DNA of 64,000 bases from Escherichia phage SUT_E1520. Both the position numbers and the translations under genes were made by a program. How positions within the stretch are numbered: position 1 is the first letter of the stretch; each line of letters opens with the position of its first letter. Under the pieces are notes generated by a model, which worked only from the letters and a program-made list of their open reading frames with translations, was not told the origin of the DNA and did not search any database. Positions 1-64,000 of the stretch are shown here, piece after piece. The stretch is from the sequence record OQ885479; one strand, given 5' to 3'.

Positions 1-119
1 TGATGAATAGTTTCAATCTTGTTAATAAAATGTTTAATGCTGGTTGACTTGCTACCGTCTAGCAGGTTGCGCAATGCACCCTTTAATACGGTGGCATTAT
101 CAGGTTTATACAGCCTCAT
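1..119 (-). CDS. hypothetical protein, 5' end only (gene continues past window start)
   Basis: ATG at 117-119 (minus) with GAGGAGG Shine-Dalgarno 9 nt upstream; frame open to window edge (MRLYKPDNATVLKGALRNLLDGSKS...). Confidence 0.45.
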   Translation of the reverse strand, partial: MRLYKPDNATVLKGALRNLLDGSKSTSIKHFINKIETIH

Positions 120-385
120 TTGTTAGGCCTCCTCGTTAATCGGTGAGTGAATGATAAAGGTAAATTTCTAGCATAGGCAAATATTATTTTACCTTTTTAT
201 TTTCCTTGCCTAGCGCCTATTTTTATGATAACCGCGCAGCGGTGCAATAAAGAGCAAACCACGGCGAAGCCACCAGGCCGACGCATTGAGGCTTTACTTT
301 AATATTACCTTACAGCGTTTAGCTCGTTAGAATGCGATTTAAGCCGCTTAAAATTGATTGCAGTTGTTAACACTACCTTTTTACC

Positions 386-821
386 CTGTATAAATATACA
401 GTAGGATAACCTGTGGATAAGTCTGTGTAAAAGTCCTTATATCGCCGCCTATCGTGTCAAGTCAAAAAGTGCTGTGGATAACTTTGTGTATAACTTAAAT
501 GATAGTGGTTCTCACTTAGCTAGATGATTTCTTATAGTTATTATTTCTCATTAATTTATATGTATATTATATATCATGAAATAGTTAGTTGGCTAATGAG
601 ATTTTTCCGTGATTAATAGTCTGCTAATAATTCAGGTCGTTACAATCCACCAGCATGATTATCATTCTAGCAATTATTAGTCTGCTATCTTTCCGATGCA
701 TACTAACAAATAAAAGTCAATTAATTTATTTCATAAAATAAGTAGTTATCCACTGGAAAATAAAAGTCAAGTGGATAACTAGGAAAATTTCATTTTTGCT
801 TTTGGGGATAAGTTATCAACA
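386..821. promoter_or_regulatory. ORF-free control region with DnaA-box-like 9-mers plus direct and inverted repeats
   Basis: TGTGGATAA (rc TTATCCACA) at 412-420 and 473-481; TTATCCACT at 746-754 and at 770-778 (rc); TTATCAACA at 813-821; palindrome CTGTATAAATATACAG 386-401; direct repeat AATAAAAGTCAA at about 708-720 and 758-770; no ORF of 60 aa or more across 120-1037. Confidence 0.55.
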
Positions 822-1225
822 AGGCTAGAATGCGCCTAAAACGCTCCAGAACGCAATAAAGTTTTTAGCCATCCCATCATAAGGGGATAAGCCGTTTATC
901 GTTACCACGAGCTTTTTAGATTTTGTCAAGTAGGGCAAAGCAAATATAAATGAAAAAATTACTTGCCTATTTGCTTTATTTTGTGGTATTCGCGCGCCCG
1001 TTTCTTTTAATTTTAGGCCGTCGCCGCACGGTGTCCGGTGAGTTTTACCTTTACATTTCTTTACAAAAATAAGGTTGCGCCATTTTCGGGAATCCCCTAT
1101 TATTTATCTCGTAGGGCGGCAATGACGAACTACACGGCGGGAAGTTTACCGCCACGCTCTTTAAAAATTGGGTACATCTTAAAGCCTATCGGCGGTAAAC
1201 TTATTCATTATAAGGAATCGACGAT

Positions 1226-1429
1226 ATGAAACAAACGCTTTTGATCACTGGCAAGCCTATTAAGGCACTAGATAGCAAAACAAAAAATTTGTTGACAGTA
1301 GCTCAAAGATCAGTAAGATATAGATTCACGCAGTACAAGAAAGGTCGCCAGCAAGGTCTGGAAATGATCTGGCGAAATATTATGATTGACCTAAAAGAAA
1401 ATCATAAAAAATTGCAAAAAATTGTTTGA
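1226..1429 (+). CDS. hypothetical small basic protein (pre-early region)
   Basis: 67-aa ORF, AAGGA 9 nt upstream of ATG; no recognisable domain. Confidence 0.4.
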   Translation: MKQTLLITGKPIKALDSKTKNLLTVAQRSVRYRFTQYKKGRQQGLEMIWRNIMIDLKENHKKLQKIV

Positions 1430-1454
1430 CAACCTAGCCGATAGGTTTTAAGAT
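1426..1454 (+). promoter_or_regulatory. putative sigma70 promoter (TTGACA-17-TAAGAT)
   Basis: consensus -35 TTGACA at 1426-1431, 17-bp spacer, TAAGAT -10; upstream of ORF 1660. Confidence 0.3.
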
Positions 1455-1595
1455 GTACCCAGTTCGATAAGAGCGATAACTTGATAAAATTTGACGGTCG
1501 GTGCTTACCATAATGCATCCCGCCCCCTAACGGGATATAGCGGCCTACGTGGAGTTCTTTAAAATTGATTATATTGGCGAGCGGATTGTTACTTA

Positions 1596-1623
1596 TTACC
1601 TGCTGTTACTTTCTAGCAGGTAA
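1596..1623. promoter_or_regulatory. perfect inverted repeat TTACCTGCT-N10-AGCAGGTAA (operator or RNA hairpin)
   Basis: 9-bp arms read directly; sits about 40 bp upstream of the ORF 1660 start. Confidence 0.4.
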
Positions 1624-1659
1624 TGCGGAACAATCCCCAAATAACTAGGAGTTTATATT

Positions 1660-1911
1660 ATGCAAAACGTTATTACCGCGCCGAAAGTTGGTCAATCCGT
1701 CTTCATTCCTTTCGTTACTAAAACGGATGAATTAACCGGAAAGGCCGAACGTATTAAAGGTGCGGCGCTTATGCCGTTCGATACAATCGACGCGGTATAC
1801 GCTGAAAATGAACGTAGTAACAACGGCAAGCCCGTTTTTAGCGTTCGCGTTAAATCCGGCGATGTTGTAAAGGTTGTTCAACGCAACGAAAAATGGGAAG
1901 CTGTATTGTAA
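1660..1911 (+). CDS. hypothetical pre-early protein
   Basis: 83-aa ORF with AGGAG 8 nt upstream of ATG. Confidence 0.6.
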   Translation: MQNVITAPKVGQSVFIPFVTKTDELTGKAERIKGAALMPFDTIDAVYAENERSNNGKPVFSVRVKSGDVVKVVQRNEKWEAVL

Positions 1912-2007
1912 ATTAGTGTTAACTTTATATCCCCTTATTTCAGGGGGATATAACGATTAACATTAAGTTAATCTAATCCCTTAAATTAAACTAATAGGAG
2001 TTACATC

Positions 2008-2415
2008 ATGACTAACGCTAAAACCGCAAAATTCGCATGGAATGAAGAAAACACTCAGAAAGCTGTTTCCATGTATCAACAGTTAATTAATGAAAACGGT
2101 TTAGATTTCGCAAATAGCGACGGTTTAAAAGAGATTGCAAAAGCAGTGGGCGCGGCTTCTCCCGTATCCGTTCGGTCAAAATTGACCAGCGCAAAAGCAT
2201 ATCAAAAAAGCGATAAGCCTCGCAAAGTTGGCGGCGGTAGTTCAATCCGCAAAGCTCATTATGTACGCGTTATTGCAAAACACGCTATCGATTCCGGCAT
2301 TATCAAAGATGCCGATGATCTGGCAAGCCTTGAAAGTGCAAAACTTGAAACGCTGGACGCAGTAGCGCAATTGTTAGGCGTTGCCGATGAAGTAAAACAA
2401 GCCGCAGGCGAATAA
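2008..2415 (+). CDS. A2: A2-like pre-early protein (T5 A2 is required for second-step DNA transfer)
   Basis: 135-aa ORF with AGGAG SD; size and position immediately upstream of the A1-like gene match the T5 A2-A1 arrangement; assignment by synteny and size only. Confidence 0.6.
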   Translation: MTNAKTAKFAWNEENTQKAVSMYQQLINENGLDFANSDGLKEIAKAVGAASPVSVRSKLTSAKAYQKSDKPRKVGGGSSIRKAHYVRVIAKHAIDSGIIKDADDLASLESAKLETLDAVAQLLGVADEVKQAAGE

Positions 2416-2425
2416 TAGTTATACC

Positions 2426-2452
2426 TTGCCCCCTTTTTTAGTGAGGGGGCAA
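2426..2452 (+). terminator. stem-loop downstream of A2 (TTGCCCCC-N11-GGGGGCAA)
   Basis: 8-bp GC-rich inverted repeat directly after the stop codon; T-run lies in the loop rather than 3' of the stem, so terminator function is uncertain. Confidence 0.35.
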
Positions 2453-2507
2453 TAATATAACTGTTTAGCGATAGTTATTTTCTTCCCTTAAATCAGGAGT
2501 TTTTAAA

Positions 2508-2705
2508 ATGATCTTTTATCCTACTGAATCATTAATTCTAGGCTTGTTTATTATGGCGGCCTCGTTATTGTTCGCTTATTTTCAAAATGATTTAGATTCG
2601 TATTATTTTAAACGTAAATCTAAGTTAGCAAAGCGTTTAGGTCTTATTTGTTTTATTGCCGCCGTTGCTTGTGGTGTTAGTTCTAGCCTTATGCCTTTAA
2701 ATTAA
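2508..2705 (+). CDS. small hydrophobic (membrane) protein
   Basis: 65-aa ORF, AGGAG SD, two hydrophobic stretches (LILGLFIMAASLLFAY, LGLICFIAAVACGV). Confidence 0.5.
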   Translation: MIFYPTESLILGLFIMAASLLFAYFQNDLDSYYFKRKSKLAKRLGLICFIAAVACGVSSSLMPLN

Positions 2706-2795
2706 TGTTGCAAATTATAACGCCTATTATTCGAGGCGTTATATTTGGCAATATTGCCGTTATTAATCTAATCCCTTTAATGGAGTTTTATTATC

Positions 2796-4460
2796 ATGAT
2801 TATTTCCGCAGAAAAACAAACCGTTATCCTGAAAATGGCCGCTGACTTTAATTTCTATGGTAAACGTCTGCGCGCTACTAAACTGGAAGTCTGCGACGAT
2901 ATATCAAAAGCGGTCTACGATACAACGAAACACTCCACCGCCATTTGTGATTGGTTGGAAGCAAATAAACCAGCGAAACCGAAAGCGGCGAAAGTAGCAA
3001 AAGCCATTAAAAACGACGAGCGCCCAGAAGCGGCGGGGGTTGTTTCTAGCACGGTTGAACAGTGGGAAGTAAAACAAGGCAAACGCTTTATTATTACATC
3101 GATTCAGAATAATACTTTCCCGCATAAAAACTTTTTGGCCTCACTTGAACAATATGCCAAATTTATCGGCGCTGATTTGCTCGTTTCTAAGTATATTTAT
3201 AATAAAAACGGTTTTCAAAATGGGGAAGGTGCGGATGGAATCAAATATGATTCCGCGTTTGATAAATATATTTGCAGCAAAAACGTGTTTTTAAATAACC
3301 GCCGTTTCGCTTTCATGGCTGAAATTAATGTTTTGCCAACCGCAGATTATCCGCTTTCTGGATTCGCAGAAACTGCAACGGCTTTAAATATTGAAGGTCT
3401 GGCAATTGGTCACGCTAAAATCACCGCTGAAAGTGTGCCAGCTTTAAAAGGTGAAGTAGTGCGCCGTATGTATTCAACCGGAACGGCAACGCTCAAAAAC
3501 TACATTCAGCAGAAAGCAGGACAAAAGGCCGAGGCGCTGCATAACTTCGGTGCGCTTATTGTTGAGTTCGACGACGACGGGGAATTTTTTGTACGCCAGC
3601 TTGAAACGATGGACGAAAGCGGGGTGTTTTATGATCTGAACGTTTGCGCTACTCCTGCCGGATGCTATGAAACATCGGGGCATGTTTTAGGCTTGCAGTA
3701 TGGCGATATTCACGCCGAAAAATTAGATGATGATTGTGCCGTTGCGTCATGGGCTGGCGAGAATAGTTTGCTTGATATTCTTAAACCAAAATATCAGCTT
3801 ATTCATGACGTGCATGATTTTACATCGCGCAATCATCATAACCGTGCATCCGGTGTATTCCTAGCGAAACAGTATGCCGCCGGACGTGATAAAGTTCTGG
3901 ATGATCTTATCGATACGGGGCGCGTGCTGGAATCAATGGAACGTGATTTTAGTCAAACAATCATCGTAGAATCGAATCACGATTTGGCGCTATCCCGCTG
4001 GCTTGATGATCGTAATGCTAACATTAAAGACGATCCCGCCAACGCCGAACTATATCACCGCCTAAATGCTGCAATTTACGCGGCAATCGGTGAGCATGAC
4101 GATACTTTCAACGTGCTAGATTATGCGTTGCGCAAGGTTGCAGGTTGTGAGTTTAACGCCATTTTCCTAACCACTGACCAATCTTTCAAGATTGCAGGTA
4201 TTGAATGCGGCGTACACGGTCACAACGGCATTAACGGCAGCCGTGGCAACCCGAAACAATTTAAGAAATTGGGCAAGTTAAACACGGGGCATACGCATAC
4301 CGCCAGCATTTACGGCGGCGTATACACCGCTGGCGTAGCTGGTAGTCTGGATATGGGTTACAACGTTGGCGCGTCAAGCTGGACGCAGACGCATTTAATT
4401 ACCTATGCAAACGGTCAGCGCACTTTGATTGACTTTAAAAACGGTAAATTCTTTGCGTAA
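2796..4460 (+). CDS. A1: A1-like pre-early protein, calcineurin-type metallophosphoesterase fold
   Basis: 554 aa (T5 A1 is about 556 aa); metallophosphatase-like motifs GDIHAE, ESNHD, GHTH; GGAG SD; located between A2-like and dmp-like genes. Confidence 0.8.
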   Translation: MIISAEKQTVILKMAADFNFYGKRLRATKLEVCDDISKAVYDTTKHSTAICDWLEANKPAKPKAAKVAKAIKNDERPEAAGVVSSTVEQWEVKQGKRFIITSIQNNTFPHKNFLASLEQYAKFIGADLLVSKYIYNKNGFQNGEGADGIKYDSAFDKYICSKNVFLNNRRFAFMAEINVLPTADYPLSGFAETATALNIEGLAIGHAKITAESVPALKGEVVRRMYSTGTATLKNYIQQKAGQKAEALHNFGALIVEFDDDGEFFVRQLETMDESGVFYDLNVCATPAGCYETSGHVLGLQYGDIHAEKLDDDCAVASWAGENSLLDILKPKYQLIHDVHDFTSRNHHNRASGVFLAKQYAAGRDKVLDDLIDTGRVLESMERDFSQTIIVESNHDLALSRWLDDRNANIKDDPANAELYHRLNAAIYAAIGEHDDTFNVLDYALRKVAGCEFNAIFLTTDQSFKIAGIECGVHGHNGINGSRGNPKQFKKLGKLNTGHTHTASIYGGVYTAGVAGSLDMGYNVGASSWTQTHLITYANGQRTLIDFKNGKFFA

Positions 4461-4515
4461 TTAAATTATTTCCCTAGCGGCTTGAAATATAGCCGCTATT
4501 TCAGGAGTCACAAAA

Positions 4516-4773
4516 ATGAAAGTTACATTACCCAAAACACTGGACGAAAAAGTATTCATTTCACCGGATGAAATGGAATCTGATAAAGTTTACAGCTTCG
4601 GGCCTATCCTAGCCGCTAAAACTAATACTGATGGCGTTATTTCCGTAGATTACCGTGATAATGATGTTGTTCCTTTTGATGACGATAGCGCTTTTTATGA
4701 GTGGCTAAGTGATAATAATCTACCCGTAAACGGTGAATTAACGCCGTACCAGATGCAGATTATTATCAAATAA
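4516..4773 (+). CDS. hypothetical protein
   Basis: 85-aa ORF with AGGAG SD. Confidence 0.5.
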   Translation: MKVTLPKTLDEKVFISPDEMESDKVYSFGPILAAKTNTDGVISVDYRDNDVVPFDDDSAFYEWLSDNNLPVNGELTPYQMQIIIK

Positions 4774-4811
4774 TTTAAATCCATTATTAAACTAATTGGG
4801 GTTTTATAAAT

Positions 4812-5204
4812 ATGAAAAAGCAAAATATTCCATTCGATCGCGCTCAGTCTTCCATTGTTCTGGTTTATTCTAATGGTGAACGTTATCACGTCGAGGCGTG
4901 GCACGTTATTGATGAATTGTTAGATTTCAATGATGCGATGCAGGTTACAACATTTGCATATATGCAAGGCAAACTAACAAGCCATATTAAAGCAAAAGGC
5001 GTTTATATTGACACGGTGAAACAAGAAACGATTATCATCGACGCAGTAAAATCCGGCCTAGCCTTTGCAGTTGTCGCGCCTTGCCTCGCTTGCCTTGATG
5101 ATCAGCTAGCGAGCGCAAAGGTATATACCTGCGCGGGTATTCGTTCCCATGTATCAGGTGAGGATATTAGTTTTATTGCTGATGCGTTGGCTTATGGTCT
5201 TTAA
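4812..5204 (+). CDS. hypothetical protein
   Basis: 130-aa ORF with GGGG SD-like sequence. Confidence 0.5.
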   Translation: MKKQNIPFDRAQSSIVLVYSNGERYHVEAWHVIDELLDFNDAMQVTTFAYMQGKLTSHIKAKGVYIDTVKQETIIIDAVKSGLAFAVVAPCLACLDDQLASAKVYTCAGIRSHVSGEDISFIADALAYGL

Positions 5205-5283
5205 TAGTTGATTTATTATTACCCGCTTATAAATAGCGGGTAATGCTGGATAAACTAAATCCCTTTAATGGAGAACGTAACAA

Positions 5284-6018
5284 ATGAATAAAGCTATTAT
5301 GAATATTTCCCGTAATTTCCCGCATATTTCCCGCGTCATGATTTGGGATTTAGACGGCACTATCATTAATTCTTTCCATCGTGTAGCGCCTTGCTTTGAT
5401 AGTGAGGGCAATTTAGATTTAAATAAGTATAAAAATGAAGCCTGCAAACATCATTTAATAATGCAAGATACTTTATTGCCATTGGTTGAATATATGCGCC
5501 AATGTATGAATGATGCAAATACTTTAAACATTATTTGCACCGCTCGACTAATGAGCAAGTCGGACTATTATTATTTGCGTAAACAAGGGTTGCGCGGTCG
5601 TGGTGATAGTAATATCCGTGTATTTTCCCGCGATACACTACACAAATATTTTGAAGCTGATAAAGTTAGCGAGATATACCACAGCAAAGACGCCATTTAT
5701 AAATCGTATTATTTTGAATTATTTAAACAATTATATCCAAACGCTGACTTTACAATGATTGACGATCATAAAGGCGTGCTATCAGCGGCGGCATCATACG
5801 GATTTAAAACGCTGGACGCGCAAGCCATTAACGATATTCTATCAATCGGCGTTGCATTGATAGGTGAAACCTTTATCGATGAATCTCTCGATGATGATAA
5901 TGATTATCAGTTCCTAGCTGATCGTTTGAAATTATGTTGGGAAAGTATGACCGAGGAAGAACGCGCAGAATATAGTTGCAGCCCGCAACAATATATTGAG
6001 AAATTAAAAGTTGCGTAA
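5284..6018 (+). CDS. dmp: 5'-deoxyribonucleotidase Dmp-like (HAD-type phosphatase)
   Basis: 244 aa; N-terminal HAD motif I-like MIWDLDGTI; conserved TAAATCCCTTTAATGGAG leader shared with the A1-like gene. Confidence 0.75.
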   Translation: MNKAIMNISRNFPHISRVMIWDLDGTIINSFHRVAPCFDSEGNLDLNKYKNEACKHHLIMQDTLLPLVEYMRQCMNDANTLNIICTARLMSKSDYYYLRKQGLRGRGDSNIRVFSRDTLHKYFEADKVSEIYHSKDAIYKSYYFELFKQLYPNADFTMIDDHKGVLSAAASYGFKTLDAQAINDILSIGVALIGETFIDESLDDDNDYQFLADRLKLCWESMTEEERAEYSCSPQQYIEKLKVA

Positions 6019-6033
6019 TAATTAAAGTTGAAA

Positions 6034-6068
6034 TAGTCACGGTGTGTAATGATAACATGCCGTGACTA
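6034..6068. terminator. stem-loop between convergent dmp and the minus-strand peptide operon
   Basis: TAGTCACGG-N17-CCGTGACTA inverted repeat read directly; no clean T-run. Confidence 0.35.
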
Positions 6069-6169
6069 TTAGCTTGCTAAGTACCGGGCGGTAATGAGAC
6101 TCATTCTCATCTGGGGAGCCACTGGACACACCTCCATGTGTAATCTTATGAAATTTGACAAAAGTCGAA

Positions 6170-6415
6170 TTAGCGCATAGAAGGGTCATCAAACCTGTGT
6201 TCTGGTCTGAACTCCCGGAATCTCTTCCGCGACGCCCGAGATCCATCCGACCACTCTCGCTCAAACTCCGCACGTTTCTCGTCAAACTTCCGCTCCCTTT
6301 CCGCAATCTCCCGCGTCACTCCCGCAATATATTCCCGATGCTTATTGATTGCCGCAGTCGTCCCGAAAACTCCCGCGAGTATCCCGATAATAAAAGCAAT
6401 TATAATACTAAACAT
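6170..6415 (-). CDS. small membrane protein 5 (81 aa), TM helix plus highly charged tail
   Basis: MFSIIIAFIIGILAGVFGTTAA followed by REIAERERKFDEKRAEFEREW. Confidence 0.5.
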   Translation of the reverse strand: MFSIIIAFIIGILAGVFGTTAAINKHREYIAGVTREIAERERKFDEKRAEFEREWSDGSRASRKRFREFRPEHRFDDPSMR

Positions 6416-6602
6416 CTAATTCCCTCTCAATTTGCAGAATACGGGTGCTATCACAACGTTGCAGTAGTACTAGCTTTTCTAGAATAACTTGTTGTTGTTT
6501 TACCTGGGCTTCTAGAGTTTTTAGGCGGAGATACACGATACGAGAGACAATGAGGATTACCCAGACTAATATTACCATTAGTGTAATTGCCACTTCCATC
6601 AT
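6408..6602 (-). CDS. small membrane peptide 4 (64 aa)
   Basis: MMEVAITLMVILVWVILIVS hydrophobic N-terminus followed by a coiled-coil-like tail; 8-nt overlap with next gene. Confidence 0.5.
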   Translation of the reverse strand: MMEVAITLMVILVWVILIVSRIVYLRLKTLEAQVKQQQVILEKLVLLQRCDSTRILQIERELDV

Positions 6603-6706
6603 TTATGTTTCTCCGATAGTAAGGTTTCGATTCTAGCTAAGTGATTATCTAAGATACATTGCCCAATAATCACAATCCCCAGTAGTGCAATAATTACCCA
6701 TTCCAT
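6599..6706 (-). CDS. small membrane peptide 3 (35 aa), MEWVII family; below ORF-track size cut-off
   Basis: MEWVIIALLGIVIIGQCILDNHLARIETLLSEKHK; same N-terminus and ARIETLL motif as peptide 2; TGATG overlap with next gene. Confidence 0.45.
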   Translation of the reverse strand: MEWVIIALLGIVIIGQCILDNHLARIETLLSEKHK

Positions 6707-6861
6707 TATTTACGCTCCTCTAATAAAGTTTCAATTCTAGATAATCTATTGCTCAACTGCATTAATTTAATCTCTGTTTGGGTTACAGAGGTATCTATTA
6801 CACGTAAGCCTGCAAAGAGAAGTATCAATAAGACGAATATGCCAATAATTACCCATTCCAT
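6706..6861 (-). CDS. small membrane peptide 2 (51 aa), MEWVII family
   Basis: MEWVIIGIFVLLILLFAGLRVIDTSVTQTEIKLMQLSNRLSRIETLLEERK; GGCGGGGTGG SD-like sequence; TAATG overlap with next gene. Confidence 0.5.
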   Translation of the reverse strand: MEWVIIGIFVLLILLFAGLRVIDTSVTQTEIKLMQLSNRLSRIETLLEERK

Positions 6862-6989
6862 TATAGCCACCCCGCCATAGCTGCTAACCAAAAACCTACG
6901 AAGATTAAGAATAATACAAAACCAAATCCGTAAATATTAACCCACGCTTCGTACACTTCTCCACGTCTGTTCTTTCTTTTATTTGACAT
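6861..6989 (-). CDS. small membrane peptide 1 (42 aa; alternative start at 6998)
   Basis: MSNKRKNRRGEVYEAWVNIYGFGFVLFLIFVGFWLAAMAGWL; AGGAG 10 nt upstream; stop overlaps next start (TAATG). Confidence 0.45.
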   Translation of the reverse strand: MSNKRKNRRGEVYEAWVNIYGFGFVLFLIFVGFWLAAMAGWL

Positions 6990-7152
6990 ATCTTTCATGC
7001 TCCTATGAGTATGGTATTTGGAATACCCTAGCAATTGCAGTGATTAGTATAAATATTCTTATTATACCTTCCCTAGTGTCTTGTGTGGCATCCTGGACTA
7101 ATTCTGCGCTAGGATTATCTTAAGTGGTGATAGTTACTAAGGTCGTTTTTAC

Positions 7153-7386
7153 TTAGAAAACTCCCTCACATGTATTCCCCTCAGTAAAGTAGCTTACGGG
7201 AGCCCAAAAAGACCCATAGGCCATAATTGGTGACACCAAAAACATATCCCCTTTCCTATCAAAAACATTAGCCTTATATTTCACATGATCTTGTACATAG
7301 TAGGCCTCACATTTAATATCTTTAGGACCAAAAGTAGAGCAAGCCGAAAGAAGTACCACTGCCATAGCTAAAAATAATTTTTTCAT
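7153..7386 (-). CDS. llp: Llp-like lipoprotein (receptor-blocking superinfection exclusion in T5)
   Basis: 77 aa; signal peptide with lipobox LSAC; divergently placed next to the pb5 gene as in T5. Confidence 0.8.
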   Translation of the reverse strand: MKKLFLAMAVVLLSACSTFGPKDIKCEAYYVQDHVKYKANVFDRKGDMFLVSPIMAYGSFWAPVSYFTEGNTCEGVF

Positions 7387-7417
7387 TTACATTCTCCTAT
7401 GTTTAATTTATAATACT

Positions 7418-7446
7418 ATTATACAGAATTATAGCAATATAGGCAA
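7418..7446 (-). promoter_or_regulatory. sigma70 promoter for llp (TTGCCT-17-TGnTATAAT)
   Basis: rc of 7441-7446 is TTGCCT, 17-bp spacer, rc of 7418-7423 is TATAAT with upstream TG; then AGGAG and llp ATG. Confidence 0.5.
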
Positions 7447-7465
7447 TTAAATTTTTGGAGAACTT

Positions 7466-9388
7466 ATGAGTTTTTTCGCTGGCAAGCTAAATAATAAATC
7501 TATACTCTCTCTGCGCAGGGGTAGTGGCGGAGATACTAATCAACATATTAATCCTGACTCTCAGACCATATTCCATTCAGATATGCCCCATGTTATCATA
7601 ACAGAAACTCACTCCACAGGGTTAAGGCTAGATCAAGGTGCTGGAGATTACTACTGGTCTGATATGCCTAGCAGAATTACCCAGTTACATAATAATGATC
7701 CTAATAGAGTTGTGCTGACGGAGATTGAGTTCTCAGATGGCTCTAGACATATGTTATCCGGTATGTCTATGGGGGTAGGTGCTAAGGCGTACGGAATTAT
7801 AAATCCACAGGTCATGTCCCAGGGTGGCTTAAAAACACAAATAACAGCTAGTGCTGATCTATCCCTTGATGTAGGTTATTTTAACAGTGGAACTAGTGGA
7901 ACTATTCCCCAGAAGCTTAGAGATGGTACTGGATGTCAGCATATGTTTGGCGCCTTTAGTGGGCGTAGAGGATTTGCATCTAGTGCAATGTACTTAGGTG
8001 GTGCCGCTCTTTATAAGTCTGCCTGGGATGGTTCAGGATATATTGTGCCCAGCTCAGGATCCATAACTATCCCTAGCGACTACGTTAGGCATCCCGGAGC
8101 TAGAAACTTTGGATTTAACGCCATATATGTTCGTGGTAGATCTTGCAATAGAGTTCTTTACGGTATGGAAGGGCCTAACTATACCACTGCTGGAGCTGTG
8201 CACGGTGCTTCTAGTTCTGGGGCTCTTAACTTTATAGATAACCCTAGCAATCCCTCGGCTCCTAAGTACTCTGTAGGTTTCGCACGTGCTGATCCCACTA
8301 ACTATGCTTATTGGGAAAGTATGGGTGATCCGAATGATGCTGCTAATGGGCCTATAGGTATATATAGTGAGCACCTCGGTATTTATCCATCTAAAATTAC
8401 TTGGTATGTTACCAATCTAGTATACAATGGCTCAGGATACAGTATTGATAGTGGGCTATTTACTGGCAATGATATTAAACTTAGCCCAAGAGAGTTTATT
8501 ATTAAAGGGGTTAATGTTAATAATACGTCATGGAAGTTTATTAACTTTGTTGAGAAAAACTTTAATGTAGGTAGCAGAGCTGATTTTCGTGATGTTGGGT
8601 GTAACTTGAGTATGGGTGCCCCCTCTACTGGAGTTTCTGGCATAGCAACATTTGGGCTGCCCACTACGGAAAGCAATAACGCACCAAGTATTAAAGGTGG
8701 TAACGTTGGTGGTTTAAATACTAATGTAGTTAGTATTTATAACTTTTTACCTTCAGCATCTTGGTATGTTTCTAGTAATCCTCCAAAAATAGGCAGCAAT
8801 TATGGAGATGTTTGGAGTGAGAATCTTTTACCTTTAAGACTTCTAGGTGGTAGCGGAAGTACTGTACTATCTGGTAACATAGTATTTCAGGGTAATGGTT
8901 CCGTGCATGTTGGCACCGTGGGACTAGATCTTAATAGTAGTAGAAATGGCGCAATTGTATGTACTATGGAGTTCCTGGATGACACATGGTTGTCTGCAGG
9001 AGGTATTGGCTGCTTTAATCCTACGGAAATGCTATCTAAAGGCGCCGAATATGGAGATAGTAGGTTCAGAATGGGTGGCAATACTATCGATAAAAAACTT
9101 CACCAAATATTGTCCCTACCTGCAGGAGAATATGTACCATTTTTTACTATTAAAGGTACTGTAGTAAATGCTTGTAAATTACAGGCTGCTGGGTATACTC
9201 CAACTCCGTACTGGGTATCTGGGTTGCCGGGATCAGTAGGTCAAACGGGTTACTATACTCTAACATATTATATGAGAAATGATGGAAATAATAATATCTC
9301 TATTTGGTTAGAATCCTCTATGAGCAATATAATTGGCATGAAAGCATGCTTACCAAATATTAAACTTATAATTCAACGCCTTACCTAA
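7466..9388 (+). CDS. oad: receptor-binding tail protein pb5
   Basis: 640 aa, equal to T5 pb5; adjacent and divergent to llp; GGAG SD. Confidence 0.85.
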
Positions 9389-9398
9389 AGGAGGAAAT

Positions 9399-9881
9399 AT
9401 GGCAAATGATGTATTAGTACCAGATCTTATGTCCCCTGAAGGGATGGATGTAATTGAAGCGTATTTACAGTGCGGCAGCGATGTGCCTTCTGCCGCACGT
9501 AGTCTTGGGATGTCCGAAATTGCTTTCCGAGATATTATGAATCGTAGTGAAGTTAAGAATTACTTAAACGATATTTTTATGGAGAGTGGATTCCGTAACA
9601 GAGATCGTTTATTTGGTGTTCTAGATGAGGTTATCAAGCGTAAACTAGAGGAACTGGAAGAAACTGGCATGGGTTCTGACCAAGATATTATGGATATTCT
9701 CTGGAAAGCACATAAAATGAAAATGGAAGAAATGAAAATGATGGTAGAATTGGAGAAAGTGAAGGCAGCAGCCCGTACTCCAGCTAACCAGACCAACATC
9801 CAGAATAATATTATTGCTGGAGCTGGGGATCAAAACTACATGGACTTAATTACTTCCCTAGCTACTGGAGGTAAGAAGTAA
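9399..9881 (+). CDS. terminase small subunit (putative)
   Basis: 160 aa; HTH-like segment [17 protein letters not shown]; immediately upstream of and overlapping the large terminase start. Confidence 0.65.
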
Positions 9882-11197
9882 TGGAAGTATCAAGACCCTA
9901 CGTTAACACAGTAGATGTTATTGATTTCGGAATAGACAAACGTTTCTTTCGTTTACCTGTTTCGGGAATACTAGCACAAGAAGGTATTACACCTAATGGT
10001 CCTCAAATAGCAATCATCAATGCTTTAGAGGACCCTAGACATCGTTTTGTAACGGCGTGTGTATCACGCCGTGTAGGTAAATCCTTCATCGCATACACAC
10101 TTGGGTTCCTAAAATTGTTGGAACCTAATGTGAAAGTGTTAGTAGTTGCCCCTAACTACTCACTAGCCAACATCGGATGGTCTCAGATTCGGGGTCTTAT
10201 TAAAAAATATGGCCTACAAACCGAACGTGAGAATGCTAAAGATAAAGAGATTGAGCTGGCAAACGGCTCACTGTTTAAACTAGCTTCTGCAGCTCAGGCT
10301 GACTCCGCAGTTGGACGTTCATATGACTTTATCATCTTTGATGAGGCGGCAATTTCCGATGTGGGTGGTGATGCCTTTAGAGTTCAGTTGCGTCCTACCC
10401 TAGATAAACCAAACTCTAAGGCTCTATTTATCTCTACTCCTCGTGGTGGTAACTGGTTTAAAGAGTTTTATGCCTACGGATTTGATGATACATTACCTAA
10501 CTGGGTATCTATTCATGGTACATATCGTGATAACCCACGTGCTGATCTGAATGATATCGAAGAAGCACGTCGTACAGTTAGTAAAAACTACTTTCGCCAA
10601 GAATACGAGGCTGACTTCTCTGTATTCGAAGGTCAGATCTTCGATACCTTTAATGCTATAGACCATGTTAAAGACCTTAAAGGTATGCGTCACTTCTTTA
10701 AAGATGATGAAGCATTCGAAACATTGCTTGGTATTGACGTTGGTTATCGTGATCCTACAGCAGTTCTTACTATTAAATATCATTACGATACGGATACTTA
10801 CTATGTATTAGAAGAGTACCAGCAGGCGGAGAAAACCACAGCTCAGCATGCTACGTATATTCAGCACTGTATAGATCGTTATAAAGTTGATCGTGTTTTT
10901 GTTGACTCTGCCGCAGCTCAGTTCCGTCAGGACTTAGCTTATGAACATGAAATTGCATCGGCTCCAGCTAAAAAATCTGTCCTAGATGGATTAGCATGTT
11001 TACAAGCACTATTCCAACAAGGCAAGATTATTGTGGATGCTTCATGTTCCTCATTAATTCACGCATTGCAGAATTACAAGTGGGATTTCCAAGAAGGTGA
11101 AGAAAAATTATCACGTGAAAAACCACGTCATGATGCTAACTCTCACCTCTGTGATGCTCTGCGCTATGGAATTTACTCTATTTCCCGTGGTAAATAA
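9881..11197 (+). CDS. terminase large subunit
   Basis: 438 aa; Walker A-like VSRRVGKSF, Walker B-like FIIFDEA, C-terminal nuclease-type acidic residues. Confidence 0.9.
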   Translation: MEVSRPYVNTVDVIDFGIDKRFFRLPVSGILAQEGITPNGPQIAIINALEDPRHRFVTACVSRRVGKSFIAYTLGFLKLLEPNVKVLVVAPNYSLANIGWSQIRGLIKKYGLQTERENAKDKEIELANGSLFKLASAAQADSAVGRSYDFIIFDEAAISDVGGDAFRVQLRPTLDKPNSKALFISTPRGGNWFKEFYAYGFDDTLPNWVSIHGTYRDNPRADLNDIEEARRTVSKNYFRQEYEADFSVFEGQIFDTFNAIDHVKDLKGMRHFFKDDEAFETLLGIDVGYRDPTAVLTIKYHYDTDTYYVLEEYQQAEKTTAQHATYIQHCIDRYKVDRVFVDSAAAQFRQDLAYEHEIASAPAKKSVLDGLACLQALFQQGKIIVDASCSSLIHALQNYKWDFQEGEEKLSREKPRHDANSHLCDALRYGIYSISRGK

Positions 11198-11311
11198 ATA
11201 AGTATAGGAAGGGATACTACTCAGTTGGTATCCCATTCCTGCATTTTAAAATCCCCTTTACAAATTCGATACGATTATGTATACTATATTCATACAGTTG
11301 AGGAGAACACT

Positions 11312-11749
11312 ATGGCAAGCAATATAAAATATAAACGCGATGCTATATCCCTTATGAGAGACGGAATAAAAAGTCAATATAAAAAAGACTCTCAATGTGC
11401 TATCTGCGGTTGTGCTGAAGAATTAGAGCTTCATCATTACCATACGGTGTCTCTACTAGTTAAAAAATTTGCTAAAGAACTCCAATTGGATTTCACTGAC
11501 GAAGAAATAGTCCTTTCAAATAGGACGGCATTCTATGATCGATATAGGCATGAGCTAGTAGAAGACACTGTTACCCTTTGTGTACACCATCACCAATTAT
11601 TACATAAGGTTTACACAAAAGAACCTCCTTTATTTTCTGCTAATAAGCAAAAAGTGTGGGTTCAAAAGCAGAAAGACAAATTACAGAATCCTCAAGAAAA
11701 GACACAAGTCAAGACTGAAACAAAATCAGGATTCGCAAGGTTCTTATAA
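11312..11749 (+). CDS. HNH endonuclease (terminase-associated)
   Basis: CAICGC...HHYH...CVHHHQLLH zinc/HNH signature; start set at ATG 11312 with GAGGAG SD rather than the track's upstream start. Confidence 0.7.
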   Translation: MASNIKYKRDAISLMRDGIKSQYKKDSQCAICGCAEELELHHYHTVSLLVKKFAKELQLDFTDEEIVLSNRTAFYDRYRHELVEDTVTLCVHHHQLLHKVYTKEPPLFSANKQKVWVQKQKDKLQNPQEKTQVKTETKSGFARFL

Positions 11750-12966
11750 TGGGTTTTAAAAGCTGGATTACTGAAAAGCTAAATCCGGGTCAACGTATTA
11801 TAAGAGACATGGAACCAGTTAGTCATCGCACTAACCGTAAGCCTTTTACCACTGGACAAGCCTACAGTAAAATTGAGATTCTCAATAGAACTGCTAATAT
11901 GGTTATAGATAGTGCGGCGGAGTGTTCTTATACTGTCGGAGATAAATATAATATTGTCACGTATGCCAATGGCATCAAGGCAAAGACTCTAGACACTCTC
12001 TTAAATGTACGACCTAATCCATTCATGGATATAAGCACATTCCGTAGACTTGTAGTCACTGACCTACTTTTTGAAGGTTGTGCATACATCTATTGGGATG
12101 GCACAGCACTTTACCATGTCCCTGCTGCATTAATGCAAGTAGAGGCAGATGCCAATAAGTTTATCAAAAAATTTATATTTAATAACCAGATAGACTATCG
12201 CGTAGATGAGATTATCTTTATAAAGGATAACAGTTACGTGTGTGGCACAAATTCTCAAATTTCTGGACAATCTCGTGTTGCTACTGTTATTGACTCTCTT
12301 GAGAAGCGTTCTAAGATGCTTAACTTTAAAGAGAAATTCCTCGATAATGGAACTGTGATTGGTCTTATTCTTGAGACGGATGAAATCCTGAACAAGAAAT
12401 TGCGTGAGCGTAAACAAGAAGAATTACAACTAGATTATAATCCTAGTACTGGTCAGTCCTCTGTCCTGATTCTAGATGGTGGTATGAAAGCTAAACCGTA
12501 CTCCCAAATATCCTCTTTTAAAGACCTAGACTTCAAGGAAGACATTGAAGGATTTAATAAATCTATCTGTCTAGCCTTTGGTGTTCCGCAAGTACTGCTT
12601 GATGGTGGTAATAATGCGAACATTCGACCAAATATCGAACTGTTCTATTATATGACTATCATTCCTATGCTGAACAAACTGACTAGTTCTCTTACTTTCT
12701 TTTTTGGTTATAAGATTACTCCTAATACTAAGGAAGTAGCTGCATTAACACCAGATAAAGAAGCTGAGGCTAAACATTTAACCTCATTGGTTAATAATGG
12801 TATTATGACTGGTAACGAAGCTCGTTTAGAGCTGAACCTTGAACCTTTAGATGATGAGCAGATGGATAAGATTCGTATTCCTGCTAACGTTGCTGGTTCT
12901 GTAACAGGTGTATCTGGTCAAGAAGGTGGCAGACCTCAAGGTTCCACCGAGGGAGATAAAGAATGA
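11749..12966 (+). CDS. portal protein (pb7-like)
   Basis: 405 aa; position after terminase and HNH; size matches T5 portal. Confidence 0.8.
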   Translation: MGFKSWITEKLNPGQRIIRDMEPVSHRTNRKPFTTGQAYSKIEILNRTANMVIDSAAECSYTVGDKYNIVTYANGIKAKTLDTLLNVRPNPFMDISTFRRLVVTDLLFEGCAYIYWDGTALYHVPAALMQVEADANKFIKKFIFNNQIDYRVDEIIFIKDNSYVCGTNSQISGQSRVATVIDSLEKRSKMLNFKEKFLDNGTVIGLILETDEILNKKLRERKQEELQLDYNPSTGQSSVLILDGGMKAKPYSQISSFKDLDFKEDIEGFNKSICLAFGVPQVLLDGGNNANIRPNIELFYYMTIIPMLNKLTSSLTFFFGYKITPNTKEVAALTPDKEAEAKHLTSLVNNGIMTGNEARLELNLEPLDDEQMDKIRIPANVAGSVTGVSGQEGGRPQGSTEGDKE

Positions 12967-13445
12967 TTGATTATAATGGTCTAAAGACCATTTTTGGTGA
13001 AAAACTACCAGAATCTCATATCTTCTTTGCTACGGTTGCTGCGCATAAATATGTTCCTAGCTATGCTTTTCTGCGTAGAGAACTAGGACTTTCATCTGCG
13101 CATACTAACCGTAAAGTATGGAAGAAATTTGTAGAGGCTTATGGTAAAGCAGTTCCTCCTGCTCCACCATTAACTCTTTCTAAAGATTTAACTGCTAGTA
13201 TGTCTATTACAGAAGGTACAGCATTAACACTTTCTGTTACTGCAACCGGCGGAACTGGTCCTTATACTTATGCATGGACTAAAGATGGTTCTCCTATTCC
13301 AGATGCTTCAGGAGCTACCTATACTAAGCCTGCAGCAGCTACTGATGATTCGGGAGTCTATAAAGTAACGGTTACAGATAGCAAGAAAGTTAGTAAACCT
13401 TCTACTGCATGCACAGTAACGGTTAATCCCGGTGTTGGAGGCTAA
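12963..13445 (+). CDS. capsid decoration protein with C-terminal Ig-like domain (pb10-like)
   Basis: 160 aa; Ig-like segment TATGGTGPYTYAWTKDGSPI...GVYKVTVTD. Confidence 0.6.
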   Translation: MIDYNGLKTIFGEKLPESHIFFATVAAHKYVPSYAFLRRELGLSSAHTNRKVWKKFVEAYGKAVPPAPPLTLSKDLTASMSITEGTALTLSVTATGGTGPYTYAWTKDGSPIPDASGATYTKPAAATDDSGVYKVTVTDSKKVSKPSTACTVTVNPGVGG

Positions 13446-13448
13446 TAA

Positions 13449-14081
13449 ATGACACAAGCTGCTATTGACTATAACAAGTTAAAATCAGCACCGGTTCATT
13501 TAGATGCTTATATTAAATCTATTGATAGCGAATCCAAAGAGGGTGTTGTAAAAATCCGTGGATTCGCTAATACAATTAGTAAAGATCGCGCTGGTGATGT
13601 AATTCCTGCCTCTGCATGGAAAACATCTAATGCACTTGCTAACTACATGAAAAACCCGATTATTCTTTTCGGACACGACCATCGTCGTCCAATCGGCAAG
13701 TGTATTGATCTTAATCCTACTGAAATGGGTCTCGAAATCGAATGTGAGATCTATGAAAGTTCTGACCCGGCTATCTTTTCGCTAATTAAAAACGGTGTAC
13801 TGAAAACTTTTAGTATCGGATTCCGCTGCCTAGATGCAGAGTGGGATGAAGCTACTGATATATTTATTATTAAAGATTTAGAACTATACGAAGTTTCGGT
13901 AGTTTCTGTACCTTGTAATCAGGACTCAACATTCAATCTCGCTAAGAGTATGAATGGTCATGATTATACTGAATGGCGTAAATCTTTTACTGCAATAAGT
14001 TCTAAAGCTGTCCCAGCTCAAGAACGTAATCTTTCTGAACTAGAAAAACTTGCGATAGCTTTAGGCTACGTTAAAGAATAA
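13449..14081 (+). CDS. prohead protease (pb11-like, HK97 family)
   Basis: 210 aa; protease immediately upstream of the major capsid gene; FGHDH segment. Confidence 0.8.
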   Translation: MTQAAIDYNKLKSAPVHLDAYIKSIDSESKEGVVKIRGFANTISKDRAGDVIPASAWKTSNALANYMKNPIILFGHDHRRPIGKCIDLNPTEMGLEIECEIYESSDPAIFSLIKNGVLKTFSIGFRCLDAEWDEATDIFIIKDLELYEVSVVSVPCNQDSTFNLAKSMNGHDYTEWRKSFTAISSKAVPAQERNLSELEKLAIALGYVKE

Positions 14082-14098
14082 CGGAGAATTATTTAAAA

Positions 14099-15475
14099 AT
14101 GACTATTGATATTAATAAGCTGAAAGAAGAACTTGGTCTGGGTGATCTGGCTAAATCTCTGGAAGGTCTGACCGCTGCTCAGAAAGCTGCTGAAGCTGAA
14201 CGTATGCGTAAAGAGCAGGAAGAAAAAGAACTGGCTCGTATGAATGACCTGGTTTCTAAAGCAGTTGGCGAAGATCGTCAGAAGCTAGAAGAAGCTCTGG
14301 AACTGGTTAAATCCCTGGATGAGAAATCTAAGAAGAGCGCAGAACTGTTTGCACAGACTGTAGAAAAACAGCAGGAAACTATTGTTGGTCTTCAGGACGA
14401 AATCAAATCTCTGCTAGCAGCTCGTGAAGGTCGTTCCTTCGTTGGTGATAGCGTAGCTAAAGCACTGTACGGTACTCAGGAAAACTTTGAAGATGAAGTT
14501 GAAAAACTGGTTCTTCTGTCTTACGTGATGGAAAAAGGTGTATTTGATACCGAACATGGCCAGAGACACCTGAAAACTGTAAACCAGTCCTCTTCAGTAG
14601 AAGTTTCTAGTGAAAGCTACGAAACTATTTTCTCCCAGCGTATTATTCGTGACCTGCAGAAAGAACTAGTAGTTGGTGCTCTGTTTGAAGAACTGCCAAT
14701 GTCCAGCAAAATTCTTACTATGCTGGTTGAACCAGATGCTGGTAAAGCTACTTGGGTAGATGCTAGCGCATATGGTACTGATGCTACTACTGGTGACGAA
14801 GTTAAAGGTGCTCTGACTGAAATTCAGTTCAAAACCTATAAACTGGCTGCTAAGTCCTTCATTACTGATGAAACTGAAGAAGATGCAATCTTCTCCCTGC
14901 TACCGCTGCTGCGTAAGCGTCTGATTGAAGCACACGCTGTTTCTATCGAAGAAGCTTTCATGACTGGTGACGGTACTGGTAAGCCTAAGGGTCTGCTGAA
15001 ACTGGCTGAAGGCGATAGTGCTAAAGTTATTACTGAAGCTAAAGCTGATGGTTCTGTTCTGGTAACTGCTAAAACTATCTCTAAACTGCGCCGTAAACTG
15101 GGCCGTCATGGTCTGAAACTGAGCAAACTGGTACTGATTGTATCTATGGATGCTTATTACGATCTGCTGGAAGATGAAGAATGGCAGGATGTTGCCCAAG
15201 TTGGTAATGATGCTGTTAAACTGCAAGGTCAGGTTGGTCGTATTTACGGTCTGCCGGTTGTAGTTTCTGAGTTCTTCCCGGCTAAAGCTAACTCTGCAGA
15301 GTTCGCAGTTATTGTTTATAAAGATAACTTCGTAATGCCGCGTCAGCGTGCTGTTACTGTTGAACGTGAGCGCCAAGCTGGTAAACAGCGTGATGCGTAC
15401 TACGTTACTCAGCGTGTTAACCTGCAACGTTACTTTAATAACGGCGTTGTATCTGGTGCTTACGCTGCATCTTAA
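14099..15475 (+). CDS. major capsid protein precursor (pb8-like) with N-terminal scaffolding domain
   Basis: 458 aa; N-terminal coiled coil of about 150 aa; strongly biased codon usage; followed by a strong terminator. Confidence 0.9.
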   Translation: MTIDINKLKEELGLGDLAKSLEGLTAAQKAAEAERMRKEQEEKELARMNDLVSKAVGEDRQKLEEALELVKSLDEKSKKSAELFAQTVEKQQETIVGLQDEIKSLLAAREGRSFVGDSVAKALYGTQENFEDEVEKLVLLSYVMEKGVFDTEHGQRHLKTVNQSSSVEVSSESYETIFSQRIIRDLQKELVVGALFEELPMSSKILTMLVEPDAGKATWVDASAYGTDATTGDEVKGALTEIQFKTYKLAAKSFITDETEEDAIFSLLPLLRKRLIEAHAVSIEEAFMTGDGTGKPKGLLKLAEGDSAKVITEAKADGSVLVTAKTISKLRRKLGRHGLKLSKLVLIVSMDAYYDLLEDEEWQDVAQVGNDAVKLQGQVGRIYGLPVVVSEFFPAKANSAEFAVIVYKDNFVMPRQRAVTVERERQAGKQRDAYYVTQRVNLQRYFNNGVVSGAYAAS

Positions 15476-15495
15476 TACAGGCTTTTCAGCCGATA

Positions 15496-15522
15496 AGGAG
15501 AGCTTCGGCTCTCCTTTTTTAT
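15496..15522 (+). terminator. rho-independent terminator after major capsid gene
   Basis: AGGAGAGC-TTCG-GCTCTCCT stem-loop followed by TTTTTT. Confidence 0.8.
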
Positions 15523-15535
15523 TGGGGAAAAATAA

Positions 15536-16048
15536 ATGCAAATCATTACAGCCGAAGATTATAGATTATATGGTAGCTTAAAGCGACCTGAACTAGAATC
15601 CGGTGTAGAAATGATGATTACTGCTGCCAATGCGCTGATTACGAGCCTTCTAGGCATGGATGATGCTGATGCGGTAGACCAGTTAATCAATACAAAACCT
15701 ACACGTAGGAAATATTTTCTGAGTTCACCATCTGCTACCTCCGTAACTAAAGTGACGATTAATGATAATGAGATTGACCCAGAGCAGTATAAACTATACT
15801 CTGACGGTATTATCCTTCTCAAATTTAATCCTCCAGAAGGTTATATGGACGTAGCGTATACACAAGGTGGATTTAACCCAGTGCCTGAAGATCTTAAGTT
15901 AGCAGCGTGTATGCTAGTAGATCATTGGCATAAACAAGATTATCGCCAAGCTAAAACAATTGGTGGTGAAACAGTAACCTTCAATAGCACTAAGTCTGGT
16001 ATTCCAGAGCATATTCGTACTATTATTGAAGTATACAGGAGAGTATAA
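15536..16048 (+). CDS. head completion / connector protein (putative)
   Basis: 170 aa; position between capsid and tail genes. Confidence 0.5.
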   Translation: MQIITAEDYRLYGSLKRPELESGVEMMITAANALITSLLGMDDADAVDQLINTKPTRRKYFLSSPSATSVTKVTINDNEIDPEQYKLYSDGIILLKFNPPEGYMDVAYTQGGFNPVPEDLKLAACMLVDHWHKQDYRQAKTIGGETVTFNSTKSGIPEHIRTIIEVYRRV

Positions 16049-16815
16049 TGTCTCTTTCCGATCTAGCTAAACAAATTATTAAAGAGCAGCTAGATACTGC
16101 AGGACGATCTGAAAATAATAAGAATACTGTTGTGTACTCTGTTGAGACAGGGTTAAAAGATCCTACCAGAGATGGTACTGTTGCTCAAGTATCTTTTAAG
16201 TTTTCAAAACCCGTATCACAAGATCTTCTTGATGTTAGAACAGCCTCTATACTAAAAGCGGTATCCTCTAGTTTAGATCTTTCGGGAGATTTAGGTGCTC
16301 TAGAGAACTTAATACAAGCAACCGCTGGTAAAAAATCTGCTGTAGGTAAAAAACGTTCTACAGGTAGAGTACAGGTAAACTTCGGTGATCCTAGAGATGT
16401 GGAAGATGGTTATTCTGGTGCAGTAACAGGTGCTTCCGGTCGTTTTGTATCAAATAGTAATATGCGTACTATTCTTGAAATAGTTGCTAAGGAATATTTG
16501 ATAAAAGATATGAAAAAGGCAGGAGCGCCATTAAAGTTTAGAACTGGTAGATTTGCAAATTCTCTAAAAATTAAAGATGTTATGCTTAGGGATGCAGAGA
16601 CTAGTAAAGGTGCCCCCGAACTAAACGTGACGTATAATTATATGGTACGTCCATATTCTGTATTTAATCCAGCAGTATCTACATATAGAAGATTATCTTT
16701 ACGACCCTACCCAGGTGCTAGAAACCCACAAAAACTTATTGGTGAGGCTATAGCAAAAGCTGCAAGAGACCTGATTCACTCTAGATATAAAATCAAGGTT
16801 AATCAAGGAACCTAA
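16048..16815 (+). CDS. neck / head-to-tail joining protein (putative)
   Basis: 255 aa; synteny. Confidence 0.5.
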   Translation: MSLSDLAKQIIKEQLDTAGRSENNKNTVVYSVETGLKDPTRDGTVAQVSFKFSKPVSQDLLDVRTASILKAVSSSLDLSGDLGALENLIQATAGKKSAVGKKRSTGRVQVNFGDPRDVEDGYSGAVTGASGRFVSNSNMRTILEIVAKEYLIKDMKKAGAPLKFRTGRFANSLKIKDVMLRDAETSKGAPELNVTYNYMVRPYSVFNPAVSTYRRLSLRPYPGARNPQKLIGEAIAKAARDLIHSRYKIKVNQGT

Positions 16816-16818
16816 TAA

Positions 16819-17304
16819 ATGGATCATAGAACAAGTATTGCACAAGCTCTGGTTGACCGTATATCTAAACAGTTGGACGGTTCTCAACCTGACGAATATT
16901 TTAATAACCTATATGGAAACGTTTCTCGTCAAACTTATAAATTTGAGGAAATACGAGAGTTTCCTTATGTGGCAGTTCATATCGGAACTGAAACTGGGCA
17001 GTATCTTCCTTCAGGCCAACAGTGGATGTTTTTAGAACTTCCAATCCTGGTGTACGATAAAGAGAAAACAGACATTCAAGAGCAACTTGAAAAACTCGTA
17101 GCGGATATAAAAACCGTTATTGACACAGGTGGAAATTTAGAATATACTGTTAGTAAACCTAATGGATCGACCTTCCCATGTGAGGCAACTGATATGATCA
17201 TTACATCAGTTAGTACAGATGAGGGTCTACTGGCCCCATATGGTTTAGCAGAAATAAATGTAACAGTGAGGTATCAGCCTCCACGTAGGTCACTTCGCAG
17301 ATAA
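16819..17304 (+). CDS. tail completion (terminator) protein (putative)
   Basis: 161 aa; immediately upstream of tail tube gene. Confidence 0.55.
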   Translation: MDHRTSIAQALVDRISKQLDGSQPDEYFNNLYGNVSRQTYKFEEIREFPYVAVHIGTETGQYLPSGQQWMFLELPILVYDKEKTDIQEQLEKLVADIKTVIDTGGNLEYTVSKPNGSTFPCEATDMIITSVSTDEGLLAPYGLAEINVTVRYQPPRRSLRR

Positions 17305-17330
17305 GTTACAGATTAGGAGAAAATAATTAA

Positions 17331-18737
17331 ATGTCTTTACAACTATTACGTAATACTCGAATCTTCGTGTCTACGGTTAAGACTGGTCATAATAAGACCA
17401 ACACGCAAGAGATTCTAGTTCAGGATGATATTTCTTGGGGTCAGGACAGTAACTCAACAGATATTACTGTTAATGAAGCTGGTCCGCGTCCAACTCGTGG
17501 TTCTAAACGTTTTAATGACTCTTTAAACGCGGCTGAGTGGAGTTTCTCTACTTATATCCTTCCGTATAAAGATAAAACTACTAACAAACAGATTGTTCCT
17601 GACTATATGTTATGGCACGCTCTTTCTAGTGGTAAAGCTCTTAACCTAGAAGGTGACACAGGAGCACATAATAACGAAACCAATTTTATGGTTAACTTTA
17701 AAGATAACGCGTACCACGAACTGGCAATGCTGCATATCTACATCCTGACTGACAAAGCATGGAGTTACATCGACTCTTGCCAGATCAACCAGGCAGAAGT
17801 TAACGTTGATATTGAGGATATTGGTCGTGTAACTTGGTCAGGTAATGGTAACCAGCTTATTCCTTTGGATGAGCAACCATTTGATCCTGATACTGTAGGT
17901 ATTGATGATGAAACTTATATGACTATTCAGAGTTCTTATATTAAGAACAAACTGACTATCCTGAAAATTAAGGATATGGATTCTGATAAGGCATATGATA
18001 TCCCTATTACTGGTGGTACTTTCACCATTAATAACAACATCACGTACCTAACCCCGAATATTATGTCCCGTGTAAATATTCCGATCGGTTCATTTACTGG
18101 TGCATTTGAATTAACTGGTTCACTAACTGCCTATCTAAATGATAAATCTCTTGGTTCTATGGAACTGTACAAAGATCTTATCAAAACCTTGAAGGTAGTT
18201 AACAAGTTTGAAATCGCACTTATCCTTGGTGGTGAATACGATGATGAACGTCCGGCAGCTGTGCTGGTTGCTAAACAGGCTCACGTTAACATTCCTACTA
18301 TTGAGACTGATGATGTACTTGGTACTTCAGTAGAGTTTAAAGCTATCCCTACAGATTTGGATACTGGTGATGAAGGTTATCTTGGTTTCTCTAACAAGTA
18401 TACTAAAACCACTGTGGCTAATCTGATTGCTACAGGAGATGGAGCTAAAACTCCACCAAAACTAGTTGAATCAATCACAGTTAAATCTGTTGGTAATGCT
18501 ACTTCAGTACAGAACAGTAATACTCTACAGATGTCTGTTGAAGTAACTCCGCCAGATGCTACTAATAGTGCTGTAACTTGGTCTATTTCTAGTGGTGATG
18601 CAGCTACAATTGATCCAGAATCTGGTTTATTAACTGCGGACACTACTAAGACAGGTTCTGTTACTGTCAAAGCTGTAGCTAAAGACGGTTCTGGTGTAGA
18701 AGGTACTAAGAGCATTACAGTTACTGCTGGTGGCTAA
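17331..18737 (+). CDS. major tail tube protein (pb6-like) with C-terminal Ig-like domain
   Basis: 468 aa; C-terminal Ig-like segment; AGGAG SD. Confidence 0.85.
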   Translation: MSLQLLRNTRIFVSTVKTGHNKTNTQEILVQDDISWGQDSNSTDITVNEAGPRPTRGSKRFNDSLNAAEWSFSTYILPYKDKTTNKQIVPDYMLWHALSSGKALNLEGDTGAHNNETNFMVNFKDNAYHELAMLHIYILTDKAWSYIDSCQINQAEVNVDIEDIGRVTWSGNGNQLIPLDEQPFDPDTVGIDDETYMTIQSSYIKNKLTILKIKDMDSDKAYDIPITGGTFTINNNITYLTPNIMSRVNIPIGSFTGAFELTGSLTAYLNDKSLGSMELYKDLIKTLKVVNKFEIALILGGEYDDERPAAVLVAKQAHVNIPTIETDDVLGTSVEFKAIPTDLDTGDEGYLGFSNKYTKTTVANLIATGDGAKTPPKLVESITVKSVGNATSVQNSNTLQMSVEVTPPDATNSAVTWSISSGDAATIDPESGLLTADTTKTGSVTVKAVAKDGSGVEGTKSITVTAGG

Positions 18738-18741
18738 TTAA

Positions 18742-19641
18742 ATGTACTACTCTCTAATGAGAGAGTCAAAAGTTATAGTTGAGTATGATGGTAGGGCATT
18801 TCATTTTGATGCCCTATCAAACTATGATATACAGACTTCCTACGAGGAATTCAAGACTCTTCGTAGGACTGTTCATCGTAGAACTAACTATGCAGACTCT
18901 ATTATAAATGCTCAAACCCCCTCTTCTATCTCTCTAGCAGTAAATTTCAGTAATACTCTTACTGAGGCTAACTTCTTTGAATGGTTAGGTTTTGATAGAA
19001 AAGGTAATACTTTCTTACTCCCACTATATAGTAATAATATTGAACCTATTATGTTCAATATCTATATAGTAAATAAAGATAATAACTGTGTATATTTTGA
19101 AAACTGTTATGTATCTACGGTAGATTTTTCTTTAGATAAGAACATACCAATTCTTAATGTTGGTATTGAATCGGGGAAATTTTCCGAAGTATCTACATAT
19201 AGAGAAGCAGGTTCTATTATACAGGGTGAAGTAATGTCTTATAGCCCAGTAATAGCTTCTACTAATGGTAGCGTCTTACCAGGTCTTATCTCTGCCTCTT
19301 TATCTTTCCAGCAGCAGTGCTCTTGGAGAGAAGATAAGAGTGTTTTTGATATAAATAAAATCTATAATAATAAAAGAGCTTATGTAAATGAAATGAATGC
19401 TTCGGCAACTATTTCTCTATATTACTTAAAACGTTTTGCAGGAGATATGGTTTACAATGTCGAACCAGAGGTAGATGTACCTTTAAATATAAGAAATAAT
19501 AATATTTCTATAGATTTTCCTTCAGCACGTATTACAAAACGCCTAGATTTCTCAGATGTGTATAGAGTTGAGTGGGATATTATACCTACTGCTTCTTCAG
19601 ACCCAGTGAGAATAGATTTCTTTGGAGAAATTAAAAAATGA
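18742..19641 (+). CDS. hypothetical tail-module protein
   Basis: 299-aa ORF, very AT-rich; no recognisable motif. Confidence 0.5.
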   Translation: MYYSLMRESKVIVEYDGRAFHFDALSNYDIQTSYEEFKTLRRTVHRRTNYADSIINAQTPSSISLAVNFSNTLTEANFFEWLGFDRKGNTFLLPLYSNNIEPIMFNIYIVNKDNNCVYFENCYVSTVDFSLDKNIPILNVGIESGKFSEVSTYREAGSIIQGEVMSYSPVIASTNGSVLPGLISASLSFQQQCSWREDKSVFDINKIYNNKRAYVNEMNASATISLYYLKRFAGDMVYNVEPEVDVPLNIRNNNISIDFPSARITKRLDFSDVYRVEWDIIPTASSDPVRIDFFGEIKK

Positions 19642-20042
19642 TTAATTTAAAAGATATTACTCTTGATACTCGTACTATTACTCTTTCCTACCCAGGTATG
19701 CCAAACTTTAAACTAGAACTTAACTATATGTCTCGCGCTACCTCTAAACGTGTTATTTCTTCTGCTAAACGTGACGAATGGGTTAATGGTACACTGATAC
19801 AAGTGCAGGATGATGATAAGTTCATTGAAGCATTTGTTGACGCAGCTATTAAAGGTTGGACTGGTTTGACTGTAGGTGACGTTGAAAAACTGATGCTGAT
19901 TGAAACAGATGCTGATCCCGCTACTGAAGTTCCTTTTAGCCGCGATAATGCTGTAATGCTTATGCAGAACTCTGCTGCGTTTGATTCTTGGATCAACCAA
20001 ACAGTGTTCCACTTAGACACTTTTCGTAGCCCAAAAGCGTAA
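19638..20042 (+). CDS. tail assembly chaperone (putative)
   Basis: 134 aa, acidic; position directly upstream of the tape measure gene. Confidence 0.5.
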   Translation: MINLKDITLDTRTITLSYPGMPNFKLELNYMSRATSKRVISSAKRDEWVNGTLIQVQDDDKFIEAFVDAAIKGWTGLTVGDVEKLMLIETDADPATEVPFSRDNAVMLMQNSAAFDSWINQTVFHLDTFRSPKA

Positions 20043-20103
20043 AGAACTCCTAGATGCTGTTGCTGATTTTGCAGACAAATGTATTAAAAGCTCAGCATCT
20101 AAA

Positions 20104-20472
20104 ATGACTAAACAACAATATTTAATACTTTGCGAGTCAATGGGTATAGAGCCTGATCCTAAGGCTATGCCCGTTGAACTCGAAGATTTTCCACCTATTG
20201 TATCTATTAGTATGAATATTTATAACAGTCTAATTGACTGTTTCATACCGGGTGACTTCCCTATTTTTATAGGTAAGGATAAGGCTGCATTAGGTGTTTT
20301 ATTTGATATTTATGGGATTACTGATCCTATAGAAAAAGAATTCGTTCTACACATTATCAATATATTTGATGCTAAAGCTGTAGATGCTGCACGTAAGCGT
20401 GCTGAGCAGCATAAACCGCAAAACGGAAGGATTCCTAACGTTAAGCCACATGCTAGATCTCGTGCACGGTAA
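20104..20472 (+). CDS. hypothetical protein (possible second chaperone ORF)
   Basis: 122 aa; its reading frame is open from 20017 and overlaps the end of the preceding ORF. Confidence 0.45.
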   Translation: MTKQQYLILCESMGIEPDPKAMPVELEDFPPIVSISMNIYNSLIDCFIPGDFPIFIGKDKAALGVLFDIYGITDPIEKEFVLHIINIFDAKAVDAARKRAEQHKPQNGRIPNVKPHARSRAR

Positions 20473-20508
20473 AAGTTTCCTCCAATGGGCGTTCCACGAT
20501 GAGGCTTG

Positions 20509-20540
20509 GCTCTGGGTGATTTGCCCAGAGCCTTTTTTAT
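20509..20540 (+). terminator. rho-independent terminator upstream of tape measure gene
   Basis: GGCTCTGGG-N7-CCCAGAGCC followed by TTTTTT. Confidence 0.75.
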
Positions 20541-20555
20541 TGGGAAAAATAAAAC

Positions 20556-23500
20556 ATGACTGATAAGCTAATACGAGAATTACTAATAGACGTTAAACAG
20601 AAGGGGGCAACTCGTACTGCAAAGTCTATTGAAAACGTATCTGATGCGTTGGAAAATGCTGCTGCTGCTTCCGAACTGACAAATGAGCAGTTAGGTAAAA
20701 TGCCCAGAACTCTTTATTCCATTGAGAGGGCAGCAGACAGAGCAGCGAAAAGTCTTACTAAAATGCAAGCTAGTAGGGGTATGGCTGGTATTACTAAATC
20801 CATTGATGGTATTGGTGATAAGCTAGATTACCTGGCTATCCAACTTATTGAAGTAACAGATAAACTAGAAATTGGATTTGATGGAGTTTCTAGATCTGTT
20901 AAAACAATGGGTAATGATGTTGCAGCTGCAACAGAAAAAGTCCAGGATAGATTATACGATACTAATAGAGCATTAGGTGGTACAGCTAGAGGTTTTAACG
21001 ACACTGCTGGTGCCGCTGGTAGAGCTTCTAGAGCTATTGGTAATACCTCTGGTTCAGCACGTGGTGCAACTCGTGATTTTGCGGCAATGGCTAAGATCGG
21101 TGGTAGTCTACCTATTATGTACGCAGCTCTTGCTTCCAACATCTTCGTTTTGCAATCAGCATTTGAACAACTTAAACTAGGTGATCAGCTAAATCGTCTA
21201 GAAAAATTTGGTGTTATAGTAGGTACTCAGACAGGTACTCCTGTTCAGACCCTTGCTAGATCACTACAAGAAGCTGCTGGATATGCTATTTCTTTTGAGG
21301 AAGCAATGAGACAGGCATCTTCAGCATCTGCTTATGGATTTGATGCTGAACAACTTAATAAATTTGGTTTAGTAGCTCGTCGTGCGGCTGCTGTTCTTGG
21401 CGTTGATATGACTGATGCACTTAACCGTGTAATTAAGGGCGTATCTAAACAAGAAATCGAACTTCTGGATGAACTTGGTGTCACTATCCGTCTTAATGAC
21501 GCATACGCTGATTATGTTAAACAGTTAAATGCTGCAAACACAGGTATAACATATAATGTTAATAGTCTTACCACTTTCCAGAAGCAACAAGCATATGCTA
21601 ATGCAGTAATTGCTGAATCTACTAAACGGTTTGGCTATCTAGATGAAGTACTACGTGCAACTCCATGGGAGCAATTTGCTGCTAATGCAGATGCTGCACT
21701 AAGAAAAATACAACAAGCTGCTGCTAAGTATTTAGGGCCAGTAATTGATGCTATCAACACAGTATTTTATACATCTCAGGCTTCTATATCTGCTGAGGCA
21801 GCTAGAGCTCAAGAAAAAACTAATAGACAGATAGACCCTACCAACGTTGGTGCTGTTGCTTTAAGTTTAGCTGCTTCTGAAGAAGGCTATAATAAAGCTC
21901 TAGATATGTATAAGGAATCTCTTGATAAGCGTAATAAGCTAAAATCTGAGTTCGATAAACGAATGGAACAAGCAGATTTCTATACAAAACTAGCTATACG
22001 TCAAGTTGGTGAAGGTATTCCTGTTGGTATTGCAGCCGCGGGTGCTTCCGAAGCTAATAAAAAGTTTGTAGAAGAAACCGCAGCTATGGGTCTACAAGTA
22101 ACTAGACTCGGTAAGGAAGTAGAGGATTCTACAGAGAACCTCAATGCTTGGAAATCAGCTTATCAGGCTGCTGGAGCTGCTGCTGCAAAAGCTAATCCAG
22201 AGTTTCAGAAACAGATTAATCTACAGAGAGATACTACTGATCCTGATGCTGTATACGATTTTAACTCTACTGTATTAAAAGGACTAACTGAACAACAAAA
22301 GGCATATAATCAGACTAAGAAAACTGCTAGTGACTTAGCTAATGATATACAGAACGTTGCTCAGAATACAGATACTGCTGCTAAGACTAGTGCTACTTTA
22401 GCAGATGCTATAAAAAATATAGAATCACTATCTCAAGGTACTGGTAAAAGTGCAGACGAGTATGTTAAAAACCTTAACCTAGGCTATAATACTCTGTCTG
22501 AAATGAAAACTGCGTCTCAGGCCTTATCTGAGTACGTTAAACTAACCGGTAATGAGACTAAGAACCAGTTAGCAGTTCAACAGAAGATAGCTGACGTATA
22601 CAACCAAACTAAAGATAAAGAAAAAGCACAGGAAGCCGGTAGGCGTTTAGAACTCCAACAGTTAGAAGAGCAAGAGGCTGCTTTACGCCGTGTACTTCAA
22701 ACTAATCAGGGAAATAAAGCTGTTGAGAAAGAGATTGAAAAAATTCAGCTGGAGAAACTTAAGCTTACCAATCAGGGTATGGAAGCTCAGAAGAAAGTTA
22801 AGGATTATACAGATAAAATTCTGGGTGTAGACCGTGAGATAGCTCTCTTAAATAACCGTACTATGACAGATACTCAGTATCGTTTAGCACAGTTAAATCT
22901 TGAATTGACCATTGAAAAAGAGAAGTACGAATGGTATACAAAACAAGCTGATAAACAGAAAGAGGCGGAACAGTCTAGACGTGCTCAAGCCCAAATTGAA
23001 CGTGAAATCTGGAAATTCCGCCAAGATCAGATTGCTTCAATGGCTGCTGGTAGAGAGGAAGAACAGCAAAGACAATTTACTGCTAAACCATTAATGGGAA
23101 ATGCGGAGCGCTTACAGGAACAGCTAAAATTATATGAAGACTTAAAGCAGAAAACATTAGGTAATGCTGCGGCACAAGCGGAATATAATAAAAAGATAGC
23201 TGAAACTAGGGCACAACTAGCAGGTTTAAGGGCACAGAGAAATGCGGAGATGCAAGCTTCTGTTGGATCTTCTTTAGGTGCTGTGTACACTCCTACAACT
23301 GGACTATCTGGAGAAGATAAAGATTTTGCTGATATGGGAAATAGAATGGCTTCTTATGATCAGGCAATTTCTAAACTATCTGAGTTAAATTCCGAAGCAA
23401 CTGCTGTAGCTCAAAGCATGGGTAATTTAACCAATGCTATGATTCAGTTCTCTATGGGGTCTTTAGACACTACTTCCACGATCGCAGCAGGTATGCAGAC

Positions 23501-24236
23501 TGTGGCCTCTATGATTCAATATAGTACTAGTCAACAGGTTAGTGCAATTGATCAGGCTATTGCAGCAGAGCAGAAACGTGATGGTAAATCAGAAGCATCT
23601 AAAGCTAAGTTGAAGAAACTAGAAGCTGAAAAGTTGAAGATTCAACAAGACGCAGCTAAGAAGCAGATCATCATCCAAACTGCAGTAGCTGTAATGCAAG
23701 CGGCGACAGCTGTACCGTACCCGTTCTCTATTCCTTTGATGGTGGCGGCAGGTTTGGCAGGTGCCTTAGCTCTTGCTCAAGCATCTTCTGCATCTGGTAT
23801 GTCAAGTATTGCAGATTCTGGAGCGGATACAACTAGTTACCTAACCTTAGGAGAACGTCAGAAGAATATAGATGTGTCCATGTCTGCTAATGCAGGTGAA
23901 CTGTCTTATATTCGTGGCGATCAAGGTATAGGTAGCGCTAACTCTTTCGTTCCTCGTGCTGAGGGTGGTAATATGTACCCTGGGGTTAGCTATCAAATGG
24001 GTGAGCATGGTACAGAAGTAGTTACCCCTATGATTCCTATGAAAGCTACACCTAATGATGAGCTAAAAACTTCATCTAACTCAACTTCAGGAAGACCTAT
24101 CATCTTGAATATTAGTGCTATGGATGCTGCAAGTTTTAGAGAGTTTGCTTCTAGTAATAGTAGTGCTCTAAGAGACGCAGTAGAATTAGCTCTGAATGAG
24201 AACGGTGCTAGTCTGAAAACATTAGGAAATTCTTAA
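20556..24236 (+). CDS. tail tape measure protein (pb2-like)
   Basis: 1226 aa; long coiled-coil; C-terminal hydrophobic segments (IIIQTAVAVMQAATAVPYPFSIPLMVAAGLAGALALA). Confidence 0.9.
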   Translation: MTDKLIRELLIDVKQKGATRTAKSIENVSDALENAAAASELTNEQLGKMPRTLYSIERAADRAAKSLTKMQASRGMAGITKSIDGIGDKLDYLAIQLIEVTDKLEIGFDGVSRSVKTMGNDVAAATEKVQDRLYDTNRALGGTARGFNDTAGAAGRASRAIGNTSGSARGATRDFAAMAKIGGSLPIMYAALASNIFVLQSAFEQLKLGDQLNRLEKFGVIVGTQTGTPVQTLARSLQEAAGYAISFEEAMRQASSASAYGFDAEQLNKFGLVARRAAAVLGVDMTDALNRVIKGVSKQEIELLDELGVTIRLNDAYADYVKQLNAANTGITYNVNSLTTFQKQQAYANAVIAESTKRFGYLDEVLRATPWEQFAANADAALRKIQQAAAKYLGPVIDAINTVFYTSQASISAEAARAQEKTNRQIDPTNVGAVALSLAASEEGYNKALDMYKESLDKRNKLKSEFDKRMEQADFYTKLAIRQVGEGIPVGIAAAGASEANKKFVEETAAMGLQVTRLGKEVEDSTENLNAWKSAYQAAGAAAAKANPEFQKQINLQRDTTDPDAVYDFNSTVLKGLTEQQKAYNQTKKTASDLANDIQNVAQNTDTAAKTSATLADAIKNIESLSQGTGKSADEYVKNLNLGYNTLSEMKTASQALSEYVKLTGNETKNQLAVQQKIADVYNQTKDKEKAQEAGRRLELQQLEEQEAALRRVLQTNQGNKAVEKEIEKIQLEKLKLTNQGMEAQKKVKDYTDKILGVDREIALLNNRTMTDTQYRLAQLNLELTIEKEKYEWYTKQADKQKEAEQSRRAQAQIEREIWKFRQDQIASMAAGREEEQQRQFTAKPLMGNAERLQEQLKLYEDLKQKTLGNAAAQAEYNKKIAETRAQLAGLRAQRNAEMQASVGSSLGAVYTPTTGLSGEDKDFADMGNRMASYDQAISKLSELNSEATAVAQSMGNLTNAMIQFSMGSLDTTSTIAAGMQTVASMIQYSTSQQVSAIDQAIAAEQKRDGKSEASKAKLKKLEAEKLKIQQDAAKKQIIIQTAVAVMQAATAVPYPFSIPLMVAAGLAGALALAQASSASGMSSIADSGADTTSYLTLGERQKNIDVSMSANAGELSYIRGDQGIGSANSFVPRAEGGNMYPGVSYQMGEHGTEVVTPMIPMKATPNDELKTSSNSTSGRPIILNISAMDAASFREFASSNSSALRDAVELALNENGASLKTLGNS

Positions 24237-24240
24237 AACT

Positions 24241-24270
24241 GGAGGAGGACTTTGAGTCCTCCTTTTCTTT
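24241..24270 (+). terminator. rho-independent terminator after tape measure gene
   Basis: AGGAGGA-CTTTGAG-TCCTCCT followed by TTTCTTT. Confidence 0.7.
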
Positions 24271-24289
24271 ATGGAAAAATAAAAATTTC

Positions 24290-24318
24290 TTGATAAAATT
24301 TTCTAATACTATTATAAT
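24290..24318 (+). promoter_or_regulatory. sigma70-type promoter (TTGATA-17-TATAAT) upstream of Dit gene
   Basis: -35 at 24290-24295, 17-bp spacer, -10 at 24313-24318; then GAGGAG SD. Confidence 0.45.
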
Positions 24319-24345
24319 ATTGTTATTAAAGAGGAGAAATTAACT

Positions 24346-24960
24346 ATGAGATTACCAGACCCATACACGAATCCAGAACTTTCAGGCTTAGGATTCGAAA
24401 GTGTTAACCTGATTGATAATGACCCAGTAATTCGTGATGAGTTACCAAATGGTAAAGTTAACGAAGTTAAGGTATCTGCTCAATACTGGGGTATAAATAT
24501 TTCTTATCCAGAATTATTTCCAGATGAATATAGTGTTCTAGATGCTTTTATTCTAGAATACAAAAGGACTGGTGGTTATATAGATGTTATATTACCCCAA
24601 TACGAAGCTTTTAGAGTTAGAGGTAATACTAGTCTAGTAAATATACCTGCTGGACAGAAGGGTTCTAATATAACTATGGATACAAAAGGGTTTCTTACAG
24701 GTACCCCAAAACCGGGGGATCTATTTAAGCTGTCTAACCACCCAAAAGTATATAAAATAACATCATTTAACAAATCAGGTAATACATGGTCTATAAACTT
24801 ATACCCTGATTTATTTATAACTACTACTGGAGCGGAGAAGCCAGTATTTAATGGAATCCTATTTAGAACAAAACTCATGAATGGTGATGCTTTTGGATCT
24901 ACACTAAATAATAACGGAACATACTCCAACATCTCACTAAATTTACGGGAAAGTCTATGA
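24346..24960 (+). CDS. distal tail protein Dit (pb9-like)
   Basis: 204 aa, equal to T5 pb9; position after tape measure. Confidence 0.75.
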   Translation: MRLPDPYTNPELSGLGFESVNLIDNDPVIRDELPNGKVNEVKVSAQYWGINISYPELFPDEYSVLDAFILEYKRTGGYIDVILPQYEAFRVRGNTSLVNIPAGQKGSNITMDTKGFLTGTPKPGDLFKLSNHPKVYKITSFNKSGNTWSINLYPDLFITTTGAEKPVFNGILFRTKLMNGDAFGSTLNNNGTYSNISLNLRESL

Positions 24961-27806
24961 AAAAAATATTAGATAGTGCTAGAAACTACTTAAAAAATAA
25001 TAGCAGAATAAAAACTGCTAGTCTAATTTCTCTAGAATTACCCGGCTCTACAGGTACTAGTACTGCTTTTATTTACTTAACTGACTATTTTAGAGATGTA
25101 CTATATAATGGTATTTTGTACCAGGCCGGTAAAGTTAAGTCTATTAGCACACATAAACAAAATAGAGATTTATCTATTGGCAGCCTATCTTTTACTATTA
25201 CAGGTACAGCACAGGATGAAGTACTGAAATTAGTGCAGAATGGTGTATCCTTTTTAGATAGACTAGTATCAATCCACCAAGCAATTATTACAGAGGATGG
25301 TTCTATTTTACCTGTAGACCCAGACACAAATGGCCCTTTATTATACTTTAGAGGGAGAATTACTGGTGGAGGTATTAAGGACAACATTAGTACTTCTGGG
25401 GTTGGAACCTCTACAATTACTTGGAATTGTTCTAACCAATTCTATGATTTTGATAGGGTTAACGGTAGGTTTACTGATGATGCTTCTCATAGAGGGCTTG
25501 AGGTTGTAGCAGGACAATTAGTTCCATCTAACGGGGCTAAAAGACTTGAATACCAGGAAGATTATGGGTTCTTTCATGCCAATAAAAGTATCTCTATTCT
25601 AGCAAAGTATCAGGTACAGGAAGAAAGATACAAGCTAAAGTCTAAGAAAAAGCTATTTGGACTATCTAGAAGTTATAGTCTTAAAAAGTATTATGAGACT
25701 GTTACTAAAGAAGTAGATATAGATTTTAACCTTGCTGCTAAGTATATACCAGTAGTTTATGGTGTACAGAAAATACCGGGAATACCTATTTTTGCGGATA
25801 CGGAATTACACAATCCTAATATAGTTTACGTAGTATACGCTTTTGCTGAAGGAGAGATAGACGGTTTTCTTGACTTTTCCTTTGGGGATAACCCTATGAT
25901 TTGTATGGACTCTAATGATAGCTCTGCTAGAACCTGTTTCGGTGTTAAAAAAGTAGCAGGAGACACCATGCAAAGAATAGCATCAGGAATATCTTCTAGT
26001 AGTCCTTCTGTGCACGGTCAGGAATATAAATATAATGATGGTAATGGTGATATAAGGATTTGGACTTATCATGGAAAAGCTGATCAAACGGCTTCTGAAG
26101 TATTAGTAAATATAGCGAAGGAACGTGGGTTCTATCTCCAAAATATGAACGGTAATGGGCCTGAGTACTGGGATACTAGATATAAATTATTAGATACTGC
26201 ATACGCGGTAGTACGCTTTACTATTAATGAAAATAGAACTGAGATTCCAGAAGTTAGTGCTGAGATTCAGGGTAAGAAGATAAAAATCTATCATCCTGAT
26301 GGTAGAGTAACTGCTAATAGTACTAGTTTAAATGGTATTTGGCAAACACTTGACTACTTAACTTCAGATAGGTATGGTGCAAACATTGCTATTGATCAGT
26401 TCCCCCTACAACAATTGGTACAAGAAGCTGCTATCTTAGATATTATAGATGAATCTTACCAAGTATCCTGGCAGCCATACTGGAGATATGTTGGGTGGAC
26501 TGATCCATTAGCAGAAAATAGACAAATAGTACAAATGAATACTATTCTAGATACATCTGAATCAGTATTTAAAAATGTGCAAGGTTTACTAGAATCCTAC
26601 GGTGGGGCTATTAACAACTTATCTGGTCAATATAGGATTACTGTAGAAAAATATTCTAATACTCCATTAGAGATTAATTTTCTGGATACTTATGGTGATT
26701 TAGAGCTATCAGATACTACTGGTAGAAATAAATTCAACTCAGTTCAAGCATCCATAGTAGACCCAGCTCTTAGCTGGAAAACTAACTCTATTACCTTTTA
26801 TAACTCTAAATATAAAGAGCAGGATAAAAATTTAGATAAAAAATTACAATTATCTTTTGCAAATATAACTAACTACTATACTGCTAGAAGTTTTGCAGAC
26901 AGAGAACTTAAGAAATCTAGGTATTCTAGAACCCTCTCATTTTCTTTACCATATCAATTCATTGGTATTGAGCCTAACGATGCTATTGCATTTACATACG
27001 ACCGTTACGGATGGGATAAGAAGTACTTTTTAGTAGATGAAGTCGAAAACTCTAGAGAAGGAAAGATAAATGTTACTCTACAGGAGTATGGGGAAGATGT
27101 ATTTATCAACTCTGATCAAGTAGATAATAGTGGTAATGATATACCAGATATTAGTAACAACGTTCTTCCTCCTAGAGATTTTAAATATACTCCTACACCC
27201 GGTGGTTTAGTTGGTTCTATAGGAAAAAATGGTGAGTTATCTTGGCTTCCAAGCTTAACTAATAACGTAGTTTATTACTCTATCGTGCATTCCGGGCATG
27301 CTGAGCCTTATATTGTGCAGCAACTAGAAACAAATCCCAATGAACGCATGATCCAAGAGATAATTGGAGAGCCTGCAGGCTTAGCGATATTTGAAATAAG
27401 GGCTGTGGATATAAATGGTAGAAGAAGTTCTCCAGTAACCTTATCTATAGAACTTAACTCTGCTAAAAACCTAAGTGTAGTATCTAATTTTAGGGTAACT
27501 AATACGGCTTCTGGGGATGTAACTGAATTTGTAGGCCCAGATGTAAAACTAGCTTGGGATAGGATACCAGAAGAAGATATAATAGAAAGTATATTCTATA
27601 CTCTGGAAATCTATGACTCCCAGAATAGAATGCTAAGAAGTGTACGTATTGAAAATCAGTATACTTATGACTATTTATTAATGTATAATAAGGCAGATTT
27701 TGCTCTTCATAACAGTGATGCTCTAGGAATAAATAGAAAACTATATTTTCGTATTAGAGCAGAAGGAGATGATGGAGAACAGTCTGTGGAGTGGGCATCC
27801 ATTTAA
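24957..27806 (+). CDS. baseplate hub protein (pb3-like)
   Basis: 949 aa, equal to T5 pb3; synteny. Confidence 0.8.
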   Translation: MKKILDSARNYLKNNSRIKTASLISLELPGSTGTSTAFIYLTDYFRDVLYNGILYQAGKVKSISTHKQNRDLSIGSLSFTITGTAQDEVLKLVQNGVSFLDRLVSIHQAIITEDGSILPVDPDTNGPLLYFRGRITGGGIKDNISTSGVGTSTITWNCSNQFYDFDRVNGRFTDDASHRGLEVVAGQLVPSNGAKRLEYQEDYGFFHANKSISILAKYQVQEERYKLKSKKKLFGLSRSYSLKKYYETVTKEVDIDFNLAAKYIPVVYGVQKIPGIPIFADTELHNPNIVYVVYAFAEGEIDGFLDFSFGDNPMICMDSNDSSARTCFGVKKVAGDTMQRIASGISSSSPSVHGQEYKYNDGNGDIRIWTYHGKADQTASEVLVNIAKERGFYLQNMNGNGPEYWDTRYKLLDTAYAVVRFTINENRTEIPEVSAEIQGKKIKIYHPDGRVTANSTSLNGIWQTLDYLTSDRYGANIAIDQFPLQQLVQEAAILDIIDESYQVSWQPYWRYVGWTDPLAENRQIVQMNTILDTSESVFKNVQGLLESYGGAINNLSGQYRITVEKYSNTPLEINFLDTYGDLELSDTTGRNKFNSVQASIVDPALSWKTNSITFYNSKYKEQDKNLDKKLQLSFANITNYYTARSFADRELKKSRYSRTLSFSLPYQFIGIEPNDAIAFTYDRYGWDKKYFLVDEVENSREGKINVTLQEYGEDVFINSDQVDNSGNDIPDISNNVLPPRDFKYTPTPGGLVGSIGKNGELSWLPSLTNNVVYYSIVHSGHAEPYIVQQLETNPNERMIQEIIGEPAGLAIFEIRAVDINGRRSSPVTLSIELNSAKNLSVVSNFRVTNTASGDVTEFVGPDVKLAWDRIPEEDIIESIFYTLEIYDSQNRMLRSVRIENQYTYDYLLMYNKADFALHNSDALGINRKLYFRIRAEGDDGEQSVEWASI

Positions 27807-29863
27807 TGATTTCGAATAATGCACCAGCCAAAATGGTCTTAAATAGTATAATGACTGGATATACAATGGCATATGTCCAGCACTCTATATATACTGACTA
27901 TGACGTTATTGGTAGATCTTTTTGGTTAAAGACAGGAGAAAGTATAGATAGACGTGATTATACTGGTATAGATACTTTCTTCATAATGATTAATAACCTG
28001 ACCCCTTCAACCTCTTACGAGATTCAAGGGGCTTTCTACGACTCTATTATTGATTCTGAACTGCTAGAGGCTAAGATTGGTATCAATCTCTCTAATGAGA
28101 CTAACTTTAGGACAAAAGAGAAGCCAATAATTGTTGCAGCAAGATCTGAATCAGAACCTGTGGATGTTGGGGTAGGTGCACCGATAGTTGTCGTAGAAAC
28201 AACTGGTGAAGCAAGCTACTGTACTATTGAGTTAAAAAGTACAGCTACTGAAGACAGTCCTTGGACTAAGTATTACATTGGGGCTTTAGGTTCTACTATT
28301 AAATTTGGTGGAGTTCCTATCGGAGATTATAAGATCAGAATATCTGGTCAAGTAACTATGCCTGATGGTGTTACAGTTGATTCTTCTGGGTACTATGAAT
28401 TCCCTAATATTTTAACAGTAGCTTATAATTTTGTTCCTCCTACTGCACCTATCAATATTGTTTTTAAAGCTGCACGAATTGCTGATGGTAAAGAACGATA
28501 TGATGTTAGAATTGAGTGGGATTGGGAACGCGGTGGTGGTGCTAATGTTCGTGAGTTCTTGGTTACATATATAAATTCTGAAGAATACGCTAAGACTGGC
28601 TGGGCTAAAGCTCAAAAGATAAACGTTGGTGCTGCCAGAGCTGCAACAATTATATCATTCCCATGGAAAGTTGAACATACCTTTAAGGTATCATCAATTG
28701 CCTGGGGACCAAATAAACAAGATATAACAGAATCAGCTCCTGTAACATTTATATTGAATGAAGATACTCCTCTAGATAACAGCTTTGTCAATGAGACTGG
28801 TATTGATGTTAACTATGCCTTTATTAAGGGCAGCATGAAAGATGGAGAAATCTGGAGACAGACATTCTTAATCGATGCAGCTACTGGTGCTATTAACATT
28901 GGTCTGCTAGATGAAGAGGGAAAAGCACCTATTTCTTTTGATCCTATAAACCGTGTTGTTAACGTTGATGGTAAAGTAATTACTAGAGATATTAATGCTG
29001 CGAATTTTATCATGACTAACTTATCCGGTAAGGATAATCCAGCAATTTACACTCAAGGTAAATCTTGGGGGGATAATAACTCCGGTATTTGGATGGGCAT
29101 GGATAATACCTCTGCCAAAGCTAAGTTAGACATTGGTAATGCCACACAGTGGATTCGTTATGATGGTGATGTACTACGTATTTCTAGTGGAGTAGTAATT
29201 GGAACACCAAATGGCGATGTAGATATCCAAACAGGTATACAGGGCAAGCAAACAGTATTTGTTTATAAGATATCAACTGCACTTCCAGCAAAGCCACTAG
29301 AACAAGATTATCCGCCTCCTGGTTGGTCAAAAACTCCACCTAATCGTACAGATATGACACAAAATATCTATGCGACTACGGGTACACTTGACCCAGTTAC
29401 TAATAAGCTACTTGCAGGTACTAGCTGGTCTGATGTAGTTCAGTGGAGTGGTACTGAAGGTACTATAGGACATGATGGACAACGTGGTCCTGGAATGTAT
29501 TCCTTAGGTATTCCTGGTCTTGGTGGTTGGGATGATGGGCAGGCTAATGCCTTCTTCCAGAATAACTTTGGTAGTCCTCCAGTTAGATATGATGTATTGA
29601 CAGAGTTTAATAGTAATGCTCCGCAATCTGCATTTACTCGTCAATGGAATGGTTCCGGTTGGGTTAACCCAGCAATGGTACTGCATGGCGATATGATAGT
29701 TAATGGTACGGTAACCGCCAGTAAGATTGTAGCAAATAATGCCTTCTTATCTCAGATCGGTGTTAACGTTATTTATGATAGAAACGCTGCATTATCTGAT
29801 AATCCGGAAGCCTATTACAGAATGAAGATAGACCTGCAAAACGGGTACATCCATATAAGGTAA
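27791..29863 (+). CDS. central straight fibre / baseplate protein (pb4-like)
   Basis: 690 aa; synteny; start may be the internal ATG 15 nt downstream. Confidence 0.75.
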   Translation: MGIHLMISNNAPAKMVLNSIMTGYTMAYVQHSIYTDYDVIGRSFWLKTGESIDRRDYTGIDTFFIMINNLTPSTSYEIQGAFYDSIIDSELLEAKIGINLSNETNFRTKEKPIIVAARSESEPVDVGVGAPIVVVETTGEASYCTIELKSTATEDSPWTKYYIGALGSTIKFGGVPIGDYKIRISGQVTMPDGVTVDSSGYYEFPNILTVAYNFVPPTAPINIVFKAARIADGKERYDVRIEWDWERGGGANVREFLVTYINSEEYAKTGWAKAQKINVGAARAATIISFPWKVEHTFKVSSIAWGPNKQDITESAPVTFILNEDTPLDNSFVNETGIDVNYAFIKGSMKDGEIWRQTFLIDAATGAINIGLLDEEGKAPISFDPINRVVNVDGKVITRDINAANFIMTNLSGKDNPAIYTQGKSWGDNNSGIWMGMDNTSAKAKLDIGNATQWIRYDGDVLRISSGVVIGTPNGDVDIQTGIQGKQTVFVYKISTALPAKPLEQDYPPPGWSKTPPNRTDMTQNIYATTGTLDPVTNKLLAGTSWSDVVQWSGTEGTIGHDGQRGPGMYSLGIPGLGGWDDGQANAFFQNNFGSPPVRYDVLTEFNSNAPQSAFTRQWNGSGWVNPAMVLHGDMIVNGTVTASKIVANNAFLSQIGVNVIYDRNAALSDNPEAYYRMKIDLQNGYIHIR

Positions 29864-29866
29864 ATA

Positions 29867-30289
29867 ATGAGTACTGAAAATAGAGTTATAGATTTAGTAA
29901 TAGATGAGAAAGTACCATATGGTTTAATGATGCAGTTCTTAGATGTTGATGATAGTACTTATCCACCTACAAATACCCCCGTTAACTTAACCGGGTATTC
30001 TCTAAGGGGTACTATAAAAAATAGCCTAGATGAGAATGCGGAGATATTAGCATCCTTTACTACTAATATTATTGATGCTGCTCAAGGGGCTGTAGCTATA
30101 AGTTTGCCAGTAGAATCTGTGGAAAATATAGGGGCTAGAGCATCTAAAGATAGAGATAAATATAACCCTCGTCAGCGATTCGCAGGATACTATGATATAA
30201 TTATGACTAGAGATGTTATAGGATCTGCAATTAGCTCCTTTCGTATAATGGAGGGTAAAGTATTTATCAGTGATGGGGTAACTAAATAA
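29867..30289 (+). CDS. collar protein (p132-like)
   Basis: 140 aa; immediately upstream of the L-shaped tail fibre gene. Confidence 0.6.
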
Positions 30290-33057
30290 TGGCAGTAACT
30301 ACTAAAATTATTGTACAACAAATATTAAATATTGATGATACTAAAGCTACTGCTAGTAAGTTTCCTAGATATACAGTAACTCTAGGTAATTCTATTAGCT
30401 CTATTACTGCAAGTGAGTTAGTATCTTCTATTGAGGCTGCAGCTAAGTCTGCTGCAGCTGCAAAAGATTCTGAGATAGCGGCTAAAACTTCGGAGCTTAA
30501 TGCTAAGAACTCTGAACAGGAAGCTGCTATTTCTGCTGGAGCTTCTGAAGCCTCTGCCACTCAGTCCGCTACATCTGCTACTCAATCTGCTGCATCAGCT
30601 ACTAAATCGGAGGAATCAGCAGCTGCAGCTAAAATATCTGAGACTAATGCTAAAACTAGCGAAGATAAGGCAAAGGCTAGTGAAACTAATGCAAAAACTA
30701 GTGAGACTAACGCAAAAACTAGTGAGACTAATGCAAAGGCTAGCGAAGATAAGGCAAAGGCTAGTGAAACTAATGCTGCTGCTTCTGCTATTGCAGCAAA
30801 GACTAGTGAAGATAAGGCAAAGGCTAGTGAAACTAATGCTGCTGCTTCTGCTTCGGATTCTAAAGGCTATAGAGATGGGGCAGAAATATTCTCTGCACAA
30901 GCCGCCGCATCAGCATCCGCTGCAAAAACCTCGGAAACTAATGCAAAAGCTAGTGAAACCAATGCAAAAACTAGTGAAACCAATGCAAAAACTAGTGAAA
31001 CCAATGCAGCCCATTCCGCAGCCTCAGCTAGCCAATCAGTAACTACTATTCAAGGCTTAAAATCAGATGTTGAACAGCTAAAAATAGATACACAAGGTAT
31101 TAAGGATACTGCAGTAGCAGAGACAGTAGCTTTAAAATCAGACGTTGAGCAGCTAAAAATAGACACACAGGGAATTAAGGACGCTGCTGTGTCCGAAACT
31201 ACCACGCTAAAAGATGCTGCTGCTGCTTCCGCTGCACAAGCAAGCAATAGCGCTATCGAAGCAGGACAACAAGCTAGCAATGCTGCTGGTAGCGCACAAA
31301 GCGCATCTACAGACGCTGGGCGCGCGGAAGTGGCTGCTGGAAAAGCTGAAGGTATCATTAGTAAATCGTTATTAAAAGAAAATAATCTTTCAGATCTGTT
31401 GGATATCAATGCTTCTCGTCAGACACTCCTTATAGACTCACTTGTGCAAGATGGGGTTCATACTTTTTTATATTCACATAATAGATTATATAGATTTGTT
31501 ATTAGAGATGATGGTCTTATTGTACTTCAGAGAAATGCAACAGGTGACGGAATTTCATGGGAAACTCTTCCATTATCAACTGCGGCTGGGGGTACAGGAG
31601 CAGATACTCCTGAAGGTGCTAGATATAATTTAGGAGTTGATAGGCTGTTTCAGAATTCTGTAGAAACAGTTTTATATTCTCCAAATAAAAACAAGTATCT
31701 AACCATTCCAGCTGACGGGGATCATTGGGGCGTTTATGATGCTACCACCGATCAATGGCTACCACTAGGTATTCAATTTGGTGGTACAGGTGCTAAGGAT
31801 GCGAATGGTATCAGAAATAATATAGGGCTTGGTGAGAAACATGCGCCAAAGTTCCTTAGTCTTAATGTTGAAAATGAAACGGAAAATGCAGTTACTGCAA
31901 ACGCAGGTATATACCATTCAAAACTAAAGAATACCCAAGGCGAAGATATTGGTTCTTCTCAGTCGTATTTTGAGACTCAAGTAGGCGTAGGAAAGCATAC
32001 AATAGGCGTATTTCATAATGGGTTAGCACAGTATTATCAGTTTAATGAAAATGGTACTTTTTCGGGAGCGAAAAGTATTTCCTTAGCTCCTGGGGCTGGT
32101 ATTTATGCAGACGGGAATGAACGCAATGCGTCACAACTATTCTCAATCATGAATCCACCAATAAACACATGGACTGGTGTAAGTCGTTACAACTGGTATG
32201 ACGATTACGCTATCGCTGGTTTAATCAGAAGAGGCGACACACACGTTGAATCTTTTGGAATAGAATTGTATCAAGCAGGGATACAGTCCTATATGCACAA
32301 GTTTTACCCTGACGGCAGAACTCATTCTGCTCAATACACTGGCAAAACCCAACAAATGGGCTGGGATGATCCTAACTATTGGGGTAATGCTCTTGTTTGG
32401 GGCGAGATTATTCCTAACAATGATGGTGGATGGGCGCCTGGCCTTTCATGGGGTACACAATCAACTGGTGGTTATCCAATTCGTGCAACTTGGGGTCTTA
32501 TCCCACAGGGAAATAATGCTTGGCCTTTTTGCTCGTTAAGACTTCGTGGTGATGGTAATTTTTTCTGTAACTTCCAGTTTCAACCAGCCTCAAACGATAT
32601 AACCACATGGTCATCAAATGGAAACTTCATTTTTCAAAAGGCCGCTAACTCTGACAGAGATTTAAAGCACGATATAATCTATACAGATGGAAAAGAAAGC
32701 TATGATCGCGTTATGCAGTGGCTTCCGACAATGTTTAAATACAATGGAAGCAACATACAGCGATTTGGCTTAATAGCCCAAGACCTTCTAAAAATAGACC
32801 CGGAATATGTAAAATTAATTCCTGGTGGAGATATTTTTGCAGATGTTATAGGTGTTAACGATGACGGTGAAGAATATGTAGACCGCCAAATTGTTGTTGA
32901 CAAAGCAGATGACACATTAGCACTTGATAACAACGTCATTATGGCAGATCTAGCTTGCGCATTTCGTTATCAAGCTGATAAAGTTAACAAACTTGAGCAA
33001 GAATTAACCGAACTGAAGAAACTTGTTAGCGAGCTTATTAAGCCAGATAACTCATAG
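30289..33057 (+). CDS. L-shaped (side) tail fibre, pb1-like, with C-terminal intramolecular chaperone (peptidase S74-type) domain
   Basis: 922 aa; Ala/Ser-rich heptad repeats; C-terminal ANS-DRDLKHD...QELTELKKLV segment typical of self-cleaving chaperone domains. Confidence 0.8.
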   Translation: MAVTTKIIVQQILNIDDTKATASKFPRYTVTLGNSISSITASELVSSIEAAAKSAAAAKDSEIAAKTSELNAKNSEQEAAISAGASEASATQSATSATQSAASATKSEESAAAAKISETNAKTSEDKAKASETNAKTSETNAKTSETNAKASEDKAKASETNAAASAIAAKTSEDKAKASETNAAASASDSKGYRDGAEIFSAQAAASASAAKTSETNAKASETNAKTSETNAKTSETNAAHSAASASQSVTTIQGLKSDVEQLKIDTQGIKDTAVAETVALKSDVEQLKIDTQGIKDAAVSETTTLKDAAAASAAQASNSAIEAGQQASNAAGSAQSASTDAGRAEVAAGKAEGIISKSLLKENNLSDLLDINASRQTLLIDSLVQDGVHTFLYSHNRLYRFVIRDDGLIVLQRNATGDGISWETLPLSTAAGGTGADTPEGARYNLGVDRLFQNSVETVLYSPNKNKYLTIPADGDHWGVYDATTDQWLPLGIQFGGTGAKDANGIRNNIGLGEKHAPKFLSLNVENETENAVTANAGIYHSKLKNTQGEDIGSSQSYFETQVGVGKHTIGVFHNGLAQYYQFNENGTFSGAKSISLAPGAGIYADGNERNASQLFSIMNPPINTWTGVSRYNWYDDYAIAGLIRRGDTHVESFGIELYQAGIQSYMHKFYPDGRTHSAQYTGKTQQMGWDDPNYWGNALVWGEIIPNNDGGWAPGLSWGTQSTGGYPIRATWGLIPQGNNAWPFCSLRLRGDGNFFCNFQFQPASNDITTWSSNGNFIFQKAANSDRDLKHDIIYTDGKESYDRVMQWLPTMFKYNGSNIQRFGLIAQDLLKIDPEYVKLIPGGDIFADVIGVNDDGEEYVDRQIVVDKADDTLALDNNVIMADLACAFRYQADKVNKLEQELTELKKLVSELIKPDNS
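30632..31020 (+). repeat. in-frame 21-bp tandem repeats encoding SETNAK(T/A) heptads inside the fibre gene
   Basis: repeated AGTGA(A/G)AC(T/C)AA(T/C)GCAAA(A/G)ACT units read directly; these generate spurious overlapping ORFs on both strands. Confidence 0.8.
31056..31195 (+). repeat. direct duplication of about 60 bp encoding LKSDVEQLKIDTQGIKD twice
   Basis: two near-identical segments read directly. Confidence 0.75.
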
Positions 33058-33077
33058 TACATATACATAGTACAAAG

Positions 33078-33112
33078 AAACCCCGGTGGACAAAATCCAC
33101 CGGGGTTTTTCT
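33078..33112. terminator. bidirectional rho-independent terminator between late (+) and early (-) modules
   Basis: CCCCGGTGG-N7-CCACCGGGG stem with TTTTT on the + side and a T-rich tract on the - side. Confidence 0.8.
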
Positions 33113-33113
33113 A

Positions 33114-33377
33114 TTACTTGCTTCTACAACCTTCTATAATACCAAGATTATAAATAGCTAATAGTAGTTTTAAATGCTCATTATCCGTATTAGTACAAAG
33201 CTCTACAAAACCTTCAGGGTCCCAGAAAGTAACATTACCTTCTTTATCTGTTTTTAGCACAAACGTTTCTGGTTCAGCAGTTTTAATCTGATAAGTTAAC
33301 ATATTAGTATCAATACCTATCATATTAGGATCAGTAAAATTATTTGCTTCCTGAACTTCCAAATCCACCTTCCCCAC
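33114..33377 (-). CDS. hypothetical protein
   Basis: 87-aa ORF overlapping the dUTPase start; true start uncertain. Confidence 0.4.
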   Translation of the reverse strand: MGKVDLEVQEANNFTDPNMIGIDTNMLTYQIKTAEPETFVLKTDKEGNVTFWDPEGFVELCTNTDNEHLKLLLAIYNLGIIEGCRSK

Positions 33378-33786
33378 GATCAGTCTCCCCTAGTTCGTCA
33401 ACGATTTCAAAATTATGAGTTGAGTAGTGTGGTACTACTACTAGCTGACAAAGTCTTTCAAAATTCTCCAGAGTTTGAATTTCAGAACCGTAGTTAAACA
33501 GATTCATCTTAATAGTTCCACGATAGTCTGAGTCAATCACTCCTGCGGTATTTGCAATCATCAAATGGCGTTTACCTAAAGAACTACGAGGAACTACCAA
33601 ACCGAACCAACCTCGCGGAATTTCTACCGCGACACCGGTGTCAATCATAAGAGATTTGCCTGGTGCAATAGCGCGTAAGTCTGCGGCAGGATTAGTACCA
33701 AAGAATGCTCGCAGATCCATACCTGCGGCATCTTCGGAACCAATCTTAGGCATACAATCTGGATGAGTTAATTTAATTTTAATCAT
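33340..33786 (-). CDS. dut: dUTPase
   Basis: 148 aa; motifs AAGMDLRA, GVIDSDYRG, RGEGGFGSSG. Confidence 0.9.
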   Translation of the reverse strand: MIKIKLTHPDCMPKIGSEDAAGMDLRAFFGTNPAADLRAIAPGKSLMIDTGVAVEIPRGWFGLVVPRSSLGKRHLMIANTAGVIDSDYRGTIKMNLFNYGSEIQTLENFERLCQLVVVPHYSTHNFEIVDELGETDRGEGGFGSSGSK

Positions 33787-34658
33787 TGTTCTGCAATCTC
33801 CAAAATATCTTTTGTAAATTTATCTAATACATCTTGACCTACAGCAGCAATAGCATCCACACAGTAGGTAGGTAAATCAACCAGAATTAGGTTTCGATAA
33901 AGCAATTCTTCCGAAGCATTTAAATTCTGTATATATTTCTGTTTTCCAGGCAGTGGAAGCTGATCAATAATATCCAGAACGTTACCAAATTCACGAATAA
34001 TATTATACCCGCGCTTTGCCCCAATACCTTCAACACCTCGGATATTATCCCCTAAATCACCCATAATTGCTTTCAGGGAGATAAACTGCTCTACATCGTC
34101 AACATTATGATGCTCATACATATCACGAAGATGGTATTCACGACGTGTTGTGAAAGAGAAGCGAGATACTTTATCAGTTAATAAAGTATCCCAGTCACCA
34201 TCAGTAGAAATCAGCCAAACGTGATCATATAGATGCCCGATCAGTTTAACAATATAAGCTGCCATATCATCTGCTTCTACACCCCGAATAGTGAAAGTTG
34301 GGAATGTAGTTTCACATAACTCGAAAGCATCTTTCAAATACTCGAAGAACTGCTCATCTAACGCTTTCTCCTCTTCCGTACGCTGAGAGTATTTCTCATC
34401 TCGATTACCCTTATACTCAGGTAAATGCTCTAAGCGGAATGCAGACTTCCCCTTATCTCCTAAAACTATTGTAGTTCTAGCAGAATAAGATTTTGCTAGA
34501 GACTGAATAGTGGAAACATAACTTGAGGCAAATGGTTTTTTACTGTTGTTATGTTTGAAGCGAAAGCCTAAGTTAGTTCCATCGACAATCATTAGGTTAC
34601 GACGGGAAGCCATTTCAGCTTCCTCTTCTTCAATAAATTTTCCCCAGGATTTACTCAT
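33783..34658 (-). CDS. D15: flap endonuclease / 5'-3' exonuclease (T5 D15-like)
   Basis: 291 aa, equal to T5 D15; N-terminal LMIVDGTNLGFRF. Confidence 0.9.
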   Translation of the reverse strand: MSKSWGKFIEEEEAEMASRRNLMIVDGTNLGFRFKHNNSKKPFASSYVSTIQSLAKSYSARTTIVLGDKGKSAFRLEHLPEYKGNRDEKYSQRTEEEKALDEQFFEYLKDAFELCETTFPTFTIRGVEADDMAAYIVKLIGHLYDHVWLISTDGDWDTLLTDKVSRFSFTTRREYHLRDMYEHHNVDDVEQFISLKAIMGDLGDNIRGVEGIGAKRGYNIIREFGNVLDIIDQLPLPGKQKYIQNLNASEELLYRNLILVDLPTYCVDAIAAVGQDVLDKFTKDILEIAEQ

Positions 34659-35140
34659 TATTTAATTAAGTCCTCAACAGATGCATGATGTAGCCACGGT
34701 TCAAATAAACCAATTACGATTTCCATGTCTTTCTTATTTAACACCATATGGGTACGACTCATTAAGTTGTCAACCATTGGGTCTGAGCTATCCAAAGCTA
34801 TTAACCACTGTCCTCTGTCTTTTTTGAATATTAATGCAGGTTTGGAGTTCATCTGCTCACCTTCACGTGAGCACTGCTGCCACCACTTCTCTAGAGTGGA
34901 TTCACCAACATTAAATAAATTACTTGATATATTATCATCTTTATACCACTTAACTTCGAAGCAGTATTTACTAATGTGTCCGCTTTGTGGTGGAAGGTAG
35001 ATGTCACCTTTCAGTCCGTGGCTCTGGCCAAAAGCACCAGAGCCAGGAACACGTTCCCACTCAAGACCTGTACGCTCACGTAGAATATCTCTTACCTGAT
35101 ATTCACCACGTTTACCTTTCTCTCTACTATCTACAGCCAT
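34658..35140 (-). CDS. D14-like protein, Hjc-type (PD-(D/E)xK) nuclease-like
   Basis: 160 aa; GKRGEYQVRDIL...ERVPGSGAFG...KGDIY resembles the archaeal Hjc resolvase motif arrangement. Confidence 0.5.
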   Translation of the reverse strand: MAVDSREKGKRGEYQVRDILRERTGLEWERVPGSGAFGQSHGLKGDIYLPPQSGHISKYCFEVKWYKDDNISSNLFNVGESTLEKWWQQCSREGEQMNSKPALIFKKDRGQWLIALDSSDPMVDNLMSRTHMVLNKKDMEIVIGLFEPWLHHASVEDLIK

Positions 35141-35143
35141 GTT

Positions 35144-36982
35144 TTATTCTAAGTAGGAAAATCCTTCTGCATCTTTTTTGACAGTAATCTTATGAGCTAG
35201 TGGATGCGTATGCCCATGAGAAACAATGATAGAATTTAGACTTTCTTCCTCGTTTAATAATTCAACAAGAGTGTCAAGTCCTTTCGTATCAATAAAGCTA
35301 ATTACTTCATCAAGGAATAGAAGATTAATATTAACTTTACTAATAGATGTTAACAGCATCCGAATAGCTAACAGGGTTGCTAGGTTAATTCGACTCTGTT
35401 GACCAGTAGAGCAGTTCTCCATACTGGTACGATTTCCATCATTGAAGATTACTACTTGTAATTTTGTTTCATCAAGTTCAAATCCAAGTGCGAATTTACC
35501 GCCAGTCATAATAGAAAGGTATTTATTAATTAGTTCTTCAAATACTTTCACACTATGCTCTAGTTTATATCCTACTAAATTCTTCAATGCAGCAATCAGA
35601 ATATCGAGATCAGCAACAGCTTCTGATACTTCATTTAATTTGGAAGTAATCTCGGACATTTCTGCTTCAGCTTTCTCAATCTGTTCTAGTTTCGCTTTAT
35701 ATTTTGCATTGGCTAATTCGACATTTGCATTATGCTCTTTGGCAATTGCAACCTTAGAACGTCCATCAGCGATTTCCTGTTCTAATTGTCGGATTTGCAC
35801 CTGTAGGATTTGCACATTGAGTTCTTCAAAAGAAGCATCACTCATTGAATTTTTGAACTCGTCCCTAGCTACCACTGCTTTATCCAAGGCATCCTTTGCT
35901 CTAATATACGCAACGTACTCAAGTTGTTCTTTCCTCAACTGTTCTAGCTTAGCTTCAAGAGATTGCTTCTCTTTGAACAGAGGATCATATTCTGTTCTAG
36001 CCATATCCATTGCTTTTTGAGCGGCAGTTGTATCCAGATGAGTACCACAAGTAGGACATTCAGTATTTGAAGCCTCTTGCTTGAACTTCTGATAACGTTT
36101 CTTAACTTCACCAGCACGTGAGGTCACAATCGTTAGGTCACGCGTAACACTTGAGATCTCTTCGTTTTGGTCGGTGGGCGCGGGTAAATTTTTGAAAGGT
36201 TCGAAAGATTGTTCGGCAACTTGTACAGCTTTGTCCAAATTACGCAATTTAGTAATATTAGCCTCTTGAGACTTGGCTAATGCCGCCTTAATTTTCGATT
36301 CAGTAAGTTCTTGTGCTAATGGTTCTTCATCAAACTCCGGTACTTCTACAGGTTCCTGTAGAGTTCCTAGATTATTCTTTCCATTAAGGATTTTCGTAAT
36401 TACAGCCATTTGGCCTTGCAAATTGTTTAAGGTATTTGCTATTTCTTTACGGTCAGCCTTAATAGTTTCTGACATTTCTTTATACTGTTCTTGATTGAAC
36501 AAGTTAACAAGAAAAGCCTTACGTGTTGCATCCGTTGCTTTTAGAAAGTCTAGATTGGAGCCCACCGATTGATAAATCAGTTTGGTGAATGTTTGGAAGT
36601 CACCACCCATAATTTCTTCAATCATCTTGTATGTTTGGGTTGCCGTGTGTCCACTAATATCTTCCCCATTCTTAATAAGAGTTACTTTAGCAGTTGACTT
36701 AACTACTTTATGCAGTTCATACTCATCCTCATCTTTCGAGAAATAAGCGTGCATATCGTATTCTTTTTTCGGAGAAGACCAAGAGAACAGAGCATCTTTC
36801 TTAATACCGCGTGAGTTCTTATTATAGAATAGTTCTTCAATAACAGTAGCAATTGTAGATTTCCCTAGCCCATTGCCCCCGATTAGTTGAGTAACGGGAT
36901 TCTTATCGAGATGAATTACGATGTCCTTACCGTAAGACATAACGTTACTAAATTTTAGTGTCTTAATTGTAATCTTTGACAT
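35144..36982 (-). CDS. SbcC/Rad50-like ATPase (T5 D13-like)
   Basis: Walker A GGNGLGKST, CPTCG zinc hook, Walker B LLFLDEVISFID; start set at ATG 36982 (MSKITIKTLKFSNVMSYG); the track's longer start 37057 is the alternative. Confidence 0.8.
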   Translation of the reverse strand: MSKITIKTLKFSNVMSYGKDIVIHLDKNPVTQLIGGNGLGKSTIATVIEELFYNKNSRGIKKDALFSWSSPKKEYDMHAYFSKDEDEYELHKVVKSTAKVTLIKNGEDISGHTATQTYKMIEEIMGGDFQTFTKLIYQSVGSNLDFLKATDATRKAFLVNLFNQEQYKEMSETIKADRKEIANTLNNLQGQMAVITKILNGKNNLGTLQEPVEVPEFDEEPLAQELTESKIKAALAKSQEANITKLRNLDKAVQVAEQSFEPFKNLPAPTDQNEEISSVTRDLTIVTSRAGEVKKRYQKFKQEASNTECPTCGTHLDTTAAQKAMDMARTEYDPLFKEKQSLEAKLEQLRKEQLEYVAYIRAKDALDKAVVARDEFKNSMSDASFEELNVQILQVQIRQLEQEIADGRSKVAIAKEHNANVELANAKYKAKLEQIEKAEAEMSEITSKLNEVSEAVADLDILIAALKNLVGYKLEHSVKVFEELINKYLSIMTGGKFALGFELDETKLQVVIFNDGNRTSMENCSTGQQSRINLATLLAIRMLLTSISKVNINLLFLDEVISFIDTKGLDTLVELLNEEESLNSIIVSHGHTHPLAHKITVKKDAEGFSYLE

Positions 36983-37940
36983 ATTTCGCAGCTCTAGCCA
37001 AGATTCTATCAATGTCGCCTTGAGATAGCTTCTCAACTTCACGGAAGTAAAGTTCAAGTTCGCCTAACATATCAAGATCAACAAGATTTAACTTAGCGTC
37101 TTTAGTAACTCGATGGTTAATCTTCTTATCTAATAAATCAGAGTCTTTGATAGACTTTAATTGAACAACGTCACCAGTAACTTCATAGACTACACGATCA
37201 TAATCACTAGGTTCCATCTCTTCACCAGCTCCGATTGTTTTACGAATCAGTTGTGGTAAATCACCGAGTTCAATCCATTCTACTTTTAATGTGTCGGTAT
37301 CAACGATAAAGCAACCATTTGTACCTTTTGTGCGTTCTCTATGGAACGATGTAGTTAATGGAGACCCTGGGTAGAGGAGTCTAGTAGATCCGATAGTCTG
37401 GCTATTAGTATAAGAATGTAAATCGCCAGCAATTACAGTATCATAACAGTTGTACTTAGTTAGATCAATTTCTGGTTTTACATGTGGAGGGATTTCACCA
37501 CGAACATGCGTGAAACATAGTTTTGATTCAGATGGTTTCCACTTAGATTTATGGATTTCGTCATATGGAACAATATCAAATTCAGGGGAACGATATGGTT
37601 TGGTAATTACTTCCCACTTACCACTCGTTACTTTATTAATAACTCCTGCATAATGATATAGACATGAAATGGTTTTCGTTAACATTTCATGATTTCCAGT
37701 AAAGATTTTGCCTGGATGGTCAAGTCTTGACATGAACTGTTCAAGCAGTTCTATTTCTTCTGACGACGGGTCGGCAACATCAAGTATATCACCACCAGCA
37801 ATATGAAGATCACAGTTATGATTATGGAATATATCATTTAACCGTTCTCCTAGCATCAGGAAGCGACGCTTCTGCCATTCCTTTGGAACTTTATCTTGTC
37901 CTAGTTTGATATGATGATCAGCACTAAATAATATTCTCAT
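36963..37940 (-). CDS. SbcD/Mre11-like nuclease (T5 D12-like)
   Basis: 325 aa; metallophosphoesterase motifs MRILFSADHH, GNHE. Confidence 0.85.
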   Translation of the reverse strand: MRILFSADHHIKLGQDKVPKEWQKRRFLMLGERLNDIFHNHNCDLHIAGGDILDVADPSSEEIELLEQFMSRLDHPGKIFTGNHEMLTKTISCLYHYAGVINKVTSGKWEVITKPYRSPEFDIVPYDEIHKSKWKPSESKLCFTHVRGEIPPHVKPEIDLTKYNCYDTVIAGDLHSYTNSQTIGSTRLLYPGSPLTTSFHRERTKGTNGCFIVDTDTLKVEWIELGDLPQLIRKTIGAGEEMEPSDYDRVVYEVTGDVVQLKSIKDSDLLDKKINHRVTKDAKLNLVDLDMLGELELYFREVEKLSQGDIDRILARAAKYVKDYN

Positions 37941-37944
37941 TGGT

Positions 37945-37970
37945 TAAAAAGAAAGGGGCCGAAGCCCCTC
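37945..37970 (-). terminator. rho-independent terminator after D11-like gene
   Basis: GGGGC-N-GCCCC stem with a T-run on the minus strand. Confidence 0.6.
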
Positions 37971-37976
37971 TATTTA

Positions 37977-38750
37977 TTAGTCATCCAGATCGCTTGCAGC
38001 TTCTGTGTCAATACCTTTCTGGGAGCCTGCATTGCTATTACCAGATTTGGCATCATCATCTTTATTCTCACGACCTTCCATGAAGGCTAGAATTGCTTCT
38101 TTCTGCTCTTCATAGGTAGGAACCGGATAGGTTTGTTCCAGAGAAGGAACTTTTTCGAACTTAATGATGTCGCCATCTTCATCACACATAGCTTCACCGA
38201 TCAGATCTACATCTGCAGCATATTGCTTAGATTCTGCACTGTTAGGATCTTGCAGCTTAATCTGGAACTGCATAGCAGCAATCTGCTGTACATCATACTC
38301 AGTATCGAAACCTTTACCTTTTTTCTCGATAGAAATATCAATATCAAACGGAGTTGCCAGGCTCAGCTGCTTCATGATAGACTGGATGCCTTTCAGAATA
38401 GTAGCCTTGACTTCCATTACTTTCAGTTTGTTATCAGAACGGTCGATAACAAAAGCGATATAGTTTTTCTTCGGTTTCAGCGGAACACGATTACCATCTT
38501 TATCCAGCTCTTTCTCGAAGAAGCCCATCTCATGAACCGGATCAGCTTTACCACGAACAAAGCTCTCTTTGTCACGGTTAAAACGGAGACATTCGAAAGG
38601 AGCTACGTTACCCTCTTTATTAGTCAGCCAATAGACATAACGTGGAAGAACACCAGAAACGATACGAACACGAGTGATACCGTTGTTGAACTTCAGGAAT
38701 TCGATTTTATCGTTAGAACCGCCAGTAGTTTCGCCCCAAGACTTAGCCAT
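37977..38750 (-). CDS. D11-like hypothetical protein
   Basis: 257-aa ORF with acidic C-terminus; synteny. Confidence 0.6.
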   Translation of the reverse strand: MAKSWGETTGGSNDKIEFLKFNNGITRVRIVSGVLPRYVYWLTNKEGNVAPFECLRFNRDKESFVRGKADPVHEMGFFEKELDKDGNRVPLKPKKNYIAFVIDRSDNKLKVMEVKATILKGIQSIMKQLSLATPFDIDISIEKKGKGFDTEYDVQQIAAMQFQIKLQDPNSAESKQYAADVDLIGEAMCDEDGDIIKFEKVPSLEQTYPVPTYEEQKEAILAFMEGRENKDDDAKSGNSNAGSQKGIDTEAASDLDD

Positions 38751-39027
38751 ATTTTATTTCCTCTTTAAAGATTAATTTCGATTTGTTAATTGCGATTAGT
38801 GGGTTAGTGTCGATTACTAAACGTGGTATCCATACTGGAACATATTGTATGTCCAAACTAGGATCGTTTGTAAACTTGTATTCGGCATAATTTCGTAGAC
38901 TTAAAATTCCTAGATATTCTGCCAGTTGTCTATTAGACAATTTATTTGGATTATCAACTATTGTTGATTCATTCAAAATGAATGAGGAACCGACCAATAA
39001 TTGATGAGCATCAGGCTCTGTAAGCAT
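38743..39027 (-). CDS. hypothetical protein
   Basis: 94-aa ORF downstream of an early promoter; weak SD. Confidence 0.4.
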   Translation of the reverse strand: MLTEPDAHQLLVGSSFILNESTIVDNPNKLSNRQLAEYLGILSLRNYAEYKFTNDPSLDIQYVPVWIPRLVIDTNPLIAINKSKLIFKEEIKYG

Positions 39028-39134
39028 TCTTTTGAATAGCTTGATAATTAGGTCGGAATTTCCTCTAGCTAGTAAGTATAGCTTTTCATAATCGAAGAAT
39101 TTAATTTTTGTTTTCTCCTCGAATTTATGTATAT

Positions 39135-39164
39135 ATTATACTAGATTTCGAGAGAATTTAGCAA
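39135..39164 (-). promoter_or_regulatory. early sigma70 promoter (TTGCTA-18-TATAAT)
   Basis: rc of 39159-39164 is TTGCTA, rc of 39135-39140 is TATAAT, AT-rich upstream, conserved CATAAATT(C/T)GAG leader. Confidence 0.5.
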
Positions 39165-39235
39165 CTAAAATTTTTATTTTTCTGCTTCGGACTTTCTTAT
39201 CAATCCGAAACTTTCTCTCTCAAATTTATGTATAT

Positions 39236-39267
39236 ATTATACATCATTTATGAGCTGTTGCCAAATG
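39236..39267 (-). promoter_or_regulatory. second tandem promoter copy (TTGGCA-17-TGnTATAAT) overlapping the helicase 3' end
   Basis: near-identical -10 plus leader block (CTCAAATTTATGTATATATTATAC) about 100 bp upstream of the first copy; followed by hairpin TTCGGA-N12-TCCGAA at about 39187-39211. Confidence 0.4.
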
Positions 39268-40600
39268 CAATTTTAGCTAATTGAACTGCTTTCTCAGGAG
39301 TCATGGTAATAGTTTTCCACCCGTTGTTACGATATACTGCCATACGTCCAGAAGCCTGTCTTAGTCCAGTGCCACCTTTCATAATTAGATCTACAACAAT
39401 AGGGTCGAGTTTACCATCGACAATACGTTGAACACGTCCTGCAAGCTGTTCAATGAGAGATTCATTATTAATGAGACTCCCCATTATTAAACAAGATAGC
39501 TCATTAAGGGAAATACCTTCAGAGAAGATACTTTGAGCTGCTGCAAGTACACAAGGCCCACCTTTTGCTATATTTTCCTGAATTTTTAATCGGTCATCCA
39601 AGTGGGTTGCCCCTATAATTTCATATGTTGTAACACCACGCTGTGCGAGAGCTTCTAGTACTGTTTGGATTAACTCTGTTCTGTCACTTACAATGAGTAC
39701 TTTATGCCCCATATTCACGTATAAGTGTGCTAAGTTTATAATAGTCTCTCGATATTCAGGATGGTTATACACATCATTAGCACGTAATGCCCATGGTACG
39801 TTTTGGTTTCCTGATAACTCAACAGGCACGGAGTACCTATGGATTGTAGGTGCAACAGTATTATTAACCGGTGGGCTAAAGATCTTATATCCAAAGAAAT
39901 CTTTGAACATAACTTGTAGACCATCTTTCCGTTTTAATGTTCCAGATAGTCCAATCTTATAGCGAGCACATGATATTTCTAGGAAGTTGGTGAAAGTTGT
40001 AGCCACACAATGGTGAACTTCATCAACTATAACAGTACCGAATACTTTAGAAAGATTATTCGCATGTTTATTCACTGTTTGAATATTACTGACTACAATT
40101 GGTGGATCAATATTGTATTTCCCAGAACCTATAATGCCCGGTTCAAACCCAAACCATTTACGAACTTCTGCTGCCCACATTTCACGAATGGATGTATTCG
40201 TACAGATTACCAAAGTTTTCTGGCCAAATTTATACGCAAGTGCAAGGGCTAGGATAGTTTTACCAAACCCAGGCTTACCATTAATAATACAGGTATCATC
40301 GCACTCTTCATATATTGGGAGCTGGTCTTCTTCACGCAGCTTGAACTTAGGTTTTGGTATATCTACCGGAGCTAATGTACGTTTATCTACTAATTCGTAT
40401 TTTACTCCTTTAGCATCTAATAAATCCAGACGCGTGATAGGAATCCACTTAATCTCTTTAGCAACAACACCACTATTCTTATACATAATAGGGTATTTAC
40501 TAGTCATTGTCTCTATGTGATAAGTGGTTTGCTTACTACAATAATCCCAAAGTTCATCATCGGGCTTGAAATAGGCTTTATTAGATATAACAACCTTCAT
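39248..40600 (-). CDS. SF2 DNA helicase (T5 D10-like)
   Basis: 450 aa; motif I GKPGFGKT, motif II VIVDEVHH. Confidence 0.85.
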   Translation of the reverse strand: MKVVISNKAYFKPDDELWDYCSKQTTYHIETMTSKYPIMYKNSGVVAKEIKWIPITRLDLLDAKGVKYELVDKRTLAPVDIPKPKFKLREEDQLPIYEECDDTCIINGKPGFGKTILALALAYKFGQKTLVICTNTSIREMWAAEVRKWFGFEPGIIGSGKYNIDPPIVVSNIQTVNKHANNLSKVFGTVIVDEVHHCVATTFTNFLEISCARYKIGLSGTLKRKDGLQVMFKDFFGYKIFSPPVNNTVAPTIHRYSVPVELSGNQNVPWALRANDVYNHPEYRETIINLAHLYVNMGHKVLIVSDRTELIQTVLEALAQRGVTTYEIIGATHLDDRLKIQENIAKGGPCVLAAAQSIFSEGISLNELSCLIMGSLINNESLIEQLAGRVQRIVDGKLDPIVVDLIMKGGTGLRQASGRMAVYRNNGWKTITMTPEKAVQLAKIAFGNSS

Positions 40601-41094
40601 AATTTTATTCTAAGTCTAGGAATTTCAGGCTCCTCTTGATGGACTTGATAAATAACAGGGCTATTATTTACCAGAATATAGCTTATATAAGCTGGAACAT
40701 AGGATAATACAAATGGGTATGGAACTTTAGCTACATAGCATTGGTATTTTCCGTTATAAATTCTAGCTGAATTCAAAACTTTAGAGGTAACAACATCATA
40801 GAACGTAGTTTTCTTCCAATTAATAAGATTTCCATCAGAATCTATAAATTGGCTACGCTTTGACCCAACTAATTGGGACAACATTGATATTCTACCTCTA
40901 ATAGGATAGAGCTTGTACGGTAATTCTTTCCGTTTCTCAAATAGAATGAGCCTACGTTGAGAAAACGTGCCAGGCAACTTCCTGTTATCTAGCACATATT
41001 TATTATATCTTGTTGTAATTACGGAATAATCACCTTCTTGCTCAATTGATACAAACGCCCGTAACGTATAGACGGGCAATTTGAAATCAAGCAC
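40597..41094 (-). CDS. hypothetical protein
   Basis: 165-aa ORF, translationally coupled between polymerase and helicase genes. Confidence 0.5.
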   Translation of the reverse strand: MLDFKLPVYTLRAFVSIEQEGDYSVITTRYNKYVLDNRKLPGTFSQRRLILFEKRKELPYKLYPIRGRISMLSQLVGSKRSQFIDSDGNLINWKKTTFYDVVTSKVLNSARIYNGKYQCYVAKVPYPFVLSYVPAYISYILVNNSPVIYQVHQEEPEIPRLRIKL

Positions 41095-43654
41095 CGAGAA
41101 TCCTTCTTACGTTATCCAAATCTTTACATACAGCAATAAACTTATCATCCTTGTATTTGCTATGATCTGGATGCTCTTTATCCATTGCAGCTAGTTTCTT
41201 ATACTCGAACTCTGCATCAAGTAATACACTCTTGACATAACGAGTATATTCATCATCATCAATACAAGCGATTGATGGGTGCTGTTTCTTCATCTTACCA
41301 CAAGAATAGTCACGAGAACCTCCAGCTTCAGAATCTGAATCAATACCAATCGGACAGCCAGGAATACTGATACCACGGTCTTTCTGAATATTACGAATCA
41401 GGATTTCATTGTATTGGTCGATCAAATCCTCACGAACAATAGCAACCACGGAGTCATGAACCAGCATAACAATCTTCATCTCTTGTTCTAGGCCAAGAGA
41501 AATGATCTCATTATCTGCATCTACAGCACCTAAAAGGAGGCTATCAGAGGAAGCAGACTGAATGATTGCGTTAAATCCAGAACGAATTTCTTCACCCTGA
41601 ACACCACGGTCTTCGGAGTGGATATTGTGCAGACGACGCTTACGACCAAAGTGACTATAGATAAATCCATGATTCTTAATCTGATCGTGGCACTTATCAA
41701 TCCAACGCTTAAGCTGTGGGAACTGACCGAAGTAAGTTTCGATATAGTCCTTCGCATCCGCAACAGTACATTCAACAAACGGTTCTCCTGTCTTAGCAGC
41801 CTGTTCCAGAAGAGCTTCGTTAACAGAATGAGCTACTTTAGCTGGGCCAGAACCATACAAAATACCGAAGGTAATTGCCTTAGCAGCCTGACGCAGAGCT
41901 GGGAATAACTTTTTAACATCACGAGGCTCGCATTGGAGTTTAAATACCATGTGTGCGATGTTAGAGTGGAAGTCCGGGTATTTATCAGGTTCATTTCTCA
42001 TATTGATAAATACCTGTTGCATATTTCTATCCCCAGATAGAACAGCAGCATAATAAACTTCCGCAGTTGTTAAGTCCCATGCGATTACACGATACCCAGG
42101 AGGAGCTACTACACAACCCTTGATAATAGATTCATCACGAGGTAACTGTTGCAAGTTCAGTTTACCAGAAGAACTCAGACGACCAGAAGTAGTCATATGT
42201 TCGTGGAAACCAGTACGAATGCAACCATCTGCATCAATACTCAGAAGAATCTTCTCAACATAAGTAGAGATCAGCTTGGTCAGCTTACGAATCTCTAGTA
42301 GAGTCTTAGCAATTGGATGCTGCGTAGCCAGTTCGTTCAGAGCTTCTGCATCTGTAGAGTCTGCTCCAGTATCCGTCAATTTACCTGTTGGAGTTAAGCC
42401 AACATAATCAAACAGAAGAACACGTAGCTGCTTAACAGAGTTTGGATTAAACGCTTCATTCTGATCTTTTTCTAGCTGAACGACTTCTGGATAAGTATAT
42501 AGTTTCTCACGAGCTTTATTCAGATTATGAGTTAACTGATACTGAGCTTCTTTCAAGCGATCAATAGAAATTGGTACACCACGATCCTCAACACGCTGGA
42601 GAAATACACAACCAGGCATTAGAACATCATAATACAGACTGCAAAGTTTTTCATTCTTCTCAATTTTTGGTAAGAAGAAGTTGTGCAAGCGTATGGTGGC
42701 ATCGGTATCTTTTGCAGCGTAAGGCCACATAATATCAAACGGAATTAAATCATAGGTGAAATCTTCTTTCTTGATTTTATGTGCTTTGCAGTAATCATCT
42801 TTGAACTTATCTAGTTCAAAGTCATAGTCACCCATATCGGTATACTTCATTGCTAGAGATTTCAAGCCATGAGTACCACGACGCTCATCTAGAACATAAT
42901 GCTGCAACATTGTATCATGGAGCCTGCGTTCTTTATGTGCTTTATCAAAAGTAAGTCCCAGATGGTACTTATAAAAGTGCATATCAAACTTCAAGTTGTG
43001 AAAAACAATAGTGTGGTTTTCACTATCCAGAATTTTCTGGAGATAATATACTGCAACCTCTGTGAGACAATCAGAATCGATATATACACCCTGATACTCT
43101 TGGTGAGATATAGAAACACCAAGCAGATAACCATCTCGACAGTATAGTGCTGAGGTTTCGGAGTCGAATGCGACAGGTCCGATAACCATATTATACACCA
43201 TCTTGATATATTCTTCCGCCTCATCAGGGTCAGTAATAGGACGGTAATCACCAGCTTTTGCAATCTTTTCACGACCATTGATAATATCGTGGATATTCTC
43301 TACTGTTGCATCGAAAACTGGTTTCATTTCAGGCTTAAAGTGTAACTGGGCTGGGCTGATACTTGCAATCCAGTTAGCATATCCATTATATTCTACACGT
43401 TTACCAGTATAGTCACCAATGCCTTTCTTACCTGCGAAATACAGGAAAGGTTCAGCACCTACTAGTATAACAAAATCGTAATCATTCGGATCAAATGGAT
43501 TTTCTGGTGTTCCAATAGTAATGTGCTTTTTAAGCAAACGACCAGATAACTTCTCGTTACACATATGAAATACATCAACTTCCTCGCCGTATAGCTGGAA
43601 ATGTTTATCGTAACGAGTGTTATTTAGAGCTTTATCAACTACTGCGATTTTCAA
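41087..43654 (-). CDS. DNA polymerase, family A with 3'-5' exonuclease domain
   Basis: 855 aa, equal to T5 DNA polymerase; motif B KAITFGILYG, motif C VHDSVV. Confidence 0.95.
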   Translation of the reverse strand: MKIAVVDKALNNTRYDKHFQLYGEEVDVFHMCNEKLSGRLLKKHITIGTPENPFDPNDYDFVILVGAEPFLYFAGKKGIGDYTGKRVEYNGYANWIASISPAQLHFKPEMKPVFDATVENIHDIINGREKIAKAGDYRPITDPDEAEEYIKMVYNMVIGPVAFDSETSALYCRDGYLLGVSISHQEYQGVYIDSDCLTEVAVYYLQKILDSENHTIVFHNLKFDMHFYKYHLGLTFDKAHKERRLHDTMLQHYVLDERRGTHGLKSLAMKYTDMGDYDFELDKFKDDYCKAHKIKKEDFTYDLIPFDIMWPYAAKDTDATIRLHNFFLPKIEKNEKLCSLYYDVLMPGCVFLQRVEDRGVPISIDRLKEAQYQLTHNLNKAREKLYTYPEVVQLEKDQNEAFNPNSVKQLRVLLFDYVGLTPTGKLTDTGADSTDAEALNELATQHPIAKTLLEIRKLTKLISTYVEKILLSIDADGCIRTGFHEHMTTSGRLSSSGKLNLQQLPRDESIIKGCVVAPPGYRVIAWDLTTAEVYYAAVLSGDRNMQQVFINMRNEPDKYPDFHSNIAHMVFKLQCEPRDVKKLFPALRQAAKAITFGILYGSGPAKVAHSVNEALLEQAAKTGEPFVECTVADAKDYIETYFGQFPQLKRWIDKCHDQIKNHGFIYSHFGRKRRLHNIHSEDRGVQGEEIRSGFNAIIQSASSDSLLLGAVDADNEIISLGLEQEMKIVMLVHDSVVAIVREDLIDQYNEILIRNIQKDRGISIPGCPIGIDSDSEAGGSRDYSCGKMKKQHPSIACIDDDEYTRYVKSVLLDAEFEYKKLAAMDKEHPDHSKYKDDKFIAVCKDLDNVRRILGA

Positions 43655-43715
43655 ATTTAATCTCCTCTTGGTAAGTAAGTATAACTTCAGTGTTTCTTCT
43701 CTAACTTACCAATAT

Positions 43716-43746
43716 ATTATACCAAATCTTTAAGCGATTCAGCAAC
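43716..43746 (-). promoter_or_regulatory. putative early promoter for polymerase gene (TTGCTG-18-TATAAT), overlapping primase 3' end
   Basis: same AT-rich architecture as the other early promoters; coordinates approximate. Confidence 0.35.
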
Positions 43747-44607
43747 TAAAATTTCAATACGTTTTGCTAACATATCAATTTCTTCTTTATTTAAGTCACC
43801 AGGGTCTTTACCTTCGGGTAGAAGAAAGTTAGCCACTACAGGTGTTAAACGCGTTTTTGTACGAATTAGCTTGGCCAACGCTTGTGCAGCTTTATTACCA
43901 GAAGCATCATTATCTAGTAAGATAACAACAACTTTTACACCAGCAATAATATAAGGGCTAAACTTATCTGCAATGTTATCTGAAGTAAACTGATGTGTAC
44001 CAAAGCAGCAAGAAGCATAGTCTATACCATTATCCTCTAGGTTCAGCATATCAAAGATACCTTCAACTAGAATAAGAACTGGAGTATTATATCGTACAGG
44101 GAAAATCGGTGGTGAAACTTGTTTTGGTTTTACTAAGTATTTAGGAGGGGCAGAACTGTTTATAGAACGACCCAAAAATAGGATATTGCGTCCAACAGCA
44201 TCTGTGATTGGGAATACAATTCTGCCTTCCCAGTCTGCTTGGTGTTGGAAAGCAAAGTATTTCTTCAAGGTCTTAGAACTTATACCTCGGAAATCACCTT
44301 CGAAAAGGTAAGCAGATTCAGGAATTGCAAGATTTGTAGATCCATTCCTAATCTCTGAAATCTTTTTACGTACCTGCGATAGTCTTGGAGACTGTCGGTA
44401 CTGAGTCTCATTAAAATAATGGTAAATGCTCGGTATACCTTTACCGAAGCCACAACTCAAGCAGTGCATAATACCTGTTTCAGGATCAATACGCAAACTT
44501 GGGTGTTTATCGTCATGATCTGGATTGAGACAACAGATGAGGATGTCCCCACCTGTGTCTTTATATTCAATGCCTTTCAGATCAAGTAGTTCTGTTATTC
44601 TACTCAT
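43717..44607 (-). CDS. DNA primase (zinc-binding plus TOPRIM)
   Basis: 296 aa; CLNPDHDDKHPS...HCLSCG zinc motif; TOPRIM-like LVEGIFD and DNDASG. Confidence 0.8.
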   Translation of the reverse strand: MSRITELLDLKGIEYKDTGGDILICCLNPDHDDKHPSLRIDPETGIMHCLSCGFGKGIPSIYHYFNETQYRQSPRLSQVRKKISEIRNGSTNLAIPESAYLFEGDFRGISSKTLKKYFAFQHQADWEGRIVFPITDAVGRNILFLGRSINSSAPPKYLVKPKQVSPPIFPVRYNTPVLILVEGIFDMLNLEDNGIDYASCCFGTHQFTSDNIADKFSPYIIAGVKVVVILLDNDASGNKAAQALAKLIRTKTRLTPVVANFLLPEGKDPGDLNKEEIDMLAKRIEILVAESLKDLV

Positions 44608-46076
44608 ATATCGCTGGCCTGTTCACCTGTTGAATTTTCAGTTTTGTCTTTCTTAGCACGTTTAGGTTGAGCCGGCTTATCCTTCTCAATAGGGATAACG
44701 AACTCAGCTTCCATTTGAGATATATCTTCCATTGCTAGGTTGGTAGTATTATCCATTCGCAGAGTTTCCCAATTCATTTTAGGCATAAACTTCACGCTAT
44801 CAGAAGAACGAGTCTTAACAAAGTCAAACATAATAGCACCTTGACCATTATCAGCTTTAGCAGCATTAAGATTAGCAGCCATGTCTGCGGAATCAAGAAT
44901 CCCCTTTGACATACGTGTTCTACCATCTTGATCGATCTGGTAGGGAGCTACGCCAGCCACGTTATGTTTCTGGCAGATGGATTTGAAAGACGAGCTAACA
45001 ACCATCTGTTCCTTCCAGTCATACATATCAATGGTTTTAGAATCTGGAAGTCGGGTTTGGTTAATATAGTCCAGTAAAGCTACTGTAACTTTATCACCAT
45101 ATCTAGCAACTAATTTATTTAATTCTACGTCAACTGTTGTAATGGACAGTTCAGGGTCATAAACGATAATCATAGGAGTATGTAGTTCATACCCCTCTAT
45201 TAGCTTACTCTCCATATCGTAGAAATCACTCATCTTAGCCATTGTATACTGTTTAACGAAGTTATCGAAAAGCTCTTCACCCCCGTTGAACATTCTAGCT
45301 CTAGTTCTGGCTAATCTCAATAGAGCTGCACCTTCTAGAGTATTATTACGCATTGCTAGTGCTGATACCCCGGCTAACATGGCTAGATTACGTCTAAATA
45401 CTTCATGTTCTTTCATCTCAATTGAGAAGTATGGAGCAATATCTCCATTCAAATATTGCTGAACCTGTATGTTTGAACAGATAATGGATTTACCAGTACC
45501 ACGCCAACCACCAAGCAGTAACGTTTCTGTGCGAGCTAAACCAATTTGAGCATCGAACTCATTACAAATACCAAGAGCGATTAAGTTCAGTTTGGTATCT
45601 TCTTCTCTCTGGAAAATACGCATGTTATCTGCGTTGAATACTTTTCCAGTATTCGTTACTTTCTCTTCTAATTTTAAGTGAAGGGAGGCAACTCGGTTGA
45701 GAATTTCTCCCTGATCCAGCATTGTTAAATCTTGAAGCACGTCTGTTTCTAGAAGCTTCAGGAATAAATCCTGTGTATACTCGGCCTCTAGGACTTCAAG
45801 TGCCTGTTCCATGCTCACTTCTGGAATTTGAGTGTTAGCTAAGACGACTAGGGCTTGAGAAAGGCGGGCGTTCCTATTAGCTTCAAGCATAAGTGCGTCA
45901 ATGGACGGCATTGTGTTATATTTTTTATAATAATTCTGGACGGCTTGGTAAATTGAGGAGAAAGCGTCATTAAAATGATCTTTATGCAGTTTTGAGAATG
46001 TTTCCAATGCTATTTGCTTCTGTTCGGAAGCTAGAAGCATCTTCAACACTACAGCTTGCACGTTAAACAAGGTCAT
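44604..46076 (-). CDS. replicative DNA helicase (DnaB-like)
   Basis: Walker A GGWRGTGKS; start set at ATG 46076 downstream of a terminator; alternative ATG 46127 lies inside the terminator loop. Confidence 0.7.
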   Translation of the reverse strand: MTLFNVQAVVLKMLLASEQKQIALETFSKLHKDHFNDAFSSIYQAVQNYYKKYNTMPSIDALMLEANRNARLSQALVVLANTQIPEVSMEQALEVLEAEYTQDLFLKLLETDVLQDLTMLDQGEILNRVASLHLKLEEKVTNTGKVFNADNMRIFQREEDTKLNLIALGICNEFDAQIGLARTETLLLGGWRGTGKSIICSNIQVQQYLNGDIAPYFSIEMKEHEVFRRNLAMLAGVSALAMRNNTLEGAALLRLARTRARMFNGGEELFDNFVKQYTMAKMSDFYDMESKLIEGYELHTPMIIVYDPELSITTVDVELNKLVARYGDKVTVALLDYINQTRLPDSKTIDMYDWKEQMVVSSSFKSICQKHNVAGVAPYQIDQDGRTRMSKGILDSADMAANLNAAKADNGQGAIMFDFVKTRSSDSVKFMPKMNWETLRMDNTTNLAMEDISQMEAEFVIPIEKDKPAQPKRAKKDKTENSTGEQASDI

Positions 46077-46104
46077 TCTCCTTTGCACGCTTTCGTGCCT
46101 TCTA

Positions 46105-46150
46105 AATGCAAAAAGGGGAAGGAGCATAGCCCCCTCCCCTTAGGTTTAAT
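46105..46150 (-). terminator. rho-independent terminator (11-bp stem including G-U pairs, then TTTTTGCATTT)
   Basis: stem AGGGGAGGGGG / CTCCTTCCCCT read on the minus strand. Confidence 0.55.
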
Positions 46151-46158
46151 TTACCAGA

Positions 46159-46926
46159 TTATTCAGCAGCCGCAGCTTTTGCATCCAGTTTAGCACGCTT
46201 AGCGGCACCATCATAGTCCTTAGCAACCAGACCACGACGAGACAGCATAGATTTAACACCGCGCTCAGATTTACCAGTTTTCTCAGCGATCTCAGCAACA
46301 GTCATGTTAACCAGATCCAGACCTTCTAACAGATCTTCACGAGTTTTAGCACTTGAGGTTTCCTGTACCGGCATAGCAGCGATACGACCTTCACGAAGCA
46401 GACTCAGAGCTTTACCACGGATCTGCTTAATATTGCGACCGAAGTGAGCAGCGATAGCTTCAATAGTAGCACCAGCAACAACCTGATTAACAAAATCAGT
46501 TTCTTCATCCGGAGTAAAGGAACGAACAGCAGCAGCTTTTTCAGTTGGTTTAACAGAAGCGGTCATTTCCAGGCTCAGAATCTTACCCTGTACCTGCTTA
46601 GCACCGAACTGACCACCAGCTACAGCAGCAGCGATTTCAGCATAGGTATACTGACCAGCATGAGCGTTCAGGAAATCAACCAGTTCAGCTTCCTGCTCAG
46701 GAGTCCACGGGGATTTCTGTACTTCGTTAGCTTTCTGTACTTCAAAACCTTCTTTACGCAGTTTAGAGCCAACAGAGCGAGCGGTAACATCTTTGCCAGT
46801 TTCAGCAGCCAGTTCAGCGGCGATAGCGGCTACTTGTTCTTGAGAGATTACAGAAACACCCAGAGCAGTGGCTTTTGCTTTCAGAGACTCGGTTACACCT
46901 TCTACGTTCCAGTTCAGTTTAGACAT
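46159..46926 (-). CDS. DNA-binding protein with four internal HTH-like repeats (T5 D5-like, putative)
   Basis: 255 aa; repeated segments of the type TGKSERGVKSMLSRRGL; position between ligase and helicase. Confidence 0.55.
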   Translation of the reverse strand: MSKLNWNVEGVTESLKAKATALGVSVISQEQVAAIAAELAAETGKDVTARSVGSKLRKEGFEVQKANEVQKSPWTPEQEAELVDFLNAHAGQYTYAEIAAAVAGGQFGAKQVQGKILSLEMTASVKPTEKAAAVRSFTPDEETDFVNQVVAGATIEAIAAHFGRNIKQIRGKALSLLREGRIAAMPVQETSSAKTREDLLEGLDLVNMTVAEIAEKTGKSERGVKSMLSRRGLVAKDYDGAAKRAKLDAKAAAAE

Positions 46927-47692
46927 TATTATTTTTCTCCAATAGTTCTTTAATCGACAGGATTTCTATCCCATTCGTTTCGGCTTTCTTATAAGATGAG
47001 GAAGAACGCTTCGATTCATCCTCACAGATTAGGTATTTGACGTCTTTGGTAACAGATTTCTTAACCGTATATCCTAGACCTTCTAAATAGTTTGTTGCAT
47101 CCGTTCGATTTGCAAAGTCTTGCAAAGATCCGGTAATACATACCGCGATTCCATTTGGCTGGGCAACTAAATCATCAGTAACGACGGTTTTAGCTTTAGC
47201 ACCAGTTGAGAATTTCCACGGTAATTCGATAACATCCTTGCCTTGTGGGGAATTTAGCCAGGCTTTATAATTTTCTCCAGCCTTGCCGTCAGCCTTCACA
47301 TCGTGGAAGCTAGTGCAATTTTGGGATAATTTCTTTGCTGCAACCTCTCCAATTAGAGGGATTCCTAAAGAACCGAGAACTGAACCAAAGTCAATGTCTC
47401 CGCGAACTTTAGTATTTAATTCGCTAATTAACTTAGCGGCAACCTTGCTACCCACGGCTCTAACCAAATCTTCTTCGGTTAGGTAAAATAGTTCTGAAAT
47501 CTTCGTCAGCTCCAGCTTCTCAATAGTTTTTGGACCAAAACCCTTTAACTTCATTTTTGTACAGAAGTTCTCAATTAACTTACTTGATTGCGCTGGACAG
47601 TTGGACTTATTCCGACAAAATAATTGTCCGTTGACAAGATCTAGCTTAGAACCACAAGAGGGACATTGTGTTGGAATTTCGATTTTCATCAA
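46919..47692 (-). CDS. NAD-dependent DNA ligase, C-terminal part (Zn finger, HhH, BRCT) expressed as separate subunit
   Basis: 257 aa; CPSCGSKL...CRNKSNC zinc finger at N-terminus; BRCT-like C-terminus. Confidence 0.8.
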   Translation of the reverse strand: MMKIEIPTQCPSCGSKLDLVNGQLFCRNKSNCPAQSSKLIENFCTKMKLKGFGPKTIEKLELTKISELFYLTEEDLVRAVGSKVAAKLISELNTKVRGDIDFGSVLGSLGIPLIGEVAAKKLSQNCTSFHDVKADGKAGENYKAWLNSPQGKDVIELPWKFSTGAKAKTVVTDDLVAQPNGIAVCITGSLQDFANRTDATNYLEGLGYTVKKSVTKDVKYLICEDESKRSSSSYKKAETNGIEILSIKELLEKNNNV

Positions 47693-47727
47693 ATTTCTTC
47701 CTTATCAATTTATATAAATATTATAGC

Positions 47728-47758
47728 AAGTATTTAAGCATTTAGCAACTACAATTTT
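47728..47758 (-). promoter_or_regulatory. early promoter between the two ligase genes (TTGCTA ... TATAAT)
   Basis: rc of TAGCAA and ATTATA blocks in the 200-bp gap between ligase parts; coordinates approximate. Confidence 0.45.
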
Positions 47759-47891
47759 AACTAACTTTGCTTACCCTCGCCATAACTTTCTATCCCTCAA
47801 CTGAATGATACTAGTATATACCTAAGCGGCGAAAATGTCAATAACCACTTTATAATTCCGATATGGTAGATGGGTAGCAAAGGGTTATGTA

Positions 47892-48863
47892 TTACTCGTA
47901 TACTCGCTCTACTATGCACGGGATTACACCACCAGCACGAATCACTCGAATCTGGCAACCGATCTCTAGATCAAGAGAGTTAATATAATCAACGTTATTA
48001 AGAGTCGCTTTAACAATTGTAGCATCATCAATAATTACCGGTTCGAAATAACCAACTGGAGTTACTTTACCAGAAGCCCCTACCTGCCATTCAACTTTAG
48101 TAAGAGTTGTAACCTCGCCTTCTTCATCCTCTTTAATAGCGAATGCTCCACGAGGGAATTTATTAGTCCAGCCTTCACGGAAGAATTTGTTGTTGTCATT
48201 AATACGAACAACTTTACCATCCGTCGGAATCCATTTAAAGAAGGAACGCACATTAACAACTGTTAAGAAGTTCTCATTCTCCAGCCAAAGCATATCTTTT
48301 AAATATGCTTCTGTAATACCTACAGATTCAGCAGAACACTGGATACCATATGCAACGAAGATTAAACCACCTTCTCCGATACGTTGTACAAAATCATCAC
48401 TATCTTTGAGGTTAATAGCACCAGAGGCAAAGTTACGTTTATTTTCTACTTCTTTTGTAATTAGAACTTCACCAGTGATTTGAGTAGGTACTTTTTGGGA
48501 AATCTTTTTAGGGATATTCAGCAATCTTACGTTGCTTGTGACATCATTCCCTAGAATACCATTACCACGAGTTAGTGCTTGAACAAATTCGCCATTAATA
48601 TATAACAGAGAAATTGCACAACCATCTAACTTATCAGTTTCTACTTGACCTAACGGGTTAAACGGAGGTTTATCTCCACGATTATAATAAACTTTCTGTA
48701 AAGAATACATACGATACAGATGTGGAATATCGCCCTTAGGTCCGATCTCTTCTTCTAACGGAAAGCGTTTTACCAGGCAATCATACTCTTCATCAGAGAT
48801 TAAAGACATACCTTGATAATATGCTTCTTGGCAACGTTTAATAAAGTCTTTTACATTGGTCAT
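47892..48863 (-). CDS. NAD-dependent DNA ligase, N-terminal part (adenylation plus OB domain) expressed as separate subunit
   Basis: 323 aa; KLDG adenylation motif (ETDKLDGCAIS); OB-domain RAGGVIP motif at C-terminus. Confidence 0.8.
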   Translation of the reverse strand: MTNVKDFIKRCQEAYYQGMSLISDEEYDCLVKRFPLEEEIGPKGDIPHLYRMYSLQKVYYNRGDKPPFNPLGQVETDKLDGCAISLLYINGEFVQALTRGNGILGNDVTSNVRLLNIPKKISQKVPTQITGEVLITKEVENKRNFASGAINLKDSDDFVQRIGEGGLIFVAYGIQCSAESVGITEAYLKDMLWLENENFLTVVNVRSFFKWIPTDGKVVRINDNNKFFREGWTNKFPRGAFAIKEDEEGEVTTLTKVEWQVGASGKVTPVGYFEPVIIDDATIVKATLNNVDYINSLDLEIGCQIRVIRAGGVIPCIVERVYE

Positions 48864-49136
48864 TTATTCTGCCTCATAGTATGTGGGTTGTCTAGTGGAT
48901 CCGTGCCATGTATAATTTTTGCAAAGATGCAAATATGTAGTTTTTACTAGCCTATCTGACAACGGAGAGTATATTTCAGCTACTAATACTTCTTTTTCGT
49001 AATGAAGTGAAATCAGCTTATACCCACTTCTAGTTTTAGTATACTTTTCTCCATTAATCTTCCCCTCCCACATAAGTATAAGAGGCTGTCCGATGTACGG
49101 GAAAGGTTTAAGTGTACTTATACTTATCTTTTTCAC
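48864..49136 (-). CDS. hypothetical protein
   Basis: 90-aa ORF, stop adjacent to ligase start. Confidence 0.45.
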   Translation of the reverse strand: MKKISISTLKPFPYIGQPLILMWEGKINGEKYTKTRSGYKLISLHYEKEVLVAEIYSPLSDRLVKTTYLHLCKNYTWHGSTRQPTYYEAE

Positions 49137-49166
49137 TTTGCAACCCTCTCATTAATTTATATAAAT

Positions 49167-49195
49167 ATTATATAACAAAACTGAGTTGAAAGCAA
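49167..49195 (-). promoter_or_regulatory. early sigma70 promoter (TTGCTT-17-TATAAT)
   Basis: rc of 49190-49195 is TTGCTT, 17-bp spacer, rc of 49167-49172 is TATAAT. Confidence 0.5.
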
Positions 49196-49222
49196 ATACA
49201 TTTATAAAGAAAAAGCCAAGAA

Positions 49223-49531
49223 CTAGGCATTCTTGGCTTTGAGTTCTTCAGCTCGTTTCTGTACTTCATGTAAAACCTCAGATTCGCTAAGAATCTGTGT
49301 AAACGCATAGAAAAGCTGTGATGTTGTTTCTAGGGTGTAAGGAAAAGAGAAGCCAGATTTCGTTGGAAACCATTCATCATTAATATCAAGAAGCCAGTAA
49401 CGAATACCCATGTATAGATTCCCACGAAATTCAGATACTGTTAATCTTACTTGTTCCCCCTCCTTCTCCCAAAGTATGATGGACTGGTCATCAACGTGTC
49501 CTTCATAGTTTTGATTTACCTGTTCGCTCAT
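49223..49531 (-). CDS. hypothetical protein (possibly PC4-like ssDNA-binding fold)
   Basis: 102 aa; weak pattern resemblance only. Confidence 0.45.
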   Translation of the reverse strand: MSEQVNQNYEGHVDDQSIILWEKEGEQVRLTVSEFRGNLYMGIRYWLLDINDEWFPTKSGFSFPYTLETTSQLFYAFTQILSESEVLHEVQKRAEELKAKNA

Positions 49532-49545
49532 TTACATATCCCAAA

Positions 49546-49571
49546 TACACAAAAAGCCCCATATAGGGGCT
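49546..49571 (-). terminator. rho-independent terminator
   Basis: AGCCCC-ATATA-GGGGCT followed by TTTTTGTGTATTT on the minus strand. Confidence 0.65.
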
Positions 49572-49581
49572 AATTGGTTTC

Positions 49582-49878
49582 TTATCGGCCTACTGGAGAA
49601 GCACGATCTAACTCTGATTGGAGGCTAGTCACACGACGGACTTTCTCGACAGGAATAAAACGGAAGCTATCATTAGTACGAGAGAAGACAAGGATCTCAT
49701 CATCTTTCGCTTTACGAATACGTTCACGTTTAATACGCTCAGCCAGATATTTATCTTGGGCTGGATCAAATTCCATCGTACCCTGAAGGTACGTGGTTCC
49801 TTTCTGACGAAGTTTCTCGTAATGAAGATAAAACTCACCAAATTTTTCACATTGTGCGATAATTTCAGCTTTGGTCAT
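49582..49878 (-). CDS. hypothetical protein
   Basis: 98-aa ORF. Confidence 0.5.
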   Translation of the reverse strand: MTKAEIIAQCEKFGEFYLHYEKLRQKGTTYLQGTMEFDPAQDKYLAERIKRERIRKAKDDEILVFSRTNDSFRFIPVEKVRRVTSLQSELDRASPVGR

Positions 49879-49914
49879 AACTGTGTTCCTTTTGTTGGTG
49901 GATTTATCTAAAAA

Positions 49915-50325
49915 TTACTTAGTGATAGCTCGGATTGCTTCTGCCAGATGAGCAGCCGCTTTACCGGTCAGTTTGTCGATAATTGCATCATCCAGAAAAT
50001 CTGGTGCTAGGCCAGCATCAGAGAATGCTGAACGAAGATCGGCATGAGCTTGGGCTTTGGAAGTGCGAGAACCACCAGAAGCTTTTTCTCCAGTAGATGC
50101 ACTAGATTTAGAAGCAGAGCCAGCAGCTTTCTTGATATATACACCTGCTTTGGTCAACTTCATACGAAAACCGTTCGGAGTTACACCATTTTCCTGAGCA
50201 ATTTCGCTAACAATTTCCATGCTAACACCCGGACGTTCATCCTCTGGGAATTGCTCCATACGAGCAACGTATTCGGAAGACATTTTTTCGAACAGTTCAT
50301 CAGTCCACTGAGTTGGAGTAGTCAT
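49915..50325 (-). CDS. hypothetical protein
   Basis: 136-aa ORF; Ser/Ala-rich basic linker. Confidence 0.5.
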   Translation of the reverse strand: MTTPTQWTDELFEKMSSEYVARMEQFPEDERPGVSMEIVSEIAQENGVTPNGFRMKLTKAGVYIKKAAGSASKSSASTGEKASGGSRTSKAQAHADLRSAFSDAGLAPDFLDDAIIDKLTGKAAAHLAEAIRAITK

Positions 50326-50377
50326 ATTTTATATTTCCTTAATTAAGAATTAAACAGAATAGTTCTTTCAAACTATG

Positions 50378-50412
50378 AGAATATTATATCAAGAATTATA
50401 GGATTAAGCAAC
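50378..50412 (-). promoter_or_regulatory. early sigma70 promoter (TTGCTT-17-TATAAT)
   Basis: rc reads TTGCTTAATCCTATAATTCTTGATATAAT; coordinates approximate. Confidence 0.45.
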
Positions 50413-50428
50413 TGAAATTTTTCTGTAG

Positions 50429-50704
50429 TTACTCCACCAGGCCAACAGCAAGCATATCATCAATGCTGGCAATCTCCCAATCGTCAGCAATAGCTTCGCA
50501 TACTGTTAACGTAACAACCTCACTATAGGGATAATTACCAGCTACCCAGGTATGTTGGGTAACTACATCTGAGTCAGCGTCTAAAGTTAGTAACACTAAG
50601 CCATTATTGTCATTATCCCAGCTTCTACGATATAGAGTTTTTACTTCCCCATCTTTAAGCAAATCTGTTAGCTTACTCACGGCGTTTTCCTTTTTCTTTA
50701 TCAA
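50429..50704 (-). CDS. hypothetical acidic protein
   Basis: 91-aa ORF overlapping upstream gene. Confidence 0.45.
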   Translation of the reverse strand: MIKKKENAVSKLTDLLKDGEVKTLYRRSWDNDNNGLVLLTLDADSDVVTQHTWVAGNYPYSEVVTLTVCEAIADDWEIASIDDMLAVGLVE

Positions 50705-51377
50705 GTTTCAGGGCAGCCTTAACAGCTTCGTTAATCAACGTAATAATTTCTTCACGAGTCCACTTATATCCTAGAGATTTTACGTCTACCCCTAACTTTT
50801 CCAGATGTTTAACAGAAGCCAGCTCGTAATTCATATAATGAACGTTCTGTTGTTTGCCTTCTGATAGAAGCCATACACGGTAACAACCAACAGGGTTATC
50901 CATTGCTTTTTTGATTTCACCGATACACTGGTATCCAGGAACCCAAACAAGCTCACCAACTGCAAATTCTTCTGCTACAGCATCATCAGGAATAATTGGA
51001 GGATTCAATGGATCTACAATATCATTCAAACGAAGCAGAGCACCATATCGTTCCAGAACAGATTTAACCATTGCTACAGAGCGGTAATTACGATCGGCAA
51101 TTTCTTCAAAAGAATCACCAGACAAATACTGTTCAATAACGTTAGCTAACTCAATGCCTTCAATGAGTGTGCCACGTTTCTTTTTCTTCATTTCAGCCAC
51201 TTGAATCTGGCGGTCTTGCCATTCTTCAATCATCCTTTCCATAGTTGGATTGGATGATACGCCGAGCATTTCACATGCTGCTTTCTTGGTACCACCGTTC
51301 TCCAGATGCTCTATAACCTTTTTAAAGACTTCATCCGGGATTTCATGGATATGTTTCTTTCTACGAGAACCAGCCAT
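50673..51377 (-). CDS. HTH DNA-binding protein (putative regulator)
   Basis: 234 aa; N-terminal HTH-like GGTKKAACEMLGVSSNPT; transcribed from the PN25-like promoter. Confidence 0.55.
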   Translation of the reverse strand: MAGSRRKKHIHEIPDEVFKKVIEHLENGGTKKAACEMLGVSSNPTMERMIEEWQDRQIQVAEMKKKKRGTLIEGIELANVIEQYLSGDSFEEIADRNYRSVAMVKSVLERYGALLRLNDIVDPLNPPIIPDDAVAEEFAVGELVWVPGYQCIGEIKKAMDNPVGCYRVWLLSEGKQQNVHYMNYELASVKHLEKLGVDVKSLGYKWTREEIITLINEAVKAALKLDKEKGKRRE

Positions 51378-51408
51378 ATTTAAACTCCTCTCTCAAATTT
51401 ATGAATCT

Positions 51409-51437
51409 ATTATACAGAAATTTTTTGCACTATGCAA
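51409..51437 (-). promoter_or_regulatory. PN25-like strong early promoter (TTGCAT-17-TATAAT with AGATTCATAAATTTGAGAGAGGAG leader)
   Basis: -10 and transcribed leader match the T5 PN25 promoter as I recall it; upstream AAAAATTTATTTGC A-tract. Confidence 0.65.
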
Positions 51438-51445
51438 ATAAATTT

Positions 51446-51688
51446 TTACGATTCCTTGAGTAAAGAAGCAAGTTCAGCATAGACTTTATCTAATTCAAAG
51501 CCGATACGAAGAGACACGTTTGTTTTCCGTTGTTTAAGTAACCACTCGGATATGTTAGGGATGCCAGCTAATCTATGCGGTACCACCCTACATAGCTTTT
51601 CCGAAGTGTCGTAAACAGGAACTTTACGTTCTTTTACTGGAAACTTCCTTGTTTCCCATTTTTTATTCTTCACTGTCATTTCTAGCAC
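51446..51688 (-). CDS. hypothetical protein
   Basis: 80-aa ORF. Confidence 0.45.
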   Translation of the reverse strand: MLEMTVKNKKWETRKFPVKERKVPVYDTSEKLCRVVPHRLAGIPNISEWLLKQRKTNVSLRIGFELDKVYAELASLLKES

Positions 51689-54452
51689 CTAGCTCTGCCA
51701 TTGCTTCATCATGCATATGTTTCTCCTCATCAGTCATAAACTTATAGGGGATTGGCATACACTCGATTTTACAATAGGTTCTGTACCAGTCTACAATATT
51801 TTCAGTGTTCATATCCTTACCAATACCCATCATACCAAGATACATTCTGGCATATTTTGGGTTAGCACTCTGACCTGTTTTAAGGAAGAAATCTTTCTTC
51901 TTACCTTTCAGAGCTTCTATGAATGGTTTGATAGTGACATTTGAACACTTCTTAATATCTTCCCAGAACATCTCGTGCATTTTATGGAAGAATGCCGCTC
52001 GATCATTAGGTTTATCCTTGATATATTGTTCAACATGCTCAACTGTTACATCTTTAATAGACTCAAGATGATAGTAGCGAACAAGAAGTAGTTTAGCTTC
52101 ATACGCATCAGCATGACGTGGAGCACAATAATCAGGAGTTGAATATAAAATAGCTTTGATTCGCTCTTCCGTATATTCCTTCCCAGCACCTTCGATAGTT
52201 CCCCAGCTTTCACTGAAAATATCAATAGTTGCACCCTGATCAAGCAAGTAATAACGTAAAGTACTAGTATAATTCCTAGATTCCAGCTCTCTACGACGTG
52301 CGTATAATTGTTGTGCTAACTCCAGCCAACCTTCGTCAATGTTATATTGCTCAGAACCTGCGGAGAATCCACTCGTAGATTTATCAATAAAATAATAAAT
52401 GTTCTGAGCGCCACGGTCGCGCCTGATTGCTTGGAAACGCATGTTTGGCGCTTGGTTGCTGGTTCTAGTAATAACGAATACGTTATCAAAATAGTTGAAG
52501 TCAACACCACTTGTTACGGATGGACTACATAATAAGCAATCAATTTGTTGATCAATTAGCTCATTAGTTGTGTAATCCAGAATACGTCGAATATCTACAT
52601 CGGATGTAGAATTTGAGTGGATTTCCTTAACTAACGCACCCGTATTACGACGCAATGCCATACCCTTCTCATTCAGTTCATCCGGCCCACAGTCAGATAC
52701 TAGGATAGATTTCTCACCCATCTCTAGAGAAGTCTGAAGTGCAACCCAAATACTGGATTCATCCGGGAACTCATAAGCATGAGCTTTTGATAGCATTTTA
52801 CGGTGATGGTTATAAAATGCTACTGGTTTATCAAACTCAATCAAAGAACCATATGCTTCAATTGTTTCTGCACTAATATCCCCATCAGATAATATAATGA
52901 TTTTTGCAGTTGCAAGAATATCCCGAAGAACCTGAATACACTCGCGACGTTGTTTAACAACCGGGGCGAATAATAGGTCATTCATTACTGCATCACATTC
53001 ATCGATAAAGATTGCATCAATTTGACCAATAAAACTCTTGAATTTATGCAAAGAGTGAATAGTTGTGGACATACGGTCAATAGCACCCCGCTTAAAATTA
53101 AGCATATCTACAGACTTATCATATTGTCCTGCACTAAATTTCTTGGCATTTGAAGATACCAGTGCTCTAGTATTGGTAATTGCTAAGAAATTACCTTTAA
53201 TAACTCCTGAATCTAACCAACGCACAACCGCTGTAGTTTTACCTGTACCTAGACTTGCTTTTACAAAAGTCATATAACCTTCTGGTGGTACAGTATTTAA
53301 TTTCAAGAAGTTATCAGTTTCTAGAGAATTAGTTTCTAGCTTTTTAAGTGGAATACCCTTTAAAACATCAGGTATATCACGTTTAGAATTATTAACAAAT
53401 GCTTTCAGAGCCTGTTTACGACCGTTATTAAAGTAATCTTGAATATTGCGACTGTTATCTTTAGTTGCAATATATTCTGATAAGGCTGGACGGATTTCTT
53501 TTTCTAGCCATGCAAAATCAACACCATCCTCTAAGGCTCTGTGATAGAGTTTAGGTATGATACGTAGATACACTCCATCCTCAGCTTCTTCTAGTTCGCT
53601 GATAGTTTCCTCTACTTTATCAGAGGCAGCTTTTTTACCTTTAATTTGATCGAGTAAAGAGTAAAACTCCTCCTTAAACTCACCTCTAGTTGTTTCATAG
53701 TCAACCAGATTATTGGGTAAATTTACTTTAGAACCCTTAACAAATACCAGACGTGAAGCACCCTCCGCTTTAAACGGATCTACTATACCATCGGTAAATA
53801 ACGGATCTGCAAAATAGTGGAGCTGTACGGAAGAGTAATAAGCTAAGTCGGCAATATCAAAGCCATACTTTTGTCTACTACTTTCGTTGATAGATGTAAA
53901 TAAGAATTTGATTTGACCCTGAGTTACTTTAACATTAGATTCTAGTATTAAGTGCATTCGGATACCTGGTTTTAGCCCAGCCGAAGACGATGCATGAGCG
54001 ATAAACCCTGCATCAAGAGGAAACATATCCTCACTAATACTATTTAACATTCTAATAATATGTCGAGCCATGCCAACAAGATCAAACTTGTTGCAACCAC
54101 CTGTATCTACAATACCATCCACGTCCATTGCAATTATATGACTTGGGTTAGATACATTAAAGTTGCCCTTCTTACGTCGCACATTATTTTTAGGTGTAAG
54201 ACATCGACCTCGTACCGCAACGATATGAGGGTCAGACGTTAAACGTCTCATAAGAGGAAGCATTTCTACTAGGGTTTGAGGATCAACTTCATCAATTACA
54301 TCAAACTTGAAGGGCATTGAAGCTGGTTTACCTTCAGGATGCTTTGAGGAAAATCTTTTAGCAAAAAGATAGTCTTCTGCTTTAACTTCTCGCCAATTGC
54401 CTGTGGCTAAATCGCGATGAAATCCTGCATGACCTTGTAGGATTGAGAACAC
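51663..54452 (-). CDS. SF2-type helicase / ATPase resembling replication-origin-binding proteins
   Basis: Walker A ASLGTGKTT, DECD box IFIDECDAV, QAIRRDRG motif-VI-like; start set at GTG 54452 with AGGAG 7 nt upstream; alternative ATG at 54317. Confidence 0.65.
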   Translation of the reverse strand: MFSILQGHAGFHRDLATGNWREVKAEDYLFAKRFSSKHPEGKPASMPFKFDVIDEVDPQTLVEMLPLMRRLTSDPHIVAVRGRCLTPKNNVRRKKGNFNVSNPSHIIAMDVDGIVDTGGCNKFDLVGMARHIIRMLNSISEDMFPLDAGFIAHASSSAGLKPGIRMHLILESNVKVTQGQIKFLFTSINESSRQKYGFDIADLAYYSSVQLHYFADPLFTDGIVDPFKAEGASRLVFVKGSKVNLPNNLVDYETTRGEFKEEFYSLLDQIKGKKAASDKVEETISELEEAEDGVYLRIIPKLYHRALEDGVDFAWLEKEIRPALSEYIATKDNSRNIQDYFNNGRKQALKAFVNNSKRDIPDVLKGIPLKKLETNSLETDNFLKLNTVPPEGYMTFVKASLGTGKTTAVVRWLDSGVIKGNFLAITNTRALVSSNAKKFSAGQYDKSVDMLNFKRGAIDRMSTTIHSLHKFKSFIGQIDAIFIDECDAVMNDLLFAPVVKQRRECIQVLRDILATAKIIILSDGDISAETIEAYGSLIEFDKPVAFYNHHRKMLSKAHAYEFPDESSIWVALQTSLEMGEKSILVSDCGPDELNEKGMALRRNTGALVKEIHSNSTSDVDIRRILDYTTNELIDQQIDCLLCSPSVTSGVDFNYFDNVFVITRTSNQAPNMRFQAIRRDRGAQNIYYFIDKSTSGFSAGSEQYNIDEGWLELAQQLYARRRELESRNYTSTLRYYLLDQGATIDIFSESWGTIEGAGKEYTEERIKAILYSTPDYCAPRHADAYEAKLLLVRYYHLESIKDVTVEHVEQYIKDKPNDRAAFFHKMHEMFWEDIKKCSNVTIKPFIEALKGKKKDFFLKTGQSANPKYARMYLGMMGIGKDMNTENIVDWYRTYCKIECMPIPYKFMTDEEKHMHDEAMAELGARNDSEE

Positions 54453-54539
54453 AACAATACTCCTGTGTTGGAAATGAAATAAGTTTTCTTTAGGACTATT
54501 CAGAAAGAATAGAACAACTGTTACTGTCAATTTCTCAAC

Positions 54540-54890
54540 AAATTAATCGCAAATACTGAAGTGGGGTGGCAACTTCCACTTTCACGCTGCGCTGCTGCTT
54601 TGCTATACCGCACAAATCCTTGAGGATGGCCGCTAAGCCAGATTTGCTCACCTAATGCTTCATGTACTAGCTCATACTAGATGCAATATAACTTACAGAA
54701 TCACGTCTCGGAGTTTTTCACTCCTCCCGTCTCACTTCACAACCACCTCTATCTAGGTTGCTTCGAGGCCTTACCAGGGTTCCTACGGGACGCAGATCGC
54801 TAAGTATTCTATTAACTATTTGTTTAAAAACTAACACGTAACAGTTAAAACAACCCTTAATTGGGCAGCCTAACTGTTCCGTATCGCGGA
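54540..54890 (-). other. ORF-free, relatively GC-rich island transcribed from an upstream promoter; candidate structured RNA or origin
   Basis: no credible ORF in any frame (the track's single ORF here initiates at a non-ATG codon); several short stems visible by eye (for example TCCCGT...ACGGGA, GGAGT-GAAAA-ACTCC). Confidence 0.3.
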
Positions 54891-54951
54891 TTGTAAACAA
54901 GAAAAATTAGCAAAATCAATTTTTACTAATATCTCTCAATTCAATATAAAT

Positions 54952-54980
54952 ATTATATCAAGATTTTGAGCATCCTGCAA
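54952..54980 (-). promoter_or_regulatory. sigma70 promoter (TTGCAG-17-TATAAT) reading into the ORF-free island
   Basis: rc of 54975-54980 is TTGCAG, 17-bp spacer, rc of 54952-54957 is TATAAT; downstream leader resembles the early-promoter leader but has no SD or ATG. Confidence 0.4.
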
Positions 54981-55019
54981 GTAAAATTTTCCGGATGGTG
55001 CTATCATTGGTCTTGAGTA

Positions 55020-55048
55020 CGGATAAAACCGAGCCAAAATGACTCGGT
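55020..55048 (-). terminator. rho-independent terminator
   Basis: ACCGAG-N9-CTCGGT followed by TTTTAT on the minus strand. Confidence 0.65.
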
Positions 55049-55074
55049 AATCAGAGTTCAGCTAATAAAAATCA

Positions 55075-55464
55075 TTAGTCATTTAATCCCGGAACATATA
55101 TCCCAACACGGTTTAATTGTTCTTTAGCTTCTTTGAGAATATCTGGAGTGTACTCCCAAATATCATTTTCCACCTGTAAAAGATGGGGCGAACAACCATC
55201 ATCCGGCACACGACATATGGCAAAACCACGTGGATGGAACAAAGAGAAATTTAGGGCAACAATTAAACCCATAGCAGACAACTCATTCCAATCCAGTTCC
55301 CATTCCCTGGCGTATCCAGACAGGAAAACGCCAATGCATGGATCATCTATTTGCTGCTCAGGAAAAGTGAAGGAGGCTTGTCTTACCCCCAACCAACGTT
55401 GTAGCAGCTTCTCCGCACGTTTCACCAAACTAGGGTCAATCTGACGCCAATATACTTGTTCCAT
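55075..55464 (-). CDS. hypothetical protein, paralog A
   Basis: 129 aa; shares PCIG, W-ELD-MGL-ALN and C-terminal VPGL motifs with the adjacent gene. Confidence 0.55.
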   Translation of the reverse strand: MEQVYWRQIDPSLVKRAEKLLQRWLGVRQASFTFPEQQIDDPCIGVFLSGYAREWELDWNELSAMGLIVALNFSLFHPRGFAICRVPDDGCSPHLLQVENDIWEYTPDILKEAKEQLNRVGIYVPGLND

Positions 55465-55473
55465 TCTGCCTCC

Positions 55474-55902
55474 TTAAGCAGTTAAACCTGGGATCATATA
55501 CCCGAAACGGCGAAGTTTTTGGATACCATCATTCACTTCTTCTGGTGAGTAAGACCAACCGTAACGTTCATTAACTTGAAAACCAGGAGATTCACTAGTT
55601 TTATAGTTAACAACGAGGCGATGCTTAGCAGGCATAAACAGCTTATAGTTTAACGCAAAAACTAAGCCCATTTCATCTAACTCTTTCCAGCCGACAATCT
55701 CTTCAAGACCCTCCTCTACCTGAACAATTAAACCAATACAGGGGGCTTCATCAATATCATCTTTAAAAGCAAAGTAGATTTCGTTATTCTCACACCATAT
55801 TTTCAAAGAGTTAATAGCCTCATTATACAGGCTAGCTGGAAGAGTACGCCAAAAGTTAACCAAAATTGGGTTAGCTTCTTTAGAGAATACATTATTGAAC
55901 AT
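55474..55902 (-). CDS. hypothetical protein, paralog B
   Basis: 142 aa; same motif set as paralog A. Confidence 0.55.
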   Translation of the reverse strand: MFNNVFSKEANPILVNFWRTLPASLYNEAINSLKIWCENNEIYFAFKDDIDEAPCIGLIVQVEEGLEEIVGWKELDEMGLVFALNYKLFMPAKHRLVVNYKTSESPGFQVNERYGWSYSPEEVNDGIQKLRRFGYMIPGLTA

Positions 55903-55904
55903 AT

Positions 55905-56417
55905 TTACACCTTAAATTGTTGTAAGGATTTACACATTTCAAGATCTGGGCTAAATTCTAGCATATAGCTAACAGCTTTTAAATCTTGAAGATTTATACC
56001 AGTCCTACCGTTGACTATAACCGTTGGATACTGATACATCATAGCACCCGCATCATCAAGCACACACCAATGTTTGAGCTTATGCTTTTCAACGAAGCGA
56101 AGAACAGAATTACCCCTAGATAATCCACCACCAGTAAAATCCGTTGTACCAAGAAAACGATCGATAAGGCCTAATCCGGTCATAATCTGAACGTTCTCCA
56201 TCTCATTTCTGACAGAGAACCAAGATGATACTCCAACAATCATTATTGGAGAAGGACGAATAAAGTCCTGAAAAGCCTTGAGAAGCGGTTTGAAAACCCA
56301 ATCACTTCCAAAGAAAATCTTTTCATCATCAGGTGCATGATAGTGGGAGATGCTCGAATTGAGCACCCCATCAATGTCTAGAAAAATAATTGGAGTATTA
56401 CTTATTTCCTGACACAT
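55905..56417 (-). CDS. HAD-superfamily phosphatase-like protein
   Basis: 170 aa; HAD motif I IIFLDIDGVLN at N-terminus; start overlaps the Sir2-like gene stop. Confidence 0.6.
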   Translation of the reverse strand: MCQEISNTPIIFLDIDGVLNSSISHYHAPDDEKIFFGSDWVFKPLLKAFQDFIRPSPIMIVGVSSWFSVRNEMENVQIMTGLGLIDRFLGTTDFTGGGLSRGNSVLRFVEKHKLKHWCVLDDAGAMMYQYPTVIVNGRTGINLQDLKAVSYMLEFSPDLEMCKSLQQFKV

Positions 56418-57213
56418 AAGGTCTACCCCCTAAATGAGCTTCTACACGAGCAATAAAATCAGGATCACTGAAAGCATCTACCGCACCTTTACCCCAGTAA
56501 GGGATACCGCGTTCTTCCAGCTGGTACATCTCACTACGAGTCATACCTTGATAGCTCGGTTCCGCCGCTAGGGCACTATCATAGTAGTTAACAACCATTA
56601 GCTTGGCAGCAGTCAAATTAAGAACAGGAAATAATTCCCAGTAGAAGTTAATTACTTGGTTAGAGCAACCAACCACAATGATCATATCTTGACTGGTAAT
56701 ACCATCAAAAACATTGTACATCTCCGCATATGCTGGAGCATGCTCTCCAAAGAAGATTACATTAGGTTTAACCCATTTATAATCATCTGGATCAATAGAA
56801 TTGTATCCTACATCAATAATCCGTTTATTGCTACTATTGTAGCTATCAGCTACAACAACCTCTTTTAAATATCCATGAATGTGTAGAATGTCATTATGTG
56901 GAACGCCAGAACGCTCAATAAGGTCATCAACGTTGGTAGTCAAGTTTACTACTTGACCTGGATATTGTTTATACCATTCACCGATACGCAAATGCGCAAG
57001 ATTGGGTTCAACAGTTTTTAGCTCTTCACGACGCTTGTTGTAAAACATATGGGTTTTATGATAAAAATTACCACGAAAGGCATGAATATTACATACTTCT
57101 TCTAGATCATAATCATCCCACAATGCTTTACCACTAGCAGTATCAGTACGAAAAGCTCGTACACCACTTTCAACACTCAAACCTGCACCGCTAATAACAA
57201 TTAATCTACGCAT
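56398..57213 (-). CDS. Sir2-like (sirtuin family) NAD-binding protein
   Basis: 271 aa; GAGLSVESGVRAFR matches the sirtuin GAGIS-ESGIP-FR motif; TTNVDDL, catalytic-His-like HIHG, VIFFGE; no CxxC zinc module seen. Confidence 0.7.
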   Translation of the reverse strand: MRRLIVISGAGLSVESGVRAFRTDTASGKALWDDYDLEEVCNIHAFRGNFYHKTHMFYNKRREELKTVEPNLAHLRIGEWYKQYPGQVVNLTTNVDDLIERSGVPHNDILHIHGYLKEVVVADSYNSSNKRIIDVGYNSIDPDDYKWVKPNVIFFGEHAPAYAEMYNVFDGITSQDMIIVVGCSNQVINFYWELFPVLNLTAAKLMVVNYYDSALAAEPSYQGMTRSEMYQLEERGIPYWGKGAVDAFSDPDFIARVEAHLGGRPYVSGNK

Positions 57214-57427
57214 TTTTCACCTGTTCTCTGAAGTTTTGCCCAATACTGTCTAATAGCTCAGCTAATTCTTTATTGCCTTTCTCCATTAAGGTATTAGCAA
57301 TAACTTCTAGCATAGTAGCGCAGGATTCAACACCATCCTTATAGCCAGTTTCCCAGTGCTGCATTAATGCGTTTTCCAAAGCGGCGTTTAAACCCTTATC
57401 TGGTAGCATCGGCTTCGAGAATGCCAT
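57206..57427 (-). CDS. hypothetical protein
   Basis: 73-aa ORF overlapping neighbours (translational coupling). Confidence 0.45.
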   Translation of the reverse strand: MAFSKPMLPDKGLNAALENALMQHWETGYKDGVESCATMLEVIANTLMEKGNKELAELLDSIGQNFREQVKNA

Positions 57428-57620
57428 AAAGTTTCTCCTCTAGTTCCATAACACGATTTTCATAAGAGGCACGCAACTTTTCAATTGCCAGCGCACGCAC
57501 TGTAACCTCGTTAGAATTAATAGCTAATTGGGCCAGGTCTTCTGTTTCCATACGTCCATTGTAAATTAAGCGATATTTAAGATGTTTTACATTCTTAGCC
57601 ATTATTAAACTCCACTGCAA
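57396..57620 (-). CDS. hypothetical protein
   Basis: 74-aa ORF. Confidence 0.45.
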   Translation of the reverse strand: MQWSLIMAKNVKHLKYRLIYNGRMETEDLAQLAINSNEVTVRALAIEKLRASYENRVMELEEKLYGILEADATR

Positions 57621-57975
57621 CTGTTTCTAGGTCTTCATCAGAAAAATTATAGTATACATCTTTAAGATACTGTTTAATACCTTTAGTAATATCTTCGTAT
57701 CCCTCGGGATTACGTTGGTATACTTTTAATACTCTATTATAAACAAATTCAATATCATACTTTATTTCATCCTCATCCTCGTCAAACAAGCAATCTGAGT
57801 TATATGGTGATACATCTAGATTTGTTTCTACCCAATCACCAATAATTGATGAATATCCAATACCCTCTAGATGGGAATAATCTCCAGTAGATGCAAAAAT
57901 AGCTTCTCTAAGATCGTCTACGCCAAGATGGAAACCACCACATGTAGACTCAACTATATAGGGCTTTAATTCCAT
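57595..57975 (-). CDS. hypothetical highly acidic protein
   Basis: 126 aa with about 28 Asp/Glu against about 10 Lys/Arg; first gene after a PN25-like promoter. Confidence 0.5.
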   Translation of the reverse strand: MELKPYIVESTCGGFHLGVDDLREAIFASTGDYSHLEGIGYSSIIGDWVETNLDVSPYNSDCLFDEDEDEIKYDIEFVYNRVLKVYQRNPEGYEDITKGIKQYLKDVYYNFSDEDLETVAVEFNNG

Positions 57976-58003
57976 ACCTTTCTCCTCTCAAATTTATAAA
58001 TCT

Positions 58004-58032
58004 ATTATATATAAATTTTTGGCTGAAAGCAA
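58004..58032 (-). promoter_or_regulatory. PN25-like early promoter (TTGCTT-17-TATAAT) with conserved leader
   Basis: rc reads TTATTTGCTTTCAG...TATAATAGATTTATAAATTTGAGAGGAG. Confidence 0.6.
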
Positions 58033-58042
58033 ATAAAATAAA

Positions 58043-58067
58043 AGCCAGGTCGACTAGCAACCCGGCT
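58043..58067 (-). terminator. weak stem-loop after nrdD
   Basis: AGCCGG-N-CCTGGCT imperfect stem followed by a T-rich tract. Confidence 0.3.
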
Positions 58068-58074
58068 GATTAGC

Positions 58075-59949
58075 TTATTTAGCTCGAATATCCTGATGTT
58101 TCACTCTGCCCATCACCTCGTGCTGTTTGCCGGGGTTAAATGGACGAGCACCCGGATTTCCAAGATACCCACAAACTCGACGAGTTACTTCAAGAGTTTC
58201 GGGGTCATGATTACCACAGATAGGGCACTTAAATCCATCTTCGGATGCTATTGTTTCACCTAAGAATCCACATTTACCGCAAGAATCCACTGGAGTATTA
58301 ATACCGAAGTAATGAACCTTACTAGCAGCATAATTAATAACCCATTCCAGTGCATCTGGGAATCGTTTCATATCCGGTAATTCTACGTAGGAAATACACC
58401 CACCAGAAGCAATCGGAGTAAAGTTAGATTCATAATCAAATTTCACGTTAGGAGCAACTTTACGTTCCACATCAAGGTGGTGAGAGTTAGTGTAGTATCC
58501 TTTGGACAGAATATCTTCATGTTCCGGGAAATATTCACGGTCTAGACGACAAAAGCGATCACATAGGGATTCTGATGGTGTAGCATACAGGCTATAACCT
58601 AACTTAGTTTCTTCCTTCTTCTGATCGACTCTATCCCGCATGTACTGCAATACACGCTGAACAAACTTGATGCAGGTCTCGGACATTGTGTCTATATCTT
58701 TGCCAAACATGAACTGTAGCATTTCATGGCAGCCAATATACCCTAGAGATACAGAAGCACGATTATAGAAATGATCGAATACATATTCATCAGGCTCCAA
58801 GCGTAACCCAAAGGCTCCTGACATATAGAGGATGGGTGCAGCTTTAGCTTGGATGTATTTTAAGCGATCAACTCTCCACTCCAATGCTTTTAACGCTGTA
58901 TCCACACGCAGTTCAAGCAAATCAAAAAATAGGTCAATATTTCCTTCAGCTTCGATAGCAATTCTAGGCAAGTTTACAGAAACAACACCTAAGTTATTAC
59001 GACCGGCAGTTTCACCATCTTCTGTAGCAGCTAGGAATGAACGACAGCCCATAGAAACTTTATAGTCTCCAGTAACTTCTACAACTTTGTCATAGCTGAT
59101 ATAATCTGGATACATACGTTCAGCAGTACATTTCATAGCTAACTTCTTGATGTCATAATTAACATCTCCTGGTTTCATGTTAACACCATCACGAAGTACA
59201 AATACCAGTTTCGGGAAGATAGCTGTACGTTTATTGATACCTAAACCATCCATGCGTACTTTCAGTATTGCTTTCTGTACTAGACGTGCTTCCCAAGAAG
59301 TTCCTAGACCAAAACCAAAGGTAATAAATGGACTCTGACCGTTAGAGTTGAACATGGTATTGATTTCATATTCTAAACCCTGACAAGCGTCATAGACTTC
59401 CTTTTCAGTCATCTCCGTAGCCATTACGGATGCTTTGGCTTCATCCTTAGTCCAACGTTTTGCAAACGCATGATTTTTGTCATATGATTTACGAACATAA
59501 GGGGCTAATACTTCATCAAGGCGGTCTACAGAAGTACCACCATACTGATGGGAGCTAACCTGAGTGATAATCTGAGCAGTAATAGCCGCCGCAGTAGTGA
59601 TAGAGTTTGGAGTGCTAATTTCAGCATTACCAACCTTCATACCATTCTTCAACATATCTTCCAAAGCTACCAGACAACAGTTAGTCATGCCTAATGCAGC
59701 ATAATCAGCATCATGGAAATGAATATCCCCAATCATATGAGCATTTCGAATCTGAATTGGCATTTCTTCTAGAATCAGATACTTACTCAATTCACCTGCA
59801 AGCATATCCCTTTGTGTAGGGAAACGTTCTGAGGGTTTATTAGCATTATTAAACAGCAGCTCTTCATCTGCTGACCCTTCGATAATCTCTTTGCAGTTTC
59901 TAATTAACGCCTGCATTTCTTTATACTTTAGTTCTTCATTGCGATTCAT
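58075..59949 (-). CDS. nrdD: anaerobic ribonucleoside-triphosphate reductase (class III)
   Basis: 624 aa; C-terminal zinc ribbon CGKCGF...CPICG and glycyl-radical motif RVCGYLG. Confidence 0.9.
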   Translation of the reverse strand: MNRNEELKYKEMQALIRNCKEIIEGSADEELLFNNANKPSERFPTQRDMLAGELSKYLILEEMPIQIRNAHMIGDIHFHDADYAALGMTNCCLVALEDMLKNGMKVGNAEISTPNSITTAAAITAQIITQVSSHQYGGTSVDRLDEVLAPYVRKSYDKNHAFAKRWTKDEAKASVMATEMTEKEVYDACQGLEYEINTMFNSNGQSPFITFGFGLGTSWEARLVQKAILKVRMDGLGINKRTAIFPKLVFVLRDGVNMKPGDVNYDIKKLAMKCTAERMYPDYISYDKVVEVTGDYKVSMGCRSFLAATEDGETAGRNNLGVVSVNLPRIAIEAEGNIDLFFDLLELRVDTALKALEWRVDRLKYIQAKAAPILYMSGAFGLRLEPDEYVFDHFYNRASVSLGYIGCHEMLQFMFGKDIDTMSETCIKFVQRVLQYMRDRVDQKKEETKLGYSLYATPSESLCDRFCRLDREYFPEHEDILSKGYYTNSHHLDVERKVAPNVKFDYESNFTPIASGGCISYVELPDMKRFPDALEWVINYAASKVHYFGINTPVDSCGKCGFLGETIASEDGFKCPICGNHDPETLEVTRRVCGYLGNPGARPFNPGKQHEVMGRVKHQDIRAK

Positions 59950-59978
59950 TATACTCTCCTTCTCTAACTAAGACTACT

Positions 59979-60007
59979 ATTATAACTCATTCGAGGGCGG
60001 ATGTCAA
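59979..60007 (-). promoter_or_regulatory. consensus sigma70 promoter for nrdD (TTGACA-17-TATAAT)
   Basis: rc of 60002-60007 is TTGACA, 17-bp spacer, rc of 59979-59984 is TATAAT; then GAAGGAGAG SD. Confidence 0.65.
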
Positions 60008-60058
60008 CAATATTTTACTATAAAGTTCTGTAACATGATCTGAGTCAAAAAATTTTAT

Positions 60059-60087
60059 TTGCCAATCTCTATTAAAAATTGTATAAT
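60059..60087 (+). promoter_or_regulatory. sigma70 promoter (TTGCCA-17-TGnTATAAT)
   Basis: read directly on the + strand in the divergent nrdD / phoH control region. Confidence 0.5.
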
Positions 60088-60199
60088 CACACACTCGTGC
60101 ACGCGATATAAAATGATTATCTAGTATCACACATCTCACGTTAAAAGCAAGCAAATTTTTTATTTAAATGCAATATCATAGGCTTATTTAAAATTGTAG

Positions 60200-60228
60200 T
60201 TGCTTTTTACTGTATATATTGGTATAAT
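60200..60228 (+). promoter_or_regulatory. sigma70 promoter (TTGCTT-17-TATAAT) upstream of phoH
   Basis: -35 at 60200-60205, -10 at 60223-60228, AT-rich upstream. Confidence 0.55.
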
Positions 60229-60301
60229 ATATTTGTAAGTTGATAAACAAGATCTTTTTGTTGATCCTCTGTTAGCGAAGTACACTATAGGAGTGTTATT
60301 T

Positions 60302-61054
60302 ATGGGAAAAGCACGTCAAAAAAGAGAGAACCGTAATGGTTCAAGAAAGCGTGGCAACAAATATGAGAATAACGTAATTCAGGCTGATTTTTCTAATGAT
60401 TACGCTAACCCAGTTGCTAAATCCCTAGTAGGTAAAAACCGCGAGCAAAAATCATATATCAATATGATCAAGAACAACACAGTGACTGTGGGTATCGGTG
60501 AGCCAGGTACTGGTAAAACCTTTATTCCGTCCGTTCTTGCAGCTCAGGAACTCGCAGACATTCACTCAGATATTGAGCAAGTGATTCTCGTACGTCCTAA
60601 TGAACCTCTAGGTAAGTCTCTTGGTATGCTTCCTGGTGATCTAGCGGAAAAGCTAGAGCCTTGGTTGGAGCCAATAGCTGATGGTATGAAATGGGCCATC
60701 GGCGATCATGCGTATAAAGGATATGTCGAACGTCAGAAAATTAAATTTTTGGCTGTCGAACATGCTCGTGGCAGAACTTTCAACAACTCCTATGTAATTG
60801 TCGATGAAGCTCAGAATATTTCCGTTGAGGCAATGATTTGTCTCCTAACTCGTGTAGGACAAGACTGCCGTTTAATTATCTGCGGAGATATAGCTCAGAA
60901 AGACATTAAAGGTGACTCAGGTCTAGCACTCCTTATGGAAGTCTATGAAAAATACGAAAATGCCCCATTCTCAATGATCGAATTGATTGATAACGTTCGT
61001 TCTGTTGAGTCTAAAGCATTCTATGATATTTTTAAAGACATGGGGAAGGTGTAA
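60302..61054 (+). CDS. phoH: PhoH-like ATPase
   Basis: Walker A GEPGTGKTF, Walker B VIVDEAQN; start at ATG 60302 with GGAG SD. Confidence 0.85.
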   Translation: MGKARQKRENRNGSRKRGNKYENNVIQADFSNDYANPVAKSLVGKNREQKSYINMIKNNTVTVGIGEPGTGKTFIPSVLAAQELADIHSDIEQVILVRPNEPLGKSLGMLPGDLAEKLEPWLEPIADGMKWAIGDHAYKGYVERQKIKFLAVEHARGRTFNNSYVIVDEAQNISVEAMICLLTRVGQDCRLIICGDIAQKDIKGDSGLALLMEVYEKYENAPFSMIELIDNVRSVESKAFYDIFKDMGKV

Positions 61055-61055
61055 T

Positions 61056-61277
61056 ATGGGAAACGTCGTTCATCTGAGCCGTAAAACTAAAATACATCGT
61101 ACTTCACTGAGTGCTGCTAATATGATTACACGTAAGGAAGGGGAAGAAAGTCCTAAGACAACCCTAGCGTGGAAAATTGTAACCTCAAATCCAAATAAAC
61201 CATTCAATTATAACGAGCTGAGCACCTCCATAGATATTCTATTAAAAGAAGTAGCTAGAGCTAAAGTAATTGAATAA
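61056..61277 (+). CDS. hypothetical protein
   Basis: 73 aa; ATG 2 nt after phoH stop, GGGGAAGG SD. Confidence 0.45.
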   Translation: MGNVVHLSRKTKIHRTSLSAANMITRKEGEESPKTTLAWKIVTSNPNKPFNYNELSTSIDILLKEVARAKVIE

Positions 61278-61419
61278 GCTAAAAAGCTAGACTGGTAATA
61301 TACAGGGCCTGGGTATGAAAATACTCGGGCCTTTTCTATCAGAAAATTTTATTTGCCTAATGACCGATAATAAAGTAGAATATTCCTTAAATCCTGATAA
61401 CTATAAAAAGGAAAGCCAA

Positions 61420-63753
61420 ATGAGCCATCGCATTGAAAAAGTAATTAAACGTGACGGTACTGTAGAAGACTTTGCTCCTGAAAAACTCAATGGTTGGGCG
61501 GAGTATGGTTGCAAAACAGTTGATGTAAGTTGGTCAGCCATTACTATGGCTGCTCAAAAAACTCTGCCTAAAGGGGTTGTAGATTCCGACACTCTGATGG
61601 ATGCATTAATTAAAGCTGCTGAAAGTCTTATCAAAGATAATCCAGCATATGATGTGCCAGCAAAGGAATTACGTCTTGCGCAAATGCGTAAACGCCTCTA
61701 TGATTCCTTCGAACCACCTTCTCTGCGCTTCTTCCATGACCATATGGTTAGCGTAGGTGCATGGGAAGACATGAGTGCATGGATTACCGATGAGCAATTT
61801 GAAGCTCTGAATCAGGTTATCGACCATGATCGTGACCGTCTTTTTACTAGTGGTGGGCTGAAACAGTTCTTTGATAAGTATTCCCGTCGTAACATAGCCA
61901 CTGGTGAAATCTATGAAACTCCGCAGTTTGCCTACATGGGTATGGCAATGGCGATGTTATCTCAACCTAACTGGACAATTCTAGATGCAATCGACCTCTA
62001 CAACGCAATGTCACTCCACAAAATCAACATTCCTACGCCGCCACTGGTTGGTCTGCGCTCTAGTGACCGTGGATTTGCTAGTTGCTGCCTCGTGGATTCC
62101 ACTGACACGTTGGATTCAATCGACACCGCCGAGCACATCGTCTTCAAAATGGTCGCAGCCAGAGCGGGAATCGGGTATCATCTTGAAAGCCGATCAATTG
62201 CTGATCCGGTGCGAAATGGGGCATTCCCGCATTCCGGAAAACTGCCATATTATCGACACATTGACCGCTCAGTAAAGGCCAATACTCAGCAAACTCGTGG
62301 TGGTTCTGCCACAGTGTCTTATACGTACTTCGACCCTGAAATCATTCAATTGATGCAGGTTAAGCAACAACGTGCTACAGATGAGAATAAAATCGATAAG
62401 ATGGACTATTCTCTGAGCTTTAACAATCTTTTGTTAAAACGTTATCTTAAAAACGAAGATATTACGCTAATGTCATACTTCTATGCTCCAGAAGTTCATG
62501 AAGCGTTTTATAGTGATGACGAGGCTAAATTTGAAGAAATCTACGTGGCAGCGGAGAAACGTGTGGCATCTCTTACAAAGATCGACCACGAAGGAAAAAC
62601 AGTTCCAGCAGCTCCTAAAGTCTCTGCAAAAGAAATCCTAGATACTTGGCTACGTATCCGAATGGAAACAGGACGTATGTATGCTCATCACATCGGGGAA
62701 TCTAATCGTCACGGTAACTTCCTTGATCCGATCCGTATGACAAACCTTTGTGTTGAAATTACTCAGCCTACACGCCCGTTCCATCATATCACGGAACTGT
62801 ATAAAACAAAAGAACAACTTGATCAAATGAAGCCGGAGGATATTGGTGAAGTATCTCTGTGTAACTTAGGCGGTGTTGTACTTGGACGCATGGAATCTCT
62901 GGCTGAGTGGGAAAAAACTTGCTACATCCTTCTGAAATTCGTTGATACAATTATTGAAATTCAGGATTATCCGTTCCCAACTATGGAATATACGGCTAAG
63001 AAACGTCGTAATGTTGGTATTGGCCTGATGAACGCAGCAGGTGCAATGGCAGCAGAAGGTCTGGCTTATGAAGGTATTGAAGCTCGTAACTGGATTCACC
63101 GTGAGGCTGAAAAACTGTCTTACTTCCTGCATAAAGCCTCTGTACGCCTAGCTAAAGAACAGGGTGCATGTGAGTGGTTTGATCGTACTAAACCATCTAA
63201 AGGAATTCTGGTAATCGACACGTACAAGAAAACTGTTGATGAACTGGTATCCGTAGGTCTAGAAATGGATTGGGAGTCTCTGCGTGCAGATATTCTGAAA
63301 TATGGTATGCGTAACTCTGTTCTGACTGCTCAGATGCCGGGAGAAAGTTCTTCTGTTCTGTTAGGTGTTACTAACTCTATCGAACCACCTCGTAAGATTG
63401 TATCTATCAAGGGTAGTGCAGTAAATAAAGTAATTGCAATTGCTCCAGGTGCAACCGATTGGGAAACGTTAATGAGCTATAAACTGGCTTATGATGTAGA
63501 TCGTATCGAGTGGATCAAGTGGGTAGCAACTATGCAGAAATTCTTCAGTCAGTCTATCAGTACGAATATGTACTATGACTACACCAAGTTTGAGAATGAA
63601 ATCATTCCTGGCCCAGTAGTAGTTCGTGATTTCATGACTGCTGTTAAGTATGGGTGGAAAACTTTCTACTATGCAAACTTCAATACTGCAAATGGTGGAG
63701 GTGCAGGTGAAGAAGCTGCTGCTGGATGTGCATCCGGTGGTTGTCAATTATAA
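61420..63753 (+). CDS. nrdA: ribonucleoside-diphosphate reductase large subunit (class Ia)
   Basis: N-terminal ATP-cone (KVIKRDGTVEDF), active-site NLCVEI, C-terminal Cys pair; start at ATG 61420 with AAAGGAAAG SD. Confidence 0.9.
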   Translation: MSHRIEKVIKRDGTVEDFAPEKLNGWAEYGCKTVDVSWSAITMAAQKTLPKGVVDSDTLMDALIKAAESLIKDNPAYDVPAKELRLAQMRKRLYDSFEPPSLRFFHDHMVSVGAWEDMSAWITDEQFEALNQVIDHDRDRLFTSGGLKQFFDKYSRRNIATGEIYETPQFAYMGMAMAMLSQPNWTILDAIDLYNAMSLHKINIPTPPLVGLRSSDRGFASCCLVDSTDTLDSIDTAEHIVFKMVAARAGIGYHLESRSIADPVRNGAFPHSGKLPYYRHIDRSVKANTQQTRGGSATVSYTYFDPEIIQLMQVKQQRATDENKIDKMDYSLSFNNLLLKRYLKNEDITLMSYFYAPEVHEAFYSDDEAKFEEIYVAAEKRVASLTKIDHEGKTVPAAPKVSAKEILDTWLRIRMETGRMYAHHIGESNRHGNFLDPIRMTNLCVEITQPTRPFHHITELYKTKEQLDQMKPEDIGEVSLCNLGGVVLGRMESLAEWEKTCYILLKFVDTIIEIQDYPFPTMEYTAKKRRNVGIGLMNAAGAMAAEGLAYEGIEARNWIHREAEKLSYFLHKASVRLAKEQGACEWFDRTKPSKGILVIDTYKKTVDELVSVGLEMDWESLRADILKYGMRNSVLTAQMPGESSSVLLGVTNSIEPPRKIVSIKGSAVNKVIAIAPGATDWETLMSYKLAYDVDRIEWIKWVATMQKFFSQSISTNMYYDYTKFENEIIPGPVVVRDFMTAVKYGWKTFYYANFNTANGGGAGEEAAAGCASGGCQL

Positions 63754-63757
63754 TAAA

Positions 63758-63780
63758 TAAGGGGCGAAAGCCCCTTTATT
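63758..63780 (+). terminator. stem-loop after nrdA
   Basis: AAGGGGC-GAAA-GCCCCTT followed by TATTA. Confidence 0.55.
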
Positions 63781-63808
63781 AGGCCTATCATAGCTGTAAT
63801 TTTAGATT

Positions 63809-64000
63809 ATGGAAGAAAAATATAAAGAAATAGCTGGGTTATTTGACTATAATCCAGAAACTGGAATCTTTACCCACAAACCTAGAGAAGATAAATCCTT
63901 TAATACTAAGTTTGCTGGCAAAGAAGCAGGTTCTCTAGAAAAATGCTCAGGGTATATAGTAATGCAAGTAAGGGGTAAAAAATACTATGCACATATCCTA
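63809..64000 (+). CDS. HNH homing endonuclease, N-terminal fragment (continues past window end)
   Basis: N-terminus with GYIVMQVRGKKYYAHIL, resembling the GY...V...GK...HRL start of phage HNH endonucleases. Confidence 0.5.
   Translation, partial: MEEKYKEIAGLFDYNPETGIFTHKPREDKSFNTKFAGKEAGSLEKCSGYIVMQVRGKKYYAHIL

What the first reader, a model, noticed from the sequence alone, without database searches (positions are those of the whole stretch)
55905..57213. Overlapping HAD-phosphatase and Sir2-like gene pair in the early region
A Sir2-family protein with an intact sirtuin NAD-binding motif set (but no visible zinc-ribbon cysteines) is translationally coupled to a HAD-type phosphatase; the genes overlap by 20 nt. 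Sir2 domains in prokaryotes act as deacetylases or NAD+ hydrolases, and NAD+ depletion is a common anti-phage strategy. In a phage that also depends on an NAD-dependent ligase, this pair could modulate NAD+ or ADP-ribose pools or counter NAD-targeting defences. The function is not derivable from sequence alone.
Basis: inference. Interest (0 to 1): 0.5.

Follow-up and report, generated by a model that had tools for sequence, protein, structure and literature searches.

The report
T5-phage zinc-less sirtuin plus HAD phosphatase
A T5-like phage carries two real, overlapping genes, a zinc-less sirtuin and a cap-less HAD phosphatase; this pairing was already described in 2022 as a predicted NAD-dependent RNA-repair module, and nobody has yet tested what it does.

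Summary
Minus-strand ORFs 56398..57213 (271 aa, Pfam SIR2, E=4e-24) and 55905..56417 (170 aa, Pfam HAD_SAK_2, E=9e-20) overlap by 20 nt. The window is a T5-like phage, 100% identical over the 3-kb query to Escherichia phage SUT_E420.

The sirtuin keeps every NAD-binding and catalytic motif and the CobB/SIRT5-type YxxR anion pocket, but lacks all zinc-ribbon cysteines, as does its whole phage clade. The HAD keeps all four catalytic motifs and models as a cap-less HAD.

The pair is not new. Iyer et al. 2022 (PMC9503650) describe it in T5-like phages and predict a KptA/Tpt1-like, NAD-dependent removal of RNA phosphates. I confirmed the supporting contexts: the same Sir2 clade sits in a Metallophos, Rnl1 ligase, kinase, Sir2 cassette in ~146-kb phages.

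The coupling is loose. Most T5-likes have a small ORF between the two genes, some relatives reverse the order, and some lack the HAD nearby. T5-likes have no RNA ligase or polynucleotide kinase.

No experimental work on either protein was found.

The parts
56398..57213 (-). Sir2-family protein, 271 aa. It is a zinc-less, CobB-like (class III-like) sirtuin of a phage-specific clade.
   Evidence: Pfam SIR2 E=4e-24 and phrog_2162 E=5e-119. Best solved-structure relative by sequence is E. coli CobB 1S5P, E=4e-17. AF2 model pLDDT 88; Foldseek top hits are CobB structures with TM 0.72/0.85. Invariant G9-A10-G11-x-S13, F21-R22, Y58-x-x-R61-R62, T93-N94-V95-D96, H113-G114, F154-F155-x-E157, G182-x-S184 and N209, with no zinc cysteines.
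55905..56417 (-). HAD-superfamily phosphatase, 170 aa, HAD_SAK_2 family, with little or no cap.
56398..56417 (-). 20-nt overlap between the Sir2 3' end and the HAD 5' end (ATGTGTCAGGAAATAAGTAA).
   Evidence: Read directly from the sequence. The same layout occurs in only 3 of 19 T5-like IMG/VR loci (L007, L008, L025); the others carry a small ORF between the genes.
56425..56431 (-). Shine-Dalgarno-like AGGGGG(T), 8 nt upstream of the HAD ATG, inside the Sir2 coding sequence.
   Evidence: Read from the sequence. Lindwurm has an annotated ribosome-binding site at the equivalent position.
57595..57975 (-). 126-aa protein of unknown function, first gene of the same tightly packed gene run. It is a recurrent third partner of the Sir2 gene.
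   Evidence: phrog_11748 E=2e-69, no Pfam match. Homologous (41% identity, E~2e-11) to the 116-118-aa gene lying between HAD and Sir2 in Erwinia phage KEY and in L005. Also found next to Sir2 in L117 and L141.
57206..57620 (-). Two small ORFs (about 74 aa and 73 aa) of unknown function, between the 126-aa gene and Sir2. The 73-aa ORF overlaps the Sir2 start by 8 nt.
   Evidence: phrog_5236 and phrog_5827. Present in T5-like loci. Coordinates.
55075..55902 (-). Two tandem DUF7415 paralogues (142 aa and 129 aa) immediately downstream of the HAD. They are the last genes of the packed run.
   Evidence: Pfam DUF7415 E=1e-36 and 9e-32. The two are 31% identical to each other. A DUF7415 gene follows Sir2 even in lineages without a nearby HAD.
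58043..58067 (-). Terminator-like hairpin just downstream of nrdD. It marks the upstream boundary of the seven-gene run that holds the pair.
   Evidence: Terminator scan. Lindwurm has an annotated terminator at the equivalent position.
46919..48863 (-). Context only: the split NAD-dependent DNA ligase (subunit A 47892..48863, subunit B 46919..47692), about 7-9 kb further along the same strand.
   Evidence: Pfam DNA_ligase_aden and DNA_ligase_OB for subunit A; HHH_2 and BRCT for subunit B.

Best explanation
The pair is the T5-family version of a phage NAD+-dependent RNA-end repair module. In this reading the zinc-less sirtuin uses NAD+ to remove a phosphate from a damaged RNA end. The phosphate oxygen, held in the conserved Y58-x-x-R61 anion pocket, attacks C1'' of NAD+ and releases nicotinamide. 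[quoted passage not shown] This is the chemistry of KptA/Tpt1 carried out on a sirtuin scaffold.

The Mg-dependent, cap-less HAD phosphatase does one of two jobs. Either it removes the other terminal phosphate (3'-P) from the RNA, or it dephosphorylates the ADP-ribose phosphate by-product.

The biological purpose would be to restore tRNAs or other RNAs cut by host metal-independent nucleases (anticodon nucleases, toxins). T5-likes have no RNA ligase of their own, so sealing or CCA re-addition would have to be done by host enzymes.

Shown here: gene identities, intact active sites, folds and genomic contexts.
Inferred: the substrate, the chemistry and the biological role.
For: 1. The hypothesis is published for exactly this pair in T5-like phages, with phage SP15 as the type example (PMC9503650 section 3.7.3).

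2. I verified the key context. In Raoultella phage Ro1 and Erwinia phage pEa_SNUABM_55, the same Sir2 clade (about 61% and 50% identical to the window protein) is embedded, with overlapping or abutting genes, in the cassette Metallophos phosphoesterase, T4 Rnl1-type RNA ligase, (cREC in Ro1), AAA_33 kinase, Sir2. cREC lies next to Sir2 in 8 loci.

3. An independent distant lineage, a 608-kb contig with a Sir2 35% identical, again has an Rnl1-type ligase 1.2 kb upstream of Sir2.

4. The HAD belongs to Pfam HAD_SAK_2, a family defined from RNA-repair proteins. In other phages its homologues lie near RNA ligases in four loci: L029, L030, L003 and L071. One homologue is fused to a Metallophos phosphoesterase.

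5. A homologue of the Ro1 cassette's Metallophos is present elsewhere in the T5-like genome (jackhmmer E=1e-37).

6. The Sir2 keeps the catalytic His and Asn and the YxxR motif. In CobB and SIRT5 that motif binds an anionic acyl group (established knowledge, from memory), so it is compatible with binding a phosphate.

7. The HAD model resembles cap-less HADs that act on macromolecules.

8. Sir2 and HAD stay adjacent in two different gene orders within the T5 family, which argues for selection on linkage.

9. T5-likes carry 24 annotated tRNA genes, consistent with pressure at the tRNA level.
Against: - No experiment supports any of this.
- The complete T5-like genome examined has no RNA ligase, no polynucleotide kinase and no cREC. 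The T5 pair is therefore at best a stripped-down module that depends on host enzymes.
- The HAD is absent within +/-10 kb of Sir2 in several related lineages: Slocum, L118/119, L141 and L143/144. It is not an obligate partner.
- Most T5-likes separate the two genes with a small ORF.
- The Sir2 is sequence- and fold-closest to true protein deacylases and keeps the peptide-binding FGE motif.
- Both proteins are acidic (median pI about 5.2), which is not what is typical of RNA-binding enzymes. This is weak evidence.
- No sirtuin has ever been shown to act on a phosphate (own knowledge).
- Most HAD homologues in other phages sit among replication and nucleotide-metabolism genes with no RNA-repair gene nearby.
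Confidence: 0.4

Rival explanations
1. The Sir2 is an ordinary NAD+-dependent protein lysine deacylase (CobB-like, possibly preferring acidic acyl groups such as succinyl). It strips acyl marks from host or phage proteins early in infection. The HAD is a separate cap-less phosphatase, acting on proteins or other macromolecules, that merely shares the gene cluster. Together they would be two 'erasers' of host modifications.
For: - Best sequence and fold matches are all true deacylases: CobB, Sir2Af, Sir2Tm and SIRT5.
- The catalytic His, the FGE peptide-stapling motif and the YxxR pocket of desuccinylases are invariant.
- The acidic pI is like that of CobB.
- The HAD is dispensable near Sir2 in some lineages.
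Against: - Scores fall well below the NCBIfam CobB cut-offs (99 vs 243 bits; 88.7 vs 320 bits).
- The zinc-ribbon module that shapes the peptide cleft has lost its cysteines across the whole clade.
- This reading does not explain why the clade is repeatedly embedded in RNA ligase and kinase cassettes.
- The host already has CobB.
Confidence: 0.28
2. The pair manages NAD+/ADP-ribose metabolites to counter NAD-targeting defences. For example, the HAD would dephosphorylate phosphorylated ADP-ribose species (ADPR-1''-P made by RES-type defences, or 2'-P-ADPR from NADP), doing the job of the Macro-domain phosphatase Adpp in NARP1-AP. The Sir2 would interconvert or consume NAD-derived molecules.
For: - HAD homologues 38-40% identical overlap by 4 nt the Adps-like gene of an Adps-like plus Namat-like (NARP1-like) pair in Serratia phage ChuuTotoro and Acinetobacter phage ABPH49.
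- A phosphatase that feeds NARP1 is an experimentally shown strategy, although that enzyme is a Macro domain (preprint 10.64898/2026.01.28.702374).
- The Sir2 clade lies 1.5-6 kb from NARP1-like genes in 10 loci, and directly after a true Nampt in L146.
- T5-likes also encode a NADAR protein and depend on an NAD+ ligase.
Against: - T5-likes have no Adps or Namat to use the product.
- The NARP1-linked HAD clade is rare: 3 of 440 phage records.
- The Sir2 is not of the NADase type.
- A phage enzyme that consumes NAD+ would worsen NAD+ depletion rather than relieve it.
- Proximity to NAD salvage genes is expected for any NAD-consuming enzyme, so it does not point to a substrate.
Confidence: 0.17
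3. There is no functional link. The adjacency reflects inherited gene order in a variable early-gene region of the T5 family. The HAD would be a nucleotide or other small-molecule phosphatase serving dNTP metabolism, and the Sir2 would act independently.
For: - The pair sits between nrdD and the replication genes.
- HAD homologues in other phages neighbour thymidylate synthase, primase, DnaB-type and Dda-type helicases.
- The gene content around Sir2 varies between lineages: small WCYR ORF, DUF7415, the 126-aa family, and HAD present or absent.
- Outside the T5 family, none of about 60 HAD loci has a Sir2 within 8 kb, and none of about 34 Sir2 loci has a HAD within 10 kb.
Against: - Adjacency survives a reversal of gene order (KEY and L005 versus T5).
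- Both families independently show links to RNA ligase and to NAD salvage genes.
- Cap-less HADs more often act on macromolecules (plus established knowledge).
Confidence: 0.15

Closest known systems
Phage 'RNA-repair' sirtuin clade of Iyer, Burroughs, Anantharaman and Aravind 2022 (Viruses 14:1977), type 3 neighbourhood, with Escherichia phage SP15 as the example
   Same: [quoted passage not shown] The sister configurations with Rnl1, cREC, kinase and Metallophos were verified here.
   Different: Nothing structural differs. This window belongs to the minority subgroup in which the intervening small ORF is absent and the two genes overlap by 20 nt. The published function is a prediction only.
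E. coli CobB and human SIRT5 (class III sirtuin deacylases)
   Same: Same fold (TM 0.72/0.85 to CobB), the same NAD-binding and catalytic residues, and the same YxxR anion-binding motif.
   Different: Only about 24-30% identity, and scores far below the NCBIfam CobB cut-offs. All four zinc-ribbon cysteines are lost or deleted. There is an extra C-terminal segment. It is encoded by a phage, in RNA-repair or replication contexts.
KptA/Tpt1 RNA 2'-phosphotransferase
   Same: This is the proposed functional analogue. It consumes NAD+, releases nicotinamide, removes an RNA phosphate as ADP-ribose cyclic phosphate, and occurs with RNA ligases (PMC6573784 abstract listed).
   Different: The fold is unrelated: Tpt1 is an ADP-ribosyltransferase-fold enzyme and this protein is a Rossmann-fold sirtuin. 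The shared activity is untested.
Phosphatase domain of T4 polynucleotide kinase-phosphatase (Pnkp)
   Same: Both are DxDxT-type HAD phosphatases encoded by phages. Pnkp heals RNA 3' ends (established knowledge).
Adpp, the ADPR-1''-phosphate phosphatase of the extended NARP1-AP pathway (Osterman et al. 2026 preprint)
   Same: A phage phosphatase gene placed inside a NARP1 operon. A HAD_SAK_2 homologue sits just upstream of, and overlaps, the Adps-like gene of the NARP1-like pair in ChuuTotoro and ABPH49, a comparable within-operon position.
   Different: Adpp is a Macro-domain protein, not a HAD. T5-likes lack NARP1 altogether. The substrate of the HAD is unknown.

Membership tests
Sir2/sirtuin superfamily (Pfam PF02146) | Profile score above the curated threshold, and a Rossmann fold with the GAGxSxxSGIxxFR NAD-binding loop | tested here: met
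   86 bits against a 24-bit cut-off. G9-A10-G11-x-S13...F21-R22 is invariant. The AF2 model matches sirtuin structures at E=3e-16.
Sir2/sirtuin superfamily (Pfam PF02146) | Catalytic His (HG motif) and the Asn/Asp of the TQNID motif | tested here: met
   H113-G114 and T93-N94-V95-D96 are invariant in 34 sequences and align with the same motifs in CobB.
Sir2/sirtuin superfamily (Pfam PF02146) | Four-cysteine zinc ribbon in the small domain | tested here: not met
   No clade member has cysteines at the CobB zinc positions, and the CHCC segment is deleted. The model keeps a three-stranded sheet there. The protein is a member of the superfamily, but a zinc-less variant.
CobB-type (class III) protein deacylases | NCBIfam equivalog or subfamily score above the curated cut-off | tested here: not met
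   Best scores are 99 bits against a 243-bit cut-off (NF001753) and 88.7 against 320 (NF040867).
CobB-type (class III) protein deacylases | YxxR acidic-acyl pocket, and NAD-dependent deacylase activity | tested here: inconclusive
   The Y58-x-x-R61 motif is present and invariant. The role of this motif in CobB and SIRT5 is taken from memory. Enzyme activity cannot be tested with these tools.
Defence-type SIR2 NADases (ThsA, DSR1/2, SIR2-HerA, pAgo-associated) | Match to the defence-system Sir2 models | tested here: not met
   No Sir2 model is hit in PADLOC. The only hit is a spurious type I restriction enzyme match at E=0.03.
Macro-linked ADP-ribosylating sirtuins (SirTM type) | An adjacent Macro-domain gene | tested here: not met
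   None of the seven neighbouring proteins scanned has a Macro domain, and Lindwurm has none annotated nearby. Iyer et al. also note the absence of a Macro partner for this clade.
HAD superfamily phosphatases, HAD_SAK_2 family (PF18143) | Four HAD motifs, including the DxD nucleophile and acid pair, and a profile score above threshold | tested here: met
HAD superfamily phosphatases, HAD_SAK_2 family (PF18143) | Association with RNA-repair domains, by fusion or neighbourhood | tested here: inconclusive
   T5-likes show no such association. RNA ligase lies nearby in L003, L029, L030 and L071. Among the ten longer homologues scanned, picked from the top 150 hits, most are tandem HAD duplications and one is a Metallophos fusion.
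T4-type RNA heal-and-seal pathway (Pnkp plus Rnl1) | A 5'-kinase and an RNA ligase encoded by the same phage | tested here: not met
   No homologue was found in the window or in the whole Lindwurm genome by phmmer and jackhmmer, and none is annotated there.
KptA/Tpt1 2'-phosphotransferases | ADP-ribosyltransferase fold; NAD-dependent removal of RNA 2'-phosphate | tested here: not met
   The fold is a sirtuin Rossmann fold, not an ART fold. The protein can only be a functional analogue. The activity cannot be tested here.
NARP1 / NARP1-AP NAD+ reconstitution pathway | Adps (Prs-like) and Namat (Nampt-like) genes present | tested here: not met
   No homologue in the window or in the Lindwurm genome. 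These genes accompany relatives of the HAD and the Sir2 only in other phages.

The most novel reading that the evidence does not exclude
The phage sirtuin is a new kind of sirtuin enzyme. Its nucleophilic substrate would be a phosphate monoester (an RNA 2'/3'-phosphate, or another phospho-substrate) rather than an acyl-lysine, which would make it a convergent, Rossmann-fold analogue of Tpt1. The HAD_SAK_2 partner would be a previously unrecognised phosphatase for ADP-ribose phosphates or RNA-end phosphates. The same HAD family would have been independently recruited into NARP1 operons, as a HAD counterpart of the Macro-domain Adpp.
Probability: 0.25. Interest if true: 0.75.

Novelty: already known. 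Interest (0 to 1): 0.33.

Why it matters
If the published prediction is right, sirtuins would gain a new reaction class: NAD-dependent dephosphorylation of nucleic-acid ends. T5-family phages, which are widely used as models and in phage therapy, would gain a defined counter-measure against RNA-cleaving host defences. The side observation that the same HAD family sits in NARP1-like operons links RNA-end repair to the current NAD+ arms-race literature and suggests a second, non-Macro route for recycling phosphorylated ADP-ribose. As it stands, though, this locus is a well-conserved, already described and already annotated gene pair with no experimental function. Its value is as a clear target for biochemistry, not as a discovery.

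Tried and rejected
- Defence-type NADase reading of the Sir2: rejected. It has no PADLOC match and a CobB-like fold.
- The 269-277-aa ORFs overlapping the HAD start in L027, L028, L076 and L029 as cryptic Sir2 genes: rejected. One is a thymidylate synthase and another has no Pfam family.
- The unannotated 187-aa gene upstream of Adps in phage Ro1 as a cryptic HAD: rejected. hhalign probability is 0.7%, and it looks like a wHTH plus T5orf172-type protein.
- The 118-aa gene next to Sir2 as a divergent cREC: no support. In KEY and L005 it is instead homologous to the window's 126-aa protein; the Slocum 118-aa protein is not detectably related to either.
- Search for an RNA ligase, polynucleotide kinase, cREC, NARP1 or NADAR homologue in the window: none found. 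In the whole Lindwurm genome only a Ro1-type Metallophos and a NADAR protein turned up.
- Clustering of the neighbours of about 60 non-T5 HAD loci: no family recurs across clades.
- Domain-fusion search for the HAD family: mostly tandem duplications, so only weakly informative.
- Isoelectric point as an indicator of RNA binding: both proteins are acidic, but this is too weak to decide anything.
- Intergenic region 54531-55074: no notable repeats and no Rfam match.
- Literature searches for experimental work on the T5 Sir2 or on HAD_SAK_2: nothing found.
Full report
**What is there.**
The window is a T5-like phage (family Demerecviridae). The 3-kb stretch around the finding is 100% identical to Escherichia phages SUT_E420 and SUT_E520, and matches 446 phage records in all.

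On the minus strand, ORF 56398..57213 encodes a 271-aa protein and ORF 55905..56417 a 170-aa protein. They share 20 nt. A Shine-Dalgarno-like AGGGGG lies 8 nt upstream of the second ATG, inside the first gene. The first protein is a Sir2-family protein (Pfam SIR2, E=4e-24) and the second a HAD phosphatase of the HAD_SAK_2 family (E=9e-20).

**Gene context.**
Using the well-annotated relative Lindwurm as a guide, the pair lies in a tightly packed seven-gene run on the minus strand. The order is: a terminator after nrdD (58043-58067), a 126-aa gene, two small genes of about 74 and 73 aa, Sir2, HAD, then two DUF7415 paralogues. A long non-coding gap and the origin-binding helicase follow. Gene overlaps are the norm in this run, so the Sir2/HAD overlap is not special in itself.

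**The sirtuin.**
- A search of 5.8 billion proteins returned a large clade; every hit that carries a source name is from a phage or a mislabelled phage contig. Genome sizes are about 110 kb (T5-like) and about 145-150 kb.
- In an alignment of 34 members, all NAD-binding and catalytic positions are invariant: G9-A10-G11-x-S13, F21-R22, T93-N94-V95-D96, H113-G114, F154-F155-x-E157, G182-x-S184 and N209. None has the zinc-ribbon cysteines.
- The closest solved relatives by sequence and by fold are true deacylases. E. coli CobB is the best match (E=4e-17; TM 0.72/0.85), followed by archaeal and Thermotoga Sir2 and human SIRT5. The model is confident, with pLDDT 88.
- CobB's 'FYNARR' aligns with the invariant 'FYNKRR' (Y58, R61). 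This is the YxxR motif that, from my own knowledge of CobB and SIRT5, binds an anionic acyl group.
- The protein is not a CobB orthologue, because its scores fall far below the NCBIfam cut-offs. It is not a defence-type NADase, because it has no PADLOC match.

**The phosphatase.**
- All four HAD motifs are invariant in 27 homologues.
- The model is very confident, with pLDDT 95.6.
- The family is large. A profile search of 1.84 billion representative proteins found 2,784 at E≤1e-10, nearly all of them stand-alone proteins of 150-190 aa. The ten longer homologues scanned are mostly tandem HAD duplications, and one is a Metallophos-HAD fusion.

**It is already described.**
Iyer, Burroughs, Anantharaman and Aravind (Viruses 2022, PMC9503650, section 3.7.3) report a distinct phage sirtuin clade in three conserved neighbourhoods. 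[quoted passage not shown] They propose that the sirtuin acts like KptA/Tpt1, removing RNA 2'-phosphates with NAD+. The associated phosphoesterases would either prepare the RNA end or process the ADP-ribose cyclic phosphate by-product. I found no experimental test of this.

**Testing the contexts.**
- I verified their second neighbourhood. In Raoultella phage Ro1 and Erwinia phage pEa_SNUABM_55, the same Sir2 clade follows a Metallophos phosphoesterase, a T4 Rnl1-type RNA ligase, (cREC in Ro1) and an AAA_33 kinase, with overlapping or abutting genes.
- A distant lineage on a 608-kb contig again has an Rnl1-type ligase 1.2 kb upstream of Sir2.
- HAD homologues lie near RNA ligases in L003, L029, L030 and L071.
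- Against this, a complete T5-like genome has no RNA ligase, polynucleotide kinase or cREC. It has only a Ro1-type Metallophos and a NADAR protein at distant loci, plus 24 annotated tRNA genes.

**How firm is the pairing?**
- Every T5-like locus has both genes. In 16 of 19 IMG/VR loci, however, one or two copies of a 60-71-aa ORF (motif W-x-D-G-S/T-W-C-Y-R) lie between them. Only this window's subgroup has the 20-nt overlap.
- Erwinia phage KEY and contig L005 have the reverse order: HAD, then a 116-118-aa gene, then Sir2. That middle gene is homologous to the window's 126-aa protein.
- Serratia phage Slocum, L118/119, L141 and L143/144 keep Sir2 with the small ORF and/or DUF7415, but have no HAD within the 6-10 kb examined on either side.
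- Outside this phage family, neither gene is found near the other.
- So linkage is favoured within the family, but the HAD is not an obligate partner.

**The NAD thread.**
- In Serratia phage ChuuTotoro and Acinetobacter phage ABPH49, a HAD homologue (38-40% identical) overlaps by 4 nt the Adps-like gene of an Adps-like plus Namat-like pair. This looks like the NARP1 NAD+-reconstitution pathway.
- A 2026 preprint shows that a phosphatase inserted in NARP1 operons (Adpp, a Macro-domain protein) converts ADPR-1''-phosphate to ADPR and so defeats RES-type defences. The HAD could be a non-homologous counterpart of Adpp. This clade is rare, though: 3 of 440 phage records.
- The Sir2 clade lies 1.5-6 kb from NARP1-like genes in ten ~146-kb-phage loci, and directly downstream of a true Nampt in L146.
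- These links fit any NAD-consuming enzyme.

**Verdict.**
The best-supported reading (confidence about 0.4) is the published one. The pair is a stripped-down, NAD+-dependent RNA-end healing module, in which the sirtuin handles one phosphate by Tpt1-like chemistry. Its anion pocket and catalytic His fit this, but that step is inference. The HAD would remove another phosphate or process the ADP-ribose phosphate by-product.

The rivals are:
- an ordinary CobB-like deacylase with an unrelated phosphatase (0.28);
- NAD/ADP-ribose pool management (0.17);
- mere inherited gene order (0.15).

The finding is real but already known and widely annotated. Its interest lies in the untested chemistry.

Noticed in passing
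Absent from the window at the 56398-56417 junction; present in relatives, e.g. L010 7829-8011 and L009 7653-7838 plus 7829-8011: Most T5-likes carry one or two tandem copies of a 60-71-aa ORF (conserved W-x-D-G-S/T-W-C-Y-R motif, no Pfam family) between Sir2 and HAD. The same small ORF follows Sir2 in lineages with no nearby HAD (L118/119, L143/144). This window's phage lacks it; its Sir2 ends in ...SGNK, similar to the small ORF's ...NGNK ending, which hints at a deletion that joined the two.
   Followed up: partly
window 57595-57975 (-): The 126-aa protein of unknown function is homologous (41% identity, E~2e-11) to the gene lying between HAD and Sir2 in Erwinia phage KEY and in L005. It also sits next to Sir2 in L117 and L141. 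It may be a third component of the module. It has no Pfam family.
   Followed up: partly
L001 6001-9217 (Serratia phage ChuuTotoro) and L002 6001-9222 (Acinetobacter phage ABPH49): A three-gene arrangement of HAD_SAK_2, an Adps-like gene and a Namat-like gene, with a 4-nt overlap between HAD and the Adps-like gene. This could be a HAD-based counterpart of the Macro-domain 'NARP1-AP' pathway. I did not find it described in the papers I read.
   Followed up: partly
window 55905-56417 (-); GenBank records listed: PHROG phrog_18062, labelled 'Sir2 (NAD-dependent deacetylase)', matches the C-terminal half of the HAD protein (E=6e-58), not the Sir2. As a result many phage records annotate the HAD gene as a second 'Sir2'. 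Others call it 'RNA repair protein', taken from the Pfam family name.
   Followed up: yes
window 55075-55902 (-): Two tandem DUF7415 paralogues, 31% identical to each other, lie directly after the HAD. A DUF7415 gene follows Sir2 in several lineages with no nearby HAD (Slocum, L141, L143/144). Function unknown.
   Followed up: partly
Outside the window: Lindwurm L152 1393-1842 and L152 30138-30728: T5-likes encode a NADAR-domain protein (annotated 'N-glycosidase'; Pfam E=6e-22). They also encode a Metallophos phosphoesterase homologous to the one in the Ro1 RNA-repair cassette (jackhmmer E=1e-37). Both could belong to the same ADP-ribose/RNA-end network despite lying 10-40 kb away.
   Followed up: partly
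window 54531-55074: An unusually long (~540 bp) non-coding gap lies between the last DUF7415 gene and the origin-binding helicase gene. It shows no notable repeats, no Rfam match, and only weak promoter-like and terminator-like sites.
   Followed up: yes
window 51663-54530 (-): The mechanically listed 955-aa ORF starts at a TTG. The Lindwurm orthologue is annotated about 26 codons shorter (929 aa), so the true start is probably an internal codon.
   Followed up: no
L146 8057-10705; L147 10001-11198: Distant members of the Sir2 clade sit next to a true Nampt (L146) and next to a nucleoside 2-deoxyribosyltransferase-like protein (L147). This shows that the clade's neighbourhoods are not uniformly RNA-repair.
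   Followed up: partly
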